This document shows, piece by piece, positions 1 to 64,000 of a stretch of 64,000 nt of DNA. The stretch spans positions 4,640,001 through 4,704,000 of the forward strand of contig CAVWLP010000002.1 in assembly GCA_963755915.1 (NCBI GenBank), written 5' to 3'. Made by a program: the position numbers and the translations under genes. How positions within the stretch are numbered: position 1 is the stretch's first letter; every line of letters starts with the position of its first letter. This DNA is from an uncultured Phycisphaerales bacterium. GTDB taxonomy: Bacteria > Planctomycetota > Phycisphaerae > Tepidisphaerales > Tepidisphaeraceae. The notes beneath the pieces were generated by a model. It searched no databases, was not told the DNA's origin, and saw only the letters and a program-made list of their open reading frames with translations.

Positions 1-321
1 AATCGACCCGTTGACGACCGCCGTGACCATGCCGAAAGTGGAGACCATATCGCACGCGGCCCAGAAGAGAATTGTGGTCGTGAAGTAGACCTTCGCGGGC
101 ACCCGCCCATTGATCTCCGTCCGGCGGAATAGCTTGGCACGCATCCCGAACGTCATCGGCACCGTCAGCGCCAGAATAGCGATGTTCATCCAGATGAGTT
201 GGGGGTTAGGGGTTACGCCGCGGCGATGCGGTATGGCAACCGAGTCGATGACGGCGATGCCCACGATCTGACTCATGATCAGGGCCAGCCAGATGAAGCG
301 TAGGGTCCAGATTTGTCGCAT
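1..321 (-). CDS. Hypothetical membrane protein, runs off the window edge
   Basis: Own translation from ATG at 321: MRQIWTLRFIWLALIMSQIVGIAVIDS..., with several hydrophobic segments; co-oriented with the upstream genes. Confidence 0.6.
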   Translation of the reverse strand, partial: MRQIWTLRFIWLALIMSQIVGIAVIDSVAIPHRRGVTPNPQLIWMNIAILALTVPMTFGMRAKLFRRTEINGRVPAKVYFTTTILFWAACDMVSTFGMVTAVVNGSI

Positions 322-344
322 TGAGGCACTATTCTCGGTGGGGA

Positions 345-897
345 TCACCCGTTGTCCATCTTGATCACGCCCCGCTGCCGCTTTACGGCAATCACACGCT
401 GCTTCAGCATCTCAAAAAGGGGACGCGGTTTGGGAATGCCCAGCAACTGGAGCTGCGGCATGGTTTCATCGTGGGCGACGATGGTGATCGTCCCGACGTC
501 CATAATGCGGGCGAGCAACGACTGGTGGAAACGGAGATCTTCAACGTGCCAAAGCTCCATGGTATCGATGTTTTTAGCCAGCAGGCCGCGCTCGAAGTCG
601 ATGCGATAGTTGGTGATGCGGTACCGGACCCGCTTGGTCATGATCCAGGGGATCAGCGGCATGCCCAGGCCGGTGAGGATCACGATGGCACCGATCCACC
701 AGGGCTGGAACTTGATAAAAAAAATAAGCCATCCCCCCAGGGCAAGCAGCGCGGCCGCGATGAGCAGAAAAAGCGTCAGTTTCGCCGCATAAGCGCAAAG
801 GCGGCGAGCCTTCAAAATAGATTTCCTCCTTGTCATCGGGGATGGCGTGGGGTTCGCCGGGCGCGGCTGGAAGTGGATCGGGAGTGGGATGACTCAT
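345..897 (-). CDS. Bacterial PH-domain (bPH_2/YdbT-like) membrane protein; frameshift near 795
   Basis: N-terminus in ORF 574..897 (EEIYFEGSP) joins ORF 345..836: two TM helices then RYRITNYRIDFERGLL...DLRFHQSLLARIMDVGTITI. Confidence 0.75.
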
Positions 898-1307
898 GAC
901 TCTTCCTCAGAGAGGGTTTCGATTCGCTTCCACATTTTTTCAGGCACGGGAACGACGCTGAGCCGCCCGATGCGCAGGAAAACCCAGTCGGTGAAAGTAG
1001 GATCAGCCTTGATGGCCGAGAGGGTGACCTCGTGGGCCAGTCGGCGCTTGGGACGCAGGTCGACGACCACGCGGCGCTCGTCTTCCAGCTTGGGGTCTTG
1101 ATACGGGTCGGAGGTGATTTCCGCGACGCCGACGGCGGCGCGCTGGTCGCCCGTGTGATAGATAAACGCCAGATCCCCCTTTTTCATCGCACGGAGGTGT
1201 TTGAGGGCCAGCGCGTTGGAGATCCCGTCCCAGACGGTTTTCTTGTCCCGGATGAGATTATCACAGGAGTAGCTGTCGGGTTCGGTTTTGAGCAGCCAAA
1301 AAGCCAT
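894..1307 (-). CDS. EVE domain protein
   Basis: MAFWLLKTEPDSYS...WDGISNALALKHLRAMKKGDLAFIYHTG...RLSVVPV is the EVE (PUA-like) signature; ATG at 1307. Confidence 0.92.
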   Translation of the reverse strand: MAFWLLKTEPDSYSCDNLIRDKKTVWDGISNALALKHLRAMKKGDLAFIYHTGDQRAAVGVAEITSDPYQDPKLEDERRVVVDLRPKRRLAHEVTLSAIKADPTFTDWVFLRIGRLSVVPVPEKMWKRIETLSEEES

Positions 1308-1318
1308 GCTTTTCCGTA

Positions 1319-1708
1319 TCAGGTGAGGTTTGACGGCGGCCTGGTGACGGAAGGGATGGAAGCGGTGCCGTCGATGACCTGGCGCTGATACGCCTGGCGG
1401 ATTTTTTGCAGGAGGTCGATGAACTCCACCTGTGCCAGGTTGAAGTTTTTGATCTTGATGTGCGAGACGATCTTTGCCTGCAGGTTTTCGAGCTGGAGGC
1501 GCTGGGCATCGGTGACCGGCCTCCCCTGCTGCTCCTGCCGGCCGAGGTTTTCGAGCTGGCGCTCGAATTCCGCCAAGAGGCGGCCTGCTTCGGCATCCTC
1601 GCTGATGGCTTTCTGGGCGGATTTGTAGCGCTCCACCGTGGGGTGCTGCTTGAGGAGTTCGCCGAGCTTTTCGGCGGCATCCATAATTTGCTTGGTATCG
1701 ACGGGCAA
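1319..1708 (-). CDS. YlbF/YmcA-family helical regulator
   Basis: AAEKLGELLKQHPTVERYKSAQKAISEDAEAGRLLAEF pattern; TTG start at 1708 preceded by AGGAG. Confidence 0.75.
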   Translation of the reverse strand: MPVDTKQIMDAAEKLGELLKQHPTVERYKSAQKAISEDAEAGRLLAEFERQLENLGRQEQQGRPVTDAQRLQLENLQAKIVSHIKIKNFNLAQVEFIDLLQKIRQAYQRQVIDGTASIPSVTRPPSNLT

Positions 1709-1774
1709 TGGTGCTCCTGTTGAACCACCCACTATAATCGACGGAACCGCCATTTGTCATGGGCGAGAATTGCC

Positions 1775-2808
1775 ATGGGCAGATATGACCGCCAGGAAGT
1801 TCTGGACCTGATCGGGGCTCGGGGGCAATTGCGCCTCAAGGAATCGCGCGTTCTGATCGTTGGCTGTGGAGCGCTCGGATCGGTCTCAGCGGAATATCTG
1901 TGCGGGCGGGGGTCGGTTTTCTGCGGATCGTGGACCGGGATCTGGTGGAGCTGACCAATCTTCAGAGACAGACCCTATTTGATGAGAAAGATGCGGTCGA
2001 GCAGATCCCAAAAGCGGCGGCCGCCGCGCGGCGACTGGGGCAAATCAATCGCGAGATCAAGATCGAGCCGATCGTGGCCGACGCGAATGCCGCAAATGTC
2101 GAGGGCTGGGCAGATGTCGATGTCATCGTCGATGGAACGGACAATGTGGCGACAAGATATTTGCTGAACGACGTCGCAGTGAAGCACAAGATTCCTTGGG
2201 TTTATGGCGGATGCGTGGGGGTGGAGGGCAGGGTATGGGGAATTTGGCCAGGAAAGACGGCTTGTTTGCAGTGTCTGTTTCCACAGCCACCGAGCTCGGC
2301 GGAGATGGCAACGTGCGACACGGCCGGAGTGCTCGGTCCCGCGGCGGGGATTGTCGGGGCGATGCAGGCGGCGATTGCCATTCGGTTCCTGGTGGAAGGT
2401 TCCCCCGGCGAAGGCAATGAAAGTGGGATGATTTGTCTCGACGCATGGACGGCCAGTTTTCGGCGGATGGAGTCGGCGGCGAAGCCGAGAGAGGATTGTT
2501 TGTGCTGTGGAGCTGGAAATTTTCGATTCCTCTCGACGAAAGCCGAGGATTTCACTACAAACCTGTGCGGAAGGTGCGCCGTGCAGGTGGTTCGGTATGA
2601 GCCGGGACAAGCGATCGATCTTCCGGCGACGGCGCGGCGATGGGAGAAGATTGGAACGGTGGGAGAGTCAGCGTGGTTTGTGAAATGCCGGTTGCATGAG
2701 CCGGCTGGAATTGATCTGACGCTATTTGCCGATGGGCGGCTGATCGTCCATGGGACAAACGAGCCGATGCGAGCGAAGTCGCTTTATGCAAGATTTGTTG
2801 GAAGCTAG
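1775..2808 (+). CDS. ThiF/MoeB-family adenylyltransferase (E1-like), no fused rhodanese; frameshift near 1900
   Basis: RYDRQ, GCGALGS nucleotide loop, DRDLVELTNLQRQ, DGTDN, CLQC and CLCC Zn motifs, TCDTAG cysteine. Confidence 0.9.
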
Positions 2809-2863
2809 AGTTACGATCGACGTTTGATATTTTCCTACTTTCCCCTAGTATTTGTAGGAGTTT

Positions 2864-3826
2864 ATGCCTTTGGCGTCGGTTCAATCCGGAAAGCAGGGTC
2901 GATCGATTCTGGAATTGATCGGTAACACGCCTATGGTTCGCTTCCAGCGGATTGGCAAGGAGTTCCCCGAGGTCGAGCTGCTGGCGAAGGCGGAGTGGTT
3001 TAACCCCGGGGGATCGGTGAAGGATCGGGCGGCGCTGGGGATGGTCCTGGACGGAGAACGGCGCGGACTGATGACGAAAGAAAAGATTCTGATCGACGCG
3101 ACCAGCGGGAACACGGGGATCGCCTATGCAATGATCGCCGCCGAGCGCGGTTATCGGGTAACGCTGGCGATGCCGAAGAACGCCAGCGAGGAGCGCAAAC
3201 AGACCCTCCTGGCGTATGGCGCGGAGCTGATTCTGACCGACCCCACGGAGAGCACCGATGGGGCCCAGCGCTATGTGCGAAAGTTAGTGGCGGCCGAGCC
3301 GGGAAAATATTTCTATCCGGACCAGTACAACAACGACGCCAACTGGCGGGCGCATTACGACACAACCGCGATGGAAATCTGGCGGCAGACCGATGGGCGC
3401 ATCACGCATTTTGTGACCGGACTCGGAACCAGCGGAACATTTGTCGGAGTGACCCGGCGGCTCAAGGAATTGAACCCGGCGATCCAGTGCATCAGCATGC
3501 AGCCGGACGCGCCGCTGCACGGACTAGAGGGTTTGAAGCACATGCCGACCGCGCTGGTCCCTGGGATTTACGATGAATCGCTGGCGGACCAGCAAATCGA
3601 GGTGGATACCGAACGGGCGCACGAAATGGTCCTTCGATTGGCGCGGGAGGAGGGTTTTCTTGTCGGCGTATCATCCGGGGCAAATCTTTGCGCGGCGATG
3701 CAGGTCGCGAGCCAGATCGCGACGCAGGAAAAACCGGGCGTGGTCGTGACTGTTTTCTGCGACTCGGCGGCAAAGTATCTTTCGGAGAGTTTCTGGAAAG
3801 ATGTCAAGACCGAAGCGGAGAACTGA
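2864..3826 (+). CDS. cysM: PLP-dependent cysteine synthase (CysM-like)
   Basis: NPGGSVKDR (PLP Lys), TSGNTG, GLGTSGT, LEGLKHM; adjacent to a Mec/JAMM gene. Confidence 0.85.
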   Translation: MPLASVQSGKQGRSILELIGNTPMVRFQRIGKEFPEVELLAKAEWFNPGGSVKDRAALGMVLDGERRGLMTKEKILIDATSGNTGIAYAMIAAERGYRVTLAMPKNASEERKQTLLAYGAELILTDPTESTDGAQRYVRKLVAAEPGKYFYPDQYNNDANWRAHYDTTAMEIWRQTDGRITHFVTGLGTSGTFVGVTRRLKELNPAIQCISMQPDAPLHGLEGLKHMPTALVPGIYDESLADQQIEVDTERAHEMVLRLAREEGFLVGVSSGANLCAAMQVASQIATQEKPGVVVTVFCDSAAKYLSESFWKDVKTEAEN

Positions 3827-3828
3827 CC

Positions 3829-4267
3829 ATGACCCTGATCCTGAGCAAAGCACAGATCGCGCTGATCGAGCGGGAGGGCGTGGAGGCATATCCGAACGAA
3901 TGCTGCGGCGCGCTCCTGGGGAAGGACATATCCGGATCGAGCGCACGGCGAGTGGTTTCGGAAGTCAGGCCGCTCAGGAATTCCTTTGAAAGCGGCGAGC
4001 AGTTTCACCGGTTTTCCCTGGATGCGCGACCTGATGGAGCTGGAAAAGACGGCGACGCTGGCGGGGCTGGTGGTGCTGGGATTTTATCATAGCCATCCGG
4101 ATCATCCGGCAAAGCCGAGCAAGACGGATTTGAAAAGCGCGTGGCCTTTTTACAGTTACGTAATCGTGTCGATCGCCAAAGGAAAGCCGGAGGAGCTGAC
4201 GAGCTGGCAACTGGACGAGGCCACCGAAGAATTCAAACCGGAAACGATCGAGAGGAGCGCGACATGA
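3829..4267 (+). CDS. Mov34/MPN/JAMM metallopeptidase (Mec-like); frameshift near 4025
   Basis: AYPNECCGALLG in one frame, GFYHSHPDHPAKPSKTD (JAMM HxH...D) in the next. Confidence 0.88.
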
Positions 4268-5145
4268 GCGATGATTATAAACATCCCGAAATGCTCGTGA
4301 GCACAGCGTGGGTGGCGGAACACGCGGGCGACGCGAACGTGAAAGTCGTGGAAGTGGACGTTGATACGGGCGCCTATGAGAAGGGGCACATCCGCAATGC
4401 CATCGGCTGGAACTGGCAAACGGATTTGAACGACCGCGTGCGGCGGGACGTGATCGACCCACGCAGTTTCGCCGAATTGAACCGCGCGGCGGGCGTGCGG
4501 CCCGAGGATACGCTGATTTTTTACGGCGATAACAACAACTGGTTCGCCGCGTGGGCGCTGTGGCAGTTTAAATATCACGGACACAAAGATGCGCGGCTGA
4601 TGAACGGCGGGAGAAAGAAGTGGGAACTGGAAAAGCGCGAGCTGGTGACCGATCGGACCTCATTCCCCCGCAGCAACTATCCCGTTCCCACAACCGATGA
4701 ATCCATCCGCGCGTATCGCGCAGAAGTTGATTCGACGCTGAACAAGAAGCAGGTAAACCTCGTGGACGTACGATCTCCCGATGAGTTTTCCGGAAAGATC
4801 ATCGCGCCGCCGGGGATGACAGAGACGGCGCAGCGCGGCGGACATATTCCCGGAGCCAAGAGCGTTCCCTGGGCAAAAGCCGTGAACGAGGACGGGAGCT
4901 TTAAGAACTCGGGAGATTTGAAAAAGCTTTATACCGATGCCGGGGTCAATTTTTCGAAGCCGACCATCACGTATTGCCGGATTGGAGAGCGGTCGAGCCA
5001 TACGTGGTTTGTGCTGAAGTACCTGCTTGGAGTTGATAACGTGAAGAACTACGATGGGAGCTGGACGGAATGGGGCAATTTGATTGGGGCTCCGATCGAA
5101 ACCGGTGAGGCGGCGACGGCGCTTCCCAATGTGAAGTGCGAATGA
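4264..5145 (+). CDS. Tandem-domain rhodanese / thiosulfate sulfurtransferase
   Basis: [16 protein letters not shown], active loop [18 protein letters not shown]. Confidence 0.93.
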
Positions 5146-5155
5146 TGAGGAAATT

Positions 5156-6115
5156 ATGGCACTGAAACCACAAGGACGGATTTTCAACGATATCACCGAA
5201 ACCATAGGCGGAACGCCGCTCGTCCGCCTCAATCGGTTGATACCTAAGGATCAGGCGACCGTATTGGTCAAATGCGAGTTCTTCAATCCGCTGTCCAGCG
5301 TCAAAGACCGTATCGGCGTCGCGATGATCGACGCGGCGGAGAAGGCAGGGAAGGTTAACAAGGATACGGTGATTGTTGAGCCGACCAGCGGGAATACCGG
5401 GATTGCGCTGGCGTTTGTTTGTGCCGTGCGCGGGTACAAGTTGATTTTGACGATGCCGCAGAGCATGAGCATCGAACGGCGGCGGCTGCTGAAGGCGCTG
5501 GGGGCGCAGGTGGAGTTGACGCCGGCGGAAGACGGGATGCGCGGGGCGATTGACCGGGCGGAAACGATCTTGAAGGAGAACAAGAACAGCTTCATGCCGC
5601 AGCAGTTCAATAATGAGGCGAACCCGGAGATTCACCGCAAGACGACCGCGGAGGAGATCTGGCAGGACACCGAGGGGAAGGTGGATATTCTCGTTGCCGG
5701 CGTGGGGACGGGCGGGACGATTACCGGGGTTTCGGAAGTGATCAAGCCGCGCAAGCCCAGCTTCAAGGCGATCGCGGTGGAACCGGTTTCCAGCCCGGTG
5801 ATTACGCAGACTTTGAATCATCAGACGGTGAAGCCCGGCCGGCACAAGATCCAGGGGATCGGGGCGGGGTTTGTCCCGAATAATTTGCATACCAATATTG
5901 TGGATGAAGTGATTCAGATCACGGATGACGAGGCGTTCGCCTGGGCGCGAAGGCTCGCGAAAGAGGAAGGGATTTTCGGGGGGATCAGTTCGGGGGGAAA
6001 CGTAGCGGCGGCGGCAAAGGTGGCGGCGCGGCCTGAAAATAAGGGGAAATTGATCGTCACCATCATGTGCAGTTTCGGCGAGCGATACCTCAGCACGCCC
6101 CTATTTGAGGAATGA
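5156..6115 (+). CDS. cysK: Cysteine synthase A
   Basis: [46 protein letters not shown]. Confidence 0.95.
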
Positions 6116-6116
6116 A

Positions 6117-6728
6117 ATGGCTGAACAGAAAGCGACGAACGTAACGTGGCACGAAGGGTCCGTTAGCCGGGATGAGCGGCAGAAGCTCCTGAACCAGAAA
6201 GGCGTGACGATCTGGATGACCGGGCTCTCCGCCTCGGGCAAGAGCACAATCGCGTGCATCCTCGAGCAGATGCTGCTGCATAAAAAGAAGCACGCGTATC
6301 GGCTCGATGGCGACAACATCCGCATGGGATTGAACAAGAACCTCGGATTCTCGGCGGAGGACCGGGCGGAGAATATTCGTCGCATCGGCGAAGTGGCGAA
6401 GCTGTTTACGGATGCGGGGGCGATCGCGATCACCAGCTTCATTAGCCCGTACCGGAAGGATCGAGATGCGGTGCGCGCGAGCCTGAAGCCGGGGGAGTTT
6501 ATCGAGGTCTATGTGCATGTTTCGCTTGCGGAGGCGGAAAAGCGCGATCCAAAGGGATTGTATAAGAAGGCGCGGGCGGGGCAGATCAAGGGATTTACCG
6601 GGATTGATGATCCGTATGAGGCGCCGGAGAAGGCGGAGATCGTGATTGAGACCGAGAAGCATAAGCCCGGGGATGCCGCGAAACTGATCCTGGGATACCT
6701 GGAAGAGCGGGGGCATTTGAGCGCATGA
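6117..6728 (+). CDS. cysC: Adenylyl-sulfate kinase
   Basis: [13 protein letters not shown]-loop, [31 protein letters not shown]. Confidence 0.96.
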
Positions 6729-6822
6729 CTGAGCCGCGGAGATGGATTGATGAGTTGTCGTTATCGCATTTCGGTTCGTGCGCTGCTGTGAAGCAATTTC
6801 CCCGGAAACCGTTCGGAAAGAT

Positions 6823-7697
6823 ATGAGTAAGCAGTTCGTAGATCTTCACTGCCATTCAACGGCGTCGGACGGAACGCTGCCCCCTGCGCAGGTGATGCGC
6901 CTCGCGGTGGAGCGGGGCCTTTCGGCCCTGGCGCTGACCGACCACGACACCGTGGCGGGAATCGAAGAAGCCACAACGGAGGCCCGGAAGCTGGGGATCG
7001 ATTTTATTTCCGGGATCGAAATCAGCGCCGAGTATCCCCATCCGGGCACGATGCATCTGCTTGGCTATGGGGTCGATCCGGCCCGCCCGCGCTGCGCGAT
7101 CTCACCAAGACACTGCTCGAGGGGCGAGACAACCGCAATCCCAAGATCATCGCCAAGCTGCAGGAGCTGGGCGTAGATATTGCGATGGAGGAACTGACTG
7201 CCGAGGCGGGCGGGAAGGTGCTGGGCCGGCCCCATATCGCGGCGATTCTGCATCGGAAGGGATACGTCTCTTCGATCAAGCAGGCGTTCGATAAATATCT
7301 TGCCCCTGGCGGACTGGCATATTTCGATAAGGAGCGGCTGACCCCCAAGCAGGCGGTGGGCATGATTTTGGAATCCGGGGGAATTCCGGTTTTGGCGCAT
7401 CCCATTCAACTGCGCTATCAGAACGACGCCCAGCTTGAGCGGATCGTAAAAGACCTCATCGACCTGGGGCTGCGGGGAATCGAGGTTTTGCACAGCGATC
7501 ACGATGCGGCAATGGTGGAAAAATATTCGGCGCTGGCCCAGCGCTATGGCCTGCTCAAGACAGGCGGAAGCGATTTTCACGGCACGAACAAGGCGGCGAT
7601 TGATCTGGGAAATGCCAATGGACGCAAGATTCCGCGGGAATTTTTTGATGCGCTAGTCCAGGCGAAGCAGCCGCAGGCGGTGGCGAATGCAAAGTGA
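6823..7697 (+). CDS. PHP-domain phosphoesterase (TrpH/YciV-like); frameshift near 7085
   Basis: DLHCHSTASDG, LTDHDT, GIEIS, GRPHIA, VLAHP, TGGSDFHG. Confidence 0.9.
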
Positions 7698-8432
7698 GAC
7701 GATCGCCCAACTCGACCTGCCGGCCGTGAACCAGATGATGGCGGGGAGCAATGCCGCGCACATCATTGAATGGACGGCGGCGCAGTTTGGGGATGACGTG
7801 GTAATGTCGTCGTCCTTTGGGGCCGATTCGGTCGTGCTGCTGGACATGGTGCGGCGGGTGAAGCCGGGGATCAAAATTGTTTTCGTGAATACCGGATTTC
7901 TGTTTCCGGAAACACATGCCTATATGGAGCAGCTTCGGCATAAGCTGAATCTGAACGTCTGGATATATCGCACGCGGAACGATCCGCTGACCTACTTGCG
8001 GACGGCAGGCGAGGAGAATCCGAGCTGGCGGAAAGATATTGATGCCTGCTGCGCGGCCAACAAGAATGAGCCGTTTGAAAGAGCGATGAAGGAGCTCTCG
8101 CCAAAAGCGTGGCTGCGCGGAATTCGTCGGGACCAGGCGAAGACGCGCCGGGCACGCAGTATGTCGAGTGGTCGCAGCGGTATCAGTGCTACGCGGTTTC
8201 GCCGCTGCTGAACTGGACGTCGCGAGATTTCCATGAGTATGTGAAGAAGCACGATCTCCCGCGGCATCCGCTCTGGGAGAAGGGGTACGTGTCGATCGGC
8301 TGCAATCCGCTAAGCTGCACGCGTCCCGTCGGCGAGGGCGAGGACCCCCGCTCCGGGAGATGGGCCGGGCAGGATAAGATCGAGTGCGGGATCAATGTAG
8401 ACCGGAATTCGCTCGATTCGGCGAATCTTTGA
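7687..8432 (+). CDS. cysH: APS/PAPS reductase; frameshift near 8155
   Basis: SSSFG, NTGFLFPET, ACC, GIRRDQ, then PLLNWT, GYVSIGC...CT, RSGRW, KIECG. Confidence 0.9.
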
Positions 8433-8458
8433 AAATTTCTGGGTCGCATGATGTATTT

Positions 8459-8492
8459 CTTGGCGCGGTTCGACTGAGCTCACCGCGCCAAG
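8459..8492. terminator. 11-bp inverted repeat hairpin after cysH (terminator or REP-like)
   Basis: cttggcgcggt (8459-8469) / accgcgccaag (8482-8492); no clear U-tract on +. Confidence 0.5.
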
Positions 8493-8554
8493 GAAGAAAG
8501 AGGCAAGGTAAGCGATGGCCTTGTGGGTGTTGCGGTCAGGTCGGGGAGATAGTT

Positions 8555-9278
8555 ATGAAATCCAAAATGATGACATTGAATGCGCGGTGGTTGGTGCTGG
8601 CGCTTTTGCTGCCGATGGGGTGCAGCGCGACGATTGAGAAGCAAGGGACGGGCGATGTGGTGGGGTCTTCGGCAACGACGCAGCCGGAGGGTTTGGGGGT
8701 TCCTGGCGCCGAAGCCAAGCTTGGTGGGACCGAGACAATCGTGTTTTTGCGCCACGGGGAGAAGCCGCGTCATGGGCTGGGGCAAATCACGCCGCAAGGG
8801 CTTAACCGGGCGATTGCTTTGAGCACGGTGCTTCCGGAAAAGTTTGGCAAGCCGGATTTTATTTTCGCCGGACCCGTCGCAGAAAGTCGAGCATGAGGAT
8901 GGCTCACAGTTTTATGTCAGGCCATTGGCGACCATCGAGCCGACGGCGATAGCGCTGGGAATGCCGGTGCAAACGCCGTTTGGGTATCGCCAGATCGATC
9001 AGCTTGACGAGGAGCTGACGAAGCCGAAGTATGCGAATGCGATTATTTTCGTGGCCTGGGAACACGGGCGTGAGGCGGAAGCGGCGGCGAACCTCGTCGA
9101 GATGTTCGGCGGGAACAGGTCGGATGTGCCGCCCTGGGCTGGGGATGATTATGACAGCTTGTATGTGGTGAGGATCACGCGGCCGATCGATAAGCCCCCC
9201 ACCGTGACATTCACGCACGAGCATGAAGGGCTGGATGGCGAAAGCAAAGAGATGCCGGTCCCTGCCGGGCGAAACTGA
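8555..9278 (+). CDS. Histidine-phosphatase-superfamily lipoprotein; frameshift near 8870
   Basis: Lipobox-like LPMGC, FLRHGEKP (RHG motif), RPLATIEP, VAWEH. Confidence 0.75.
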
Positions 9279-9389
9279 GCCCGGGTTCTGCAATAGAATC
9301 CTGCCTGGTGATTGTTAGACGTTCGATCCTCCGCTTCCAGTCTGCGGCGCCTAATCCATGCGCGCCATTTGTAAGACGTTGTCAATGTT

Positions 9390-10277
9390 TCACTTCACCT
9401 TGATCAACCCGAAAATCGATTCCGCCTGTTTCGCGGCAAACGCCGCAAATTCCAGGGGCGAGGCCAGCGCGATTTGCAGATTGCCGGAATTGGGATCGCT
9501 CGGCAACCCGCATTGCGCCAGCACGCGGTTCGCCGCCTGAACCTGGTGAAACTGGGCTTTGACCATTTCCCTGCCGATCATCGCCGCCTGGAGAAATTCT
9601 CCGAGCCGGGCAAACAGGGCGCGGTATGACTCGGGTTTTTCCTGGGCCGCCTTCAGAAAGGCGGCAAACTCTGATCCCGCGGCCGGCCCCACCTGGATCA
9701 CGGCAAGGCCGGATGCGTGCGAAAACTCGAAGCATCGATATTGGCCGCCGAGCTTTTCCACCAGCCGGTAGACCCCAAAGCCTTCCGAGCGATCCGCCGA
9801 ATCGTGCAGCAGCACGACGCCGCGCTGCGACATCTTCGGCAAATAGGATTCGAAATCATGCCGCACGGCTTCGTAGTCGTGCGCTCCGTCGATATGAAGC
9901 AAATCGATGGATTGATCCTCGAAACTCCGGCGTGCCGAGTCGAAATCCGCCTGCATCAGCTCCGAAAAGCTCGAAAACCGCGCATCATGAAACGCCCGAA
10001 ACTCCGTCAAAACCTGCGGCCCCAGCCTGCCGACATGCGCATCCCCGGCCCACGTATCCACCGCGGTGCAGCGCGTCTGAAGCCCCAGGATCTGAACGGC
10101 GTGGCAAAACGCGGAATATGAAACCCCCGAATGCGTCCCCAGTTCCACGAACCTGGGCGGCCTAAGCAGTTCCATCGCCAGGTAGGCAAACGGAACATGC
10201 CGAATCCAGGCCGAATCCGCGGTCAGCCGCTCCGGCAGCGTGTAAATGATCGAATAATCGAGCGGATCGAATGCCAT
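9390..10277 (-). CDS. Class I SAM-dependent methyltransferase (Methyltransf_24-like)
   Basis: VELGTHSGVS, AVDTWAGD, IDLLHIDGAHDYEAV, VLLHD. Confidence 0.85.
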   Translation of the reverse strand: MAFDPLDYSIIYTLPERLTADSAWIRHVPFAYLAMELLRPPRFVELGTHSGVSYSAFCHAVQILGLQTRCTAVDTWAGDAHVGRLGPQVLTEFRAFHDARFSSFSELMQADFDSARRSFEDQSIDLLHIDGAHDYEAVRHDFESYLPKMSQRGVVLLHDSADRSEGFGVYRLVEKLGGQYRCFEFSHASGLAVIQVGPAAGSEFAAFLKAAQEKPESYRALFARLGEFLQAAMIGREMVKAQFHQVQAANRVLAQCGLPSDPNSGNLQIALASPLEFAAFAAKQAESIFGLIKVK

Positions 10278-10350
10278 TGTGGCCGCCGCAGTTCGGCCAG
10301 CCAGTATATGCGCCCCCGTTTGTTAACGCGAAAGCGCAAGACTCCGCCCT

Positions 10351-10472
10351 GGAACAAAAGCAGGGCGATCGCATGCTCTCTCTTACCCCCTCGCCCGGTA
10401 CTCCGGGAGAGGGTTGGGGTGAGGGCAGTGAAAGAATTTCGGGCCATATGCGATCGCCCGGGAACAAAAGCA
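10351..10472. mobile_element. MITE-like miniature element: direct repeats flanking terminal inverted repeats around a REP-like palindrome
   Basis: ggaacaaaagca at 10351-10362 and 10461-10472; gggcgatcgcat (10363-10374) / atgcgatcgccc (10448-10459); core ccctcgcccggtactccgggagaggg...gtgagggc. Confidence 0.6.
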
Positions 10473-10473
10473 A

Positions 10474-10502
10474 GACATCACTGATCGCCGATCAGTGATG
10501 TC
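10474..10502 (-). terminator. Probable intrinsic terminator of the upstream CTERM gene
   Basis: Perfect 14-bp inverted repeat gacatcactgatcg-c-cgatcagtgatgtc, followed on the minus strand by ttgcttttgtt. Confidence 0.65.
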
Positions 10503-10549
10503 CCATATGCCTTTCAATTTTCGCCGCAACCCGCCAGGGGTCTGGCGGC

Positions 10550-11266
10550 TCAAACAGTGCGGAGACGTTTCCGGGCAATCCCGATAAAACCCAGCCCCGA
10601 CAAAACCATAAAGCTCTGCCAGGCAGCGCTGGGAAGCGGAACAGCATTGGGAGGACCGCTTGCGGGATCCGGGATTTCCTTCAGATCGAAGCCTGTCCCG
10701 GCCGCATCGATGATCAGGTTATCGGGGTTGGTCGCGGTCGGGTTTCCGTTGTTGTCGTAATCAATCGTGCCGCTGCCCCACGATGAAGTGGTTCCGGAAG
10801 CTTGCGAGCCTCCGCCGTAGGTCAGGTTGTTTCCCCCGGCGTTCAGTGACACAGTCGTAAAAAAGCCGGCCGGCGGGGCAAACGTGCTGCTTACCGAGGG
10901 AAACGTCGCCGAGCTGCTAAGCAGGAACTGGAAGCCATCCCATGATGTGCCGGAATCGTTCGTGATCGATTCCGAATTGAAATCGATGACATCCGTCGTC
11001 GTCGAGACCGGCTGGAACGAAACCAGAAATCCCTGGTTCGGGGCGGTGAAGTCAGCGGTCTTGTCGATGACCAGGGGAGTGCTCGCGGTAGCGGGAGTAA
11101 CCGTCAGCGTCACTCCCGACTGGGCCGTGATGTTCCATCCGTCTACCACCTGAGATGTCCCGCCATCAATTGTGATTGTCGCGGCAGAAGCTGTCTGCCA
11201 GGCGCCCAAGCCCGCAAGCGCCGTGCACGCGGCGACCAGGGCGATCTTTTTGCTTCCATTGCACAT
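10550..11266 (-). CDS. Secreted protein with VPLPA/PEP-CTERM-type sorting signal
   Basis: Signal peptide ending TASA; C-terminal VPLPSAAW + TM helix + RKRLR. Confidence 0.85.
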   Translation of the reverse strand: MCNGSKKIALVAACTALAGLGAWQTASAATITIDGGTSQVVDGWNITAQSGVTLTVTPATASTPLVIDKTADFTAPNQGFLVSFQPVSTTTDVIDFNSESITNDSGTSWDGFQFLLSSSATFPSVSSTFAPPAGFFTTVSLNAGGNNLTYGGGSQASGTTSSWGSGTIDYDNNGNPTATNPDNLIIDAAGTGFDLKEIPDPASGPPNAVPLPSAAWQSFMVLSGLGFIGIARKRLRTV

Positions 11267-11514
11267 GAGAACCTCCCAAACAAATAAAACAACTCAAAAC
11301 GTCAACGCGCGATGCCTTGCATCGGACAGGCAATCTATAGATCGCCCTTTCAAGCCCGCGACGGATAATTTTTCGCGGCCGGTAATTCTTTGCCCTATGC
11401 GATGAAACTGTGCGATGAATTCGCATCGAACCGATCTCATCGCCGGGTCCGATAAGTTCGTCGAATCAGCGCCAAGTAGCGGCACGCTGCCGCCTCGGAT
11501 ATAACCACGACCCT

Positions 11515-11984
11515 ATGGAGCGAACGCTAATTATCCTGAAACCCGACGCCGTTCAGCGCGGGCTGTGTGGCCAAATCATCGACCGCTTCGAAAAAAAAGG
11601 CCTGCAAATTGTCGGCCTCAAGTTCATGAAGATTCCCCAGACCTTGGCGGAGACCCATTACGGCCCCCACAAAGGCAAGCCGTTCTATGATGGACTCGTA
11701 AAGTTCATGACATCCTCGCCAGTGATTGTGCTGGCGCTTTACGGCAAGGATGCGATCGGCGTCGCCCGCAAGATGATGGGCGCCACCTTCGGTTCAAAAG
11801 CAGAGCCCGGCACGATCCGCGGCGATTTTGGGGTGAGCAACTCCTTCAACCTGATTCACGGCTCCGATTCGCCGGAGAGCGCCAGCGCGAGCTCGATCTA
11901 TTCTTCAAGCGCGAGGAACTGCTTGAATGGAAGCCGGCGCTGGAAATGTGGGTCTACGATTACGGCAAGGGGAAGCCGGAGTAA
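11515..11984 (+). CDS. ndk: Nucleoside-diphosphate kinase; frameshift near 11885
   Basis: MERTLIILKPDAVQRGL, PGTIRGDF, NLIHGSDS; shifted frame continues RELDLFFKREELLEW...GKPE* (TAA 11982-11984). Confidence 0.95.
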
Positions 11985-11995
11985 GAGACGAGAGC

Positions 11996-13366
11996 TCACC
12001 ACGGAGAACTCTTCCGCCGGCGTTTGAGCAGACCCACGCTTCCAAATGAGAGCAGCGAGAGCGTTCCTGGTTCCGGCACGGCCGGCGCGAAGGCGACGCC
12101 TTTGAACAGTTCGCCCCCCTTGCCGCCGGTGTTTCCCGCGGCGGATTCGATTTCCGTGAAGCTTTCCCCTGCTCCAGTGGTCGCATCCAGAGAATCGCTG
12201 ATGGAGAACAGGCCATCCGGGTCTCCATTTCCGCTCGTGTAAGAGACCGCGAAAAGATCGACCTGGGCGCTGGCCCCGGACCCGACCACTTCGCCCGCGA
12301 GCGCTTCAAATCCCGTCTGGTCGCTCGAAGTCCAGGCCGAGCTGGTTGGCGTGAGCGTATACTGAAGACTCCAGGTATTGCCGTTGAACGTCCATTTCTG
12401 GATACCCCCGTCGCCAACGTCGCCTCCCTTGGGATCGCCCGTATCGGCGACGTAGAGCGTGTTGGCATTTGCAAAGTAGAAGCCTTCCGGGCTGTAAAAG
12501 ACTTCACTGCCTCCCGATTTGCCATTGTTCGCGGGGATGATTCGGGTTGGGGTTGAAGAGGTGGTGGGTAGCCCGTTGTATTTCCAGATGCCGGTATCGG
12601 TGCCGGAGCCTGTGTCTATGGAGAAATAGAGATTTCCGTTGTAGGCCGTCACGGTCCGCGTGTCCTGGAGGTTGTAGATTCCGGTTGGGGAGCCGCTCAC
12701 GGTCGTGTTCAGGCCGACGTTCCCGTAGAAGACTCCCTGGTCGGAATCGTTTCCGTCCCCCTGGCCGGAGATATAAAAGGTCGAGCCAGTGGAGGAATAA
12801 ACTGAACGGGGATTGTTGGTGTTGTAAACATCATTCAGCTCGGTGGAGGAGTTCACGTTCCCATTGGCGTCAATGAGTGCAGCCACGCGCGGGACGTTGG
12901 TGTCGGTGGACTGGGCGAGGGAGACGGTGTTGTGGCTGAAGGGGGTCCCGGTCGTGAAAGTGGTGCCGTTTTCGGAGTTGGTGGAAGCATCGATTCCTGC
13001 CGCCGCTGCCGAGGCGCTATAGCCTGCGATGGTGAGATATTGGCCGTTGCCGGAGAGCTGAAGGGTTCCTTCGGAGGAGGAGCCGTACTGGCCCACGATG
13101 CCGAAGTTATTGCCAGAGTTTGATGTCGGGAGCGTGTCGGTGAATACCGGCGATTCGTTGAGGGTGACAGAGTTATTGGTGACGGCGAATTCGAGAAGGC
13201 TGATGGGGGTTGAAGCGCCCTGGGTGAGATTGCTGCCCACGCTGCCGTAGGTGCTGACGACGAGATCGCCGGGGGTAAAGGTAACAGCGCGCACGCGACC
13301 CGCCGAGGCGGCAAAAAGAACCATTGCCAGTATGGCCCGGCAAGCCGGCTTCCAGGATTGAGGCAT
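11996..13366 (-). CDS. PEP-CTERM surface protein, Ser/Thr/Gly-rich beta-fold
   Basis: Signal peptide; C-terminal VPEPGTLSLLSFGSVGLLKRRRK. Confidence 0.9.
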   Translation of the reverse strand: MPQSWKPACRAILAMVLFAASAGRVRAVTFTPGDLVVSTYGSVGSNLTQGASTPISLLEFAVTNNSVTLNESPVFTDTLPTSNSGNNFGIVGQYGSSSEGTLQLSGNGQYLTIAGYSASAAAAGIDASTNSENGTTFTTGTPFSHNTVSLAQSTDTNVPRVAALIDANGNVNSSTELNDVYNTNNPRSVYSSTGSTFYISGQGDGNDSDQGVFYGNVGLNTTVSGSPTGIYNLQDTRTVTAYNGNLYFSIDTGSGTDTGIWKYNGLPTTSSTPTRIIPANNGKSGGSEVFYSPEGFYFANANTLYVADTGDPKGGDVGDGGIQKWTFNGNTWSLQYTLTPTSSAWTSSDQTGFEALAGEVVGSGASAQVDLFAVSYTSGNGDPDGLFSISDSLDATTGAGESFTEIESAAGNTGGKGGELFKGVAFAPAVPEPGTLSLLSFGSVGLLKRRRKSSPW

Positions 13367-13598
13367 ATTCTCCCTTTACAACGTCAAAGCCCCCAAGTCC
13401 GCTCCTTCACGCAAGCTTCATGAGGTTAGATTGATACTGGCTTATGTTCTAAATTTCGTTAGCGAGTGGTTAAGGTTTGGTTATGGCGGCAGGGAATTTC
13501 CCGCGCAATAGGTCGGTCCCCCGCCGCGGGCACTCTCGATTCGATGTGCCGCGAAGCACGAAACGGGACTGGGATTTCGGTTTCTACTTTTGCCAACC

Positions 13599-14200
13599 CT
13601 ACCGCGCCACGATCGGCCGTTTGCAAACGACTTCATGGCTTTCCGTGCTGTACGTCAACTCGCCGTCGCCTGCCCACACGCTCCAGATCGGCTTGTCATC
13701 GCTGGCGACAAAATCGTCCATTAACGTGTAAACCCCGTTGGTTTCGCGAAACACCAGATATCGGCTCTTTCCAACCTGCGGGATTTCAATGCCATACATT
13801 GATAGATCGCTCTGCCGTTGCGCCCCCAAGTCCGCCAAGCCATAGCCCGGGAACATGATTTCGAAAATTCGCTTAGTGAGCTCATCGCGACTTTGGTAAC
13901 GGATCTTCACCGGCGCCTGCGACACCAATTGCTCCACCAACTGCGACTGGCTTGGATCGATGTTGTTCGGGTCGTCCTTATACTCCTCGTAAGTCGAATA
14001 ATCGCGCGTCAGCTTGATCGAATGCCCCAGGTATTCAATCGATCCCGGAGCAAATTGCGAAACGCTCGGAGTTCGCGCGTTATAACGCTCGACCTCCCGA
14101 TACATCGGCCAACCCACGATCACAACGGTGATCAGAGTCGCCGCACCTCGCCACCATGTTGCCGAATATTGATTTGGCGTAAACGCCCTCCTCTCAGGCC
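13599..14200 (-). CDS. Hypothetical protein with one TM segment (start uncertain)
   Basis: Long ORF with WWRGAATLITVVIVGW followed by a soluble domain; no family recognised. Confidence 0.45.
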
Positions 14201-14383
14201 CAAAGTCCCGGATAGTTCCCAATTGTAACTTCGACTGACGGAAGATGAGCGATAAATTTACCCTTGCCGTCCTGGCTTTCTCAACTCCCGTAGGCCATGC
14301 GAAAAATCGGCGACTTTTATAACCCCGTCCCGCCTCGCCAGAGCCCGCTCCCCCGGATATAAACCCAGCCGGAGGCACCTCGC

Positions 14384-15384
14384 ATGATCCTCGCCGGTTT
14401 CGTCGTCGGTCTTCTCGCCTGGTTCATCGTCCGCTGCATCGTCGGTGGCTTCTTCACCGTCGACCAGAACGAGCGGGCCGTCAAAACCAGCCTTGGACGT
14501 GCCGAACGCGTCGGAACCGCCACCACGCTCGAATCTCCCATCGCTCAAAATCTCCAGCCCGACGAACGGGAGCGATACAACTATCCCCAGGTCCGCGTCA
14601 TCCCGCCCGGCGGCCCCTATTTCAAATGGCCCTGGGAACGCGTCCACAAGGCCGACATCGCCACCCAGACCATCAACATGGCCTACGACCCCGAAACCCC
14701 CAAGGCCAACACCGGCGGCACAGTGCTCGAAGCCGTCACCAAGGACCAGCTCAACACCGGCCTCACGCGGCCAGATCCGCTACCGCGTCTCCGAGAACAA
14801 TCTCTACGCCTACCTCTTCGGCGTGAACCATCCCATCGTCCACGTCATGGGTTATTTCGTCTCCGTCCTGCGCGAACGCATCGCCAATTTCGAAGCCCCC
14901 GCACCCAAGACTCCTGCCGACGCCCCCACAAAACCCGAGCCCTCCACCGCCGCCATCGGCATCTCCATCAACGACCTCCGCAAAAATCTCCGCGATATCA
15001 ACGACCACATGGACCGCGAATGCGCTTCCTCCGATGCCCGCTACGGCATCGTGCTCGACGCCTCGCTCATCACCGGCATCGATCCGCCGCCGGAGGTCGA
15101 ATCCGCGCTGGCCGCGATCAACACCGCGTACAACCAGGTCTCTTCCGACATCAGCCTCGCCCAGGCCGGCGCCGATCAGAAAATCGTCCAGTCCAAACGC
15201 GCCGTGGAAATCGAAACCCTCAAGGCCCAGGCCGAGGTCGAACCGCTCATGGCCATGGCCGCACAACTTGCCGACCTTCAAGAAAAGCGGCCCGGAAGTG
15301 CTCCCCGCATATCTCCGCAACGTCCGGCTCGGCCTCTTCACCCAGGCCAAACGCATCATCCTGGAGGCCAACCACCATGAATGA
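14384..15384 (+). CDS. SPFH/band-7 domain membrane protein 1; frameshifts near 14765 and 15285
   Basis: N-terminal TM, FTVDQNERAV, GPYFKWPWERV, YGIVLDASLITGIDPPPEVESAL, coiled-coil tail. Confidence 0.8.
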
Positions 15385-16296
15385 TTCCCCCCTGAACGAA
15401 TTTATCATCGCCTTCTTCTGCACGTTCATCGGCACGTTCATTGCCGTGCCGATTTTCTTCATGTTTCTGCGCCTCTTCGGCTTCTACACCATCGTCAACG
15501 AGCGCCAGTGCAAGGTCTATGTCCTCTTCGGAAAAGTCCTCGGTGAATTGGACGAACCCGGGCTGCATTTGCTTTTTCCAAAACTGGGATTGAAGGCGCT
15601 CGATCGTGAATTTGCTCGGCCGCTGTTATTCGCTCGACCTGCGGCTGGATCAGGAATACCTCCGCAGCACGCCCGTCAATTCCGAGGAAGGCGCGCCAAT
15701 GGGCATCGGCATCTGGTACGAGATGTTCATCAGCAATCCCGTTTCCTACCTTTTCAAGAACGCCGACCCGCGCGGCTCGCTGGCCGCCAACGTCGGCAAC
15801 TCCACCGTTCGCTGCCTGAGCAACATGAAGCTGGCCGACATGCTGGAAAACCGGCACTCGATGAGCCAGACCGTCCGCGATCGAGGTCTGCCCGCAGTCC
15901 GAAGAATGGGGCTACAAGCTCGGCTCCGTCTACATCCGCAAAGTCCATTTCCGCGACGCCGGCATGATCAAGCAGATCGAGGAAAAGGTCGTCAACCGAC
16001 TTCGGCAGGTCACCAGCGCCATCAAGCAGGACGGGGCCAACCAGGTGAGCATCATCACCAGCACCGCCGAGCGCCAGGCCGCCATCGAATTCGCCAAGGC
16101 CGCCGCCATGCGTCCCGAAATCGTCGGCGCCGCCCTCGAAAAAATCTCCCGCGACCCCGACATTGCCAAAACGATGTTCGAAATCCTCGAAACCCAGAAC
16201 ATCCTCGCCGGCAAGGGGGATGTCACGCTGGTTCCCCCGCACCAAAGGCTGCTGGGGGAAATTATGGCTGCTCAGGAATCTTCGCCCGTTCATTGA
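15377..16296 (+). CDS. SPFH/band-7 domain membrane protein 2; frameshifts near 15600 and 15880
   Basis: TM, YTIVNERQCKVYVLFGKVLGELDEPGLH, LDLRL, coiled-coil tail; start overlaps the stop of gene 1. Confidence 0.8.
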
Positions 16297-16679
16297 GTGG
16301 GGATTGACTCCCAGTAAAAGGGGGGAGGATTTCGTGGATTGCGACTTCATATGCAGCGGGGTGAAATTCAAGATAAGTTAGTGATTGCAAGTCGTTGATG
16401 CGGTGCTGTGGCAAGGGGTTTCGTTACCGTTGACAGAATGGAAGTTTTTAAAAGAGGTGGCGAGCGGGGTGGGGGGTTTTTCCTGGATTGCGACGGGGGG
16501 CGAAAATGGGTGGTTTTGAGCATCATCATAGGAAAGTGCGCGCCTCTATATACAGGGCCAAAGGTGCACGTTTTGGACGTGTTTTTTGGGAAATCTGGGG
16601 GGATTTATTTTGGGGGCGTGAGATTGGAAAGAATTTGATATGGGGAGGGGTTTCTTTGGGGAATCGGACGGTGCTGGGG

Positions 16680-16744
16680 GCCCTCACCCGCGCGGGCTTA
16701 CGCCCGCTTGCCCTCTCCCTGATTACAGGGAGAGGGGAAAGAGG
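16680..16744. repeat. REP-like palindromic repeat, same family as 10388-10426 (opposite orientation)
   Basis: gccctcaccc...ccctctccct-gattac-agggagaggg with an extra hairpin gcgggc-ttac-gcccgc. Confidence 0.7.
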
Positions 16745-16750
16745 CACGGA

Positions 16751-17962
16751 TCAGGTCGACAAGCGAATAAGTCCATTGATTGCGAGGATGGCTGGAGAAT
16801 CAGTTGGGCCAGGATTGCGCGGAAGCGGGAAAAGCGCGGCGCTCTGTTTGGGCGCGGATTCCTTCGCGGTTAGATAATTGCCCCAGCCGATGATCACCGT
16901 CGAGGCGATGAGGGTCGCCAGTCCGGCGGCGATTAGTTTGTGTGTTCGGGCAGAGGAGCCTTTCCACTCCTTGAGGGCGACGCCCCAAAGGGTGGAAAAG
17001 ATGATGATGCTCGCCATGTGCAACGTCCAGGAAGAGAAACCGAATTGGCCCATCTTGGTTTCGCCCATTGAATAGAAGAAAAATTGGAAATACCAGATGA
17101 GCCCAGCGGCCGCGGACAACAGGTAATTCGGGGCGAGTGCGATGCGCCGGGTTTTCGATTCGGCGGTGGGCGCGGCGGCATTTTCCATGTATTCCCCTAT
17201 GTATTCCCCTGCCGATTTATTTTTCAGATGGAGAATGACGCACCATACAAAGTTGGTTAGAAAACCGCCCCAGAGGACCACGACGAGGATTGGGAGGTTC
17301 TGCCAGACGTCGGCGCGGCCTGCGTGGGCAAGACCGCGTGCCGCGGCGTCGGCGATCGGTTGGCCGGCCGCGAACGCAAACGCCATGCACGCCGACATGA
17401 TGCCGCATACGATCGCGATGATGAGTCCCCGGGGAAAATTGAATTCAGCGACCGCCGCCTTCTTTTGTGTCTCCGACATTTCCGCTTCCTTCGACCGGCC
17501 CGCCAAGCCCGAGATGGCAATGCCCACCAGGCAAACCAGGACGCCCAGCAGAACCACACGGCCCCCATTTGTCGCCGCAATCGCCCCCAACTGGTGATTG
17601 AACAATGGCGGGATGAGAGTGCCAAAGGCGGCGCAGCACCCGAGCGCGATCGCGTAGCCGAGGGCGAGACCGAGGTAGCGCACGGTCAGGCCGAAGGTTA
17701 ACCCGCCGACACCCCAGAGGAGTCCAAAGCAAATGGTCCAGATCAACGTGCTGGAAGGAGTGTCGCTGATGATCCGCCAGACGTTGGGAACAAATAACGA
17801 TGCGAAAATCGGCGGCGCGATGATCCAACTGAAGACGCCGCCGACCAACCAATAGGTTTCCCAGGACCATCGCCTGACGCGTTTGAATGGAAGGTAAAAG
17901 CTTGCCGCGGCAAGACCGCCGATCCAGTGGAACAGGACGCCGAGCGGCGGATTAGGATTCAT
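16751..17962 (-). CDS. rhaT: RhaT-family sugar/proton symporter
   Basis: GVLFHWIGGLAAASFYLPFKRVRRWSWETYW, WGVGGLTFGL, WYFQFFFY, SWTLHMASII, LKEWKG. Confidence 0.88.
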   Translation of the reverse strand: MNPNPPLGVLFHWIGGLAAASFYLPFKRVRRWSWETYWLVGGVFSWIIAPPIFASLFVPNVWRIISDTPSSTLIWTICFGLLWGVGGLTFGLTVRYLGLALGYAIALGCCAAFGTLIPPLFNHQLGAIAATNGGRVVLLGVLVCLVGIAISGLAGRSKEAEMSETQKKAAVAEFNFPRGLIIAIVCGIMSACMAFAFAAGQPIADAAARGLAHAGRADVWQNLPILVVVLWGGFLTNFVWCVILHLKNKSAGEYIGEYMENAAAPTAESKTRRIALAPNYLLSAAAGLIWYFQFFFYSMGETKMGQFGFSSWTLHMASIIIFSTLWGVALKEWKGSSARTHKLIAAGLATLIASTVIIGWGNYLTAKESAPKQSAALFPLPRNPGPTDSPAILAINGLIRLST

Positions 17963-17984
17963 GGGGTGCTCCCAACTTTGAAGT

Positions 17985-19418
17985 TCAGCAAACCTGAACC
18001 ACTTCCATCTTGAGAAGCTGGCCGAGCTTTTGGATTTTTCCGGCGATGTGGCCGATGCCGACGGCACAATGATGTGCCGGTCCCTGGGCGTTCCACGACG
18101 TGACAAAGTTGCGCGCTCCGGTCGGAAATCGGTAGCGGGAGTTGGTGTTTCCGATTTCCAAAATGGGGCCCGGGACCGACTCTGCCTGGGCAACGAGAAG
18201 CTTTATTCGCCCATCTTTGGTCTGGACGACGGAAAGCAGCGTGACCGGACCATGCTTGACGGACATCTCAACTGAAAGGCCGCGGCCCACCTTTCCATGA
18301 TAGACCTTCAGCGGGCGCACCTTGATCTTGCCCTGGGCGATCGCGATGTGGCCCGGGCCGTCGTGTCCCATGAGGACAATGTCGTCTGAATAATCCATCG
18401 CGTAATACTCGGTGAACGATCCGCCGGCGCCGAAGCTGTCCATGATCTTCATCGCCTGGGCGTTTTTGATTTCCAACTCGCCGGCGACGGGAATTCCCCG
18501 GGCAGTCAGAAGGGAGTTGCCGAGAATGATGGAGGAAATCACCTCTTCATTGGCCGGGTTGCCAACCCCCATATAGTAATACGCCATTGAACCCAACTGA
18601 TGGGTCGCCACGAACTGGTCGAGAGCTGCCGAGGTTTTGGCGGCTCGTTTTAGCTCTGCTTCGGGACAGTCCGGCTGGACATCAAAGAGCTGGTGGAACA
18701 TCGTTACCCGATCGGCAACCTGGGCTTCCGTGACGGAGGCGCAGATCGCCGCGAGTTCGTCGACTTCGACGATTTCGATGTGGCCTCCGAAGCAGGCGCA
18801 CTGCTGGGTGAGATCGGAGTAGATATCCAACATGCCGTTGTAATAGTGGCCCATTACGCCGAGGCGATTGTGCTCCATGAGGTGGGCGACCTTCGCGGCA
18901 TGAACCCAGTCGGCGATTTCGCTCCAGGCAGCGTCGTCGTCCTCCAACATCCCCGTCACCTGGTAGAACGGAATGCCGCAGCGGCAAAAGACGTTGGCAA
19001 TTTCCGGCACCGGGCAGGCGTTGCAATAGGCGAGCCATTCGCCGGTCATCTTGGTTCGGTCGCCCAGCGCGTTGAACGTCGCGTAATCAATTGCCGGGCC
19101 AGGCTGCAGGTTTAGGATAATCACCGGGACTTTGGCGCGACGAACGACCGGAAGAACGGTGCTGGACAAGGCGTAGGTGGTGACATGGAGAAACAGAAGG
19201 TCGACGTCTTTTTCGCGAAAGGCATGACCGGCGTGGACGGCTTTTTCGGGGCTGTCAATCAGGCCCAGATCGACGATCTCTACGCCGTTGGTTATTCCGG
19301 CTAGCTTCTCCGCAACCCGCGCGACATAACCTTTCAGGCGGATTTCCAGGCCGGGAAACTGCGGCCAGTACGTGTCGAGGCCGATGCCGAAAAGGCCGAG
19401 TTTCAGGGATCGCGTCAT
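17985..19418 (-). CDS. L-fucose/L-arabinose isomerase-family protein
   Basis: GLFGIGLDTYWPQF, AGELE, GGSFTE, MGHDGPGH, GPAHHCAVG. Confidence 0.8.
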   Translation of the reverse strand: MTRSLKLGLFGIGLDTYWPQFPGLEIRLKGYVARVAEKLAGITNGVEIVDLGLIDSPEKAVHAGHAFREKDVDLLFLHVTTYALSSTVLPVVRRAKVPVIILNLQPGPAIDYATFNALGDRTKMTGEWLAYCNACPVPEIANVFCRCGIPFYQVTGMLEDDDAAWSEIADWVHAAKVAHLMEHNRLGVMGHYYNGMLDIYSDLTQQCACFGGHIEIVEVDELAAICASVTEAQVADRVTMFHQLFDVQPDCPEAELKRAAKTSAALDQFVATHQLGSMAYYYMGVGNPANEEVISSIILGNSLLTARGIPVAGELEIKNAQAMKIMDSFGAGGSFTEYYAMDYSDDIVLMGHDGPGHIAIAQGKIKVRPLKVYHGKVGRGLSVEMSVKHGPVTLLSVVQTKDGRIKLLVAQAESVPGPILEIGNTNSRYRFPTGARNFVTSWNAQGPAHHCAVGIGHIAGKIQKLGQLLKMEVVQVC

Positions 19419-19520
19419 GGTTTTCCGCCCGTCGGCTGTTGCCAGTAAAACAAACGCTACTCCCAACCGGCCGGCAGCAAAATACGCAAAATGGCCGGCA
19501 TGCATATAGAATCTGGCAAC

Positions 19521-20417
19521 ATGAAAAACTATGCGAGCTATCTGTCTGCCGGCTCCGATCTGCACGTCTGGCGGGCCGCGGTGACCGCCGCAGGCTATAC
19601 CCGCATCCCCCCCGGATCGGTTTATCCGCCCGGTCGTCATCCGCTCGATCATTTGTTCACCTGGCAACGGGGGCGTGCTTCAGGCGTATCAAGTAGTTTA
19701 CGTATTGAGTGGCCGGGGAACTTTTGAATCCGATGCCCGCGGGCTTCAGGAAGTTACAGCGGGCACGGTCTTTTTGCTCTTTCCAGGAGTGTGGCATCGA
19801 TACAAACCAGACAGAAAAACCGGGTGGGTCGAAAGCTGGATTGAACTCCAGGGACCGGCCATCCGCCTGCTCGAAAAAAGCGCAGTCATATCCCGCGAAC
19901 GCCCGCTCCTGCCCATGGGCAGGCATCCCGCTCTGGAGAAATCCCTTGAAGATTGCCATCGTCTGGCAATTGAACGACCGGCTGGCTATCAAGCGATGCT
20001 CGGAACCCTGGGCCTGCATATTCTGGCATTACTCCAAGGAGCACCATTGATGCCCGGCAGCCGATCAAGCATCAATGAAGCCGTGCGAAAAACCCAGCAG
20101 GCCTTGGAGACTCAGCTCGACCGCTTGATCAATATCGAAGCCATCGCCGAGCAACTCAATGTGAGCTATTCCACGCTCCGTCACGCGTTCAGGGACCTCG
20201 TCGGATCGTCCCCCAAGCAATATCATTTGCAATTGCGCTGCGCAAGGCCAAAGAATTGCTTCAAAACACGCCCCTGACAATCGAAGGCATCGCCGATGAA
20301 CTTGGATTTGGCTCCGCGTTTCATTTCTCTAATGTCTTTAAGCAATCAGTCGGCGAATCGCCTTCGGCCTGGAGACGAAGCAATGAGCGGGGACATAAAG
20401 GGGACTTCCTGATTTGA
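19521..20417 (+). CDS. AraC-family regulator; frameshifts near 19675 and 20240
   Basis: Cupin-like LLFPGVWHRY, HTH IAEQLNVSYSTLRHAF...SPKQY, then IADELGFGSAFHFSNVFKQSVGESPSAWR; divergent from the isomerase. Confidence 0.88.
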
Positions 20418-20486
20418 CCGCAAGGGTCAGAATGAGAAGCGACCCCCCTTATGATGGTCTATGTGTCCATCAGCCGGGTACGTTTT

Positions 20487-21308
20487 TCACACCATCACGT
20501 TAACGCGCAAAAAAGTAGCGGTAATAATAGTGGCGTTCTTATCGGGACTCTTGTTGTGCTGCAAGAAAAGAGTCTCCAGTTCCTTTTGGAGCTCACCCGC
20601 CCGCCCGTTCTTTTCGGCGGCGTCGAAGGCGTTCATGGTTGGTCCGTAGTATTTTCGGAAGTCATCAACATACGCGACCGGATTGCTGGGAGAATTGAAC
20701 GTAAAGGTGTCACGGGCACACGAAACCCTTTCCCCGGACACTCGCGCGGCCGCGAAACGCTCCAGGACGTGGCTCTCGACGCCCCAGGTCATCGGGCTGA
20801 TGAACCCCTCAGGCGGCGGCGGAGTAAACGCGGAACTGATTTTCAAAAGTTGCGCCACCAGCGTTGGATCGTTCGGAATCCAGTTTCCCATGATGATCCG
20901 GCCTCCGGGACGGGTCACGCGCACCATTTCCCTGGCCACGTCAAACGGCTTTGGCGCAAACATCGCCCCAAAAATGCTGACGACGAGGTCAAAGGAATGA
21001 TCCTTCAGCTCGTGCAGACCGGTCGCGTCTCCCTCTTGAAACCGGCAGTTGGCCAGACCGTGCTCTTTGGCACGTTTGTTCCCAGCCGCGACGAGATTGC
21101 CGGCGATATCGACGCCCAGCACGTCGGCGCCGAGCATTGCCGCCGGCAATGCGGTCGTGCCGTCGCCGCATCCGAGATCCAGGACCTTGAGTCCTTTTGC
21201 AATGCCGATTTTTTTGACCAGCGCTTCTCCGCTGCCTCTCATGCTCTGTGCAATTCGCGTGAAGTCGCCCTTTTCCCAAAGTGCTTTGTTTGGATTCATA
21301 GTGGCCAT
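20487..21308 (-). CDS. Class I SAM-dependent methyltransferase
   Basis: VLDLGCGDG, FQEGDA, FDLVVSIFGAMFAP, RVTRPGG. Confidence 0.9.
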   Translation of the reverse strand: MATMNPNKALWEKGDFTRIAQSMRGSGEALVKKIGIAKGLKVLDLGCGDGTTALPAAMLGADVLGVDIAGNLVAAGNKRAKEHGLANCRFQEGDATGLHELKDHSFDLVVSIFGAMFAPKPFDVAREMVRVTRPGGRIIMGNWIPNDPTLVAQLLKISSAFTPPPPEGFISPMTWGVESHVLERFAAARVSGERVSCARDTFTFNSPSNPVAYVDDFRKYYGPTMNAFDAAEKNGRAGELQKELETLFLQHNKSPDKNATIITATFLRVNVMV

Positions 21309-21499
21309 ACCCTTTTAGTCGATGGATGCGCGGGGGTTGCGAAGATTGCTTCCTCGCCGTGCATATGAACCAAGCTGACCAATTCCGCTGCCGATTTTAT
21401 ATTTGGACAGGCTGGTTTGGCAACGATAATCAGGGCGGCGAGACACGAGTTGAACTCTTTTCGCCATTTTGCACCGGGATTGCGATTTCGGTCCGGCGA

Positions 21500-21905
21500 T
21501 CAAATGCCCAGAAGCTCCACGAAATGTGAAAAGGTTCCGGACACTTCTCTCCAAACGCACCCTTTAGGGCCTTCGTACCATTCGCTGGCAACGACTCGCG
21601 GATCAATTGCCTGCGTTCGGAAATCCAGCGCAATGCCAATGTCGTCGCCCGGGACGCGATTAACTGCGACCAGAATGGCCAAGTCGGCGTCTAACCAAGG
21701 CAACTCAATTGCCTCGGAACACTTGGATGATCGCTTTGCGTAAAAAAATTGCGCCCATCGGGGGTCATCGGCAAGCTTAACCAATCCGTTGGTTTCTCGG
21801 GTGATTGAGTCGACCCGACTTAGAAAGTCGACCGGTTCGCGCAAAAAAGGAATCAACTGAGCGAGAACACTGTCTCCAGGGTGCCGCCATCGGTGGTTTT
21901 GGATA
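21500..21905 (-). pseudogene. 5'-truncated hypothetical gene, possibly SUKH/SMI1-like immunity protein
   Basis: WRHPGD...DDIGIALDFR...PRVVASEW...TFSHFVELLG; no credible start, overlaps the upstream ORF; low GC. Confidence 0.35.
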
Positions 21906-22256
21906 ATCTGAGATCGTCTCCTCAATCAGCTTGTCCACGGTTAACTCCTTACGCTGTGAAAGCTCCCAGAGGGTGAATTTGTGTTGCTTTCCCTTCGTCG
22001 CCATTGATTCGCCGATAGCGTTCAATGTCTTTTCGTCCGAAGCTCTAAGGCCAATCCTTCCAACCGTTCTCAGAAAATCTTCGAGCATGGCATGAAGAAA
22101 GACCACTGCCGACCTGAGTATGTCGGAAGTTGCGTGTGGCGACGCGTCGGGTGGAAGGCTTTCTTTCTTCATTGACGCCGCAAGCTGGATCAATGAGATT
22201 GCTCGATCCCAATTCGCAAGAAATCTCATCGCCATGTTGTCAGTTCCATCAGGCAT
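21905..22256 (-). pseudogene. 3'-truncated HEPN-like protein
   Basis: DILRSAVVFLHAMLEDFLR resembles the N-terminal HEPN helix; the sequence degenerates after ETISDY and no RxxxxH is reached. Confidence 0.45.
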
Positions 22257-22566
22257 TGGTCCCTCAGAATTAAATGCGTGGATGACTTCGAATTCTCAGC
22301 CTTAAAGCCGATTTAGACTTATGAAGATCATTCAAGTCCAAAACAAAGATATCTTACTCGACGAAAGCGATCACCATTACATTTCTCAGCTTCCATGGTG
22401 GTTCACCGCCGCTTCTACCAGTAGCTGTAGGCGCGTGGTCATTTCGTATTCAAATGAAGTCTAATAATGCCATAGTCTTTTAAAAAAATTTGCCCAGCTT
22501 ACCTATCCATCCCAGCTTGTTGCGGACTGTTACCTTTTGTACCGCACGCCCCAAAACCAAAAAACG

Positions 22567-23967
22567 CTATCCCCCCGCCTTCTCGAAATATCGGCTGGCG
22601 AAAGTAATGAAAGTCGGCCAGCTATACATATCCGAATGCCCCCCATCGTGTTGCTGAAACGCCAGATCCCCATCGATAAGCGGCGTGCCGAGCTTCGGCA
22701 ACTCGCTGACGCCGACGTCCTTCTTGCCCAGCAATTCATAAACCGGCCCCGCCGCCGCGGCCGCCATGAACATCCCCTTCGCATCGACCCACCCGTCCCC
22801 TTTCGGCGCCGTTCCCCCCGTGATCAGCACCGGCCGCGGGGCGCACAGGGCAATCAGTTCATGCGAGTCGACCGGCAGGTCGTTCCAGTGGCCGGCGTAT
22901 TTGATGAAGTTGCCGGCCATCCAGTGATATTCACCCGACCCAGTCAGATTTTCGACGAGTTCACCCCAGTACCGCCGATTGAGCTTTGCCCCCCCTTCCC
23001 CGGATGAACTGACGTAAGCGATGGCGAACCGCTGGTCATATGCCATCGTGACGAGCGCCGCCTTTCCCCATCGCGAATGCCCTTCGACACCAACGCGGGT
23101 CGCGTCAACTGCCGGATCCGTCTGGAAATAATCCAGCGCCCGGCTCGCCCCCCACGCCCAGGCTTTAAGCACGCCCCAATCATCGACGGCGCGGGGCTGC
23201 CCCTTGTTGCACAGGCCAATGATTCCCTGCGTAAGTCCCGCCCCATTATCAGCCTGAACGCTGGTGGTGTTGAGCACGGCATATCCCCATCCCTTGGCGA
23301 GCACCTGCTGCTGCCAGGTCGGACCGGGAAAGAAAAAGGGATTGGGACGAGTCGATGCAGCCAGGCCACCCGGGCGAGTCGATGGCCGTGCGCCGAAGCG
23401 CCCGAATCTTCCGCCGATGAAGGGGTAGCCGAGGAGTTGGAGCATCACCGGCACCGGGGCTTTCGCATTCGCGGGAGTTGAGAGCGTCAATCCGATGGTG
23501 ACGGTAATGTCGGGGTAGAAGGAATTATCGACATGACCCGCGAGGCGCTTGGTGATGACCTTGCCGTCGTTGGTCTGGCTGATAATTTCCCATCTGACAG
23601 ACGGCGTAATCTTTGGATCGCAGCCGTAGACCTCGCGATCGAAAAGCTCAACGATTTCCGGCCGGCGGAGGGACCACCACATTTCCGGCGTGCTGACCTT
23701 TTCGCCATTGTTCAGGATGAGCGGGTCCGGGAGCGTCGGATAGGGGTTGGCCTTGGATTCATCGTAGTTCGGGTGATTGCCATCCGCGCCGGGCGGGATG
23801 GAGGTGATGTGAAGAAGGTCCATGAGGTGCTTGTGGTCCTGCTCGGTGCTAAGATGAACGGGGGGTGGATCGGAGGACTGCGTAGCAGGCCCGTCGGCAA
23901 GGGCGAGGGATTTCAAAGAAAGAATTAAGATTCCCACCAGGATGCTGGCCAAGTGGTCGAAGTGCAT
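22567..23967 (-). CDS. Secreted CE15 glucuronoyl-esterase-like alpha/beta hydrolase
   Basis: Signal peptide, NYDESKANPY.LPDPL, WAWGASRALDY, GHSRWGK nucleophile motif, LPVDSHELIALCAPRP. Confidence 0.88.
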   Translation of the reverse strand: MHFDHLASILVGILILSLKSLALADGPATQSSDPPPVHLSTEQDHKHLMDLLHITSIPPGADGNHPNYDESKANPYPTLPDPLILNNGEKVSTPEMWWSLRRPEIVELFDREVYGCDPKITPSVRWEIISQTNDGKVITKRLAGHVDNSFYPDITVTIGLTLSTPANAKAPVPVMLQLLGYPFIGGRFGRFGARPSTRPGGLAASTRPNPFFFPGPTWQQQVLAKGWGYAVLNTTSVQADNGAGLTQGIIGLCNKGQPRAVDDWGVLKAWAWGASRALDYFQTDPAVDATRVGVEGHSRWGKAALVTMAYDQRFAIAYVSSSGEGGAKLNRRYWGELVENLTGSGEYHWMAGNFIKYAGHWNDLPVDSHELIALCAPRPVLITGGTAPKGDGWVDAKGMFMAAAAAGPVYELLGKKDVGVSELPKLGTPLIDGDLAFQQHDGGHSDMYSWPTFITFASRYFEKAGG

Positions 23968-24129
23968 CAGACTCCTCCGCAGGGGTGGCAGATAAAATAG
24001 CCGATTTGTGGTTTTAAGCAACCGTTTACCTAACGTCAAAATCGCGGTGGCTCTAGATATTCGGGCCCAATGTCCGATAATGAGGGCGGAAATGCGCGGC
24101 AGGGAGGCCGCTGATTTTCGAGTGACGTA

Positions 24130-25255
24130 TTGGATCAATCTGAGGTGGATGCGCTCCTGGCTGCCGTGGATACGGGAGCCGTGGCCACGAAAGAAGCGCT
24201 CCCAACCGTCTTCGGTGCCAAGGGGAAAACCCAACTGGAAGTGCAGGTCTATGACTTCAAGCGCCCCGAGCGCGTCAGCAAAGATCAGATGCGCGCCCTT
24301 GAGGCTCTGCACGAAGGGTTCGGGCGAAACTTTGGGGCGGCCATTTCCGGGTATCTGCGGACGATTATCGAAGTCAACGTCGCGAATATCGAGCAGCTCA
24401 CTTACAGCGAGTTTATCCATACGCTGCCCAATCCGACCTGTTTTAATCTGCTCAAGGCGGAGCAGCTCGATGGGCAGCTTTGCCTGGAGATCAGCCCGCT
24501 GATTATTTATCCGATTATCGATCGGCTCCTGGGCGGGAGCAACGCCGAGCTTTTCATTCCGCAGCGGCCGCTGACGCAGATCGAGCAGCGGCTGGTGCAG
24601 AGGATAACGGATCGGGCGACGCATCATTTGTCGGAGGCCTGGACCAATCTCACGCCGGTAACTTTTCGCGTGGAGGATTTTGAGAGCAATCCGCAGTTGG
24701 TGCAGATCGTTCCGCCGAACGAGACGGTGGTGGTGGTGGGATTTGAGCTGAAGATGGGCAGCCGGGCAGGGACAATGGCGCTGTGCATTCCGTACAACGT
24801 GATTGAGCCGATCATGTCGATGCTGGCGACGCAGAACTGGTTCAGCTACCAGCGGAAGGGATCGCAGGATGATCATCTTCGCCGGCTGACGCGGAACGTG
24901 AGCACGGCGCCAGTGGAAATGCGGGTTTTCCTGGCACAAACGTCGATTCGGCTGAATGATCTGATGAACCTCCAAGTGGGGGATTTGATCACGACGGATA
25001 AAAAATCGCACGAGGATGCGGCGATCCAGGTTGAGGGGAAAATGAAATTTGCGGCGCAGGCCGGGCAATATCGAGGCAAGCGGGCGATTCGGCTGACGCG
25101 AATAATCCGGGAGGCGGAGGATTCATCCGCGACAGATAAAACGGAAGGCGCTCGACTTAGCGCCGCTGGTGCCGCCAGCGCAAGCGGCGGCGGCGCAAGC
25201 CCCAACACCTCCTGCTGCGCCTGCGGCTGGGACGCCGAAGGGCGGGGCGAAGTGA
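24130..25255 (+). CDS. fliM: Flagellar motor switch protein FliM; frameshift near 25155
   Basis: LDQSEVDALL, YDFKRPERVSKDQMRALE, EQLTYSEF, ESNPQLVQI, SpoA domain; shifted frame gives tail APLVPPAQAAAAQAPTPPAAPAAGTPKGGAK* (TGA 25253-25255). Confidence 0.9.
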
Positions 25256-26001
25256 GCCAGGCGGCGCCAGCATCAAACCCGACCCTGGATTCGGCGGGGA
25301 AATGGCTTTCGAATTATCTGAAGCAGTCGGAGTTGCCGCTGCACAGCCTGGCGTTTCTTCTGCCGGCGATGGTGCTGTTTGAAGTGGGGATCAGTTTCAA
25401 TGGGACTGATCCAATTGCATTTCGGATGATGCAGATTTTTTTCCAGCAACTGGGCGCCACCGGGCGGTTCGTGCCGGTACTCTCGGTGGTGGGGATTCTG
25501 CTCACCTGGCATATCAGTCGCAAGGATCCGTGGGTCATCAAAATGGAAACGCTGTGGGGGATGCTGCTGGAGAGCATGATGCTGGCAGTGCCGCTGCTGG
25601 CGCTGGGGATTGCGGTAGCGCGCTGGCACGTTCACACGCCATTGTCAGCGCGGTCGATGCAGTGGAGCGACAACGCGGTGCTGGCGCTGGGGGCAGGCGT
25701 GTATGAGGAATTCGTTTTTCGCCTGGGGCTGATGACCTTGATTTCGATACTGGCGGCGGATGTGTTAAAGATGCGTAAACCTGCTGCGAACCTACTAATG
25801 GTGTTAATCTCGGCAATCTTGTTCTCTCTCTACCATTACTTGGGAACGGAGAGCTTTCAGATGCAAAGCTTTGTGTTTCGAACAGGGGCTGGTCTGTATT
25901 TTGCGATATTGTTTCTGACCCGCGGATTTGGTGTAACAGCAGGCTGTCACATAGCTTATGATATAACCATCATCACGCTACAGGCATTTGCCCCACATTA
26001 A
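25252..26001 (+). CDS. CPBP (Abi/CAAX) intramembrane glutamic endopeptidase
   Basis: GTG start overlapping the fliM TGA; AGVYEEFVFR, FSLYHY, RGFGVTAGCH. Confidence 0.85.
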   Translation: MSQAAPASNPTLDSAGKWLSNYLKQSELPLHSLAFLLPAMVLFEVGISFNGTDPIAFRMMQIFFQQLGATGRFVPVLSVVGILLTWHISRKDPWVIKMETLWGMLLESMMLAVPLLALGIAVARWHVHTPLSARSMQWSDNAVLALGAGVYEEFVFRLGLMTLISILAADVLKMRKPAANLLMVLISAILFSLYHYLGTESFQMQSFVFRTGAGLYFAILFLTRGFGVTAGCHIAYDITIITLQAFAPH

Positions 26002-26038
26002 CATCTAAATATTCTCTTACGTTGGGGCCAAAACTGTC

Positions 26039-26044
26039 TATAAT
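26039..26044 (+). promoter_or_regulatory. Candidate sigma70 -10 box for the DUF2617 leader
   Basis: Perfect TATAAT in an AT-rich intergenic stretch; -35 unclear. Confidence 0.4.
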
Positions 26045-26285
26045 GATCGGCGATTTAGAGGCTGGCATCCGTTTGTGACTGGTTGCCGGCGCCTAAATCG
26101 ATCCGCCCGATGTGGGCGGATCATGCCACGTATGGCGGATCAGAAAGGCTGGCAGGACGCCAAAGGCTTTTCGTGAAACTCTCGCCTATGGCGAGCATGT
26201 CTATCCGCACAGGTGTAAGGCCCAGACAGTTTGGACTTCGTTCCTTCTGTCACAATGTGAAGGGGTTTCCCTTCTAGAAAGAAGC

Positions 26286-26846
26286 ATGGACGCTATGAGC
26301 AACCGAACCAAGCAACGTCGAATGGGTGGACTCACCCTACTTCTTTACCAGCGCACCCTGCATCCGGAACTGTTCAAGATTCTGGCTTCGGAAAAGGTCA
26401 ACCGCCGCGCCTATGAAGCGGATATCTGGTTGGTTGAAGGGGGTCATGTCATTAGCCTGACGGCTGACAAGAACACACTCACCGAAGTCATTGTCAACAA
26501 GAGCGAGCCGATGACCGACCGGAGTCTTCTTCTTTCCACCCCCTGCCGGGGCGAGAAATATCACGAAGACACCTACGGCAACATCCGCTACATGATCAGC
26601 ACCCAGGAAGAGCAACTGACGCAGACCCTGTACGATGCGACGAAGCACGAGATTTCCAGCTACGCCGCGAAGCGCGAGCTGATGACGGCCGATGTGCCGC
26701 CCCGCCAGGAGACTGGTGGCTCGCTCAGCGTGCTCGACATTGAGCGCCGCAGCCACGAGCTGCTGGTCCAGAGCTTCCACCTCTTCGATGAGAACCAGAT
26801 GGTCATCAAGACCCAGGCGATCATCGAAGTGGTAAAGTCGGCATAG
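26286..26846 (+). CDS. DUF2617-family protein
   Basis: LLLYQRTLHPELF...ADIWLVEGGHVI...VQSFHLFDENQMVIKTQAIIE. Confidence 0.7.
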   Translation: MDAMSNRTKQRRMGGLTLLLYQRTLHPELFKILASEKVNRRAYEADIWLVEGGHVISLTADKNTLTEVIVNKSEPMTDRSLLLSTPCRGEKYHEDTYGNIRYMISTQEEQLTQTLYDATKHEISSYAAKRELMTADVPPRQETGGSLSVLDIERRSHELLVQSFHLFDENQMVIKTQAIIEVVKSA

Positions 26847-26875
26847 ACTGCGCAGAACCAAACAGAACGCCCAAG

Positions 26876-26901
26876 CCCAGGCCCTAAAGCCTGGGTTTTT
26901 T
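26876..26901 (+). terminator. Intrinsic terminator
   Basis: cccaggc-cctaaa-gcctggg followed by tttttt. Confidence 0.85.
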
Positions 26902-26994
26902 CATCTAATTGCTGGGACAAATTCTTGTAGCATTCTAAGATTTACAGGTTATAGAGTTTAGCAGCGCGTAGGGTTCAATTCGGGAGACACGTTC

Positions 26995-27264
26995 ATGGGG
27001 ATGGTTACGGTTGAAGTCTGGGACGCCACTGGCAACAAACGGCAGAAGGTTGAGATGCCGGATGATGTGCCGGTGAACCGTTTATTGGCGGTGCTGCTGG
27101 AGAAGATGAAATTTCCACAGTTCGCGCCGGACGGGCAGCCGTTGAGTTACAAATTCCATCACCGCGCTTCCGGGAAGCAATTGCTCGACGAGCAAACGCT
27201 GGCGCAGGTGGGCGTGAAGGAGGGGGATGTTTTGCGGCTTCAGCCGGAGATCACCGCGGGATGA
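26995..27264 (+). CDS. EsaB/YukD-family ubiquitin-like (beta-grasp) protein ending in ...EITAG
   Basis: 89 aa; VEMPDDVPVNRLL, LLDEQTLAQVGVKEGDVLRL matches the ubiquitin-fold C-terminal pattern; GGGAG RBS. Confidence 0.88.
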   Translation: MGMVTVEVWDATGNKRQKVEMPDDVPVNRLLAVLLEKMKFPQFAPDGQPLSYKFHHRASGKQLLDEQTLAQVGVKEGDVLRLQPEITAG

Positions 27265-27309
27265 GAAGTTTCGGGGAGAAGCTGGCGAAGCAGTTCGGGC
27301 GATAGATCA

Positions 27310-28639
27310 ATGGAAGATGAGAAAATTCAGATTTCGTGGAACGACCTGAAGACGGCCAAGGTCGAGAAGCACGTCCGGCAGCAGCAGGCGCTGGGCCGGA
27401 ACCGCAAATATGCGCAGATGACGGCGGAGGATCTGCCCGATGCGCAGAAGTCATCCGGTTCGCTTTGGTACAACCCGATTTTTTTGCTGGCGGTATTTGG
27501 GTTCGTGGGTGGGATGCTGGCCTGGGGCGGCAGTGCGCTGCTGCACCTGTGCCGGATCGGCAGCGCGACGCCGACGAGGCAATGGCTTCGATTCAGGATA
27601 TCCGGCAACTGGTGCGGACAACGCCCAATGGGCAGGGCATCACCCAGGCCCAGGCGGATGCCGCGATCGGGATGATCGTCGCCAACGCGGGCGACAATAC
27701 CTATTTGAAGATTGAGCTTCAGCCGGAGTTTACTCCGCAGGAGAAGCAGGAGCGAATCGCCGCGCTTCAGCATGATGATTACTGGAAGAACCTGATCACC
27801 CACATCATCAGCTTTGGCCTGTGCGGGATTTTCATTTCGATCAGTTTGAGCGCGGCTGAGCCCATCATCGACCGTAACCAGCATGCGGCGGTGATTAACG
27901 GATCGGTTGGGGCGGCGCTGGGGCTTGCGGGAGGCCTGGCGGCGTCGCTGCTGGTGGACCGGATTTACAGCCTGATCGGCGGGGCAGATCATGGTTTGCT
28001 GCGGGAATATCTGGGACAAACGCTGAGCTGGTGCGTGCTGGGGTGTTTTCTTTCGCTCGCCCCAGGCGTGATAGCGATGAATCGGAAACGCCTGGTGATC
28101 GGTTTGGCCGGAGGTGCGTTGGGCGGTGCGCTGGGAGGAATGCTGATGGTTCCGCTGACCCAGATTTCGCAGAGCCCGGAATTCGCACGGCTGGCTGCTC
28201 TGTGCTGCATCGGCGCTGTGAGCGGGGCTGCGACCGGACTTCTCGAGCAGGCGGCGCGGACCGGGTGGCTGAAAGTAGTGGCGGGTGTGATCGCAGGCAA
28301 ACAGTTTATCCTTTATCGAAATCCCACGTTTATCGGCTCGCGCCCGACTGTCAGATTTATCTCTTCCGCGATCCCGCGGTGGGACGACGCCATGCGACGA
28401 TTCATCTGCTGAAAGGGAGAATTGAGATCGAGGACCTTCCGCTGGGGGGGCAGACGACGATCAATGGGAAGCCGATCACGAGAAGCCGGCTTCAGCATGG
28501 CGATCAGATCGGCATCGGTGGGACGACTTTTCTGTATCAGGAGAAATCGCGGCAGACGAGCAACGGCGCGAAACCACGGCCGCCGTCGAAGGCCGGCCAA
28601 CTGCTTGAAAAGGTTCGGGCGAGCCTAGGGGGGGAATGA
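27310..28639 (+). CDS. Polytopic Gly-rich membrane protein with C-terminal FHA-like domain; frameshifts near 27550 and 28340
   Basis: Multiple GxxxG-rich TM helices, then GWLKVVAGVIAGKQFILY...IGS.PDCQIYLFRDPAVGRRHA...ING...LQHGDQIGIGGTTF. Confidence 0.82.
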
Positions 28640-28648
28640 GAAAGGGGT

Positions 28649-28698
28649 GACGCCGCGTAAACGCGGCCGCTAAACAACGCGGGGGTTCACGCGGCGTC
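28649..28698. terminator. Nested inverted repeats between convergent genes
   Basis: gacgccgcgt (28649-28658) / acgcggcgtc (28689-28698), plus inner gccgcgt-aa-acgcggc. Confidence 0.5.
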
Positions 28699-28725
28699 CG
28701 GAGAGTGCTGGATTACGGGTTCCGG

Positions 28726-28944
28726 CTATTGTCCATTGGCGCCGGGCTTGTCCGTAGTCGTCGTCTTGTCGGTAATCGTGTTACCGTTGGAGTCCTGCTT
28801 TACCGTGGTATCCGTGGATTTCACGGTTCCATTCGGCTCGGTTTGCTGGGAATCCTCGTGTGACACGGTGCGGTCGCAACCGAACATCACCGGCATCGCA
28901 GTCAGGGAAAAAAGCACTGCGGCAGTACTCAGATAGCGCATCAT
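28726..28944 (-). CDS. Small Thr-rich lipoprotein
   Basis: AAGGAG RBS, signal peptide ending VMFGC, low-complexity mature part. Confidence 0.65.
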   Translation of the reverse strand: MMRYLSTAAVLFSLTAMPVMFGCDRTVSHEDSQQTEPNGTVKSTDTTVKQDSNGNTITDKTTTTDKPGANGQ

Positions 28945-29091
28945 AGTTGGCTCCTTTGAAAGAGTATTCAAACATCAGGGCAGGGAGCAAAGGGCAGGCC
29001 GATGAAAGAAAATGCGGGGGATGTTATGCTGGGAAACTGAGATTTCTGCGGTAATGGCAAGCAGGGTCAATAATGAGGTGGAAAAACAAAT

Positions 29092-29448
29092 ATGGACGCG
29101 ACACAAATTCCGGGCACGACAATCAGCTACGACGATTTTGCCAAGCTCGACCTTCGGGTGGCCACGATCTTGGAATGCAAGGCCCATCCTAATGCGGATA
29201 AGCTGCTTGTATTGCAAATTGATATCGGCAGCGAAAAGCGGCAGATTTGCGCCGGCCTGAAGCAGCAGGTGGCCGATCCGCAGTCGCTGGTCGGCAAGCA
29301 GATCGTGGTGGTGGCGAACCTGGGGCCGCGCCAGATGCGCGGCGAGATCAGCCAGGGAATGCTGCTGGCGGCTACGGATAGCGCGGCGAACCGGGTAATC
29401 GTGGTTGTGCCGTCTGAAAATGTTCCGGCGGGGTCTAAGGTGAGTTAG
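29092..29448 (+). CDS. Stand-alone tRNA-binding OB domain (Trbp111/CsaA/MetRS C-terminal type)
   Basis: ISYDDFAKLDLRVA, HPNADKLLVL, RQICAG, VVANL.PR.MRGE.SQGMLLAA. Confidence 0.9.
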   Translation: MDATQIPGTTISYDDFAKLDLRVATILECKAHPNADKLLVLQIDIGSEKRQICAGLKQQVADPQSLVGKQIVVVANLGPRQMRGEISQGMLLAATDSAANRVIVVVPSENVPAGSKVS

Positions 29449-29461
29449 GACGGGCTAGCCT

Positions 29462-30217
29462 TCAAGATGGCGTTAGCGCCCGCATTTTTTTAACGCATTT
29501 GGTCAGGGCGGGAACGGGATTCTCGGGGTCGGCTTCGTATTCGATGACCGCCATTCCGTCGAATTTGGTTTCTTCGAGTGCCGCGACGAAAGCGGGGAGG
29601 TCGAGGTTGCCGGTGCCGACGACGACGTCTTTCCACTGCGCCCGGCGGTCGAAGACAAAATCCTTGTAATGCACGCCGAAGATTTTGCCTTTGAATTTTT
29701 CGCGAACCCATTTGATTGGATCGCCATTAGGTCCGATCTGCATGCACCAGGCAGTGTCGAGGTTGATGCCAATGTGGCGGCCGCCGAGTTTGGTGAGGAC
29801 TTCGAGCACATCCGGCGAGCCGCCGAACATGTACCCGCCGTGGCAGTGGATGCCGATGCGAATGCCAAATTCTTCGCACAGCCGCGCGGCTTTAGGGACC
29901 GCGTCCTGAAACGTGCCGACAGTGAAGTGTGCGGAGATGTGTTTTGCCCCGGCCGCTTTCGCGCACTGGAACCATTTCTTCTCCCGGCTCGCGTCGCCGA
30001 CGAACGCCTGCACGCCGATGGACACCACTTCGACCCCGGCCTTCTGGTATATCTCCAGCTCGCGTTTGAAGCTGTCGACGTTGTCGAAATCGACATGCAC
30101 GGCGCAGAGCTCGATCTTGGACAGGCCGATTTTCCTGGTTAGCGCGGCAACCTTCGCGTTGTCCTTGAAGTTGCGAAAACAGTAGCTTTGCACCCCGAAA
30201 TCACGTGCCGCGGACAT
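29462..30217 (-). CDS. Sugar phosphate isomerase/epimerase (xylose-isomerase-like TIM barrel)
   Basis: GVQSYCFR, IGIHCH, LDTAW, VHYKD, GTGNLD, IEYE. Confidence 0.85.
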   Translation of the reverse strand: MSAARDFGVQSYCFRNFKDNAKVAALTRKIGLSKIELCAVHVDFDNVDSFKRELEIYQKAGVEVVSIGVQAFVGDASREKKWFQCAKAAGAKHISAHFTVGTFQDAVPKAARLCEEFGIRIGIHCHGGYMFGGSPDVLEVLTKLGGRHIGINLDTAWCMQIGPNGDPIKWVREKFKGKIFGVHYKDFVFDRRAQWKDVVVGTGNLDLPAFVAALEETKFDGMAVIEYEADPENPVPALTKCVKKMRALTPS

Positions 30218-31140
30218 GGATTCATTCCCTTTCGATGGTGGTCACTTTGAATTTGCGCCGGGGGCATTCGGGACTTGATTCCCTTCATGCCCACGTCCTG
30301 TCCCACGAAAATCAGGACTTCCTCAAAACGCTGGTTGGGTCCGTCGCGGGTGAGAAACCGGCTGCCGAAACGATTCGGGTCTTCGGTCGCGGTGGAAGTT
30401 CCCACGACCAGAAATTCACCGGGGTGGATATCCACCGACCAGTGCAAATTGTAGTAGTTCTCGCGCTCGAGATATTTCACCGAGGGTGGATCGTCGGCAA
30501 GCGAATAATCGCGCCGCGTGCGCCACGCCTTGACGACGGGGCAAATGGTAAGACGCACCGTTTGCGGCTGCCGGGGGGCCCACTGAAAGGCCGTGGAGAG
30601 GAAATTCTGGCAATTGCTGTACGAGCGCATCGTCAGGCCGTGATCGTCGTAGATGAACAGAAGCTCCTCGGGAAGGATGTCCGACATATCGATCAGCGCG
30701 TCCTCAAAGTTAGGCTCGGCCGTGTACTCGGTTTTGCGCAGCTTGATGGCGGATTCATGGATGAGAATAGAAAGGAAATCCGGCCAGTCCGCCATTCGCG
30801 CCCGCCCGACGTGCAGGCCATTGTTGTGCATGTTGATATTTGTGCCCACATCGACGACGTCTTCGTCGACGAGCTTCCAGAAAGAATCGTCGCGGCTGTT
30901 CGCCCCATAGGGCATCTGAAGCTGATACATGGTCACATGGATGACGCCCGCGCTGGTAAGCATCGGATTGGCCTGCGTGACGGCTGGTGGCGCAGCGTCG
31001 CCTTTAATCACATTCTGGCTCTGCGCCGGAACCGGCGGTTGTGGCGGGGGCGCCTGCGGCGCGGTCGGCGGCGGTGTAGGCGTGCAGGCGGCCAGAGCCA
31101 GGAGCAGAACAGAACCGTAAATGGCCGATCGAAACTGCAT
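30139..31140 (-). CDS. Hypothetical lipoprotein (3' end uncertain)
   Basis: LLLALAAC lipobox, Pro-rich linker, globular domain; as read it overlaps the next gene. Confidence 0.65.
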   Translation of the reverse strand: MQFRSAIYGSVLLLALAACTPTPPPTAPQAPPPQPPVPAQSQNVIKGDAAPPAVTQANPMLTSAGVIHVTMYQLQMPYGANSRDDSFWKLVDEDVVDVGTNINMHNNGLHVGRARMADWPDFLSILIHESAIKLRKTEYTAEPNFEDALIDMSDILPEELLFIYDDHGLTMRSYSNCQNFLSTAFQWAPRQPQTVRLTICPVVKAWRTRRDYSLADDPPSVKYLERENYYNLHWSVDIHPGEFLVVGTSTATEDPNRFGSRFLTRDGPNQRFEEVLIFVGQDVGMKGIKSRMPPAQIQSDHHRKGMNPCPRHVISGCKATVFATSRTTRRLPR

Positions 31141-31142
31141 GG

Positions 31143-32347
31143 TTAGAGACCTTCGATGGTTTTCACGAGCGCGTCCAGGCCGCGGTCCCACTGCTGGGAA
31201 GTAATCGTCAGCGCGGGGGCGAGACGGATTACCTTCTGCGCGGTCAGGTTGATTATGATGCCATTCGCAAGGCCGCGTTCAACTAATTTCTGCGGCGGAT
31301 TTTCAGCTCCACGCCCAGCATGAGCCCGCGGCCGCGCACCTCATGAATCTTGTCCTTGAGCGTTTTTTCGCCGCGAAGTTGCGCGATCGCGTGCTCGCCG
31401 AGAGCGGCAGCGTGGGCCAGAAGGTTTTCCCGCTCGATGACGTCGAAGATTGTCCGGGCGACGGACATGCAGACCGGGTTCCCCCCGAGGGTGCACCCAT
31501 GACGGCCGGGGACGAGAAATTTCGCCGTTTCAGGCTTGGCAAACATCGCCCCGACGGGCAAACCGCCCCCGACGGCTTTGCCGAGCGTGAGGATATCAGG
31601 CTCGATGGTTTTTCCCGCCGAGAGAAAATGCTGATAGCCGAACCAGCGTCCGGTTCGTCCGCAGCCGGTCCAGACCTCGTCGAAGATAAGCGTCAGCGAT
31701 TTCTCGTCGCAAACCTTTCGCACGGCCGCGGGAAAATCCGGCGGATAAAGATTGACGCCCCCCTCCCCCTGGATCGGCTCCATGATGATACCGGCCGTCT
31801 CGGCGTCGATGGCTGTTTCCAGGGCGGAAATATCACCGGCATTAACGTGTACAAATCCGGGGACTTCCGGGCCGAAACCCTGCGAGACAGCGGGATTCGC
31901 CGTGGCCGCGATCATCGCCAGCGAGCGGCCGTGAAAGCTCTTGTTCAGGGAGATAATTTTCCAGCGCTTGGGAGAAGATTCCTGTCCGCGCAGTCGTGCC
32001 AGCTTGCAGGCGGCTTCGTTGGCTTCCAGCCCGCTGTGGCAGAAGAAGGCCTGGCCGGGGAAGGCGTGGCGATTGAGTCGCTCGGCGAATTCGACCTGTG
32101 GCAGCGTGTGATACGTGTTCCCAACATGCCAGAGATTTTGCATCTGAGCGCCCGCGGCTTCGATGAGCGCGGGGTGACAATGCCCGAGGATGCAGCCGCC
32201 AAATCCGGCGAAGAGATCGAGGTATTGTTTCCCATCCGCGTCCCACAGATCGGACCCGCGGCCGCGCGCCATGACCACGTTCTGGCGGGCGTAATTGCCG
32301 ATCAGAACCTTGGTGGCTCGGTCGAGAATCTCGGTGCTGGTAGACAT
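31143..32347 (-). CDS. argD: Acetylornithine aminotransferase; frameshift near 31300
   Basis: YLDLFAG, SGLEANEAACKLAR, SFHGR, EPIQGEGG, DEVWTGCGRTG, TLGKAVGGG; shifted frame ends IRLAPAL...EGL*. Confidence 0.88.
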
Positions 32348-32400
32348 CTGATGGAATCCGGCTTAACAATCAGGATACAAGCGGGTGCTCTGAAAATAAA

Positions 32401-32974
32401 TCAGGCAGGCCTGTCGTTGGAAGTGTGCTCTTCTTCGGAGCTTTCTTCCTCGAAATCGAATTCCAGTGCGCCGGAGCCGGAGGGATGCCCACCATCGGAG
32501 ACGGCGTCGAAATTGATGTCATCCGTCGCCGGCGCTTCGGCTGGCGCTGCGGCTCCTTCGCCCGCGTCAGCCTGATCGCCTGAGGCGGGGTGATCGTCCG
32601 CGAGAAAATCATCCGCCTCGCCGGTGGCGCCTTCAGCAGGTGCTGCTGCCGGTTGCATGTCTTCATCCGCCGGCACGCCGTCGATCTGAACCATAAAAGT
32701 AACCGGCCCGATCTGAACGGTGTCCCCCTGCGCCAAGGGTCGCCTCGCGGACGCGCTGGCCGTTGTGAAAAGTGCCGTTGGAGCTGCCGAGGTCTTCAAG
32801 GCGGATCGCGTCGCCGTCACGGATGAGCCGGCAATGCTTTCGTGAGACTTCCCCCAGAGGAATGCGAAGGTCGCAATCTTCACGTCGTCCGACGACGGTC
32901 ATATCGCGGACGATGGAAAAACTGCGTCGTTCGCCGTCGGCGCGGAACATGACAAGGACAACCTGCATCGGCAA
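32401..32974 (-). CDS. Canonical FHA-domain protein with acidic tail; frameshift near 32740
   Basis: VGR...VSRKH...DLGSSNGT...NG, with the pThr-binding residues retained. Confidence 0.88.
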
Positions 32975-33122
32975 ATACCTCGAGGGGCGAATACCGGAGA
33001 TTACGCTATTACTTTAGTGTCTGAGGGGGGTTTGGGCAACTTTAAATTGGGGGATGTGGAGGTGGGTTATTTCGGGCGCGAGTTTCGCGTTAACCGTGAA
33101 AAAACGTAGGATTTCGGCGGTG

Positions 33123-33416
33123 ATGAGCAGAGCCAAAGGCAGAATTTCGGCGGGTCCCGCAAAGCGACTTCGCTTTGAGAGCGATCGCCTGATCGTTGCC
33201 TTTCAGGATGGGCGCGAAGTTCATGTGCCGTTGCGGCTATACCCCTCGCTCTTGCGTGCCACGCCGGCACAGCGGTCTCGCTGGAGAATGATTGGCCCGG
33301 CCAAGGCATTTCACTGGCCCGACCTGGATTTGGATCTATCGGTCGAGGGATTGATCTCTGGATTGCGGGAAGCGATTCCAGCGCCGCCGCGTGTCAGAGC
33401 ACGCCGGACCGCATAA
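33123..33416 (+). CDS. DUF2442-family protein
   Basis: DGREVHVPLRLYPSLLRATPAQR...HWPDLDLDLSVEGL. Confidence 0.85.
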   Translation: MSRAKGRISAGPAKRLRFESDRLIVAFQDGREVHVPLRLYPSLLRATPAQRSRWRMIGPAKAFHWPDLDLDLSVEGLISGLREAIPAPPRVRARRTA

Positions 33417-33472
33417 GACGATAAACCCCCGTTAATTTCGCCCGGATTTAAGGGGCGGTTACCATACCTCAC

Positions 33473-34974
33473 GTGCTCGCCACCGTACATTCCTTCGTCC
33501 TGACAGGAATCGACGCGATCCTTTGTGAAGTCGAGGCGGATGTCAGTCAGCGCGGCCTTTCCAGAACGATCATCGTCGGCCTCGCCCAGACCGCCGTGAA
33601 GGAATCGATCGAGCGCGTGCGCCGCGCGATGATCAATGCCGGCTTTCCGTTCCCCGGCCATGGAAAGCTGATCAATCTCGCACCGGCGGATGTGAAGAAG
33701 GAGGGCCCTAGCCTCGATTTGCCGATCGCGGTTGGACTGCTGCGCGCGAGTGGGTCGATTGAGACCGATGTGCATAAACAGTTCGTGATCGCGGGCGAGC
33801 TCGCGCTCGACGGCCGGCTGCGGAAAATCAAAGGCGCCCTTTCCCTGGCGATGCTCGCCAAAGAGAAAAAGCTGCGGGGGGTAATTTTGCCCGCGGAAAA
33901 TGCCCGCGAGGCGGCGGTTGTCGAGGGGGTTGAAGTGTATCCGATCTCGCATCTTTCGCAGGCTGTTTCGTTTTTGAACGAGCGATTGCCGATCGAGGCG
34001 TATGAGTTGGATGGCGAGGCCTACACGGCTTCGGCGATATCGCCTGATCTGGATTTCGCCGATGTGCGCGGGCAGGAGGCGGTGAAGCGCGCGATTACCG
34101 TTGCCGCGGCTGGAAGTCATAACCTGCTCATGATCGGCCCCCCCGGCACTGGCAAGACAATGCTCGCCCAGCGCATGGCCGGCGTTCTGCCTATGCTGTC
34201 GCGCAGCGAGTCGCTGGAGACCACGCGGATTTATTCCGCACTCGGCCTGCTCCCCGAAGGCGTCGCGCTCATGGACGAACGCCCGGTGCGAATGCCCCAC
34301 CATTCCGCCACCGCCCAGGCCCTCATCGGCGGCGGAACCATCCCCCGCCCCGGCGAAGTTTCCCTGGCACATCACGGAATTCTATTCCTCGACGAGCTGC
34401 CCGAATTTGCCCGCTATGTCCTCGAGACACTTCGGCAGCCCCTGGAAAGCGGCGAGGTAACCATCTCGCGCGCCTATGGCTCGATGCGCTTCCCCGCCCG
34501 TTTCATGATGGTCGCCGCGATGAATCCGACCGCACGGGGATTCCAGTCGGATAACCCCCGCGCCCGCGACCGCTATCTCGACAAACTCAGCGGCCCGCTC
34601 CTCGATCGCATCGATATGCACGTCGAAGTCCCGGCCGTTCCCTATCCGGAACTAACCGGCAAAAACCGCGGCACCGACACCCAGACAATGCGCACCCGCG
34701 TACAGGGGCGCGAGAGATCCAGCGCAAGCGATTCGGAAATGCCATGCTCAATGCCCACATGGGATCAAAGCAGCTCAAATCCTTCTGCGAGCTTTCCGCC
34801 GGGTGCCTGATGCTGATGAAGCAGGCGATGAATGAGCTGGGGCTGAGCGCGCGTGCGTATGACAAGGTGAGGCGCGTGGGGCGGACGATCGCTGATCTGG
34901 AGCAAGCCGACGAGATTCAGGAGCATCACCTGGCGGAGGCGATTCAGTATCGGTTGTTGGATAGGAGGGGGTAA
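33473..34974 (+). CDS. comM: YifB/ComM Mg-chelatase-like AAA+ ATPase; frameshift near 34705
   Basis: INLAPADVKKEG, GELALDG, GPPGTGKT, GEVSLAHHGILFLDELPEF, SGPLLDRID, LSARAYDKV. Confidence 0.93.
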
Positions 34975-35044
34975 AAAGGGTGGACTTCGCGCTTTTGCGC
35001 CTTCGAGGTAAACTTTGCGAAGATGGCAACCGCAAAGATGTTAA

Positions 35045-35070
35045 CCGCCAAGACGCCAAGAGCGCCAAGA
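35045..35070 (+). repeat. Short tandem GCCAAGA repeat (3 copies)
   Basis: ccgccaagacgccaagagcgccaaga. Confidence 0.6.
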
Positions 35071-35079
35071 AAATGCGCA

Positions 35080-36897
35080 ATGCGATGGAGTTGGATCGTC
35101 CCGATTCTATTAATCGCAACAATTCGTTCCTTCGCCGACGTGGTCTATGTCAGCCCCACCGGCGACGACTCCGCGACCGGCGATGCAACCCACCCTTTCC
35201 AGACCATCTCCCGCGCCGCGCAGTGGGCCAAGGCCGGTGATACCGTTCTGATTGCGCCGGGCACTTATCGCGAAACTGTATTTCTGACGCATTCGGGCAC
35301 GCAGGCGCAGCCGATTACTTTTGCGGCGCAGAAAGAGGGGACCGCCATTGTCAGCGCTGCCGATCCGCTGACGGTTTGGACGCCGGTGGTTTCCAGGCCG
35401 GGTCCATACCTTGCTGACTGGCCCTACGATTTCATCATCGATCATAATCCCGACGGCTCCCCCGTTCGCGATCACGGCGCCCCCGCGCCGATAGGCTGTG
35501 CCGAGCAGATTCTCTTCGAGGGACATCCCCTGCGCCAGGTCATGAACAACGACGACCTTGCCCCCGGAACCTTTTACATCGACTGGCAGTTTCACACCCT
35601 CGCTCTCTGGCTGCCCGGAAGCATGGATCCGCGCAATACCGATGTGGAAGGCAGCGTGCGCGAATACACGCTCTCCCCGCTCGAGCAGAACAATAATTTC
35701 TCCGACGTGCGCTATATCACCCTCCGCGGCCTCACTTTCCGCGATACCGCCAACTTCGCCCAGCGCGGCGGGATGATCCTCGGCACCGGCTGGCATGCCG
35801 AGCACTGCATCGTCGAGGGCGACAACGCCGGTGGAATGAGCCTCAACGGCGATCACATTCTCGTCGACCATTGCACCCTCCAGTACAACGGATTCTGCGG
35901 CCTCAGCGGCTCCGGAAATTTTAACACCATCCAGGACTGCATCGTTCGCGGGAACAACTGGAAAGGATTCCCCCCTTCCTGGGAAGGCGGCGGTGGAAAA
36001 TTCTGCCAGACCGATCACCTCACCGTCACCCGCCACCAGAGCTACGACAACACCGGACCGGGCCTGTGGCTCGATATCGACAACACCAATTACTCCATCA
36101 CCGATTCCATCTTCCACGGCAACCACGGACTTGCCGCCGACTGGGAAGGCAGCGGAATCGACCTGGAAATCGGCCACGGCCCGGGTCTTGTGGAACGAAA
36201 TATTATTTATTCGAACACCGGCGCCGGAATTCTGCTCGCCGAGAGCGAACATATCACCGTTCAGTCCAACACCTTCGATGACAACACCAAGGGCGTGGAA
36301 CTGCGGGCAATGCCGAACCGCGACAATCACATTCTTAAGGGAATCGAGATCACCCAGAACCGCTTCAAGGAATGGCGCGGAGGCGCGATCGTAACGAGCC
36401 TGGGAGACTGGTCGCCTGCCTCGGTGACGCAGCGCGAAATCCAGATTGACCAGAATGTGTACGACCCCGTGGCCGGCCGGCCGTTTTTTACCTGGGGCGA
36501 TGCGTCGCTGGGTTCCCTCGACGAGATTCGCTCGGTGCTTGGCGTCGATAAGAATAGCTCGATGGGCCAGATCGATTTTCAGTATCCGCTCCAGGATGCG
36601 AAAACCGTAACCGATCCCGATCGCCCAACGATCGCCAGGGCGTTGAAATCAGCCGCGGTAGGCACCGAAGTCCTGATTCCTGCCGCATGCCGCTCCCCGA
36701 TTTTTCAGGATGGGACGTGCGCGATTTATGACAGCGATAATCATTGCCTGATGCTCGCCGTGCCTACGGATTTGCGGCCGAGATTGGAAGAGGGCGTGGG
36801 TGTCTGGCCTGCAACCGTGCCCGTCTCTCTGCAGGTCCGCATCGACCGCAATACGGTGGATCACGATATCCGCGCCACCCTGGTGGAGATCAAGTAG
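35080..36897 (+). CDS. Secreted right-handed parallel beta-helix protein (DUF1565-like N-terminus)
   Basis: Signal peptide, VYVSPTGDD..GD..HPFQTISRA, IAPGTYRE, Asn-rich beta-helix repeats. Confidence 0.85.
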   Translation: MRWSWIVPILLIATIRSFADVVYVSPTGDDSATGDATHPFQTISRAAQWAKAGDTVLIAPGTYRETVFLTHSGTQAQPITFAAQKEGTAIVSAADPLTVWTPVVSRPGPYLADWPYDFIIDHNPDGSPVRDHGAPAPIGCAEQILFEGHPLRQVMNNDDLAPGTFYIDWQFHTLALWLPGSMDPRNTDVEGSVREYTLSPLEQNNNFSDVRYITLRGLTFRDTANFAQRGGMILGTGWHAEHCIVEGDNAGGMSLNGDHILVDHCTLQYNGFCGLSGSGNFNTIQDCIVRGNNWKGFPPSWEGGGGKFCQTDHLTVTRHQSYDNTGPGLWLDIDNTNYSITDSIFHGNHGLAADWEGSGIDLEIGHGPGLVERNIIYSNTGAGILLAESEHITVQSNTFDDNTKGVELRAMPNRDNHILKGIEITQNRFKEWRGGAIVTSLGDWSPASVTQREIQIDQNVYDPVAGRPFFTWGDASLGSLDEIRSVLGVDKNSSMGQIDFQYPLQDAKTVTDPDRPTIARALKSAAVGTEVLIPAACRSPIFQDGTCAIYDSDNHCLMLAVPTDLRPRLEEGVGVWPATVPVSLQVRIDRNTVDHDIRATLVEIK

Positions 36898-36954
36898 CCA
36901 GTGAATTCCCCCATCCGCGCAAGTTTCGGCCCCCTTGCGCGTCTTATCTGGTGG

Positions 36955-38841
36955 ATGTCAATCATGGATTGCACTCAAACCAACACCAGCCAATCGGTCG
37001 CACCCGACGAAACCCTTGTCGACCTCGCCCGGAGAGGCGATTCCGCAGCGTTCGCCCAGCTTGTCAACCGGCATTTCGGCACCGTCTGGGCCATCGTCCA
37101 TTCGCGAGTAAGCCAACGTGAATCGGCCGAGGACGTTGTGCAGGAGGTCTTCATTTTGGCCCTGCTGCACCTGCAAACCCTCTCCGATCCCCGGCGGTTT
37201 GGCGGGTGGATCTCCAGAATCGCCCGACACCGCGCTTTGGACGCGATTCGCCACGGGGCCAGGTCGCGCATCGTGTCGATGGTCCCTTTCGATCGCATGC
37301 TGGAAGTGCAGGCAAACACCGAATCCGACGATGTGGAGCGAGCTATGGAAAAGGGTGAAGCCACCGCGGCCGTGCGAAACGCGATCCGGGCGCTCCCGGA
37401 AGCGCAGCGTGAAATTGTCCTTTTGCATTTCACCGAAGGGCTAAACAAAAAAGAGATCGCCGACCGGCTTGAGGTGCATCCGGCCACGGTTGGCAGACAG
37501 CTGACGCGGGCCCTGGATTCGATGCGGGTGCCCCTTCGTCAATTCTCGGGCGAGCCGCGCGAGCTGCTCGCCGCCCGCGGCTTGGCGCGGACTTCCACTT
37601 TGGCCCTCATCGCGGCCGTTGGGGTGATGTCGGCGATCGAGCGTTCGCGGCTCGTCGAAGCGTCCGGCGGCGTGTCGGCCCTCGGGCCCGCCGCCGCGGC
37701 GGTTAAAACAGGTTCAACTATTACTGGAGGATGGATCATGGCAGCAAAACTCTCCGTCGCGGCGGCAGCTCTGGCGGCCATCGCCGGTGTCGTGGGACTC
37801 ACGGTCTACAAAGTCGTCGCCGACGATGGCTCCGGCGCTACTGCTGCTCCGCAGCAGGTCAACTCTGCGCCGAGTCTGCTGGACGTCGAAGTCGTGGAAC
37901 AGGAAGGATGGAAATTATTCGCCGCGAAAAAGTTCGACCTGGCCGAAGCGAAATTCACCGCGGCGATCCAGCTCGATCCAGCCACCGCCGATGCCTGGAA
38001 CGGACTTGGATGGTGCCAGTTTAACGAGGGTTTGCTCGACAAGGCAGAAGCCTCGCTGAATAAATGCCTCGCCCTCGATCCGCAGCACTTCGCCGCATTT
38101 AACGGCCTTGGCTGGATCTACTTTAATCGCCAGAAACTCGATCAGGCAGAAAAATATTTCCTCAAGGCCGCCCCACGGGCGGAAGCATCGTGGTGGGGAC
38201 TGACCAAGATCTATCTTCTGCAAAGCAAGTGGGACGACGCGGCCAAATACGCAAGTCAGATCATCAACGCCGGGCAAATATCCGACGCGGATATGAAAGA
38301 TGCCAAGGCAATGCTCAAGGCGGCCCAGGACCGGAATCTGCCCGAGGACGTTCGGGGGGAAATCTCGCCGGATTCGAGCGTGGTTTCACCTGCGGTGCAG
38401 CAGGGTTGGATGCAAATGAATCGCGGAAATATGCAGGCGGCCAGACGCTTATTCGAGCAGGCGCTTGCCGACTCCCCGAATGACGCCAACGCCCTTAACG
38501 GAATGGGCTGGCTGAATCTGCGTACCGGCCAAACCGAAGATGCCAAATCAAATTTCGAGGCAGCCGTGAAAAATAATCCCCAAGCCTGGGGCGCAGTCAA
38601 CGGCCTTGCCCTGGTCGACAAGCGGCAGGGCCGCCTAGATGACGCGATTTCACTCTGGCAGCGCATGGTCGCCAGCCTGCCTACGGTGAACGCCGGAACC
38701 TACGGATTGGCCAACGCCTACATGGCCAAAAGGGATTTCGCGCAGGCGGTCCCGCTTTGGCAGGAGATCGTGGATGCCGATCCAAACAATCCGGATGCGA
38801 AAACGAACCTGGAGCGTGCGAAAGTGCGGGCGGGGCAGTGA
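36955..38841 (+). CDS. ECF sigma factor fused to a TM helix and extracytoplasmic TPR repeats
   Basis: Region 2 AEDVVQEVF...FGGWISRIARH, region 4 LPEAQREIVLLHF.EGL..KEIA, hydrophobic VAAAALAAIAGVVG, TPRs (AWNGLGW). Confidence 0.9.
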   Translation: MSIMDCTQTNTSQSVAPDETLVDLARRGDSAAFAQLVNRHFGTVWAIVHSRVSQRESAEDVVQEVFILALLHLQTLSDPRRFGGWISRIARHRALDAIRHGARSRIVSMVPFDRMLEVQANTESDDVERAMEKGEATAAVRNAIRALPEAQREIVLLHFTEGLNKKEIADRLEVHPATVGRQLTRALDSMRVPLRQFSGEPRELLAARGLARTSTLALIAAVGVMSAIERSRLVEASGGVSALGPAAAAVKTGSTITGGWIMAAKLSVAAAALAAIAGVVGLTVYKVVADDGSGATAAPQQVNSAPSLLDVEVVEQEGWKLFAAKKFDLAEAKFTAAIQLDPATADAWNGLGWCQFNEGLLDKAEASLNKCLALDPQHFAAFNGLGWIYFNRQKLDQAEKYFLKAAPRAEASWWGLTKIYLLQSKWDDAAKYASQIINAGQISDADMKDAKAMLKAAQDRNLPEDVRGEISPDSSVVSPAVQQGWMQMNRGNMQAARRLFEQALADSPNDANALNGMGWLNLRTGQTEDAKSNFEAAVKNNPQAWGAVNGLALVDKRQGRLDDAISLWQRMVASLPTVNAGTYGLANAYMAKRDFAQAVPLWQEIVDADPNNPDAKTNLERAKVRAGQ

Positions 38842-38985
38842 AATCGCAAAACCGCCCAAATTTTTCCTCTTTTTCCCTGGACGATTTGGGGAAGCCGGAA
38901 AGTGGAGGTGGGGAGGGCTCCCGCTGTTTCAAGTCCCGCCCCGAAAGTCATTCATCCCGCCACCTGGGCTATACTTCCCCCTCGG

Positions 38986-40875
38986 ATGACGCCGGATTCA
39001 CCCATACAGCCGACGGTCGAGCAGGCAATGGCCCTCGCCTTGCAGAAACACCAGGCGGGGAATCTCTCGGACGCCGAACAAATTTACCGCGATGTGCTCA
39101 GCCGCGAGCCGGGGAATTTCCAGGCGCTGCATCTCCTGGGGATCGTTGCTTTTCACACCGGGCGGACCGATCTGGCCATCGAAATGATCGGCCGGGCAAT
39201 TGTAATTTCCCCCGGCGTGGCGGCGCTCCATTCGAATCTCGGAAACGCCCTGCGGCAGAAGCGGCGGCTTGATGACGCCGCCAACGCCTACCGCGAAGCA
39301 ATTCGAATCGATCCCAACTTTGCCGCAGCCCACATCAACCTCGGGAACATCCTGCTCGAAACGGGAAAATTTGGCGAGGCGATTCAAGCGTACCGGACCG
39401 GACTCAAGCTTGCCCCTGAAAATGCGGCGGCGCATTACAACCTCGGCATCGCCCTGCGCAAATCCGGACTTCTCGATGATGCCGCCACGGCCTATCGCCA
39501 GGCGATTAAGCTCAAGCCCGATCAGTCCGAGGTCTTCCATGAACTGGGGCTGGTGCTCCGCGATCAGGGATTGCACGATGAAACGATCGCGGCAGCGCAC
39601 CGCGCCGTCGCGCTGAAGCCGCACTCGCCCGAATTCCACAGCAATTTGATTTTGAGGCTGCATTATCACCAGGAATCGACGCCGGCATCGCTGCTGGAGG
39701 AAGCGCGCCAGTGGGGGCGAAAACATGCGGCGAAGTTTGCCCAAGCGGCCCGACCGCATTCGAATGACCCCAATCCAGATCGCCCATTGAAGGTCGGCTA
39801 CGTCTCCCCGGATTTTCGCAACCATCCCGTCGGGCGATTTATTTTGCCGCTGATGCAGCGGCACGATGCCCGGCAGTTTCAGATCCATTGTTACGCGCGC
39901 ACGGACGGAGAAGATGAGATGACCCGGCGAATTCGGTCATGCGCTCGCGTTTGGCGCGATACGGGCGGGATGAATAATGACCGGCTCGCGGAGCAGATTC
40001 GCGAGGATGGGGTTGATATTCTCGTCGATCTCTCATCCCACACGGCGTTCAATCGGCTGCTGGTCTTTGCCCGCAAACCCGCGCCCGTGCAGGTGACATA
40101 TCTCGCGTACCCGGGGACCACCGGAATCGAGATGATGGATTATCGGATAACCGATGCCTCTCTCGATCCCCCAGGGATTTCAGAGGAGTTTTATTGCGAA
40201 AAATCTGTCCGGCTAGAGAGTTATTGGTGCTACCGACCCCCGATTGAGGATTTGGAGGTGACCGCGCCTCCGGCGGCGAGCGCGGGGTTTGTAACCTTCG
40301 GGTGTTTGAATGCCTTTCGGAAGCTCACCGCGGCCACGCTCGAAACCTGGTCCGCGGTGTTGTCGGCCGCCAGCCATTCGCAAATGCTCATCCACGCAGA
40401 GGCGGGGAGCCATCGCCGCCGCGTGCAGGACTTTTTCCAGAGCCGAGGAATCGATCCGCAGCGAATTGTCTTTACGGCGATGCTGCCTCTCGAGAAGTAC
40501 ATGCGGCAATACTCTCGGATTGATATTGCCCTCGATCCCTTTCCGTTTGGCGGCGGAACGACGACGTGTGACGCACTTTGGATGGGCGTGCCCGTGATCA
40601 CCCTGGCCGGCCGGACCGCGGTGGGGCGCGGCGGCGTCAGCATCCTTTCAAATGCCGGCTTTGCAGACTTTATCGCCAGAGACACCGCGGATTACATACG
40701 ACGCGCGGTCGAGCTCGCAGGCGATTTGCGGCATTTGAAGGAACTGCGGTCGAATCAGCGCGAGAGAATGCACCATTCGCGGTTAATGGATGAGCGCAGA
40801 TTCGTATCCGATTTTGAGTCGGCCCTGAGATGGATGTGGCAAGAGTGGTGTAAATCGCCGCGTAAGAGGCTGTAG
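38986..40875 (+). CDS. TPR + GT41 protein (OGT/SPINDLY-like glycosyltransferase)
   Basis: TPRs, VGYVSPDFRNHPVG, DILVDLSSHT, PAPVQVTYLAYPGTTG, DIALDPFPFGGGTTTCDALWMGVPV. Confidence 0.92.
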   Translation: MTPDSPIQPTVEQAMALALQKHQAGNLSDAEQIYRDVLSREPGNFQALHLLGIVAFHTGRTDLAIEMIGRAIVISPGVAALHSNLGNALRQKRRLDDAANAYREAIRIDPNFAAAHINLGNILLETGKFGEAIQAYRTGLKLAPENAAAHYNLGIALRKSGLLDDAATAYRQAIKLKPDQSEVFHELGLVLRDQGLHDETIAAAHRAVALKPHSPEFHSNLILRLHYHQESTPASLLEEARQWGRKHAAKFAQAARPHSNDPNPDRPLKVGYVSPDFRNHPVGRFILPLMQRHDARQFQIHCYARTDGEDEMTRRIRSCARVWRDTGGMNNDRLAEQIREDGVDILVDLSSHTAFNRLLVFARKPAPVQVTYLAYPGTTGIEMMDYRITDASLDPPGISEEFYCEKSVRLESYWCYRPPIEDLEVTAPPAASAGFVTFGCLNAFRKLTAATLETWSAVLSAASHSQMLIHAEAGSHRRRVQDFFQSRGIDPQRIVFTAMLPLEKYMRQYSRIDIALDPFPFGGGTTTCDALWMGVPVITLAGRTAVGRGGVSILSNAGFADFIARDTADYIRRAVELAGDLRHLKELRSNQRERMHHSRLMDERRFVSDFESALRWMWQEWCKSPRKRL

Positions 40876-40921
40876 CCCAACCCGGTAATTTCATCTGCGG
40901 ATTGGCTTTCATGCTTTCCGG

Positions 40922-41236
40922 CTACGCCTCGCCCATGCGTGGCTGTCTCGCACCGTGCCGAAAATTCACCACCTCGACGATACGAGCGGCATCGTTCACT
41001 TCGTAGTGGACCAGGTAGGTGTTCTCGAACACCATCTTGTGAATCCTGCCACCGATACGGGCGCACGCGTCCTCGTCGATGGCATGGCCGTGGAATTCCC
41101 CCAAACCTTCAATCGCGGCCAGCAACCGATCTTCCCACGCCAATGCATTCTCGATTGAATCCTCTGCGATGAAAAGCGTTTGCTCACGAATTTTGGCCAG
41201 CGTCGATTCGGCGATTTGAACCTGCAGTCGCTTCAC
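40922..41236 (-). CDS. RelE/ParE-family type II toxin
   Basis: IAEDSIENALAWEDRLLAAIEGL, YLVHYEV, VEVVNFRHGARQ; start overlaps the antitoxin stop. Confidence 0.85.
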   Translation of the reverse strand: MKRLQVQIAESTLAKIREQTLFIAEDSIENALAWEDRLLAAIEGLGEFHGHAIDEDACARIGGRIHKMVFENTYLVHYEVNDAARIVEVVNFRHGARQPRMGEA

Positions 41237-41556
41237 TTGGCCCCGTCACGCTTGGTCCCGTTACGCTTGGCCTTCAATGCCGTCAGTTCCGTCCGAAGTT
41301 GGGCAAACGCGGCACGAACATCCTTGCCTTTGCCATCTTTGAATTCCTGGCGGGCGAGCTGGATGGCGGCGATATCGCGGGCAAGCAAAACCTCACGAGC
41401 CATCGCATCGTACGCGGCAGGCGACAAGAGCACCGCCCGGGCTTCGCCGTTCACGGTGATGATTTCCGCCTCGCCTGTCTCATTCAGCCGGTCGAGCGTT
41501 TCTCCCGCTTTGTGACGGAAATCAGACAGCGACTGCGTGTGTTCAGTGGACAGCAT
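41233..41556 (-). CDS. Phd/YefM-family antitoxin
   Basis: SLSDFR, IITVNGEARAVLLSPAAYD. Confidence 0.88.
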   Translation of the reverse strand: MLSTEHTQSLSDFRHKAGETLDRLNETGEAEIITVNGEARAVLLSPAAYDAMAREVLLARDIAAIQLARQEFKDGKGKDVRAAFAQLRTELTALKAKRNGTKRDGAK

Positions 41557-41573
41557 TTACCTCGCTCGCAATT

Positions 41574-41606
41574 GGGATAATGAATTAGTTATAAATTCAT
41601 TATCCC
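41574..41606. promoter_or_regulatory. Probable TA operator overlapping the -10 box
   Basis: Perfect 13-bp inverted repeat gggataatgaatt / aattcattatccc with 7-nt spacer; minus-strand TATAAC in the spacer; ~17 nt upstream of the antitoxin ATG. Confidence 0.75.
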
Positions 41607-41667
41607 TTCACCGCGCTGAAAAGGCAACATTCCCGTTGTCCGGCATCGAAAAAAAGCCAGAACCCCC

Positions 41668-41702
41668 TGATATCAACGCCATCAATGATTTCGTTGATAT
41701 CA
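41668..41702. repeat. 11-bp inverted repeat downstream of the signalling operon
   Basis: tgatatcaacg / cgttgatatca with 13-nt spacer. Confidence 0.55.
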
Positions 41703-41797
41703 CGAAAACCACGTACTCAACCTACCCAGGCCCCCCAGCTTATTGCAGAGTGTAAAGTTTTGTATTGCATCACCCGACGCCCAAAAATTAGGAGGCA

Positions 41798-42814
41798 TTA
41801 CGCCGCTTCGGCCTGGTGCTCGCCGAGGCGGTTGTGGATGGAGATGAATTTTTCCTCGGTCTGTAGGAATGCGTCGACGAGATCGGAATCGAAGTGGGTG
41901 CCTGATTCGCGGACGATGAGGTCGCGGGCGATGTCGGGGGTGAAGGCGGCTTTGTAAACGCGCTTGGAGGTGAGCGCGTCGTAGACATCCGCCAATGCCA
42001 CGATCCGGGCGCAGAGGGGAATCTCGTTATCGTGGAGGCCGTGCGGATACCCCTGGCCGTCCATGCGTTCGTGATGATAGGCGGCGATATCCCGGCCCAT
42101 TTCCAGGAACTTTACGCCGGGAAATTCGCGCAGGGCGGCGTCGAGGGTTTGAGCGCCGATGCTGGTATGGGTTTTCATGATTTCGAACTCCCGGTCGCTC
42201 AGCCGCCCAGGCTTCAGCAGCACCGAATCCGGAATCCCCACCTTCCCAATGTCATGCAGCGGGCTGGTCATGTAAATAAGTCGCGCATATTCCGGCGTAA
42301 TTTCCCTCCGATATTTTTCCACCGCCCCCATGTGCTGCGCGAGCACCCGGCAATAGCTCCGCACCCGCTCCAGATGAGCCCCGGTCTCCGGATCGCGGCT
42401 TTCCGCCAGTTTTGCCATCGCGAAGATCGCTACGTCACGGGTTTCCAGAGAGAGCACCCGTTCCGCGGTGCCGATTCGGGCCAGGAGCTCAGACGTAGTA
42501 CACGGCTTGGAGACAAATTCATCCGCCCCCGCGCGAAGTCCTTCCACCCGTGCTTCCGGCGTGTCCCGGCTGGTTAGAAGAATCACATAAACATATCCGC
42601 CAAGCTGCTCGGCGCGAACCGCTTTGCACAGTTCCACGCCGCTCATCTCCGGCATTTCCCAGTCGGAAAGAACCAGCCGGCACGATCCTTCCCGGATATG
42701 GCCCAGGGCTTCCGTCCCGGTGCGCGCGGTCACGACTTCGTAGCCGGCGCTCACCAGCGCCTGCTGGAGCATCAGGAGGGAGATTTCATCGTCGTCGGCA
42801 AGGAGAATTCGCAT
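41798..42814 (-). CDS. REC + HD-GYP c-di-GMP phosphodiesterase
   Basis: ILLADDD, SDWEMP, LHDIGK, HHERMDGQGYP, ADVYDAL. Confidence 0.93.
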   Translation of the reverse strand: MRILLADDDEISLLMLQQALVSAGYEVVTARTGTEALGHIREGSCRLVLSDWEMPEMSGVELCKAVRAEQLGGYVYVILLTSRDTPEARVEGLRAGADEFVSKPCTTSELLARIGTAERVLSLETRDVAIFAMAKLAESRDPETGAHLERVRSYCRVLAQHMGAVEKYRREITPEYARLIYMTSPLHDIGKVGIPDSVLLKPGRLSDREFEIMKTHTSIGAQTLDAALREFPGVKFLEMGRDIAAYHHERMDGQGYPHGLHDNEIPLCARIVALADVYDALTSKRVYKAAFTPDIARDLIVRESGTHFDSDLVDAFLQTEEKFISIHNRLGEHQAEAA

Positions 42815-42849
42815 GAAGTCCCTTTAATGCGGTTGAAAACCAAAACGGA

Positions 42850-43245
42850 TCATGCAGCCCCCCCACCGCTTTTGGCGGTCGCCGGCGAGGAATTTTGCGA
42901 GACTTGCCGGCGAATGTTGGGAAGCTGCTGGATGCATTCATCAACCTGCTGCGAAAGAACGGCGAGGGCGGATTCGAGTTTGCCGAGTTCGCACCCGCGT
43001 CCAAGTTTTTCCAGTTCCGCGGCGGCGTTTCGGATCGCGTCAGCGCCGACCATCCCGGCAGACCCCTTGAGCAAGTGGGCGAGCCTTGCGCACTGCTCGG
43101 CGCTCTGCGGGGGACTCTGTTGGGCGAGACCCTGCCGTATGTCGGCCAGAATCGTGGCCGACTGCCGCTCGAACTTCTCCAGTATCGACAAGGCGAGGGG
43201 GGAGCTTCCGGAACATCGTTCCAATAAGAGACCGATGTCAATCAT
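42850..43245 (-). CDS. Stand-alone Hpt phosphotransfer protein
   Basis: LAHLLKGSAGMVGA. Confidence 0.88.
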   Translation of the reverse strand: MIDIGLLLERCSGSSPLALSILEKFERQSATILADIRQGLAQQSPPQSAEQCARLAHLLKGSAGMVGADAIRNAAAELEKLGRGCELGKLESALAVLSQQVDECIQQLPNIRRQVSQNSSPATAKSGGGAA

Positions 43246-43251
43246 GCCGGA

Positions 43252-46041
43252 CTAATCGGCGCGGTTATCGGCAGCGGGGTGCGGCGGCGATTTATCGGAC
43301 AGGAAAGACCAGACGACGTCGAGCAGTTCGCGGGGCTTGAAGGGCTTGCTGCAATAGCCGTCCATGCCGGCCTCCTGGCAGCGGGCGCGATCGGCGCCGG
43401 AGACATTGGCCGTGAGGGCAATGATGGGGATTGGGCGGGTGGGATTGCCGGTGGTGGTTGATTTGCGCTCGTGCTCGCAATGGCTCGCGCGGCTTCGATG
43501 CCGTCCATGTTGGGCATCTGGCAATCCATGAGGATGAGGTCGATTCCACCCGCGATGGCGGCGTTTACGGCGCTGCGGCCGTCGCCCACGATTATCGGAT
43601 GAAAGCCCGCGCTCTTAAGGAAGTCATCGGCGACGATCTGGTTGATCTCATTGTCCTCGGCTACGAGGATGCGGAAATTGTTGGGGCGGGTGGAATCGCG
43701 AGGCGTATCCGATACCGATTTTACGGACCGATCGATTCCCGCTGCGGCGGCGATCGCCTGGAGAAGCTGGGCGCGGCGAATGGGCTTGAGGATCGTCGCC
43801 GCGATGTTGGAGGGGTATTGGTCTTCGACGGCGAGGGAGTCTTCGGCGCTGGTCATCAGCACGCAGGGGATGCGCGTGGAAGAGAGGAGTTTTGAAATTC
43901 CTTTGGCGTCGCGGTCGATGAGGATGAGTTGGATGGGTGGGGAGCTGGTTGTCAGGACGGAAATTGCGTGGTCGCCGTCGGGTGCGGAAGTCGGAGCTGT
44001 CCTGGTTTCTTTGAGGTATCGAGAGACGATTTCGTTGATGGTGGGATTTGGGATGACGGTGAGGATACGCATTGCTTTCAGGGGTTTGGGGATTGACGGG
44101 GAAGGGTGCGGAGCCGCGGTGAGGTTGGCGTTGAACCAGAAGGTGGAGCCGCGGCCGACTTCGCTGGCTACGCCGATGGTTCCGCCCATGAGTTCGGCGA
44201 GTTGCTTGGAAATGGCGAGGCCAAGGCCGGTGCCGCCGTATTTGCGGGTGGTGGATGCGTCGACCTGGGAGAAGGATTTGAAGAGGCGGTCGAGGCGCTC
44301 GGGGGGGATGCCGATGCCGGTGTCTGAGATTTCGAAGTGGATTGTGGCTTTTGTGGGATTCGTGCCCCCACCCATCGTGCCGAAACCACCGGAAGAGGAC
44401 AGGGAGGGTTCCCCCGGAGTACCAGGGGAGGGGATAATAGGAGAAATCTCAGGGGTGATGCGGACGATGATCTGGCCTTTTTCGGTGAATTTGATGGCGT
44501 TGCCTACTAGATTCAGGAGGATTTGGCGGAGGCGGGTGGGGTCGCCGGTGACGGTGACGGGGACTTCGGCGGCGATGTCGCAGGCGATTTCGACGCCTTT
44601 GCGAAAGGCTTTGCCGGACATCAGCTCGACGACGTCTTCGGCGACGGCGTGGAGATTGAAATCGACGGATTCAAGTTCGAGCTTGCCGGCTTCGATCTTT
44701 GAGAAATCTAAAATGTCGTTGATGAGCGTGGTGAGAACCTCGGTGGAGGTCTTGACGAGCTGGGTGTAGTGGCGCTGGCGTTCGTTGAGATTGGTGCCGA
44801 GGAGAAGATTGGTGATGCCCAGGACGCCGTGCAGGGGCGTGCGGAGCTCGTGGCTCATGTTGGCGAGGAACTGGCTCTTAGCGCGGCTGGCGGCCTGGGT
44901 TTCCTCGACGAGGCGCTGAAGCTGCCGGCGGGTGCGGAGTTGGAGCACCATGTCGTTGAAGGCGGAGGCGAGCTCGCCGATCTCGTCGCGGCGGGTTACG
45001 ACGATGGAGGAATTCAGATCGCCCTCGGCGACGCGGCGCACGCCTTCGCCGAGGTCGTGCAGAGGGCGGACGATGGGAACGGTGACCACGAAACTGAACA
45101 GAACGGCCAGGAGCGTTCCGCAGACGGCAGTGATCAACAGATTTCGCAGCATCGTGGCGCGAATGGCAGCCTCCTCGCTCTGATTGCTGAGAATAAGCAT
45201 CGCTGCGACCTGGCTGCCCGAAGAAGGGTCGATGACCGGATCCAGCGCCGCGCGATAATTTGCGACGCCAAGGCTGAGAGTGAATGGAGCTTCCATCGGC
45301 CACGCGCCGGTTTTGTACGATTTGAGTAATTCAGGTCGCACCGCGGAGGGCAGACTGCACGCGAAAAATTGAATCGGCAGAGAGAAAGCCAATCTCGCAA
45401 TTATGGCTGAGGCCCAGATCGGAGGCGAGCTGGTCGGTCCAGGGCGTCGCGAGAAGCATTGCGCCGCTGGGGGATTCTTCCGGATCGTTAGGGTCGCCAA
45501 AAATTAGCGGCATGGCGACGACCTGATAGAGCTTTCCGCGATAAGCCCACAGACCGGTTTGGGCGGTGGCCCGGGCGGCGCCGCTGGCCTGGAATACGTT
45601 GCGGACGACCGCGAGGGCCGCGGGATCGTTGGCGAAAAATTGAGAGAGGTCTTTCAGGGAGGGCCAGGGTGAGGCGGCGTTTTGGGCAATGAGCGTGCCG
45701 CGGTCGTCGAGAACGCAGGCGAAATCGACGTCGAGGGTTTGCGACAGGCTGTCCAGACGCTCCTGTAGGCTGGCGATGTTTTCGCTGGAGACCTCGTAAT
45801 TGTGCTCGGCGATGAGGGCGCGGAGCTCGGGAATGTTCATCACGATCGCGCCGGCCTGGCGCATGCGGAGGAGGCGCTCGGACTGGAGGGTGTGAAGGCT
45901 CTGGCGCATGCCGGCGAAATTGGAATCGCTCATCCGATCGAAGCTGGCGTGGATGGTGTGGAGGAATGGCCAGGCCATGCCGGCGACGAGCAGAAGCACG
46001 ACGGCGGCCCACCAGAGGAGAAGTTTGTTGCGAAGGCGCAT
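43252..46041 (-). CDS. Hybrid sensor histidine kinase (periplasmic sensor-HAMP-HisKA-HATPase-REC-like-REC); frameshifts near 45380 and 43480
   Basis: TM, DEIGELA HAMP, FLANMSHELRTP, NLVGNAIKFT, DTGIG, GGTGLGL, LMDCQMP, IIALTA. Confidence 0.9.
44409..44432. repeat. REP-like repeat core inserted in-frame in the kinase HATPase domain
   Basis: Minus strand ccctcccctggtactccgggggaa matches 10388-10411 at 20/24 and encodes PSPGTPGE. Confidence 0.65.
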
Positions 46042-46052
46042 GAAGTTTGTGG

Positions 46053-46862
46053 TCAGTTGGAGGGAGCCGGCTCGGAGGCGGGGTGGGCGTCCGGAATGAC
46101 CGGGAGATTGAGTTGTTCGCGTTTTACGCCCAGGCCGCGGTCGATTCCAGTGTAGCCCTGGTGGTCAGGGGCATCGTTATCCATGATGGCGTCGCGACTC
46201 GCGGCGAGGTGGAATGCGATGCCGTTCACATCAGCGCCGGCGACGTCAATCGGCTGGCGGATTTCGTCGCAGCGGTCGTGCCAGGCGACGATCTGGTAAT
46301 GCCCGGGCGGGACGTTTTTGATCTGGAAATTTCCCTGCGAATTGGCGCGGGCGAAGTAAGCGTTGGGGGTTACGAAGATGATGGCGCGCATGAAGGGGTG
46401 AATGTTGCAGAAAAGCTGAACGACGCCGACTTTGTCGAAGGTCTTGGTTTTGGAAAAGCCGTAGGGATAGCGATCGAGATCGAATGCGGGGGCGGCGACG
46501 GACCGGCTGAAGACGTTGTGATAGAAGTGGTCCCAGTTGGGGAAATCGACCTGGGCGCCTTTTGGGATGGCGATGAAGTTTGGGACGAAGGCGCGGTTGT
46601 GCTGGGCGACTGTGAAAGGTTTGGGCGGCGGCGGCACGGAATCGAGCGTAGGATCGGAGCCGAGATAGATAACGACTCGAGATGGGTCCGGCTTCTGGAA
46701 GGAAAGGAATGATTGGAAATCGACCGTACCGCTGACAGTGACTCCGCTGGGAGCAGTCGATGGGGCCAGGACCGTTGCCGGCTGCGTGGCCGGCTGCTCG
46801 AGTGCCAGCGCCGCGAGGGTTGTCGAGAGGGCGATGATGACGATCAGGGTGATTTGCCGCAT
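46053..46862 (-). CDS. Exported cupredoxin-like protein with carboxypeptidase-regulatory-like domain
   Basis: Signal peptide, FPNWD.FYHNVFS, FCNIHPFM (His/Cys/His/Met set), GNFQIKNVPPGHY. Confidence 0.8.
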   Translation of the reverse strand: MRQITLIVIIALSTTLAALALEQPATQPATVLAPSTAPSGVTVSGTVDFQSFLSFQKPDPSRVVIYLGSDPTLDSVPPPPKPFTVAQHNRAFVPNFIAIPKGAQVDFPNWDHFYHNVFSRSVAAPAFDLDRYPYGFSKTKTFDKVGVVQLFCNIHPFMRAIIFVTPNAYFARANSQGNFQIKNVPPGHYQIVAWHDRCDEIRQPIDVAGADVNGIAFHLAASRDAIMDNDAPDHQGYTGIDRGLGVKREQLNLPVIPDAHPASEPAPSN

Positions 46863-46881
46863 AGGGTCTCCATCGTGCCGG

Positions 46882-48000
46882 TCAGTAAGCGAAAGTCAGG
46901 TGGATTGAGATGGCGTCGGTGCCGCCGAGGGCGTTGCTCTGGTCGTGCCGGTATTCGCCGCGGATTTCCGCGCCGGGAAGAATTTCATAGGCGAGTCCGC
47001 CGCTGATTTCGTGGGCAACCTGGGTAGCGCCGGTGACGAGCCACTGTGGATCGTTCAGATAACTGAAACGAGCGAAGGCGCGGAATTTGTCAGTGATGTT
47101 GTAGTTGGCGAGGACGAGGAATCCGTTCCAGGCGGGATGGTCGGGGCTGGCGCCCTGCATGGCGAGAAGTCCCTCGGCGGCGAGGGTAAGGGCTTTTGTG
47201 GGCTGCCAGGTGACATGGGCGTCGGCGAAGTAGAAGGTGCCGCCGGTGCTGGCGTAGCCGATGTTTGGGCCGGTCCAGTTGTAATAAGGATATTCGTCGG
47301 CTTCATAGTAGCTGTAGGGCGCGCCGACAAATCCGGGGGCGATCCAGTTGGTGAAAGCGATTTTTAGAGCTTGAGTGGGGCCGTATTCCAGGATCGCACC
47401 GCCGGAGGGCGATTGATCGAATTCGGATTCTCCGTCGAAATTATTCGCGATGAAGGGGCGCAGGGTGAGGCCGGTGTTGCCCAGCGGCTGCGTGATCATG
47501 ACGCCGATAAGGTCTTGCGGTTCTGCGCCGAAGAGAAGACTTGCGGTTCCGCCGAAGCGGTCCCACTCGTCGCGCGGCTCGACGCCGATGTTGGCGTTGA
47601 ACTTGCCGACGGTAACGAGAGTTCCCAGGGATGGGAAAACATTGGCGGAGACGAATGCCTGTTCCAGGAAACCGCTGACGCTGTTCTGGTCGTCGATGAG
47701 GTGCATCTCCGCCGTGGCAGCGATGCGATCTCCGATGCTGGCCGTCCCCGCGAGGGCGACATCACCCAGCCAATAGTCTTTGTAATCGTCGCCGCTGTTG
47801 TGCAGATAAGAGAACCATCCCCACGCGTTGACCTGGAGGTATTGCTGCACATCGGTTGGCAGAAGGTTTTCGAGGGCCGGCTTCGAGTCGAGATCATCGC
47901 CTTCGGTTTGAGCCAACGAAGGCGCCGCCATGGCCACCAGGACCGCGGAAATCAAGAGAAGTTGAAATTTGAACTGCCGTACAAACAACATATTTTGCAA
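46882..48000 (-). CDS. Outer-membrane beta-barrel, porin-like
   Basis: Signal peptide, LEQAFV, TVGKF, amphipathic strands, IRGEYRHD, terminal aromatic (LTFAY). Confidence 0.75.
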   Translation of the reverse strand: MQNMLFVRQFKFQLLLISAVLVAMAAPSLAQTEGDDLDSKPALENLLPTDVQQYLQVNAWGWFSYLHNSGDDYKDYWLGDVALAGTASIGDRIAATAEMHLIDDQNSVSGFLEQAFVSANVFPSLGTLVTVGKFNANIGVEPRDEWDRFGGTASLLFGAEPQDLIGVMITQPLGNTGLTLRPFIANNFDGESEFDQSPSGGAILEYGPTQALKIAFTNWIAPGFVGAPYSYYEADEYPYYNWTGPNIGYASTGGTFYFADAHVTWQPTKALTLAAEGLLAMQGASPDHPAWNGFLVLANYNITDKFRAFARFSYLNDPQWLVTGATQVAHEISGGLAYEILPGAEIRGEYRHDQSNALGGTDAISIHLTFAY

Positions 48001-50598
48001 TCATGCCGGCCTCGCCAGGGATCGGACTGCGGGAAGAATACCCATTTTTAAAAGGGGCTGGATCTTCTCTTCGGGCATGGGCCCGCCGAAGAGAAAGCCC
48101 TGCATGCAATCGACATCAACATCGCGGAGGAGCTGGCGATGCTCTTCCGTTTCGATCCCCTCGGCAACGACCTTGAGGTTGAGACTCTTCGCCAGCGTCA
48201 CAATGGCGCCGATGAGCGGCCTGTGGGTCGAGTTGAGATCACCCCCACCAACCATCTCGAAGAAAACGTGGTTGATCTTGAGGGTCTGGAGAGTGAGGCG
48301 CTGGAGGTATGCGAGAGAGGAATAACCGGTGCCGAAATCGTCGATCGCGACGCTGACGCCGCGCTCATGCAGGGTGGCGAGCTTGCCCATCGCATCGCGC
48401 ATGTTTTTCATGAGGATGCTTTCGGTGATCTCCAGCTCCAGCCAGGGCTCGGCGCAGCCTGCGATTTCGAGGGCTGATTCGACGGTCTCGACGAAATCGG
48501 CCTGCGCGAACTGGAGCGCGGAGACGTTGACGGCCATGCCCTTGGGGGCGCAGCCGATCTCCCGCCATTTGCGGTATTGGCGTGCGGCTTCGTTTAGCAC
48601 CCAGGCGCCGATGGGGAGAATCAGGCCCGTATCCTCAGCAAATGGAATAAACGCGGAGGGGGAAACAAGCCCGAGCGTCGGATGCTGCCAGCGGACGAGG
48701 CCCTCGACGCCGACGATTTTTCCGGAGGGATCGACGACTGGCTGGTATTCGAGTCGAAGCTCGTTGCGCTGGGTGGCGTAGCGGAGTGCGTTTTCCAGTT
48801 CGAGCCGCGCCACGATTCCCTCCCCCATTTCCGGAAGGAAAACCAGCGCCGTGTTTCGGCCGGCCTCCTTGGCGCGGTAGAGGGCCAGGTCGGCATTTCG
48901 CTGGAGGGAGGCGGAATCGGAGCCATGCGCGGGGAAAACCGCGGCGCCGATGGTGACGGTCACAACCAGCTCCCGGCCGCGCAGGTCGATCGGGCGCTTG
49001 AAGGCGTCGACGAGATCCCGGGCCACGACCTCCGCATCCGCGGCGCTGGCCAGATTGCCGAGGATGGCGGCGAATTCGTCGCCCCCCATCCGCGCCAGTG
49101 TGTCGGATGTGCGCAGCCGCTGGCGAAGCCGCTCGCTGACCTGGCAGAGCAGTTCGTCGCCGTTATGGTGGCCGTAGGTGTCGTTAACAAATTTGAACCG
49201 GTCGACGTCAACCAGCAGGACCGCGAGCGGTTTGTTCGTACGGTTGGCGGCACCGAGAGCCTGCTCCAGGCGGTCGTTGAAGAGAATGCGATTGGGCAGG
49301 CGCGTGAGGGCATCGTGATGCGCCTGGAAGGTAAGCTGCTCGGTAAGCTGGCGATGCTCGTGCGCCAGGCCGGCCAGTTCGCTGGCCAGCTTCAGCATTT
49401 CGATGGCGGAGGTACCGGGCCGCTGCTTGTCGCGCAGATAGATGAAAAATGCCCCGGCCGGCTCGCGGTGGCGCGACTGGATCAGCATCGCCCAGCAGGA
49501 GCGGATTCCCTGGTCCGCCAGGTGCGGACGCACCGGAGCCCACACGGAATCCTCCATCACGTCGCAGACGATGATTCGATCGTGCTGGTTGGCGGAGAGG
49601 CCAACGAGCCGGGCGATGATCTCGGGAAGTTTTGTTTCGATCGCGGTGGACAGAGCCGTCGGCAGCTTCGGCGCCAAGTGCGTATGCGGCGGGGTTATAA
49701 GGCCAATCGCGGCCGAGGCGGCCTGCGGCTCCTGCGCATGCGCCGCATCGACCAGACGATTCAGCGTGTCCAGCAGCGGGCGCCCTGGGCGATCATCTCC
49801 AACGCTTCGGCACGCACCTCCTCGCGATATTCCATCTGCTTGCGCGAGGTAATGTCGCGCAGACGCCTGAAACTCGCCCGGGCTCGTGCCGGCGGTGTGC
49901 AGAACGCGCCGGCAGGTCGATTCGAGCCATACATATTTGCCGTCCGAGCGGCGGAAGCGGAATTCGATCTGGCCGGTTTCGCCGAGGTTGGCCTGGCCGC
50001 TATAACATTTTTCCAGGGCCGCTTTGTCTTCGGGATGGACGAAGGCGCTGAGGTTCATGCCGACCATCTCTTCAGGCGCATAACCAAGAATCGCGATCGA
50101 CGCGGGTGAGACGTACATGAACGTGCCGTCGAGCGACTGCCGGGATATCACGTCCGAAGAATTTTCCGCCAGGATCCGGAACCGCTCTTCCTTTTGCGCG
50201 AGCAGATCGATCAGGTTTTTGGTGTGAAGCGAGTATCGCACGCGGGCGCACAGTTCCGCCGGGTCGAAGGGCTTGGTGACGTAGTCGGTCGCGCCCATCG
50301 CCAGTCCGCGCAGCTTTTCGTCGGTGGAGGAAGCGCCGGTGAGGAAGACGACGGGAATGTCGGCTGTGTGGGCATCCGCCTTCAGGCGCTTGCACACTTC
50401 GAACCCATCGACGCCAGGCAGATCGACGTCCAGAAGAATCAAGTCCGGCCCGATCTGCGACGCGGCCGCCTGGGCGCGCTCGCCGTCGGCGCAGGAGAAG
50501 AAGTCGAGCGGTTCCCTCGCCAGCCAAACCCGCACGAGCTCCTGAATATCTTCGGAGTCGTCAATGATGAGCAGTTTTTGGTTTGGCATTGGTTTCAC
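48001..50598 (-). CDS. REC-PAS-GAF-GGDEF-EAL protein; compensating frameshift pair near 49790-49855
   Basis: LLDVDLP, HPED PAS, RTSD I-site + GGDEF, EGL, DDFGTGYSS, AEGIE, QG. Confidence 0.92.
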   Translation of the reverse strand: MKPMPNQKLLIIDDSEDIQELVRVWLAREPLDFFSCADGERAQAAASQIGPDLILLDVDLPGVDGFEVCKRLKADAHTADIPVVFLTGASSTDEKLRGLAMGATDYVTKPFDPAELCARVRYSLHTKNLIDLLAQKEERFRILAENSSDVISRQSLDGTFMYVSPASIAILGYAPEEMVGMNLSAFVHPEDKAALEKCYSGQANLGETGQIEFRFRRSDGKYVWLESTCRRVLHTAGTSPGEFQASARHYLAQADGISRGGACRSVGDDRPGRPLLDTLNRLVDAAHAQEPQAASAAIGLITPPHTHLAPKLPTALSTAIETKLPEIIARLVGLSANQHDRIIVCDVMEDSVWAPVRPHLADQGIRSCWAMLIQSRHREPAGAFFIYLRDKQRPGTSAIEMLKLASELAGLAHEHRQLTEQLTFQAHHDALTRLPNRILFNDRLEQALGAANRTNKPLAVLLVDVDRFKFVNDTYGHHNGDELLCQVSERLRQRLRTSDTLARMGGDEFAAILGNLASAADAEVVARDLVDAFKRPIDLRGRELVVTVTIGAAVFPAHGSDSASLQRNADLALYRAKEAGRNTALVFLPEMGEGIVARLELENALRYATQRNELRLEYQPVVDPSGKIVGVEGLVRWQHPTLGLVSPSAFIPFAEDTGLILPIGAWVLNEAARQYRKWREIGCAPKGMAVNVSALQFAQADFVETVESALEIAGCAEPWLELEITESILMKNMRDAMGKLATLHERGVSVAIDDFGTGYSSLAYLQRLTLQTLKINHVFFEMVGGGDLNSTHRPLIGAIVTLAKSLNLKVVAEGIETEEHRQLLRDVDVDCMQGFLFGGPMPEEKIQPLLKMGILPAVRSLARPA

Positions 50599-52924
50599 CC
50601 TTTTGGTCGTATCCTTCGATATCGCGGATAATGTCGATCAGCTCGTCGACGGCGGTTTTAACGGCCTCGCATTCGGCGGTGGCCTTGATCAGTGACTCGG
50701 CCTTGGCGGCCGCGTCGGTGATTCTAGGGAAGCCGTAGCCCGCGCCGGCGCCCTTGAGCTGATGTACCAGTCGGCGCAGCTCGTCCATTTCCTGGGTTTC
50801 CAGGAGGGAGACCATGGAAGCGACGCGCGTGGGCAGCCTTGAGACAAAGCCCGCGACGGCGTGCTGCATCGCCGCGCCCGCCGAATCGGCTTTGAGCGGG
50901 CGCAGCTCTTCGATCGTCCGCACCGGGGCCGCGTGGGCGGCGTGCGCGGTCGCGGCAGGATGCGGGTGCTTGCCCGACTGCCGCAAATACCCGTCGATCG
51001 AGCGCAGCAGGACCTCCTTCTCAATCGGCTTGGTGAGATAGTCCGTGCAGCCGGCGTCGAGGCACTTGGCCCGGTCCCCGCTCATGGCGTGAGCCGTCAG
51101 CGCGATGATCGGCAGCTTGTAACCCAGCCGACGAAGTTGCGAGGTCGCTTCGTATCCATCCACTTCGGGCATCTGCATGTCCATGAGCACCAGGTCGAAT
51201 TGCTGCGAAGTAACCTTCTCAATCGCTTCGCGCCCATTGGGAACGACAACGACTTCAGCCCCGGCCATGGTGAGGTGCATGGTGAGCAGGTGCTGATTGT
51301 CGATGCCGTCTTCAGCCAGAAGGATTTTTCCATGCAGGAGGATGTCTTCGGTATTGCTCGCCTGGGTGAAGACCGTGAGCATCGATTCGGTCAGGCCGTG
51401 GCGCATCGGCACGTCGCTCAGCGGGCCGCCGTCGACGAACAGCGTGAACTTGCTTCCCTTTCCGGTCTCCGATTTGACGCAGAGATCGCCCCCCATGAGC
51501 GTGGCCAGACGTTTGCTGATCACCAGCCCCAACCCCGAACCGCCATATTTGCGGGTCATCGACACGTCCGCCTGCACAAACGGCTGGAAGAGCCGGGAGA
51601 TCTGCTCCTGCGTCATGCCGATGCCCGTGTCGGAGACTTCGAGCATGACCCGGCTGGTGTTGCCGCTCCGGGCCACGCTGACGGAGATTTTGATTTCACC
51701 GCGCTCGGTAAACTTTATCGCGTTGCCGGTCAGATTCATGAGAACCTGCTTGAGGCGCAGCGGGTCCGTCCGGATGACTTCGGGTATGTCGCCGATGAAT
51801 TCGACGCGCAGCTCAATCTGCTTTGCCGTGGCGCACACGCGAAGCATTGAGGCGACGTCGACCGCGAGGCGCACCACGTCGCAGGGAATTCTTTCGACCG
51901 TCATCTTCTCCGCTTCGATCTTGCTGATGTCCAGAATGTCGTTGATCAGATCCATCAGGTGCCGCGCGTTTCGCCGCACGACCTGGAGGCAGTTGATGCG
52001 GTCCGACATCGTCTGCACCGGCGAGAGCATGAGATCCGAATAACCCAGGATCGCCGTCATCGGCGTGCGGATCTCATGGCTCATGTTCGCGAGGAATGCA
52101 GTCTTCGCCCGGCTAGCCTCCTCGGCCTTGTCCTTGGCGGCGGAAAGCTCCGCCGTTCGCGCGGCCACGAGCTCTTCAAGGTGATGGCGATGCAGGTTCA
52201 ACTGCGAATCGCGCTGGGCGATCTGTTCCAGCATGCCGTTGAAGCAATCGACCAGAACCCCAAGCTCGTCGTCGGAGGTCTTGGTGGCGCGCACCTGGTA
52301 ATTGCGGTCGACCGTGATTGTCTTGGCCGTGGCGCTGAGGTGCTCGACCGGGCCGATCACGGAGCGCGAAAGCCGCCGCGAAAGCGCGAACGCCAGCCCC
52401 AGGGCGCTCAAAAGCACCACGCTGAACACAGATTCGTACTCGTGGGTCCGAGTGGTGAGCAGATCGAGGTCCGACTGGATGAAAACCCATCCAAGCAGGC
52501 GGCCGTTCAGTTCAACCGGGCTGGAGACAATCAGCGAGTCGGCGGTGAAGCGATATTCGCCGATTCCCATGGGGGTGAAATCCGGAAGGGCGGCCGAGTG
52601 GTCCCGGAAATAGCTGGCCAGCTTCTGCTGGCTGTTGTCGTAAATCGCGGCGGTCACGACGTGCGGCTCGGCGCGCAGCGACGCCAGAAGCCGCGCCGCG
52701 TCGTTTGGGTCGGCAAACGACAGGTCGGCGTTGGAATTTTCGGCGATGATGTTCGCATAAGTCTGCGTGTCGATGATCAGCCCGCGGCGAATCTCGTGGT
52801 AGTCATACACCGCCAGCACCGCCACCGCGACGAGCAACGCCGCACCCGCGGAAGTGAGGCTCATCACCAGCAGCTTGGCCTTGAGCGTTTTGGGGGCGAA
52901 GTTGAAACGACTGGAATTTTTCAT
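50561..52924 (-). CDS. Hybrid histidine kinase (YfiN-like periplasmic sensor-HAMP-HisKA-HATPase-REC-Hpt)
   Basis: ADLSFADPNDAARLLASL periplasmic motif, DELG HAMP, SHEIRTP, MDMQMP, HQLKGAG. Confidence 0.92.
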   Translation of the reverse strand: MKNSSRFNFAPKTLKAKLLVMSLTSAGAALLVAVAVLAVYDYHEIRRGLIIDTQTYANIIAENSNADLSFADPNDAARLLASLRAEPHVVTAAIYDNSQQKLASYFRDHSAALPDFTPMGIGEYRFTADSLIVSSPVELNGRLLGWVFIQSDLDLLTTRTHEYESVFSVVLLSALGLAFALSRRLSRSVIGPVEHLSATAKTITVDRNYQVRATKTSDDELGVLVDCFNGMLEQIAQRDSQLNLHRHHLEELVAARTAELSAAKDKAEEASRAKTAFLANMSHEIRTPMTAILGYSDLMLSPVQTMSDRINCLQVVRRNARHLMDLINDILDISKIEAEKMTVERIPCDVVRLAVDVASMLRVCATAKQIELRVEFIGDIPEVIRTDPLRLKQVLMNLTGNAIKFTERGEIKISVSVARSGNTSRVMLEVSDTGIGMTQEQISRLFQPFVQADVSMTRKYGGSGLGLVISKRLATLMGGDLCVKSETGKGSKFTLFVDGGPLSDVPMRHGLTESMLTVFTQASNTEDILLHGKILLAEDGIDNQHLLTMHLTMAGAEVVVVPNGREAIEKVTSQQFDLVLMDMQMPEVDGYEATSQLRRLGYKLPIIALTAHAMSGDRAKCLDAGCTDYLTKPIEKEVLLRSIDGYLRQSGKHPHPAATAHAAHAAPVRTIEELRPLKADSAGAAMQHAVAGFVSRLPTRVASMVSLLETQEMDELRRLVHQLKGAGAGYGFPRITDAAAKAESLIKATAECEAVKTAVDELIDIIRDIEGYDQKGETNAKPKTAHH

Positions 52925-53514
52925 TTTTTATAAATCCTCGCGAGCTTCATGAGTTTTGCACTCACCTTGAGACCGGCGGCCGCGACCGCGTCGGGGCTGA
53001 CCTCAAAACGCATGCGATCATCCTCCAGAAAAAATCGCATGCACCCGCCGGCAGGATCAAACGCATCTGTTTCCCCCACCGTCAGGATCGGCCGGTTGCC
53101 GAGATTGTCGAAAAGACTCTTCAGCGAAGGGTCCAGCGCCGCCGGAACGAAAAGAAGCTGGCATTGTCCGACGTCGCCCACCGTGTTGTAGTGAACGACC
53201 TGCACGTTTCGGTCGGCCGCGGTTTTTCCGGCCATGGCCGATTCGAGCGCGCCGTTAAACGGGTCTGGCCCCACTGTGGCCACGACAAACGCCGCGTCCC
53301 GCGACGGGAACGCCGAGTCGGGCCACTCAACGAATTGCGTGAAGTTGTACACAAATGCCGCCTTGATCAAATACTCCCGCGTCGGTCCATCGGCGCGGCA
53401 CGGAATCGCTGCGACAAGCAGCGCAGCGATCGCCGCCAATCTCCAGCTTCTGAATGTCCGCCCTTTACCCAGGCCGATCATAAATCCCGCAATTCGTGAA
53501 AGAGTTCCCAACAC
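52921..53514 (-). CDS. YfiR-family periplasmic protein
   Basis: EYLIKAAFVYNFTQFVEWP, CQLLFV, ILTVGE, GLKVSAKLMKLA. Confidence 0.92.
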   Translation of the reverse strand: MLGTLSRIAGFMIGLGKGRTFRSWRLAAIAALLVAAIPCRADGPTREYLIKAAFVYNFTQFVEWPDSAFPSRDAAFVVATVGPDPFNGALESAMAGKTAADRNVQVVHYNTVGDVGQCQLLFVPAALDPSLKSLFDNLGNRPILTVGETDAFDPAGGCMRFFLEDDRMRFEVSPDAVAAAGLKVSAKLMKLARIYKK

Positions 53515-53530
53515 ATCCCGAGCCGCGGGG

Positions 53531-55579
53531 CTAGTAGGTCATGGTCCACTCCGCATAAAAAGTGCGAGGCACTTCGCTGGGAATAGTAACTGAGTTGACG
53601 TCCCCGGATTCGTAATGACGGCCCTGGAGAAGGTTTTGGACGCCAACGGCGAGAGTCATATTGGGGTTGATCAGCCAGCGAATATTCGCGTCGAGGCGGA
53701 CATAGGCATTGACGCTCTGGTAAATGCCCTCGTCGTTAAGCGCGTCTATGAAGGCCAGCGCGTCGACGTAATAGAGCGAAGTGTTGAACTGAATATTTTT
53801 TGTCAGGTCGAGATAGGAGTGGATCTGGAACTGGTTCCGGGGAGCGCTTTTTTCGATGAACTCGGTTTCGTAGCCGGGTTGAAAGAGGTCCAGGGCATCG
53901 CGGATGATCGGGTGTCCTTCGATGCGAAGATAAGAATAGCTCGCGCCCAGCCGCCAGGCGGGATTAACCTGCCAGTTCAAGGAAAGCTCGCCCCCGTAGC
54001 TGTAAGCGTTGACCCCGTTGCCGTAATCGACTTCGGTAAAATTAGTGGGGTTGGGAATTGGAACAATCAGTCCGGAATAAATATTGTAAAAGCCGGAGAC
54101 CGAAGCCGTAAAAGGCTTGACCGGTTGGACTTTATAGCCAACTTCGAAAGCGTCGGTTTTTTCGGAATCCGGGTGCTGTGTACCGATTTGAACATCATCT
54201 CCAATTGGAAATTGGATCTCCTGGTCCACGGAAGGGATGCGCACCGCGCGGGAGTAGGCCGCCCACAGTGAATTCCGATCGTCGGGTGTCCACAGCAGGC
54301 GGGTGCTCGGCTGTGGCTCCAGGGTGGTGAGATTGTTGTATTCCAGCTTCGTCCCGAGGAACCACTGGAGGTGGTTGGGCACAATCGAAACCTGGTCCTG
54401 AACGAATCCATTGATGTCATATTCGTTGGTGTAGGTTGGATAGACTGGCGCGCCGGTAGGACTGACAATTCGAATGAAATAATCGCGCCCGGCCAAACCC
54501 CAGGTTACGTCCTGCATTTCCCCAATCGGAAATCGGTTCTGGAACTCCACGTCGAACGTGTCCTGCTGGTATCCGATTGGATAATCGACCAGAACCTGCC
54601 GGTCATAATAGGCGATGATCGAGGTGTCGGCGCGATCTGACTCCACGTGCGACCATTTTCCAAGCAGATTCCCGCCGTTATTGTAGAAATTGGTGTCCAG
54701 AGGAGTCGCTGCTCCCGTGTTGCTCGCAGTTTGCTCGAGCTGCTGGAAGAAAATGTCACTGGAAAGAGTGAGGGTATCTTCCGGCGAGGCGTATCGATCC
54801 AAACGGAAGCCGCCTTGCACGCCGCGCCACTCATCATGGGCCGGATCGCCATTGGGCTGATAGCCATTTCCGCCGTACTGAACCTGAGAGTAAACCCGGT
54901 AATACGTGTTGTCGTCGATTTGGCCGCCGTAACGGAAGTCGCCGTAGTCCTGCTGGGTTCCGCCGCGCGTATCGACGAGAAGACCCTGGGTATCCTTCGC
55001 CGATTTCGTGATGACGTTGACAACTCCATTGACGGCGTTCGCGCCCCACAGCGTCGAGCCCGGGCCGTTGATCACTTCGATCCGGTCCAGGTCCATAAGG
55101 GGATAATTGACCGAGTTCCACGTCACGCCCCCAAACGCCGGCGTGTATAGCGAGCGCCCGTCCATCAGCACCAGCAGGTTGTCGGCAATATAGGCGTTCT
55201 GCCCGCGCGAGCTGATCGCCCACTGATCGGAGCTAATCTGGGCAACATCCATCCCCGGCGCAAGCCGCAGCAATTCCGGAATGCTTCCCAGGCCCGAGCG
55301 CTGGATGTCATCCTGCCCGATCACGGAAACCGCCGAAGGCGCGTTGGAGATTTTCTGCGGCTCCTTGGCGACGCTGGTGACCTGAACATTCATCAGGTCT
55401 TCGAGGCTAAGGCCCGTCAGATCTTCACTGCCGCCGCTGGGTTGCGTGGAGGTTATGGGCCGGGTCGTGGCGCTGGGCTGCGTAACCGGCGCCGCAAGCG
55501 CGTGCCCCCAGAGCGCAGACAAGACCACAAATGAAGATCGACGTGAAATCTGCGGCCCTCCGATTCCCTGACCGAGCAA
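53531..55579 (-). CDS. TonB-dependent receptor
   Basis: LSLEDLMNVQVTSV, ELLRLAPG, LVLMDGR, DRIEVINGPGSTLWGANAVNGVVNVITK, NLL, PRTFY. Confidence 0.93.
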   Translation of the reverse strand: MLGQGIGGPQISRRSSFVVLSALWGHALAAPVTQPSATTRPITSTQPSGGSEDLTGLSLEDLMNVQVTSVAKEPQKISNAPSAVSVIGQDDIQRSGLGSIPELLRLAPGMDVAQISSDQWAISSRGQNAYIADNLLVLMDGRSLYTPAFGGVTWNSVNYPLMDLDRIEVINGPGSTLWGANAVNGVVNVITKSAKDTQGLLVDTRGGTQQDYGDFRYGGQIDDNTYYRVYSQVQYGGNGYQPNGDPAHDEWRGVQGGFRLDRYASPEDTLTLSSDIFFQQLEQTASNTGAATPLDTNFYNNGGNLLGKWSHVESDRADTSIIAYYDRQVLVDYPIGYQQDTFDVEFQNRFPIGEMQDVTWGLAGRDYFIRIVSPTGAPVYPTYTNEYDINGFVQDQVSIVPNHLQWFLGTKLEYNNLTTLEPQPSTRLLWTPDDRNSLWAAYSRAVRIPSVDQEIQFPIGDDVQIGTQHPDSEKTDAFEVGYKVQPVKPFTASVSGFYNIYSGLIVPIPNPTNFTEVDYGNGVNAYSYGGELSLNWQVNPAWRLGASYSYLRIEGHPIIRDALDLFQPGYETEFIEKSAPRNQFQIHSYLDLTKNIQFNTSLYYVDALAFIDALNDEGIYQSVNAYVRLDANIRWLINPNMTLAVGVQNLLQGRHYESGDVNSVTIPSEVPRTFYAEWTMTY

Positions 55580-55788
55580 TCATCTAAGTACCTCTTTCGC
55601 CAGTTCTTGCGAGGGCGATCGGCTGGCATATCAATCGGTGCAAATGGGAGGTTTATTTAGGTTGTGCGGCGTGGGTGAGATGAATTGATTATAAGGACTG
55701 CGGCCGTAACTTCGGCCCCGAGAGCAATCTGATGCGGAAACTGTTATCGGACCTGCCGGCCAATTCCCGGCCTGATCTCAGGATGAGT

Positions 55789-56986
55789 TTATTCGGACCG
55801 CGTCATCGCAGGCTCGGCAAGCTTCGCTGGCGCGCCGTTATCGGACGCTGGCCGGGACGTGAAGTACCGCTTGATCTTCAGGAATTGCGCCTCGTAAAGA
55901 TGGTAGCTGGCAATCGAAATCGCCAGCGCGCACCCGCCCCCAAAGATTTCGTAGGCGAATGTTTGCGGTAGGCTCATCTGGCCGCCCTGGAGTGGATAAA
56001 CCCGCCCGAAGATGCGCAGATATTGTGGCATTAATAGATAGTGATAGACGTACAGCCCATAACTGTATTTTCCCAGCATCATCAGCCAGCGCGATTCCAT
56101 CGCCCAGGTGAATACGTTGGCGGTGGGCTTGGCCAGGCTCCAGACGATCACACTCGCGAAAAGTGGTCCCGTCAGGGTGTACGCTATGAGCTGCACAACC
56201 GGCTCGCCACTGTCCAGACCGCCGCGCACCCCAAAGAGAATCGTCAAACCTGCGACGCAAAACCCAACAACCCACGGAGCCCAGCCCCGGACGCGATCGA
56301 GCGCTCGCTGATCGCGCGACAGCACCGCCACCAGCGCGCCATAGCACAGCGTATCCATCCGAAACGGCGTCATGCCGAAAACCACCGCCCAATCGGAGTG
56401 AAATCCCAGGATCGCGATCGCGCGCAACCGGCGCAATCGCGATCAGGGCAATGCAAATTCGCCGCAGCGACCGCTCATCAAGCAGATAAACGATGGTCGG
56501 CCAGATAAGATAAAACTGCTCCTCAACGGCCAGAGACCAGAAATGGTTCACGCGAACCGCATCTCCCGGCCAAAGCTTCCCCGTCCAAGCCATCCGGAAA
56601 TTGCTCAAATAAGTCCAGAACCAGATCTGCTGCGCACGCAACTCGGGCGACGGCCGGTCCGGCCGGATCATCGGCATCGCCACGAAAATCGCCAGCAAAA
56701 CCCCGTAATAAAGCGGAAAAATCCGCACCGTGCGCCGCCCATAAAAGTTGACGAAAAACCCGGGCTTGCCACGGGCCCACAGAAGGATGCGGGTGATAAG
56801 AAATCCCGAGAGTACAAAGAAAAGATCGACCCCCATCCACAGCGGTGAGATCGTAACATGCCAGGCGTGCTGAACCGCGGTCTGATGAGCGCACATCTCC
56901 CCAAAATGAAGCACCATGATGGCGAGGATCGCAACCCCGCGCAGCCCGTCGAGCGCCGGCACATGCGGCCGCGAAAGGGGAGACAT
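55789..56986 (-). CDS. Acyltransferase-3 (OafA-like) membrane O-acyltransferase; frameshift near 56430
   Basis: LDGLRGVAI, GVDLFFVLSGFLIT, RIFPLYY, HFWSLAVEEQFY, GKYSYGLYVYH, SYHLYE. Confidence 0.92.
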
Positions 56987-57072
56987 CGCACCCCCACCGC
57001 TCCTCAAACTGCCAACATCGTCGCTGCTCACTGCAAATCCATTTCGGCTTTATGGCGCCTGGCGATCAAAAA

Positions 57073-57594
57073 CTAATCAAATTTCCAGTCCGGTTCATCC
57101 GCAGAATTGAAATAGACCGCCGGGACGGGCACGTTGAGCAGCCGCAGATATAAGCAAAGCTGCGCGCGATGGTGAATCATGTGATTCATGCACCAGACGC
57201 GATAGATCATCGCTTTGGGCTTGCTCGCCATCACGTGCGATCCGTTGCGGATGGTCCAGACGTCGCCGATGCGGCCAGCGTCGAATTTTTTAACCGCCGC
57301 ACGAAGCTCATTGGCACATTTGTCGAACTCCGCGAGAAGATCCTTTTTATCCGTCGGCTCGACGCGCGGTGCGGCGCTGGCCATGTCGAGGCCATCTTGA
57401 GCAATGGTCGATTTCGCCCAATCCGGCATCGTGGCAACGTGCATCGCCAGCCGGCCCAGGTTCATCGATTTTTCGTGCGGCTTCCAACCGAACTTCTCTT
57501 CCGGCAGTCGCTCCAAAACCGTTCGTGTAACCGCCAGCTCCCGCTCCAGATCGCCGAAAATCAGCTCATGGGCAGACAGGGTTTGAGTTGCCAT
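57073..57594 (-). CDS. DinB/YfiT-family protein
   Basis: WKPHEKSMNLGRLAMH, NHMIHHRAQL..YLRL. Confidence 0.9.
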   Translation of the reverse strand: MATQTLSAHELIFGDLERELAVTRTVLERLPEEKFGWKPHEKSMNLGRLAMHVATMPDWAKSTIAQDGLDMASAAPRVEPTDKKDLLAEFDKCANELRAAVKKFDAGRIGDVWTIRNGSHVMASKPKAMIYRVWCMNHMIHHRAQLCLYLRLLNVPVPAVYFNSADEPDWKFD

Positions 57595-57761
57595 AAATTT
57601 CTCCTTCGTTTCCGGCAAGTCTATCGTAGGGAACCCGTGACTTGAAGCAATTCGAGCGGCAATCGCTCCTACCGAACTGCCCGAACCGACATCCCCGTTC
57701 TTGTGCTAATTTCGTCCGATCGGTCACACGATCAAAAACCCCAACGATTGCAGAGCCGAAT

Positions 57762-58007
57762 TCACAGCATGTGGACTCCCACCCAAATCAGCGCCGCACT
57801 AACCAATAGAATGCCAAATGCCGGCAGTACGCTCATCGGATCGGTAGCCAGCGCTTTCAACACCCTGTAAAGCAGGAAAATCCTCCCGATAGACGGCATG
57901 CTGATTGGCGACCCACCCTCTTCCGACGCCGCGGTAACCAGCCAAAGGAAGCCGGCAATCGCCCCAACGACTCCCAGGATAATCGGAATAGGCGCAATGT
58001 AATGCAT
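57762..58007 (-). CDS. Small hypothetical membrane protein
   Basis: 81 aa, two or three hydrophobic segments, lower GC. Confidence 0.45.
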   Translation of the reverse strand: MHYIAPIPIILGVVGAIAGFLWLVTAASEEGGSPISMPSIGRIFLLYRVLKALATDPMSVLPAFGILLVSAALIWVGVHML

Positions 58008-58091
58008 CTATTATAGAACCCCCGAAAAAAGCCGAATTCGTCAGGCTCTCAATGTCCCGCCCACCTCTTCGGATTTGACTTCGTCTAAAAC

Positions 58092-58162
58092 TGGAGCCAT
58101 GGGGATTTGAACCCCAAATTCCACCATGCCATGGTGGCGTGATCCCATTTCACTATGGCCCC
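58092..58162 (-). tRNA. tRNA-Ala(GGC), CCA not encoded
   Basis: GGGGCCA/TGGCTCC acceptor with G3:U70, D stem GTGA/TCAC, anticodon arm CCACC-ATGGCAT-GGTGG with A32-U38, T loop TTCAAAT. Confidence 0.96.
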
Positions 58163-58406
58163 GAAACTCTGAATCACTGTACCGGCATGGAAAACTGAGT
58201 CAAGATGCCGCGCTGACTCGCGCTCAGCAGTTGCCTGCCTTGGGATTTTCTGGTCCCGCCACAATGCCAACGGGTCCGCAAATCGAATCTCCCTCTTCGA
58301 TCCCGCCAATCGCCTTCGCCTTCCAGTCGGTCAACTCATGGGACGCTCGTAGTCGACACCCCGGACTTGACTCTAAACGCCTTCGCGATTCCGATATTTG
58401 CCCAAT

Positions 58407-59100
58407 ATGAAATGCCTCGCGTTCGATATTGAGATTTCGAACGTCTTCACGCTTAACAGCGGCGAGGACCTCGAAAAATATGCACCGTTCGATATTTCCG
58501 TCGCGGCAACCCAAATCGCGGATGGCGAGCACCGAATCTGGCATTCAAAAGATTCCGACGGAAAACCCGCGACCAACCTGGGCCGCGACGACGCGCAGGC
58601 GCTGCTCGACTACCTCGATCAAACCGAGCAGGCCGGTCATATGCTGGTGGCATGGAACGAGCTCAGTTTCGACCTCAAATGGATCGGTCACGTCGCCGGC
58701 GACACCCCGAAGGCGGCAAGAATCGCCCGCCGCATGTGCGATCCAATGTTTCAGTTTTTTATGACCAAGGGTTTTCCAGTTTCACTGGAATCGGTCGCGC
58801 GCGGTATGGGGCTGACGTGCCGAAAACTCATGGACAGCGCCGACGCGCCCGTCCAATGGCGCCGGCAACCATCAGGCAGTGTGCGACTATGTGCTGGGCG
58901 ATACCCGCATGACCGTCGAAATCGTGTTGGCGATCGCCCGCCAGCGGAGGATCGCCTGGTTCACCCAAAAGGGAACGCGCTCATCGATTCCAATTCCGCG
59001 GCTCAGAACCGTGGAGCAATGCTTGGGCGATCCCATGCCCGACCAGTCGTGGATGAGCCAGCCAATCCCAAAACATAAATTCGTCGGATGGCTGCGATAG
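58407..59100 (+). CDS. RNase H-like DEDD 3'-5' exonuclease-domain protein; frameshift near 58860
   Basis: AFDIE (ExoI), AWNELSFD (ExoII), SLESVA, DYVLGD (ExoIII YxxxD). Confidence 0.75.
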
Positions 59101-59126
59101 AATCGTTGCCCTTCTCCATTCGACGA

Positions 59127-60161
59127 TCATCGGCCAGCCACCCTCACCCCCGCCGCACGCAACCTCCTCGGCGCCAGCCGGACCAACCCAACGCTCACCA
59201 CCATCAAAATCCCCGCCGCCCCCGATGGCTCCGGCACCGGCACCGCGATGAAAGCCGCCTCAATGTTGCCCGTATTAAACAACTCCCCCAGCGATGTGCC
59301 GGACGAATTCACCTCGAAAATCCCGCCTTTGTTGTTGCTGTCCTCGGCGATGTAGTAAAGGTTGTTTTGACCGTCCACCGCGATGCCCTGCAGCGAGGTC
59401 AGGTCCGTCACCACCGGCGATGCCGACGAGCTGCTGATGTTAATCTTCTCAATATTCCCGTTCCCGTCGGAGACGTAAAGATCGCCCAAGCTGTCAATGG
59501 CGATGTCGATCGGGCCGCTGACGCCGCTGGTAAAGGTCTTCAGCGGCGTGCTTCCGCCGGTGGAGGGATATTCCAGGATATCGCTGTTATAAACGTCGGC
59601 GATGAAGACGTTGCCGGTGATTGGATCTACGGCAATCGTATTGGTCACGCGGAAGCTGGTGTTGGCGTCGGTATCGGAAAAAGCCGCCGGCGTGCCGGCG
59701 CCGCCCGCGTACTTGAAGGACTTGATGTCGGAGGAATTGCTCGTGTCGGCATCTGTCGTCATGTACAGGTTTCCCGCGGAGTCGAAGGCGGTGCCATAAT
59801 AAAAATCCGCCGTGCCTGTCGTGGAAAGCGATGTTTCGCTTACGGTGCTCAGCATTGAGCCGGGCGTGCTCAGGAGATATTCGGTCACCCCGCGGTCGAC
59901 GTCGTTGACGTAAACGTTGCCGGCCGAATCGAGCGCCAGCGTATCAAGATCCCCGCCCGTCGAGCGGCTGCTGACCAGAGTCCCCGTGATCGTGTAGTCA
60001 TAAATCGACGAGCCGCCGCTCGTCGTGAGATAGATGTCGGCGTCAGACCTCGCACCCAGTGCCAGTGAAATCGCCCCGATGAGCAACGCGAGCAGGACCT
60101 CGCGCGAAAAATTCCAGCGGCGGAACAGGCGATCTCGCCGAATCCGGGTGGGACAGTTCAT
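59127..60161 (-). CDS. PEP-CTERM protein with NHL-like beta-propeller repeats
   Basis: LALDSAGNVYV / AFDSAGNLY / IAIDSLGDLYV repeats; VPEP + TM + RRLR. Confidence 0.88.
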   Translation of the reverse strand: MNCPTRIRRDRLFRRWNFSREVLLALLIGAISLALGARSDADIYLTTSGGSSIYDYTITGTLVSSRSTGGDLDTLALDSAGNVYVNDVDRGVTEYLLSTPGSMLSTVSETSLSTTGTADFYYGTAFDSAGNLYMTTDADTSNSSDIKSFKYAGGAGTPAAFSDTDANTSFRVTNTIAVDPITGNVFIADVYNSDILEYPSTGGSTPLKTFTSGVSGPIDIAIDSLGDLYVSDGNGNIEKINISSSSASPVVTDLTSLQGIAVDGQNNLYYIAEDSNNKGGIFEVNSSGTSLGELFNTGNIEAAFIAVPVPEPSGAAGILMVVSVGLVRLAPRRLRAAGVRVAGR

Positions 60162-60410
60162 ATCCTCTCCTTCGCACCGAATCTTCCCCCTGAGCTAACC
60201 CATCGCGGTTAACTTAGCGATCACTCAGTTCGATTTTCAATTCAATTCTTAAGGTTATTTACACAATTTTGCTTCGCAGTTTGCGACTGATTGATCGACG
60301 AATGCGACGGATTTCGGACGCTTGTGGTACCGGCAACTGAACGAAGATTTCACCATGCCGGGGATCGCCGATTGGACGAGTTGGTTTGCCTTGTGTATCT
60401 CGATCATCTC

Positions 60411-61397
60411 ATGACTTCCACGAACGAACCAAATGCATTCGACGAAGCCGTGACCCTCCACCGCCAGGGAAAACTCACGGAAGCCATCGCCGCCTATCAG
60501 CGATCCCTCACCTCCCGCCCCGAGCTCTGGACCGCCGCTGCCAATATGGGCAAAGCCCTCGCCGACCTTAATCGCTTTGCCGAAGCCATCGCCGCCTACC
60601 AGCATGCGCTCCGTTACTCCCCCACCGAACCCCGTCTGCACATCGGCCTGACACTCGCTCTCATCGGCCAGGGAAATTGCGTCGCACCCGATCCCCCCAA
60701 CGACCAATCCAAAACAATCCCCCACCTCCCCTCAGTAACCCTCTGCTGCCTCGACACCAACCATCCCGAAGGCGGCGTCTTTTCCATGCGCCAGTCCATG
60801 GCCCAGGCAAACTTCGCCAAAGCCATCCTCTTCACCTCCCGCCCAATCGAAGCCACGGGAATAGACGTCCGCGTGATCCCCGCATTTACCTCTGTCGAGG
60901 ACTACAGCCGCTTCATGTTTTCCAGCACTCTCATCGAATCCATCCAAACGTCACATCTTCTGCTCACCCACTGGGACGGCTGGGTCTTGGACGGCGCCCG
61001 ATGGCGGCAGGATTTTCTAACCTGCGATTACATCGGCCCACCCTGGCCCTGGTACGCCTCCAAAAGCGTAGGCAACGGCGGATTCTGCCTCCGCACCCGC
61101 CGCCTCCTCGAAACCGTCGCCCAAATCAATCCCCCCCGAATCCATCCGGAGGACGAAGTCATTTCCCGCGACCTTCGCGAACCCCTCGAATCGCGCGGCC
61201 TGCGTTTCGCCGACGAACAAACCGCCTGGACCTTCGCCCAGGAATGGCGCGGCGAAAACCGCCCCGCCCCCTTCGGATTTCACGGCCTCTTCAACCTCCG
61301 CCGATTTCTATCGCGCGATAAAATCGAAGCCGTGCTCAATGAATTGCCAACGTCCCTCACAAACGAAAAACAAGGCGCCTGGCTGCGCGGAGGATGA
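60411..61397 (+). CDS. TPR + DUF5672-like putative glycosyltransferase
   Basis: TPRs, then HWDGWVL, DYIGPPW, VGNGGFCLR, PED, FGFHG. Confidence 0.8.
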   Translation: MTSTNEPNAFDEAVTLHRQGKLTEAIAAYQRSLTSRPELWTAAANMGKALADLNRFAEAIAAYQHALRYSPTEPRLHIGLTLALIGQGNCVAPDPPNDQSKTIPHLPSVTLCCLDTNHPEGGVFSMRQSMAQANFAKAILFTSRPIEATGIDVRVIPAFTSVEDYSRFMFSSTLIESIQTSHLLLTHWDGWVLDGARWRQDFLTCDYIGPPWPWYASKSVGNGGFCLRTRRLLETVAQINPPRIHPEDEVISRDLREPLESRGLRFADEQTAWTFAQEWRGENRPAPFGFHGLFNLRRFLSRDKIEAVLNELPTSLTNEKQGAWLRGG

Positions 61398-61406
61398 CCG
61401 CTCCAA

Positions 61407-63005
61407 ATGAAAACACCCAATTCCACCACACAAGAACCCCATTTACACGCCACCCCCAACGTGCAGCGCCGGCTCGCGCAGGGAAGCACGTTCGCGCTCG
61501 CCATTCTCTGCATCGCCTCGATTCTGCTTGCCGGATTTGCATCTTCAGTCCGCGCTCAAACGTCACAACCCTTTCTCACGTCCGTCTCCGTCGATTGGAC
61601 CGATGTCCAGCGCATCTCCCGAACGACGCCAACCCTGCAGGTTGTTGTAAACCCCCCGCTCCGCCGCGGAGAAAAGATCCATGACGGCGCGTTCGCCGCC
61701 CTACGCGCTCTCAACGCCGACTACGTCCGCTATGTCCCCTGGCTCCCTTATCCCAGGCTCGCCGTCGCCGAATTGGAGCCCCCCCGCTCCGGCAAAACCT
61801 CCTGGGACTTCTCCGTCATCGACCCAATGACCATCGATTTCTTCAATGCCACCCAGGGCCACCCCATCATCCTCAACTTCAGCACCATACCCCAGTGGAT
61901 GTTCCAGACCGACAAGCCCGTCACTTATCCTGCCGATCCCTACCAGGTCTATTGGCATTACACCCAGGGAACGCGTCTCCGCGATCCCTCACTGAAGGAG
62001 CTTGCCGATTATTACGCTCGCCTCGTCAGTTGGTACACCAACGGCGGATTTACCGACGAAACCGGCATCCGCCACGACTCCGGCTATCACTTTTTCATCC
62101 CCTATTGGGAAATCTTCAACGAAATCGAATTCGAACATCAAACCTCCGCCGCCCAATACACCCGGCGCTACGACGCCGTCGCCAGCGCCATCCACGCGGT
62201 CTCACCCCGCACCCAATTCGTAGGCCTCGCCCTCGCCGATCCGAGGGGACATCTCCCCTATTTCGAATATTTTCTGAACCCCAAAAATCATGCCCCCGGC
62301 ATCCCGGTCGATCTGATTTCCTACCACTTCTACGCCACCCCCACCCCCACCGAAACGCCAGACCAATGGCAAACGACATTCTTCAATCAAGCCAACGATT
62401 TCCTCGCCGGCGTGCGCAAGATCGAAGCCATTCGCCTCCGCCTCAGCCCCTCGACCAAAACCACCCTCGACGAGCTTGGCGTCATTCTCCCTAAGGACAA
62501 TAACCTCGACCCCGATAACCGCATTCCCCCCATCTACTGGAACGCCGCCGCCTCCCTCTACGCATATCTCTACGTCGAGCTCGCGAAACTCGGCATCGAC
62601 ATCGTCGGCGAATCCCAACTCGTCGGCTATCCCACCCAATACCCCAGCGTAAGCATGATCGACTGGAAAACCGCAAAACCCAACGCCCGCTTCTGGGTTC
62701 TCAAGCTTCTCAAGGACAATTTCGCCCCCGGCGATCAGATGATCTCCACCACCTGGACATCTCGCGATCCCCAAAATCCCGACCTCGAAATTCAAGCATG
62801 GAAATCCCCAACCGGCCGCAAACTGCTGCTCATCAATAAACGCAACGCTCCCGTAACCGCGCTCCTCCCCAACGAAGCCACAAATGGACGCATCGACGAG
62901 GTCAATCTCTCCACGGCCGAAAATCCGCCGGCTTCAGGCACTCTGACTGAATCAAAAATCACACTCGCGCCGTTTGAGGTTGCGGTTGTTCATTTGGCGC
63001 AATAG
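61407..63005 (+). CDS. Secreted clan-A glycoside hydrolase (GH39-like)
   Basis: Signal peptide, YWEIFNE acid/base, ISYHFY, LDELG nucleophile region. Confidence 0.75.
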   Translation: MKTPNSTTQEPHLHATPNVQRRLAQGSTFALAILCIASILLAGFASSVRAQTSQPFLTSVSVDWTDVQRISRTTPTLQVVVNPPLRRGEKIHDGAFAALRALNADYVRYVPWLPYPRLAVAELEPPRSGKTSWDFSVIDPMTIDFFNATQGHPIILNFSTIPQWMFQTDKPVTYPADPYQVYWHYTQGTRLRDPSLKELADYYARLVSWYTNGGFTDETGIRHDSGYHFFIPYWEIFNEIEFEHQTSAAQYTRRYDAVASAIHAVSPRTQFVGLALADPRGHLPYFEYFLNPKNHAPGIPVDLISYHFYATPTPTETPDQWQTTFFNQANDFLAGVRKIEAIRLRLSPSTKTTLDELGVILPKDNNLDPDNRIPPIYWNAAASLYAYLYVELAKLGIDIVGESQLVGYPTQYPSVSMIDWKTAKPNARFWVLKLLKDNFAPGDQMISTTWTSRDPQNPDLEIQAWKSPTGRKLLLINKRNAPVTALLPNEATNGRIDEVNLSTAENPPASGTLTESKITLAPFEVAVVHLAQ

Positions 63006-63053
63006 CGATTGAAAACCGCTCGCCTCCCGGTTTTTCCCGTCCTGTTTTCCCGG

Positions 63054-63968
63054 TCACGTCGGCAACGCCGGAAACAGTTTCGACGCCCTCTCCACCGCGA
63101 ATTCCTTGAACAGTCTCACCACGCGCGAGACATGCCGGTTCCCAACGTGCAGCAAAACCAGGTCATACGTCCGGAAATGCCACCGGGGCATCACTTCCAC
63201 CAGCCGTCCATACCGCAAAAGCCCCGGCTGCACGATGGGTGGCAGATCCCCAATCCCCACCCCGGCCAGCAGCGCCGCCGCCAGCCCCGCGAAATCGTTG
63301 ATCGCCAGATACGGCTGAAACGTGATCGATTCGCTCTTCTTCCCGCTGCCGTGAACGAACGTCCACCGGCTTTCAGGCCGCCACCGCGAAAAGGCCAGCA
63401 GTCGATGCGCTAGCAGATCACGCGGCGATTGCGGGGCCTTCCGCATTTTCTTCAAATATTCCGGACTCGCGAGCAGAACATGCCGGTACGTCAGAATCGT
63501 GCGTGCCACCAGCGACGAATCCTTCAGCGCCCCCAAGCGAAACACCAGGTCCACGCCCTCGGCGATGTGATCGACCATGCGCTCGGTGATCAAAACCTGC
63601 ACCCGCACATGCGGATAAGACGCCTGAAACGCGACCGCCAGCGGAACGACGAGGGAATCGGAAATGCTCGGCGGTGCCGAAAGACGCAGCACGCCCGCGA
63701 CATTGGCGAGGCGATACGAGACGATCTGATCGACGGCGTCGGCGATCTCGGCGCCCCGGTTGGCGTGCTCGATGATCTCCGATCCGATGTCCGTCAGCCG
63801 CAACCGGCGCGTCGAGCGCTCCAGAAGCCGAACACCCAGCCGGTCCTCCAACTCGGCGACGCGCCGGCTGACCGTGGAAGTCGGCATCTTCAACCGCCGC
63901 GCCGCTTCGGTGAAGCCGTGCGCCTCCACCACCTTGGCGAAAATCATCAGCGAGTTGAGATCGGTCAT
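63054..63968 (-). CDS. LysR-family transcriptional regulator
   Basis: FAKVVEAHGFTEAARRL...VSRRVAELEDRLGVRLLERSTR, EGVDLVFR. Confidence 0.95.
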   Translation of the reverse strand: MTDLNSLMIFAKVVEAHGFTEAARRLKMPTSTVSRRVAELEDRLGVRLLERSTRRLRLTDIGSEIIEHANRGAEIADAVDQIVSYRLANVAGVLRLSAPPSISDSLVVPLAVAFQASYPHVRVQVLITERMVDHIAEGVDLVFRLGALKDSSLVARTILTYRHVLLASPEYLKKMRKAPQSPRDLLAHRLLAFSRWRPESRWTFVHGSGKKSESITFQPYLAINDFAGLAAALLAGVGIGDLPPIVQPGLLRYGRLVEVMPRWHFRTYDLVLLHVGNRHVSRVVRLFKEFAVERASKLFPALPT

Positions 63969-64000
63969 GTTCGCTTTGCTTATAGCCGCGCCATTTTTCC

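Follow-up and report, generated by a model that had tools for sequence, protein, structure and literature searches.

The Ubl-gene 2 locus

The window, the whole stretch of 64,000 nucleotides analysed here (C2:4640001-4704000), comes from a soil planctomycete and encodes a small ubiquitin-like protein (Ubl) followed by gene 2, which encodes a membrane protein with an FHA domain (Table 1). An earlier note, made from the letters of this DNA alone, had described gene 1 as an 89-aa protein of the YukD type whose stop falls right after ...QPEITAG. Both the open reading frame and a match to Pfam YukD (PF08817; E 8.2e-13; 49.4 bits, cut-off 27; positions 5-76 of the 76 in the profile) bear this out. 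By tblastn, the copy in the window is the only member of this Ubl family in the genome.

The pair had also been described as a self-contained unit, with a terminator upstream and a hairpin downstream. The upstream part stands, as a terminator-like stem-loop sets the two genes apart from the preceding DUF2617 gene. The downstream part does not: the inverted repeat that follows gene 2 folds at -31.7 kcal/mol, which 16 of 200 shuffled sequences equal (z -1.52), and is not convincing as a terminator. The scan for terminator-like sites that picked out the upstream stem-loop did not pick it out. In the same area, 32 bases (28644-28675) join differing flanks in metagenome contigs; their 22-base core occurs once in the genome itself.

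Table 1. Features of the window and of the enzyme locus (L036) elsewhere in the same genome. Positions are those of the window unless L036 is given.
Feature	Position	Strand	Description
ThiF-type E1	~1775-2808		ThiF-type, 2.1e-55
JAMM/JAB-like gene	~3826-4092		
DUF2617 gene	26112-26846		Upstream of Ubl; E 9e-8
Terminator-like stem-loop and T-run	26873-26898	+	10 pairs, 6 of them G-C; T-rich tail; ends the upstream DUF2617 gene
Ubl gene (gene 1)	26995-27264	+	89-aa YukD-family beta-grasp protein; C-terminus ...QPEITAG, stop codon immediately after Ala-Gly
Gene 2	27310-28639	+	Polytopic membrane protein with C-terminal FHA domain; two single-base gaps, after 27550 and 28339
FHA domain of gene 2	28263-28546	+	PF00498, E 1.7e-11, 44.8 bits (cut-off 20.7); no phosphothreonine-binding Arg, Ser or Asn
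G+C-rich inverted repeat	28650-28697	+	Weak; after gene 2; no T-run
E1	L036 6424-7683		ThiF 2.5e-53
JAB	L036 7795-8484		5.3e-10; H-x-H...S-x-x-D motif readable in translation
FHA/RING/TM protein	L036 ~8716-9759		Prok-RING_1 (PF14446) 25.5 bits, below cut-off 29.1
Zn-ribbon and E2	L036 9756-10478		UQ_con 37.4 bits (cut-off 27); HPN and Cys readable

Integrity of gene 2

The Gly-rich TM helices and the FHA domain that the earlier note attributed to gene 2 are present, but not in a single open frame. In the assembly the gene spans three frames (27310-~27550, ~27552-28339 and ~28340-28639), and alignments with intact genus-mates show the window to be one base short at each break. Logan contigs from soil-metagenome runs supply one additional base at either break, the one after 27550 in run X1 and the one after 28339 in runs X1 and X3. 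With both bases added, gene 2 has 443 codons. A single intact frame is present in 9 of the 10 other genomes of the genus. Given the short-read contigs and the intact genus-mates, the breaks are most likely assembly errors.

Read at face value, two frame breaks in gene 2, together with a genome (G001) in which both the Ubl and gene 2 are broken, could indicate that the pair is a decaying, non-working leftover of a broken operon. We regard this as highly improbable. The short-read contigs close the breaks, and gene 2 is broken at differing bases in G000 and G001. Both are few-contig assemblies of low completeness (81% and 66%) in which neighbouring genes are broken too. The present assembly has frequent single-base gaps, so its broken genes should not be taken for pseudogenes. 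Also against decay are the 9 intact genus-mates, the 85-93% identity of the Ubl within the genus and the retention of the E2 in all 12 genus genomes in which the Ubl was found, this one included.

Membrane part and FHA domain of gene 2

Gene 2 has six predicted Gly-rich TM helices and a helical loop domain of ~80 aa behind TM1. From the helices and the charged loops, both termini are probably cytoplasmic. The structure of the orthologue from G010 was modelled with pLDDT 84.4 and pTM 0.69. Searched as a whole in Foldseek and VIA, the model returned FHA matches only. The TM part alone gave best Z scores of 8.4, 8.1, 7.9 and 7.5 (6g2j_Y, 8esw_AM, 8e1m_A and 7cgp_A), against a caution line of ~13 for helical bundles, with rmsd of 3.5-11.4 A over 114-136 residues. 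We considered a Tim17/22/23-like fold, a four-helix Gly-rich membrane fold, for TM2-TM5; two complex I chains among the matches presumably belong to this fold family. In the ESM Atlas the TM part scored 0.75-0.77 to planctomycete clusters, which is under the meaningful level. Co-folding of the Ubl with full-length gene 2 (the G010 pair), run without controls, gave scores of 0.28 and 0.29, the mark being 0.32, and speaks neither for nor against an interaction.

The FHA fold itself is predicted to be retained. The modelled domain of the orthologue, at residues ~319-415, superimposes on an FHA chain (6i2q_B; Z 19.0, rmsd 1.2 A over 97 residues) and has a Foldseek match at E 1.4e-7. A conserved Arg (in G-R), Ser (in S-x-x-H) and Asn (in N-G) hold the phosphate and define the FHA domain as a phosphothreonine reader. 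At these places the domain of gene 2 has GS, GRRH and LGGQT, and the other FHA domain of the window (32663-32974, minus strand) has GR, SRKH and SSNGT, so that the degenerate and the intact motif sets both read as the earlier note had them. We aligned the domain with three FHA domains that retain the Arg and Ser. Among 55 gene 2 orthologues, none has the Arg (Ser in 49, Ala in 6) or the Asn, and five have the Ser (Gly in 48). Invariant in all 55 are H361 and K330, the latter at the start of the FHA domain within a strongly conserved stretch. Judged by these residues, the FHA domain of this TM-FHA subunit would be unable to read phosphothreonine, in what is a fixed component of the system described below.

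Conservation of the Ubl

Lack of conservation of the terminal Gly in homologues was among the refuting conditions set by the earlier note; the Gly proved to be conserved. Gene neighbourhoods were surveyed in the 80 best of 247 relatives, from Planctomycetota, Verrucomicrobiota and Victivallales. EITAG is present in the Ubl in 80 of 80 loci. Of 981 representative clusters, the 150 best include 111 full-length matches, and in every one of these the domain ends in AG. In 42 of the 80 loci the stop codon comes immediately after the Gly, so the tag can be encoded ready-mature; a tail is present in 37, and one Ubl leaves the stretch read. An invariant Ala-Gly with a frequent, disposable tail fits activation and processing rather than a structural role. 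By its sequence, the Ubl would present a conserved C-terminal Gly open to adenylation, as the tags of prokaryotic Ubl-E1-E2-RING-JAB systems do.

Identity of the Ubl across the three groups is 71-91%, and it is the most conserved component. Median identities over the non-split loci are 82% for the Ubl, 68% for E1, 57% for E2, 51% for JAB, 45% for gene 2 and 32% for the FHA/RING protein. Comparison of the Ubl profile with solved structures identified a 24-residue stretch that resembles the G-K-Q-L...T-L region of ubiquitin, with weak single-domain E-values; the low whole-protein E-values in that search result from polyubiquitin repeats. No NCBIfam model gives a name to the Ubl, to gene 2 or to the E2.

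Gene order in related genomes

In 65 of the 80 loci the gene next after the Ubl encodes an E1. The order Ubl, E1, JAB, gene 2 is found in 55 of these 65, usually with an FHA/RING membrane protein and an E2 of the HPN type after it; most of the remaining 10 end too early to tell on gene 2. In a split form (10 of 80) the Ubl lies directly ahead of gene 2, and five loci have a lone Ubl. Adjacency of Ubl and FHA protein, which the earlier note expected in homologues, is therefore direct in 10 loci, and E1 and JAB intervene in 55.

The intact operon of G016 illustrates the components. Its Ubl is likewise above the Pfam YukD cut-off, and the other proteins match ThiF (5.8e-52), JAB (1.8e-12), FHA for gene 2 (4.2e-9), FHA with a weak Prok-RING_1 for the FHA/RING protein (6.8e-21 for the FHA) and UQ_con for the E2 (35.7 bits, cut-off 27). 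Of 41 related genomes, gene 2 and the E2 orthologue were each found in 20, the E2 with one weak paralogue in addition, and the Ubl in 19; all three occur together in the same 19. None of the three was found in the 16 of these genomes that belong to other families. The two-locus arrangement is present in all 12 genus genomes with hits, including this one. On this evidence from gene order and co-occurrence, the Ubl and TM-FHA are best described as fixed parts of a conserved Ubl-E1-JAB-TM/FHA-FHA/RING-E2 cluster, the operon being split in this genus.

The survival of the Ubl-gene 2 adjacency in the 10 split loci may suggest that gene 2 is the main substrate, with attachment of the Ubl, for example at K330, setting its activity or turnover. 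This would explain why tag and target stay together; the invariance of K330 within a strongly conserved stretch, and the presence of gene 2 in 55 of the 65 Ubl-E1 loci (the rest are mostly too short to show it), are consistent with it. We nevertheless consider it unlikely. An invariant lysine in a beta-strand may be a structural or contact residue, a six-gene machine dedicated to one substrate would be unusual, and the very high conservation of the tag suggests many partners.

The enzyme cluster

The genome-wide search for E2, E1 and JAMM genes that the earlier note recommended found all three in one cluster at C2:1.800-1.804 Mb. This is ~2.86 Mb from the Ubl and gene 2 (C2:4.667 Mb) on the same contig, so the components do not lie in one gene neighbourhood. 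The E1 shares 56-65% identity with the E1s of intact operons, and a C-x2-C...C-x2-C...H-x2-C...C...C pattern can be read in the translated FHA/RING protein. No Ubl of this family was found in the cluster by tblastn. Several of its genes are also frame-broken in the assembly (JAB and the start of FHA/RING), breaks that we assume to be assembly errors. Comparison of the DNA ahead of the Ubl with that ahead of the E1 found no shared word of at least 8 bases. By motifs and profile matches, this genome encodes a cognate ThiF-type E1, an E2 of UBC fold with HPN and catalytic Cys, and a JAB in which the JAMM motif is readable. The earlier suggestion of a dispersed, membrane-linked ubiquitination system was thus right in kind, given the cluster in relatives and in this genome; the enzymes that belong to it lie ~2.86 Mb away.

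The cysteine cluster of the window

The enzymes that had been proposed as partners, an E1 and a JAMM gene ~24 kb upstream of the Ubl, do exist. They are flanked by a CysM-like gene, a rhodanese, cysK and a further ORF (6105-6728) that we take to be APS kinase (cysC). They are members of a cysteine/sulfur-carrier cluster and not partners of the Ubl. That this cluster serves the Ubl as a ThiS/MoaD/CysO-type sulfur carrier, with gene 2 unrelated to it, is extremely improbable. An E1, a CysM-like synthase and a JAB-like gene do lie together at 1775-4092, and no ThiS-family gene is found within the window. However, three proper ThiS-family genes are present elsewhere in the genome, and a Pfam scan to E = 1 gave no ThiS match for the Ubl. 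Sulfur enzymes never adjoin the Ubl in relatives; its own E1, E2 and RING protein do, and a cognate E1 is present in this genome. By sequence, the Ubl does not group with these sulfur carriers.

Type VII secretion genes

No E2, FtsK-type ATPase or WXG100 gene was found in the window by profile search, as the earlier note had stated; the genome-wide hits all lie outside it (UQ_con at C2:1804082; FtsK_SpoIIIE at C2:4140973, 2279216 and 601149; WXG100 at C2:2275134). The note's second suggestion, a T7SS-like assembly module in which the Ubl binds the FHA domain non-covalently and works with the WXG100 protein and FtsK-type ATPase of the genome, found no support, and we judge it very unlikely. It draws on the Pfam YukD membership of the Ubl, its weak NCBIfam match to the EccD N-terminus (E 2.4e-4) and a WXG100 gene (35 bits, cut-off 27.3) ~3.3 kb upstream of an FtsK/SpoIIIE ATPase. 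Passages of PMC12637312 add that Bacillus subtilis YukD contacts the FHA domains of YukB. Against it, the WXG100/ATPase locus is 2.39 Mb from the Ubl. The ATPase of that locus is present in 26 of the 41 relatives, including 6 (G006, G020, G021, G022, G031 and G037) of the 22 that gave no Ubl hit. The gene after the Ubl encodes an E1 in 65 of 80 loci, not a secretion protein, and the invariant Ala-Gly with its disposable tail fits processing. Neither linkage nor co-distribution with ATPase and WXG100 genes places the Ubl as a Type VII (Wss) accessory protein of the YukD/EsaB kind.

Proposed function

What the analysis shows are the protein families, the catalytic motifs, the order of the genes in relatives, their joint occurrence and their intactness. 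These point to the pair as the tag and a membrane subunit, scaffold or receptor, of a eukaryote-like conjugation system of the ubiquitin type that works at the membrane and is split over two loci. We give this reading a probability of about 0.75, and from it we infer conjugation, the role of gene 2 and the targets as follows. The Ubl would be synthesised with its Ala-Gly end already exposed. The ThiF-type E1 encoded at C2:1.80 Mb would adenylate it and form a thioester, from which the Ubl would pass to the Cys of the HPN-type, UBC-fold E2. The membrane-anchored protein with an FHA domain and a C4HC3 RING-like domain would then direct it onto target lysines at the cytoplasmic face of the membrane, and the membrane-anchored JAB peptidase would take it off again. 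In relatives whose Ubl has a tail, JAB would trim the precursor as well. Gene 2, presumably co-expressed with the tag, would most likely serve as a phospho-independent docking platform that holds machinery or substrates at the membrane. Weighing against this reading are the 2.86 Mb between tag and enzymes and the lack of a shared upstream word, which make co-regulation uncertain, the RING match below the Pfam cut-off, the frame breaks in the enzyme cluster and the reported non-conjugation of B. subtilis YukD. The operon also breaks up in several ways, as the lone Ubls in 5 of 80 loci and an E2 on a different contig in G013 illustrate, so the pairing of Ubl and gene 2 need not mean a special bond.

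A more specific possibility is that TM-FHA is the dedicated membrane receptor of the tag, or else forms a conduit of the Derlin/Tim17 kind, in a bacterial system that corresponds to ER-associated degradation (ERAD). The FHA/RING protein presumably resembles ERAD membrane RING ligases. If this quite unlikely reading were true, the membrane RING (C4HC3), HPN-type E2, membrane JAB and tag, the last of near-ubiquitin-grade conservation, would single out membrane or envelope proteins to be extracted or turned over, and the split would isolate the Ubl and TM-FHA as the functional core pair. For the split conjugation system as such, tolerance of division into a tag/TM-FHA unit and an enzyme unit provides a natural two-plasmid design for reconstitution.

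Comparison with known systems

Prokaryotic Ubl/E1/E2/RING/JAB neighbourhoods with YukD-like Ubls and RINGs of the Pfam Prok-RING_1 family were reportedly predicted computationally by Burroughs, Iyer and Aravind in Mol Biosyst in 2011. Passages of PMC7159879 and PMC11601603 cite that paper for complete prokaryotic Ubl-conjugation systems with JAB, E1 and a RING-type E3. Relatives and this genome have the same parts: a Ubl of the YukD family that ends its domain in Gly, an E1 of the ThiF type, an E2 of UBC fold with HPN and Cys, a JAB peptidase and a membrane protein with a putative C4HC3 RING-like domain. Unlike the predicted neighbourhoods, the system in this genus occupies two loci, here ~2.86 Mb apart, one with Ubl and TM-FHA and one with the four enzymes. 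Full-text literature searches found no experimental study of this operon type. Our verdict is that the locus is an ordinary member of the predicted kind with a rearranged layout. The pair had been thought to fit neither known layout; it is a split form of the predicted Ubl-E1-E2-RING-JAB one.

The ubiquitin system of Candidatus Caldiarchaeum subterraneum is said to be soluble. According to passages of PMC5654768 and PMC11354881, its operon (Ub, E1, E2, a small RING and an Rpn11-like JAB) has been reconstituted in vitro. The likeness is that a complete E1/E2/RING/JAB cascade is encoded with its tag in a prokaryote. The tag there is named ubiquitin, whereas here it belongs to the YukD family, three components bear TM segments and two FHA domains are added.

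The T7SSb of B. subtilis also combines a YukD-family beta-grasp protein with an FHA-bearing membrane protein encoded beside it, and YukD (EsaB) both contacts and stabilises the FHA domains of YukB (EssC), according to passages of PMC12637312. A plausible parallel is that the FHA domain of gene 2 would likewise serve protein docking and not phospho-reading. Unlike T7SSb as these passages present it, the Ubl-gene 2 locus has no ATPase, pseudokinase or WXG100 gene. B. subtilis YukD, the namesake of the family, is reported to be unconjugated in a passage of PMC1779556; the Ubl here differs in its invariant Ala-Gly end and its place beside E1 and E2 in relatives.

As outlined in passages of PMC10557695, PMC11601596 and PMC11354881, the anti-phage systems Bil (BilABCD), Bub and CBASS Cap2/Cap3 share the E1-E2-Ubl-DUB logic. 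PMC11354881 describes a CEHH motif in BilB, whereas the E2 here carries HPN and is a UQ_con match; a putative RING and membrane anchors distinguish the present system as well. PADLOC had no match for the Ubl, gene 2, JAB, FHA/RING or E2, and matched the E1 weakly to its E1-E2 and BilD models through the adenylation domain only, so its models of the Ubl, E2 and DUB parts do not place the system with Bil or CBASS. Eukaryote-like ubiquitination in bacteria is an active research field. To our knowledge, the bacterial systems tested so far (Bil, CBASS Cap2 and Bub) act against phages and lack a RING. In the one predicted here, an E1, an E2 of the HPN type, a JAB and a RING-like E3 would serve a tag with 71-91% identity across Planctomycetota, Verrucomicrobiota and Victivallales, and three of the parts would be located in the membrane.

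The two-gene unit and its second gene, broken in the assembly

The gene for the ubiquitin-like protein (Ubl) matches Pfam YukD above the cut-off (E 8.2e-13, 49.4 bits vs 27), and ubiquitin-type families in Pfam are also matched, more weakly and below threshold. It is followed by gene 2, which encodes a transmembrane (TM) protein with an FHA domain; a terminator-like site was looked for between the two genes and none was seen. The earlier note described a self-contained unit with a terminator upstream and a hairpin downstream. The ORFs and the upstream terminator are real, but frame breaks in gene 2 had gone unnoticed, and the downstream hairpin proves to be a weak inverted repeat (28650-28697; z -1.52, 16 of 200 shuffles equally good) without a T-run.

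Features of the window and of related loci in the same genome (window coordinates unless a locus is named)
Feature	Location	Strand	Observation
Terminator-like hairpin with T-run	26873-26898		closes upstream DUF2617 gene
Ubl ORF	26995-27264	+	89 codons; product ends ...QPEITAG, stop directly after
Gene 2	27310-28639	+	starts 45 bases 3' of Ubl gene
Other FHA gene	32401-32974	-	one frame change vs intact gene of G010
Presumed Mg-chelatase/ComM-like gene	33473-34968	+	named from translation only; one frame change vs intact gene of G010
E1, sulfur cluster	about 1775-2808		ThiF 2.1e-55; frame-broken near 1890
JAB-like gene, sulfur cluster	about 3826-4092		family search
Presumed APS kinase	6105-6728		named from translation only
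Presumed PHP-like ORF	at 6778		named from translation only
Presumed PAPS reductase	7687-8211		named from translation only
E1, own enzyme cluster	within C2:1,800,423-1,804,477		56-65% identical to intact-operon E1s; ThiF 2.5e-53
JAB, own enzyme cluster	within C2:1,800,423-1,804,477		Pfam JAB 5.3e-10
FHA/RING membrane protein, own enzyme cluster	within C2:1,800,423-1,804,477		Prok-RING_1 25.5 bits, cut-off 29.1
E2, own enzyme cluster	within C2:1,800,423-1,804,477		52-56% identical; UQ_con 37.4 bits vs 27
E1, paralogous system	L037 6233-7615		ThiF 1.2e-15
E2-like, paralogous system	L037 7563-8168		HPN and Cys; no Pfam match
Ubl, paralogous system	L037 about 9101-9385		weakly YukD-like; ends ...IDAG-stop
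JAB, paralogous system	L037 9586-10614
Proteasome-type AAA ATPase with OB domains	L037 10521-11747		after JAB
Pup-ligase family protein	L037 12297-14006		4.5e-92
WXG100 gene	L118 5105-5371		about 35 bits vs 27.3

Gene 2 is spread over three frames in the window, which is one base short near 27550 and another near 28339 when aligned with intact genus-mates (alignments A1 and A2). The gene is broken too in the close relative G001, about 20 bases upstream of the window's first break; the break sites of the two genomes differ, and the breaks are therefore independent. The window's own genome, G000 (3 contigs, 81% complete), and G001 (5 contigs, 66%) appear to be long-read assemblies with residual single-base gaps. 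By a crude gene caller, 32407-32983 and 33473-34968 also shift frame relative to intact genes of the related genome G010, and frame changes in these two neighbouring genes fit frequent single-base gaps in the G000 assembly. The added base behind 27550 is carried by a 1360-base contig (depth 4.7) of run X1, and that behind 28339 by X1 and by a 403-base contig (depth 5.8) of X3, both soil-metagenome runs of a single study; the best-covering run is possibly the source sample. Restoring the two bases makes gene 2 a single frame of 443 codons. A full-length single frame is present at 9 of 11 loci of the genus, the exceptions being G000 and G001. Most likely, gene 2 is broken in the assembly and not in the organism.

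At 24130-26001, fliM (FliM and FliMN_C) and a CAAX/Rce1-like protease form a single 623-aa ORF; in G009, a related genome, they are two genes (346 and 249 aa). Either a genuine fusion or a further assembly artefact could explain this ORF.

A six-gene operon in relatives

A gene 2 orthologue was found in 20 of 41 related genomes, and these 20 belong to a single family. In the family's other genera it lies within a fixed row of six: the Ubl, a ThiF-type E1 (~400 aa), a JAB peptidase carrying a C-terminal TM helix, gene 2, a protein with TM helices that combines a canonical FHA domain with zinc ribbons and a C4HC3 RING-like finger, and an E2 that joins a zinc ribbon to a UBC fold with H-P-N and a Cys. 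Pfam matches in an intact operon are to ThiF (5.8e-52), JAB (1.8e-12), FHA (6.8e-21) and UQ_con (35.7 bits vs 27), with a weak Prok-RING_1 match for the RING protein.

A scan with the Ubl alignment, at one genome per species, returned 247 relatives. The best 80 of these, used for all locus counts, are mostly from Tepidisphaeraceae and other Phycisphaerae, with a minority from Pirellulaceae, Gemmataceae, Verrucomicrobiota and Victivallales. The E1 directly follows the Ubl at 65 of the 80 loci, and gene 2 lies further downstream at 55 of the 65; among the ten where gene 2 was not seen, nine loci stop within ~3.1 kb and the last extends 10 kb downstream. The arrangement seen in the window, Ubl immediately 5' of gene 2, is present at 10/80 loci, and a lone Ubl at 5/80. 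The operon has also come apart in other ways: as lone Ubl genes (L054, L060, L075, L081 and L105, with the other five parts absent from the flanks read, <=10 kb downstream), and in G013, where the E2 is on a different contig from the remaining parts.

The enzymes in the window's own genome

When the enzymes encoded in two intact operons were used as tblastn queries, the genome showed one cluster, which encodes E1, JAB, FHA/RING protein and E2 and lacks both Ubl and gene 2. The genome has a single Ubl of this family, the window's copy (tblastn), and a single UQ_con match. The two loci are ~2.86 Mb apart on one 5.0-Mb contig. Within the genus, each of the 12 genomes with matches (own included) has Ubl and E2 far apart or on separate contigs; so does G014, flagged unpublished and the only genome behind this statement for a second genus. 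Among the 41 genomes, the Ubl is found in 19, gene 2 in 20 and the E2 orthologue in 20, and 19 genomes have all three; in G018 (1270 contigs) gene 2 and E2 were found and the Ubl was not. Searches of the 16 genomes from other families returned none of the three. As related genomes are not independent samples, this co-occurrence should be read as a pattern, not as a statistical test.

The proposal of a dispersed, membrane-linked ubiquitination system thus holds as to kind, given the enzyme cluster and the operon of relatives, but not as to partners. Those proposed, an E1 and a JAMM gene in the window, sit among cysteine and sulfur genes, and the cognate enzymes are those at C2:1.80 Mb. This E1/JAMM pair stands in an ordinary sulfur-carrier setting and is not the partner set of the Ubl. 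The region 1775-8211 is a sulfur-assimilation cluster, in which family searches back the E1, the JAB-like gene, a CysM-like synthase (passing NCBIfam cysKM), a rhodanese and cysK (passing its model). No ThiS-family carrier was found within the window; the genome has three ThiS-family genes at other places.

The alternative in the earlier note, a type VII secretion (T7SS)-like membrane module, has some counterpart in the genome. At L118 (G000:C2:2270000-2288000), 2.39 Mb from the Ubl, a WXG100 gene lies ~3.3 kb upstream of an FtsK/SpoIIIE ATPase (in several frames in G000, 1300-1400 aa in relatives). This ATPase occurs in 26 of the 41 relatives, including 6 where the Ubl was not found, and the gene contexts of the Ubl favour conjugation over secretion. 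B. subtilis YukD is described as binding the FHA domains of YukB (PMC12637312) and, in another paper, as non-conjugated (PMC1779556). By analogy, the YukD-YukB pair is a useful lead for a possible beta-grasp/FHA contact.

The Ubl terminus

The sequence EITAG is present at 80/80 loci, followed directly by a stop at 42 and by a tail of 2 to >30 residues at 37, with one leaving the stretch read. A Ubl profile searched against 1.84 billion representatives matched 981 clusters at E <=0.001 (385 at <=1e-10, 62 at <=1e-30). Among the best 150 of the 981, 111 reach the profile end and 39 fall short of it (7 stop at the protein end, 32 diverge earlier). Loss of the terminal Gly in homologues had been named as a reason to abandon the proposal; instead, Ala-Gly is found at all 80 loci and in 111/111 full-length representatives. 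Beyond it, the latter carry 0 residues (21), 1-10 (24), 11-40 (32) or >40 (34). Such frequent tails would fit a JAB that also matures precursors. Double zinc-ribbon motifs or TM segments stand at the start of several extensions of >40 residues, so some lineages seem to produce the tag fused to the front of a zinc-ribbon or membrane protein, with gene-calling artefacts possible.

The Ubl is the most conserved component of the system: median identities at non-split loci fall from 82% (Ubl) through 68% (E1), 57% (E2), 51% (JAB) and 45% (gene 2) to 32% (FHA/RING).

The product of gene 2

The intact G010 orthologue (424 aa, ~70% identical) was modelled from an alignment of 55 orthologues (pLDDT 84.4, pTM 0.69). 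An N-terminal helix is followed by a first TM helix (55-77), a ~80-residue helical segment, five more TM helices to residue 315 and a beta-sandwich (319-410). Both ends are probably cytoplasmic, because of the positively charged N-terminus and a K-N-R-K-R loop. Structure comparison identifies the beta-sandwich as an FHA domain (against an FHA chain of 6i2q, VIA Z 19.0 with 97 residues at rmsd 1.2 A; Foldseek E 1.4e-7), and the window's own piece matches Pfam FHA (1.7e-11).

FHA phospho-readers are defined by phosphate-holding Arg, Ser and Asn residues. In the 55 orthologues the Arg position holds Ser (49) or Ala (6), the Ser position Gly (48), Ser (5), Ala (1) or Leu (1), and the Asn position never Asn; the structural His (55/55) and Lys K330 are invariant. 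G-R and S-R-x-H are retained in the window's other FHA and in that of the operon RING protein. The phospho-blind FHA noticed earlier is thus borne out, and the alignment shows it to be a property of the family rather than a sequencing error.

Folded alone (pLDDT 80.7), the TM part gives middling matches (best Z 8.4 to 7.5, values common for helical bundles), the best being two complex I accessory subunits, presumably sharing a Tim17-type fold, and chains of TIM23 and TIM22 translocase entries. For gene 2 we favour the role of a membrane docking platform that works independently of phosphorylation; in the main rival reading, its product would be the substrate of the conjugation system.

Relation to known systems

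Outside the window, at L037 (G000:C2:1652000-1668000), the genome encodes a second, paralogous Ubl system (table).

Two later papers (PMC7159879, PMC11601603) cite Burroughs 2011 on complete Ubl conjugation in prokaryotes that includes a RING-type E3. No PADLOC model matches the Ubl, gene 2, JAB, RING protein or E2, and no NCBIfam model names the Ubl, gene 2 or E2. Full-text literature searches, whose coverage largely leaves out subscription papers, turned up no experiments on operons of this type. The locus belongs to a known system that so far stands as a prediction, here in a split layout. The closest known kind is the Ubl/E1/E2/RING/JAB neighbourhoods predicted in prokaryotes by Burroughs, Iyer and Aravind in 2011, in which the Ubls are reportedly YukD-like.
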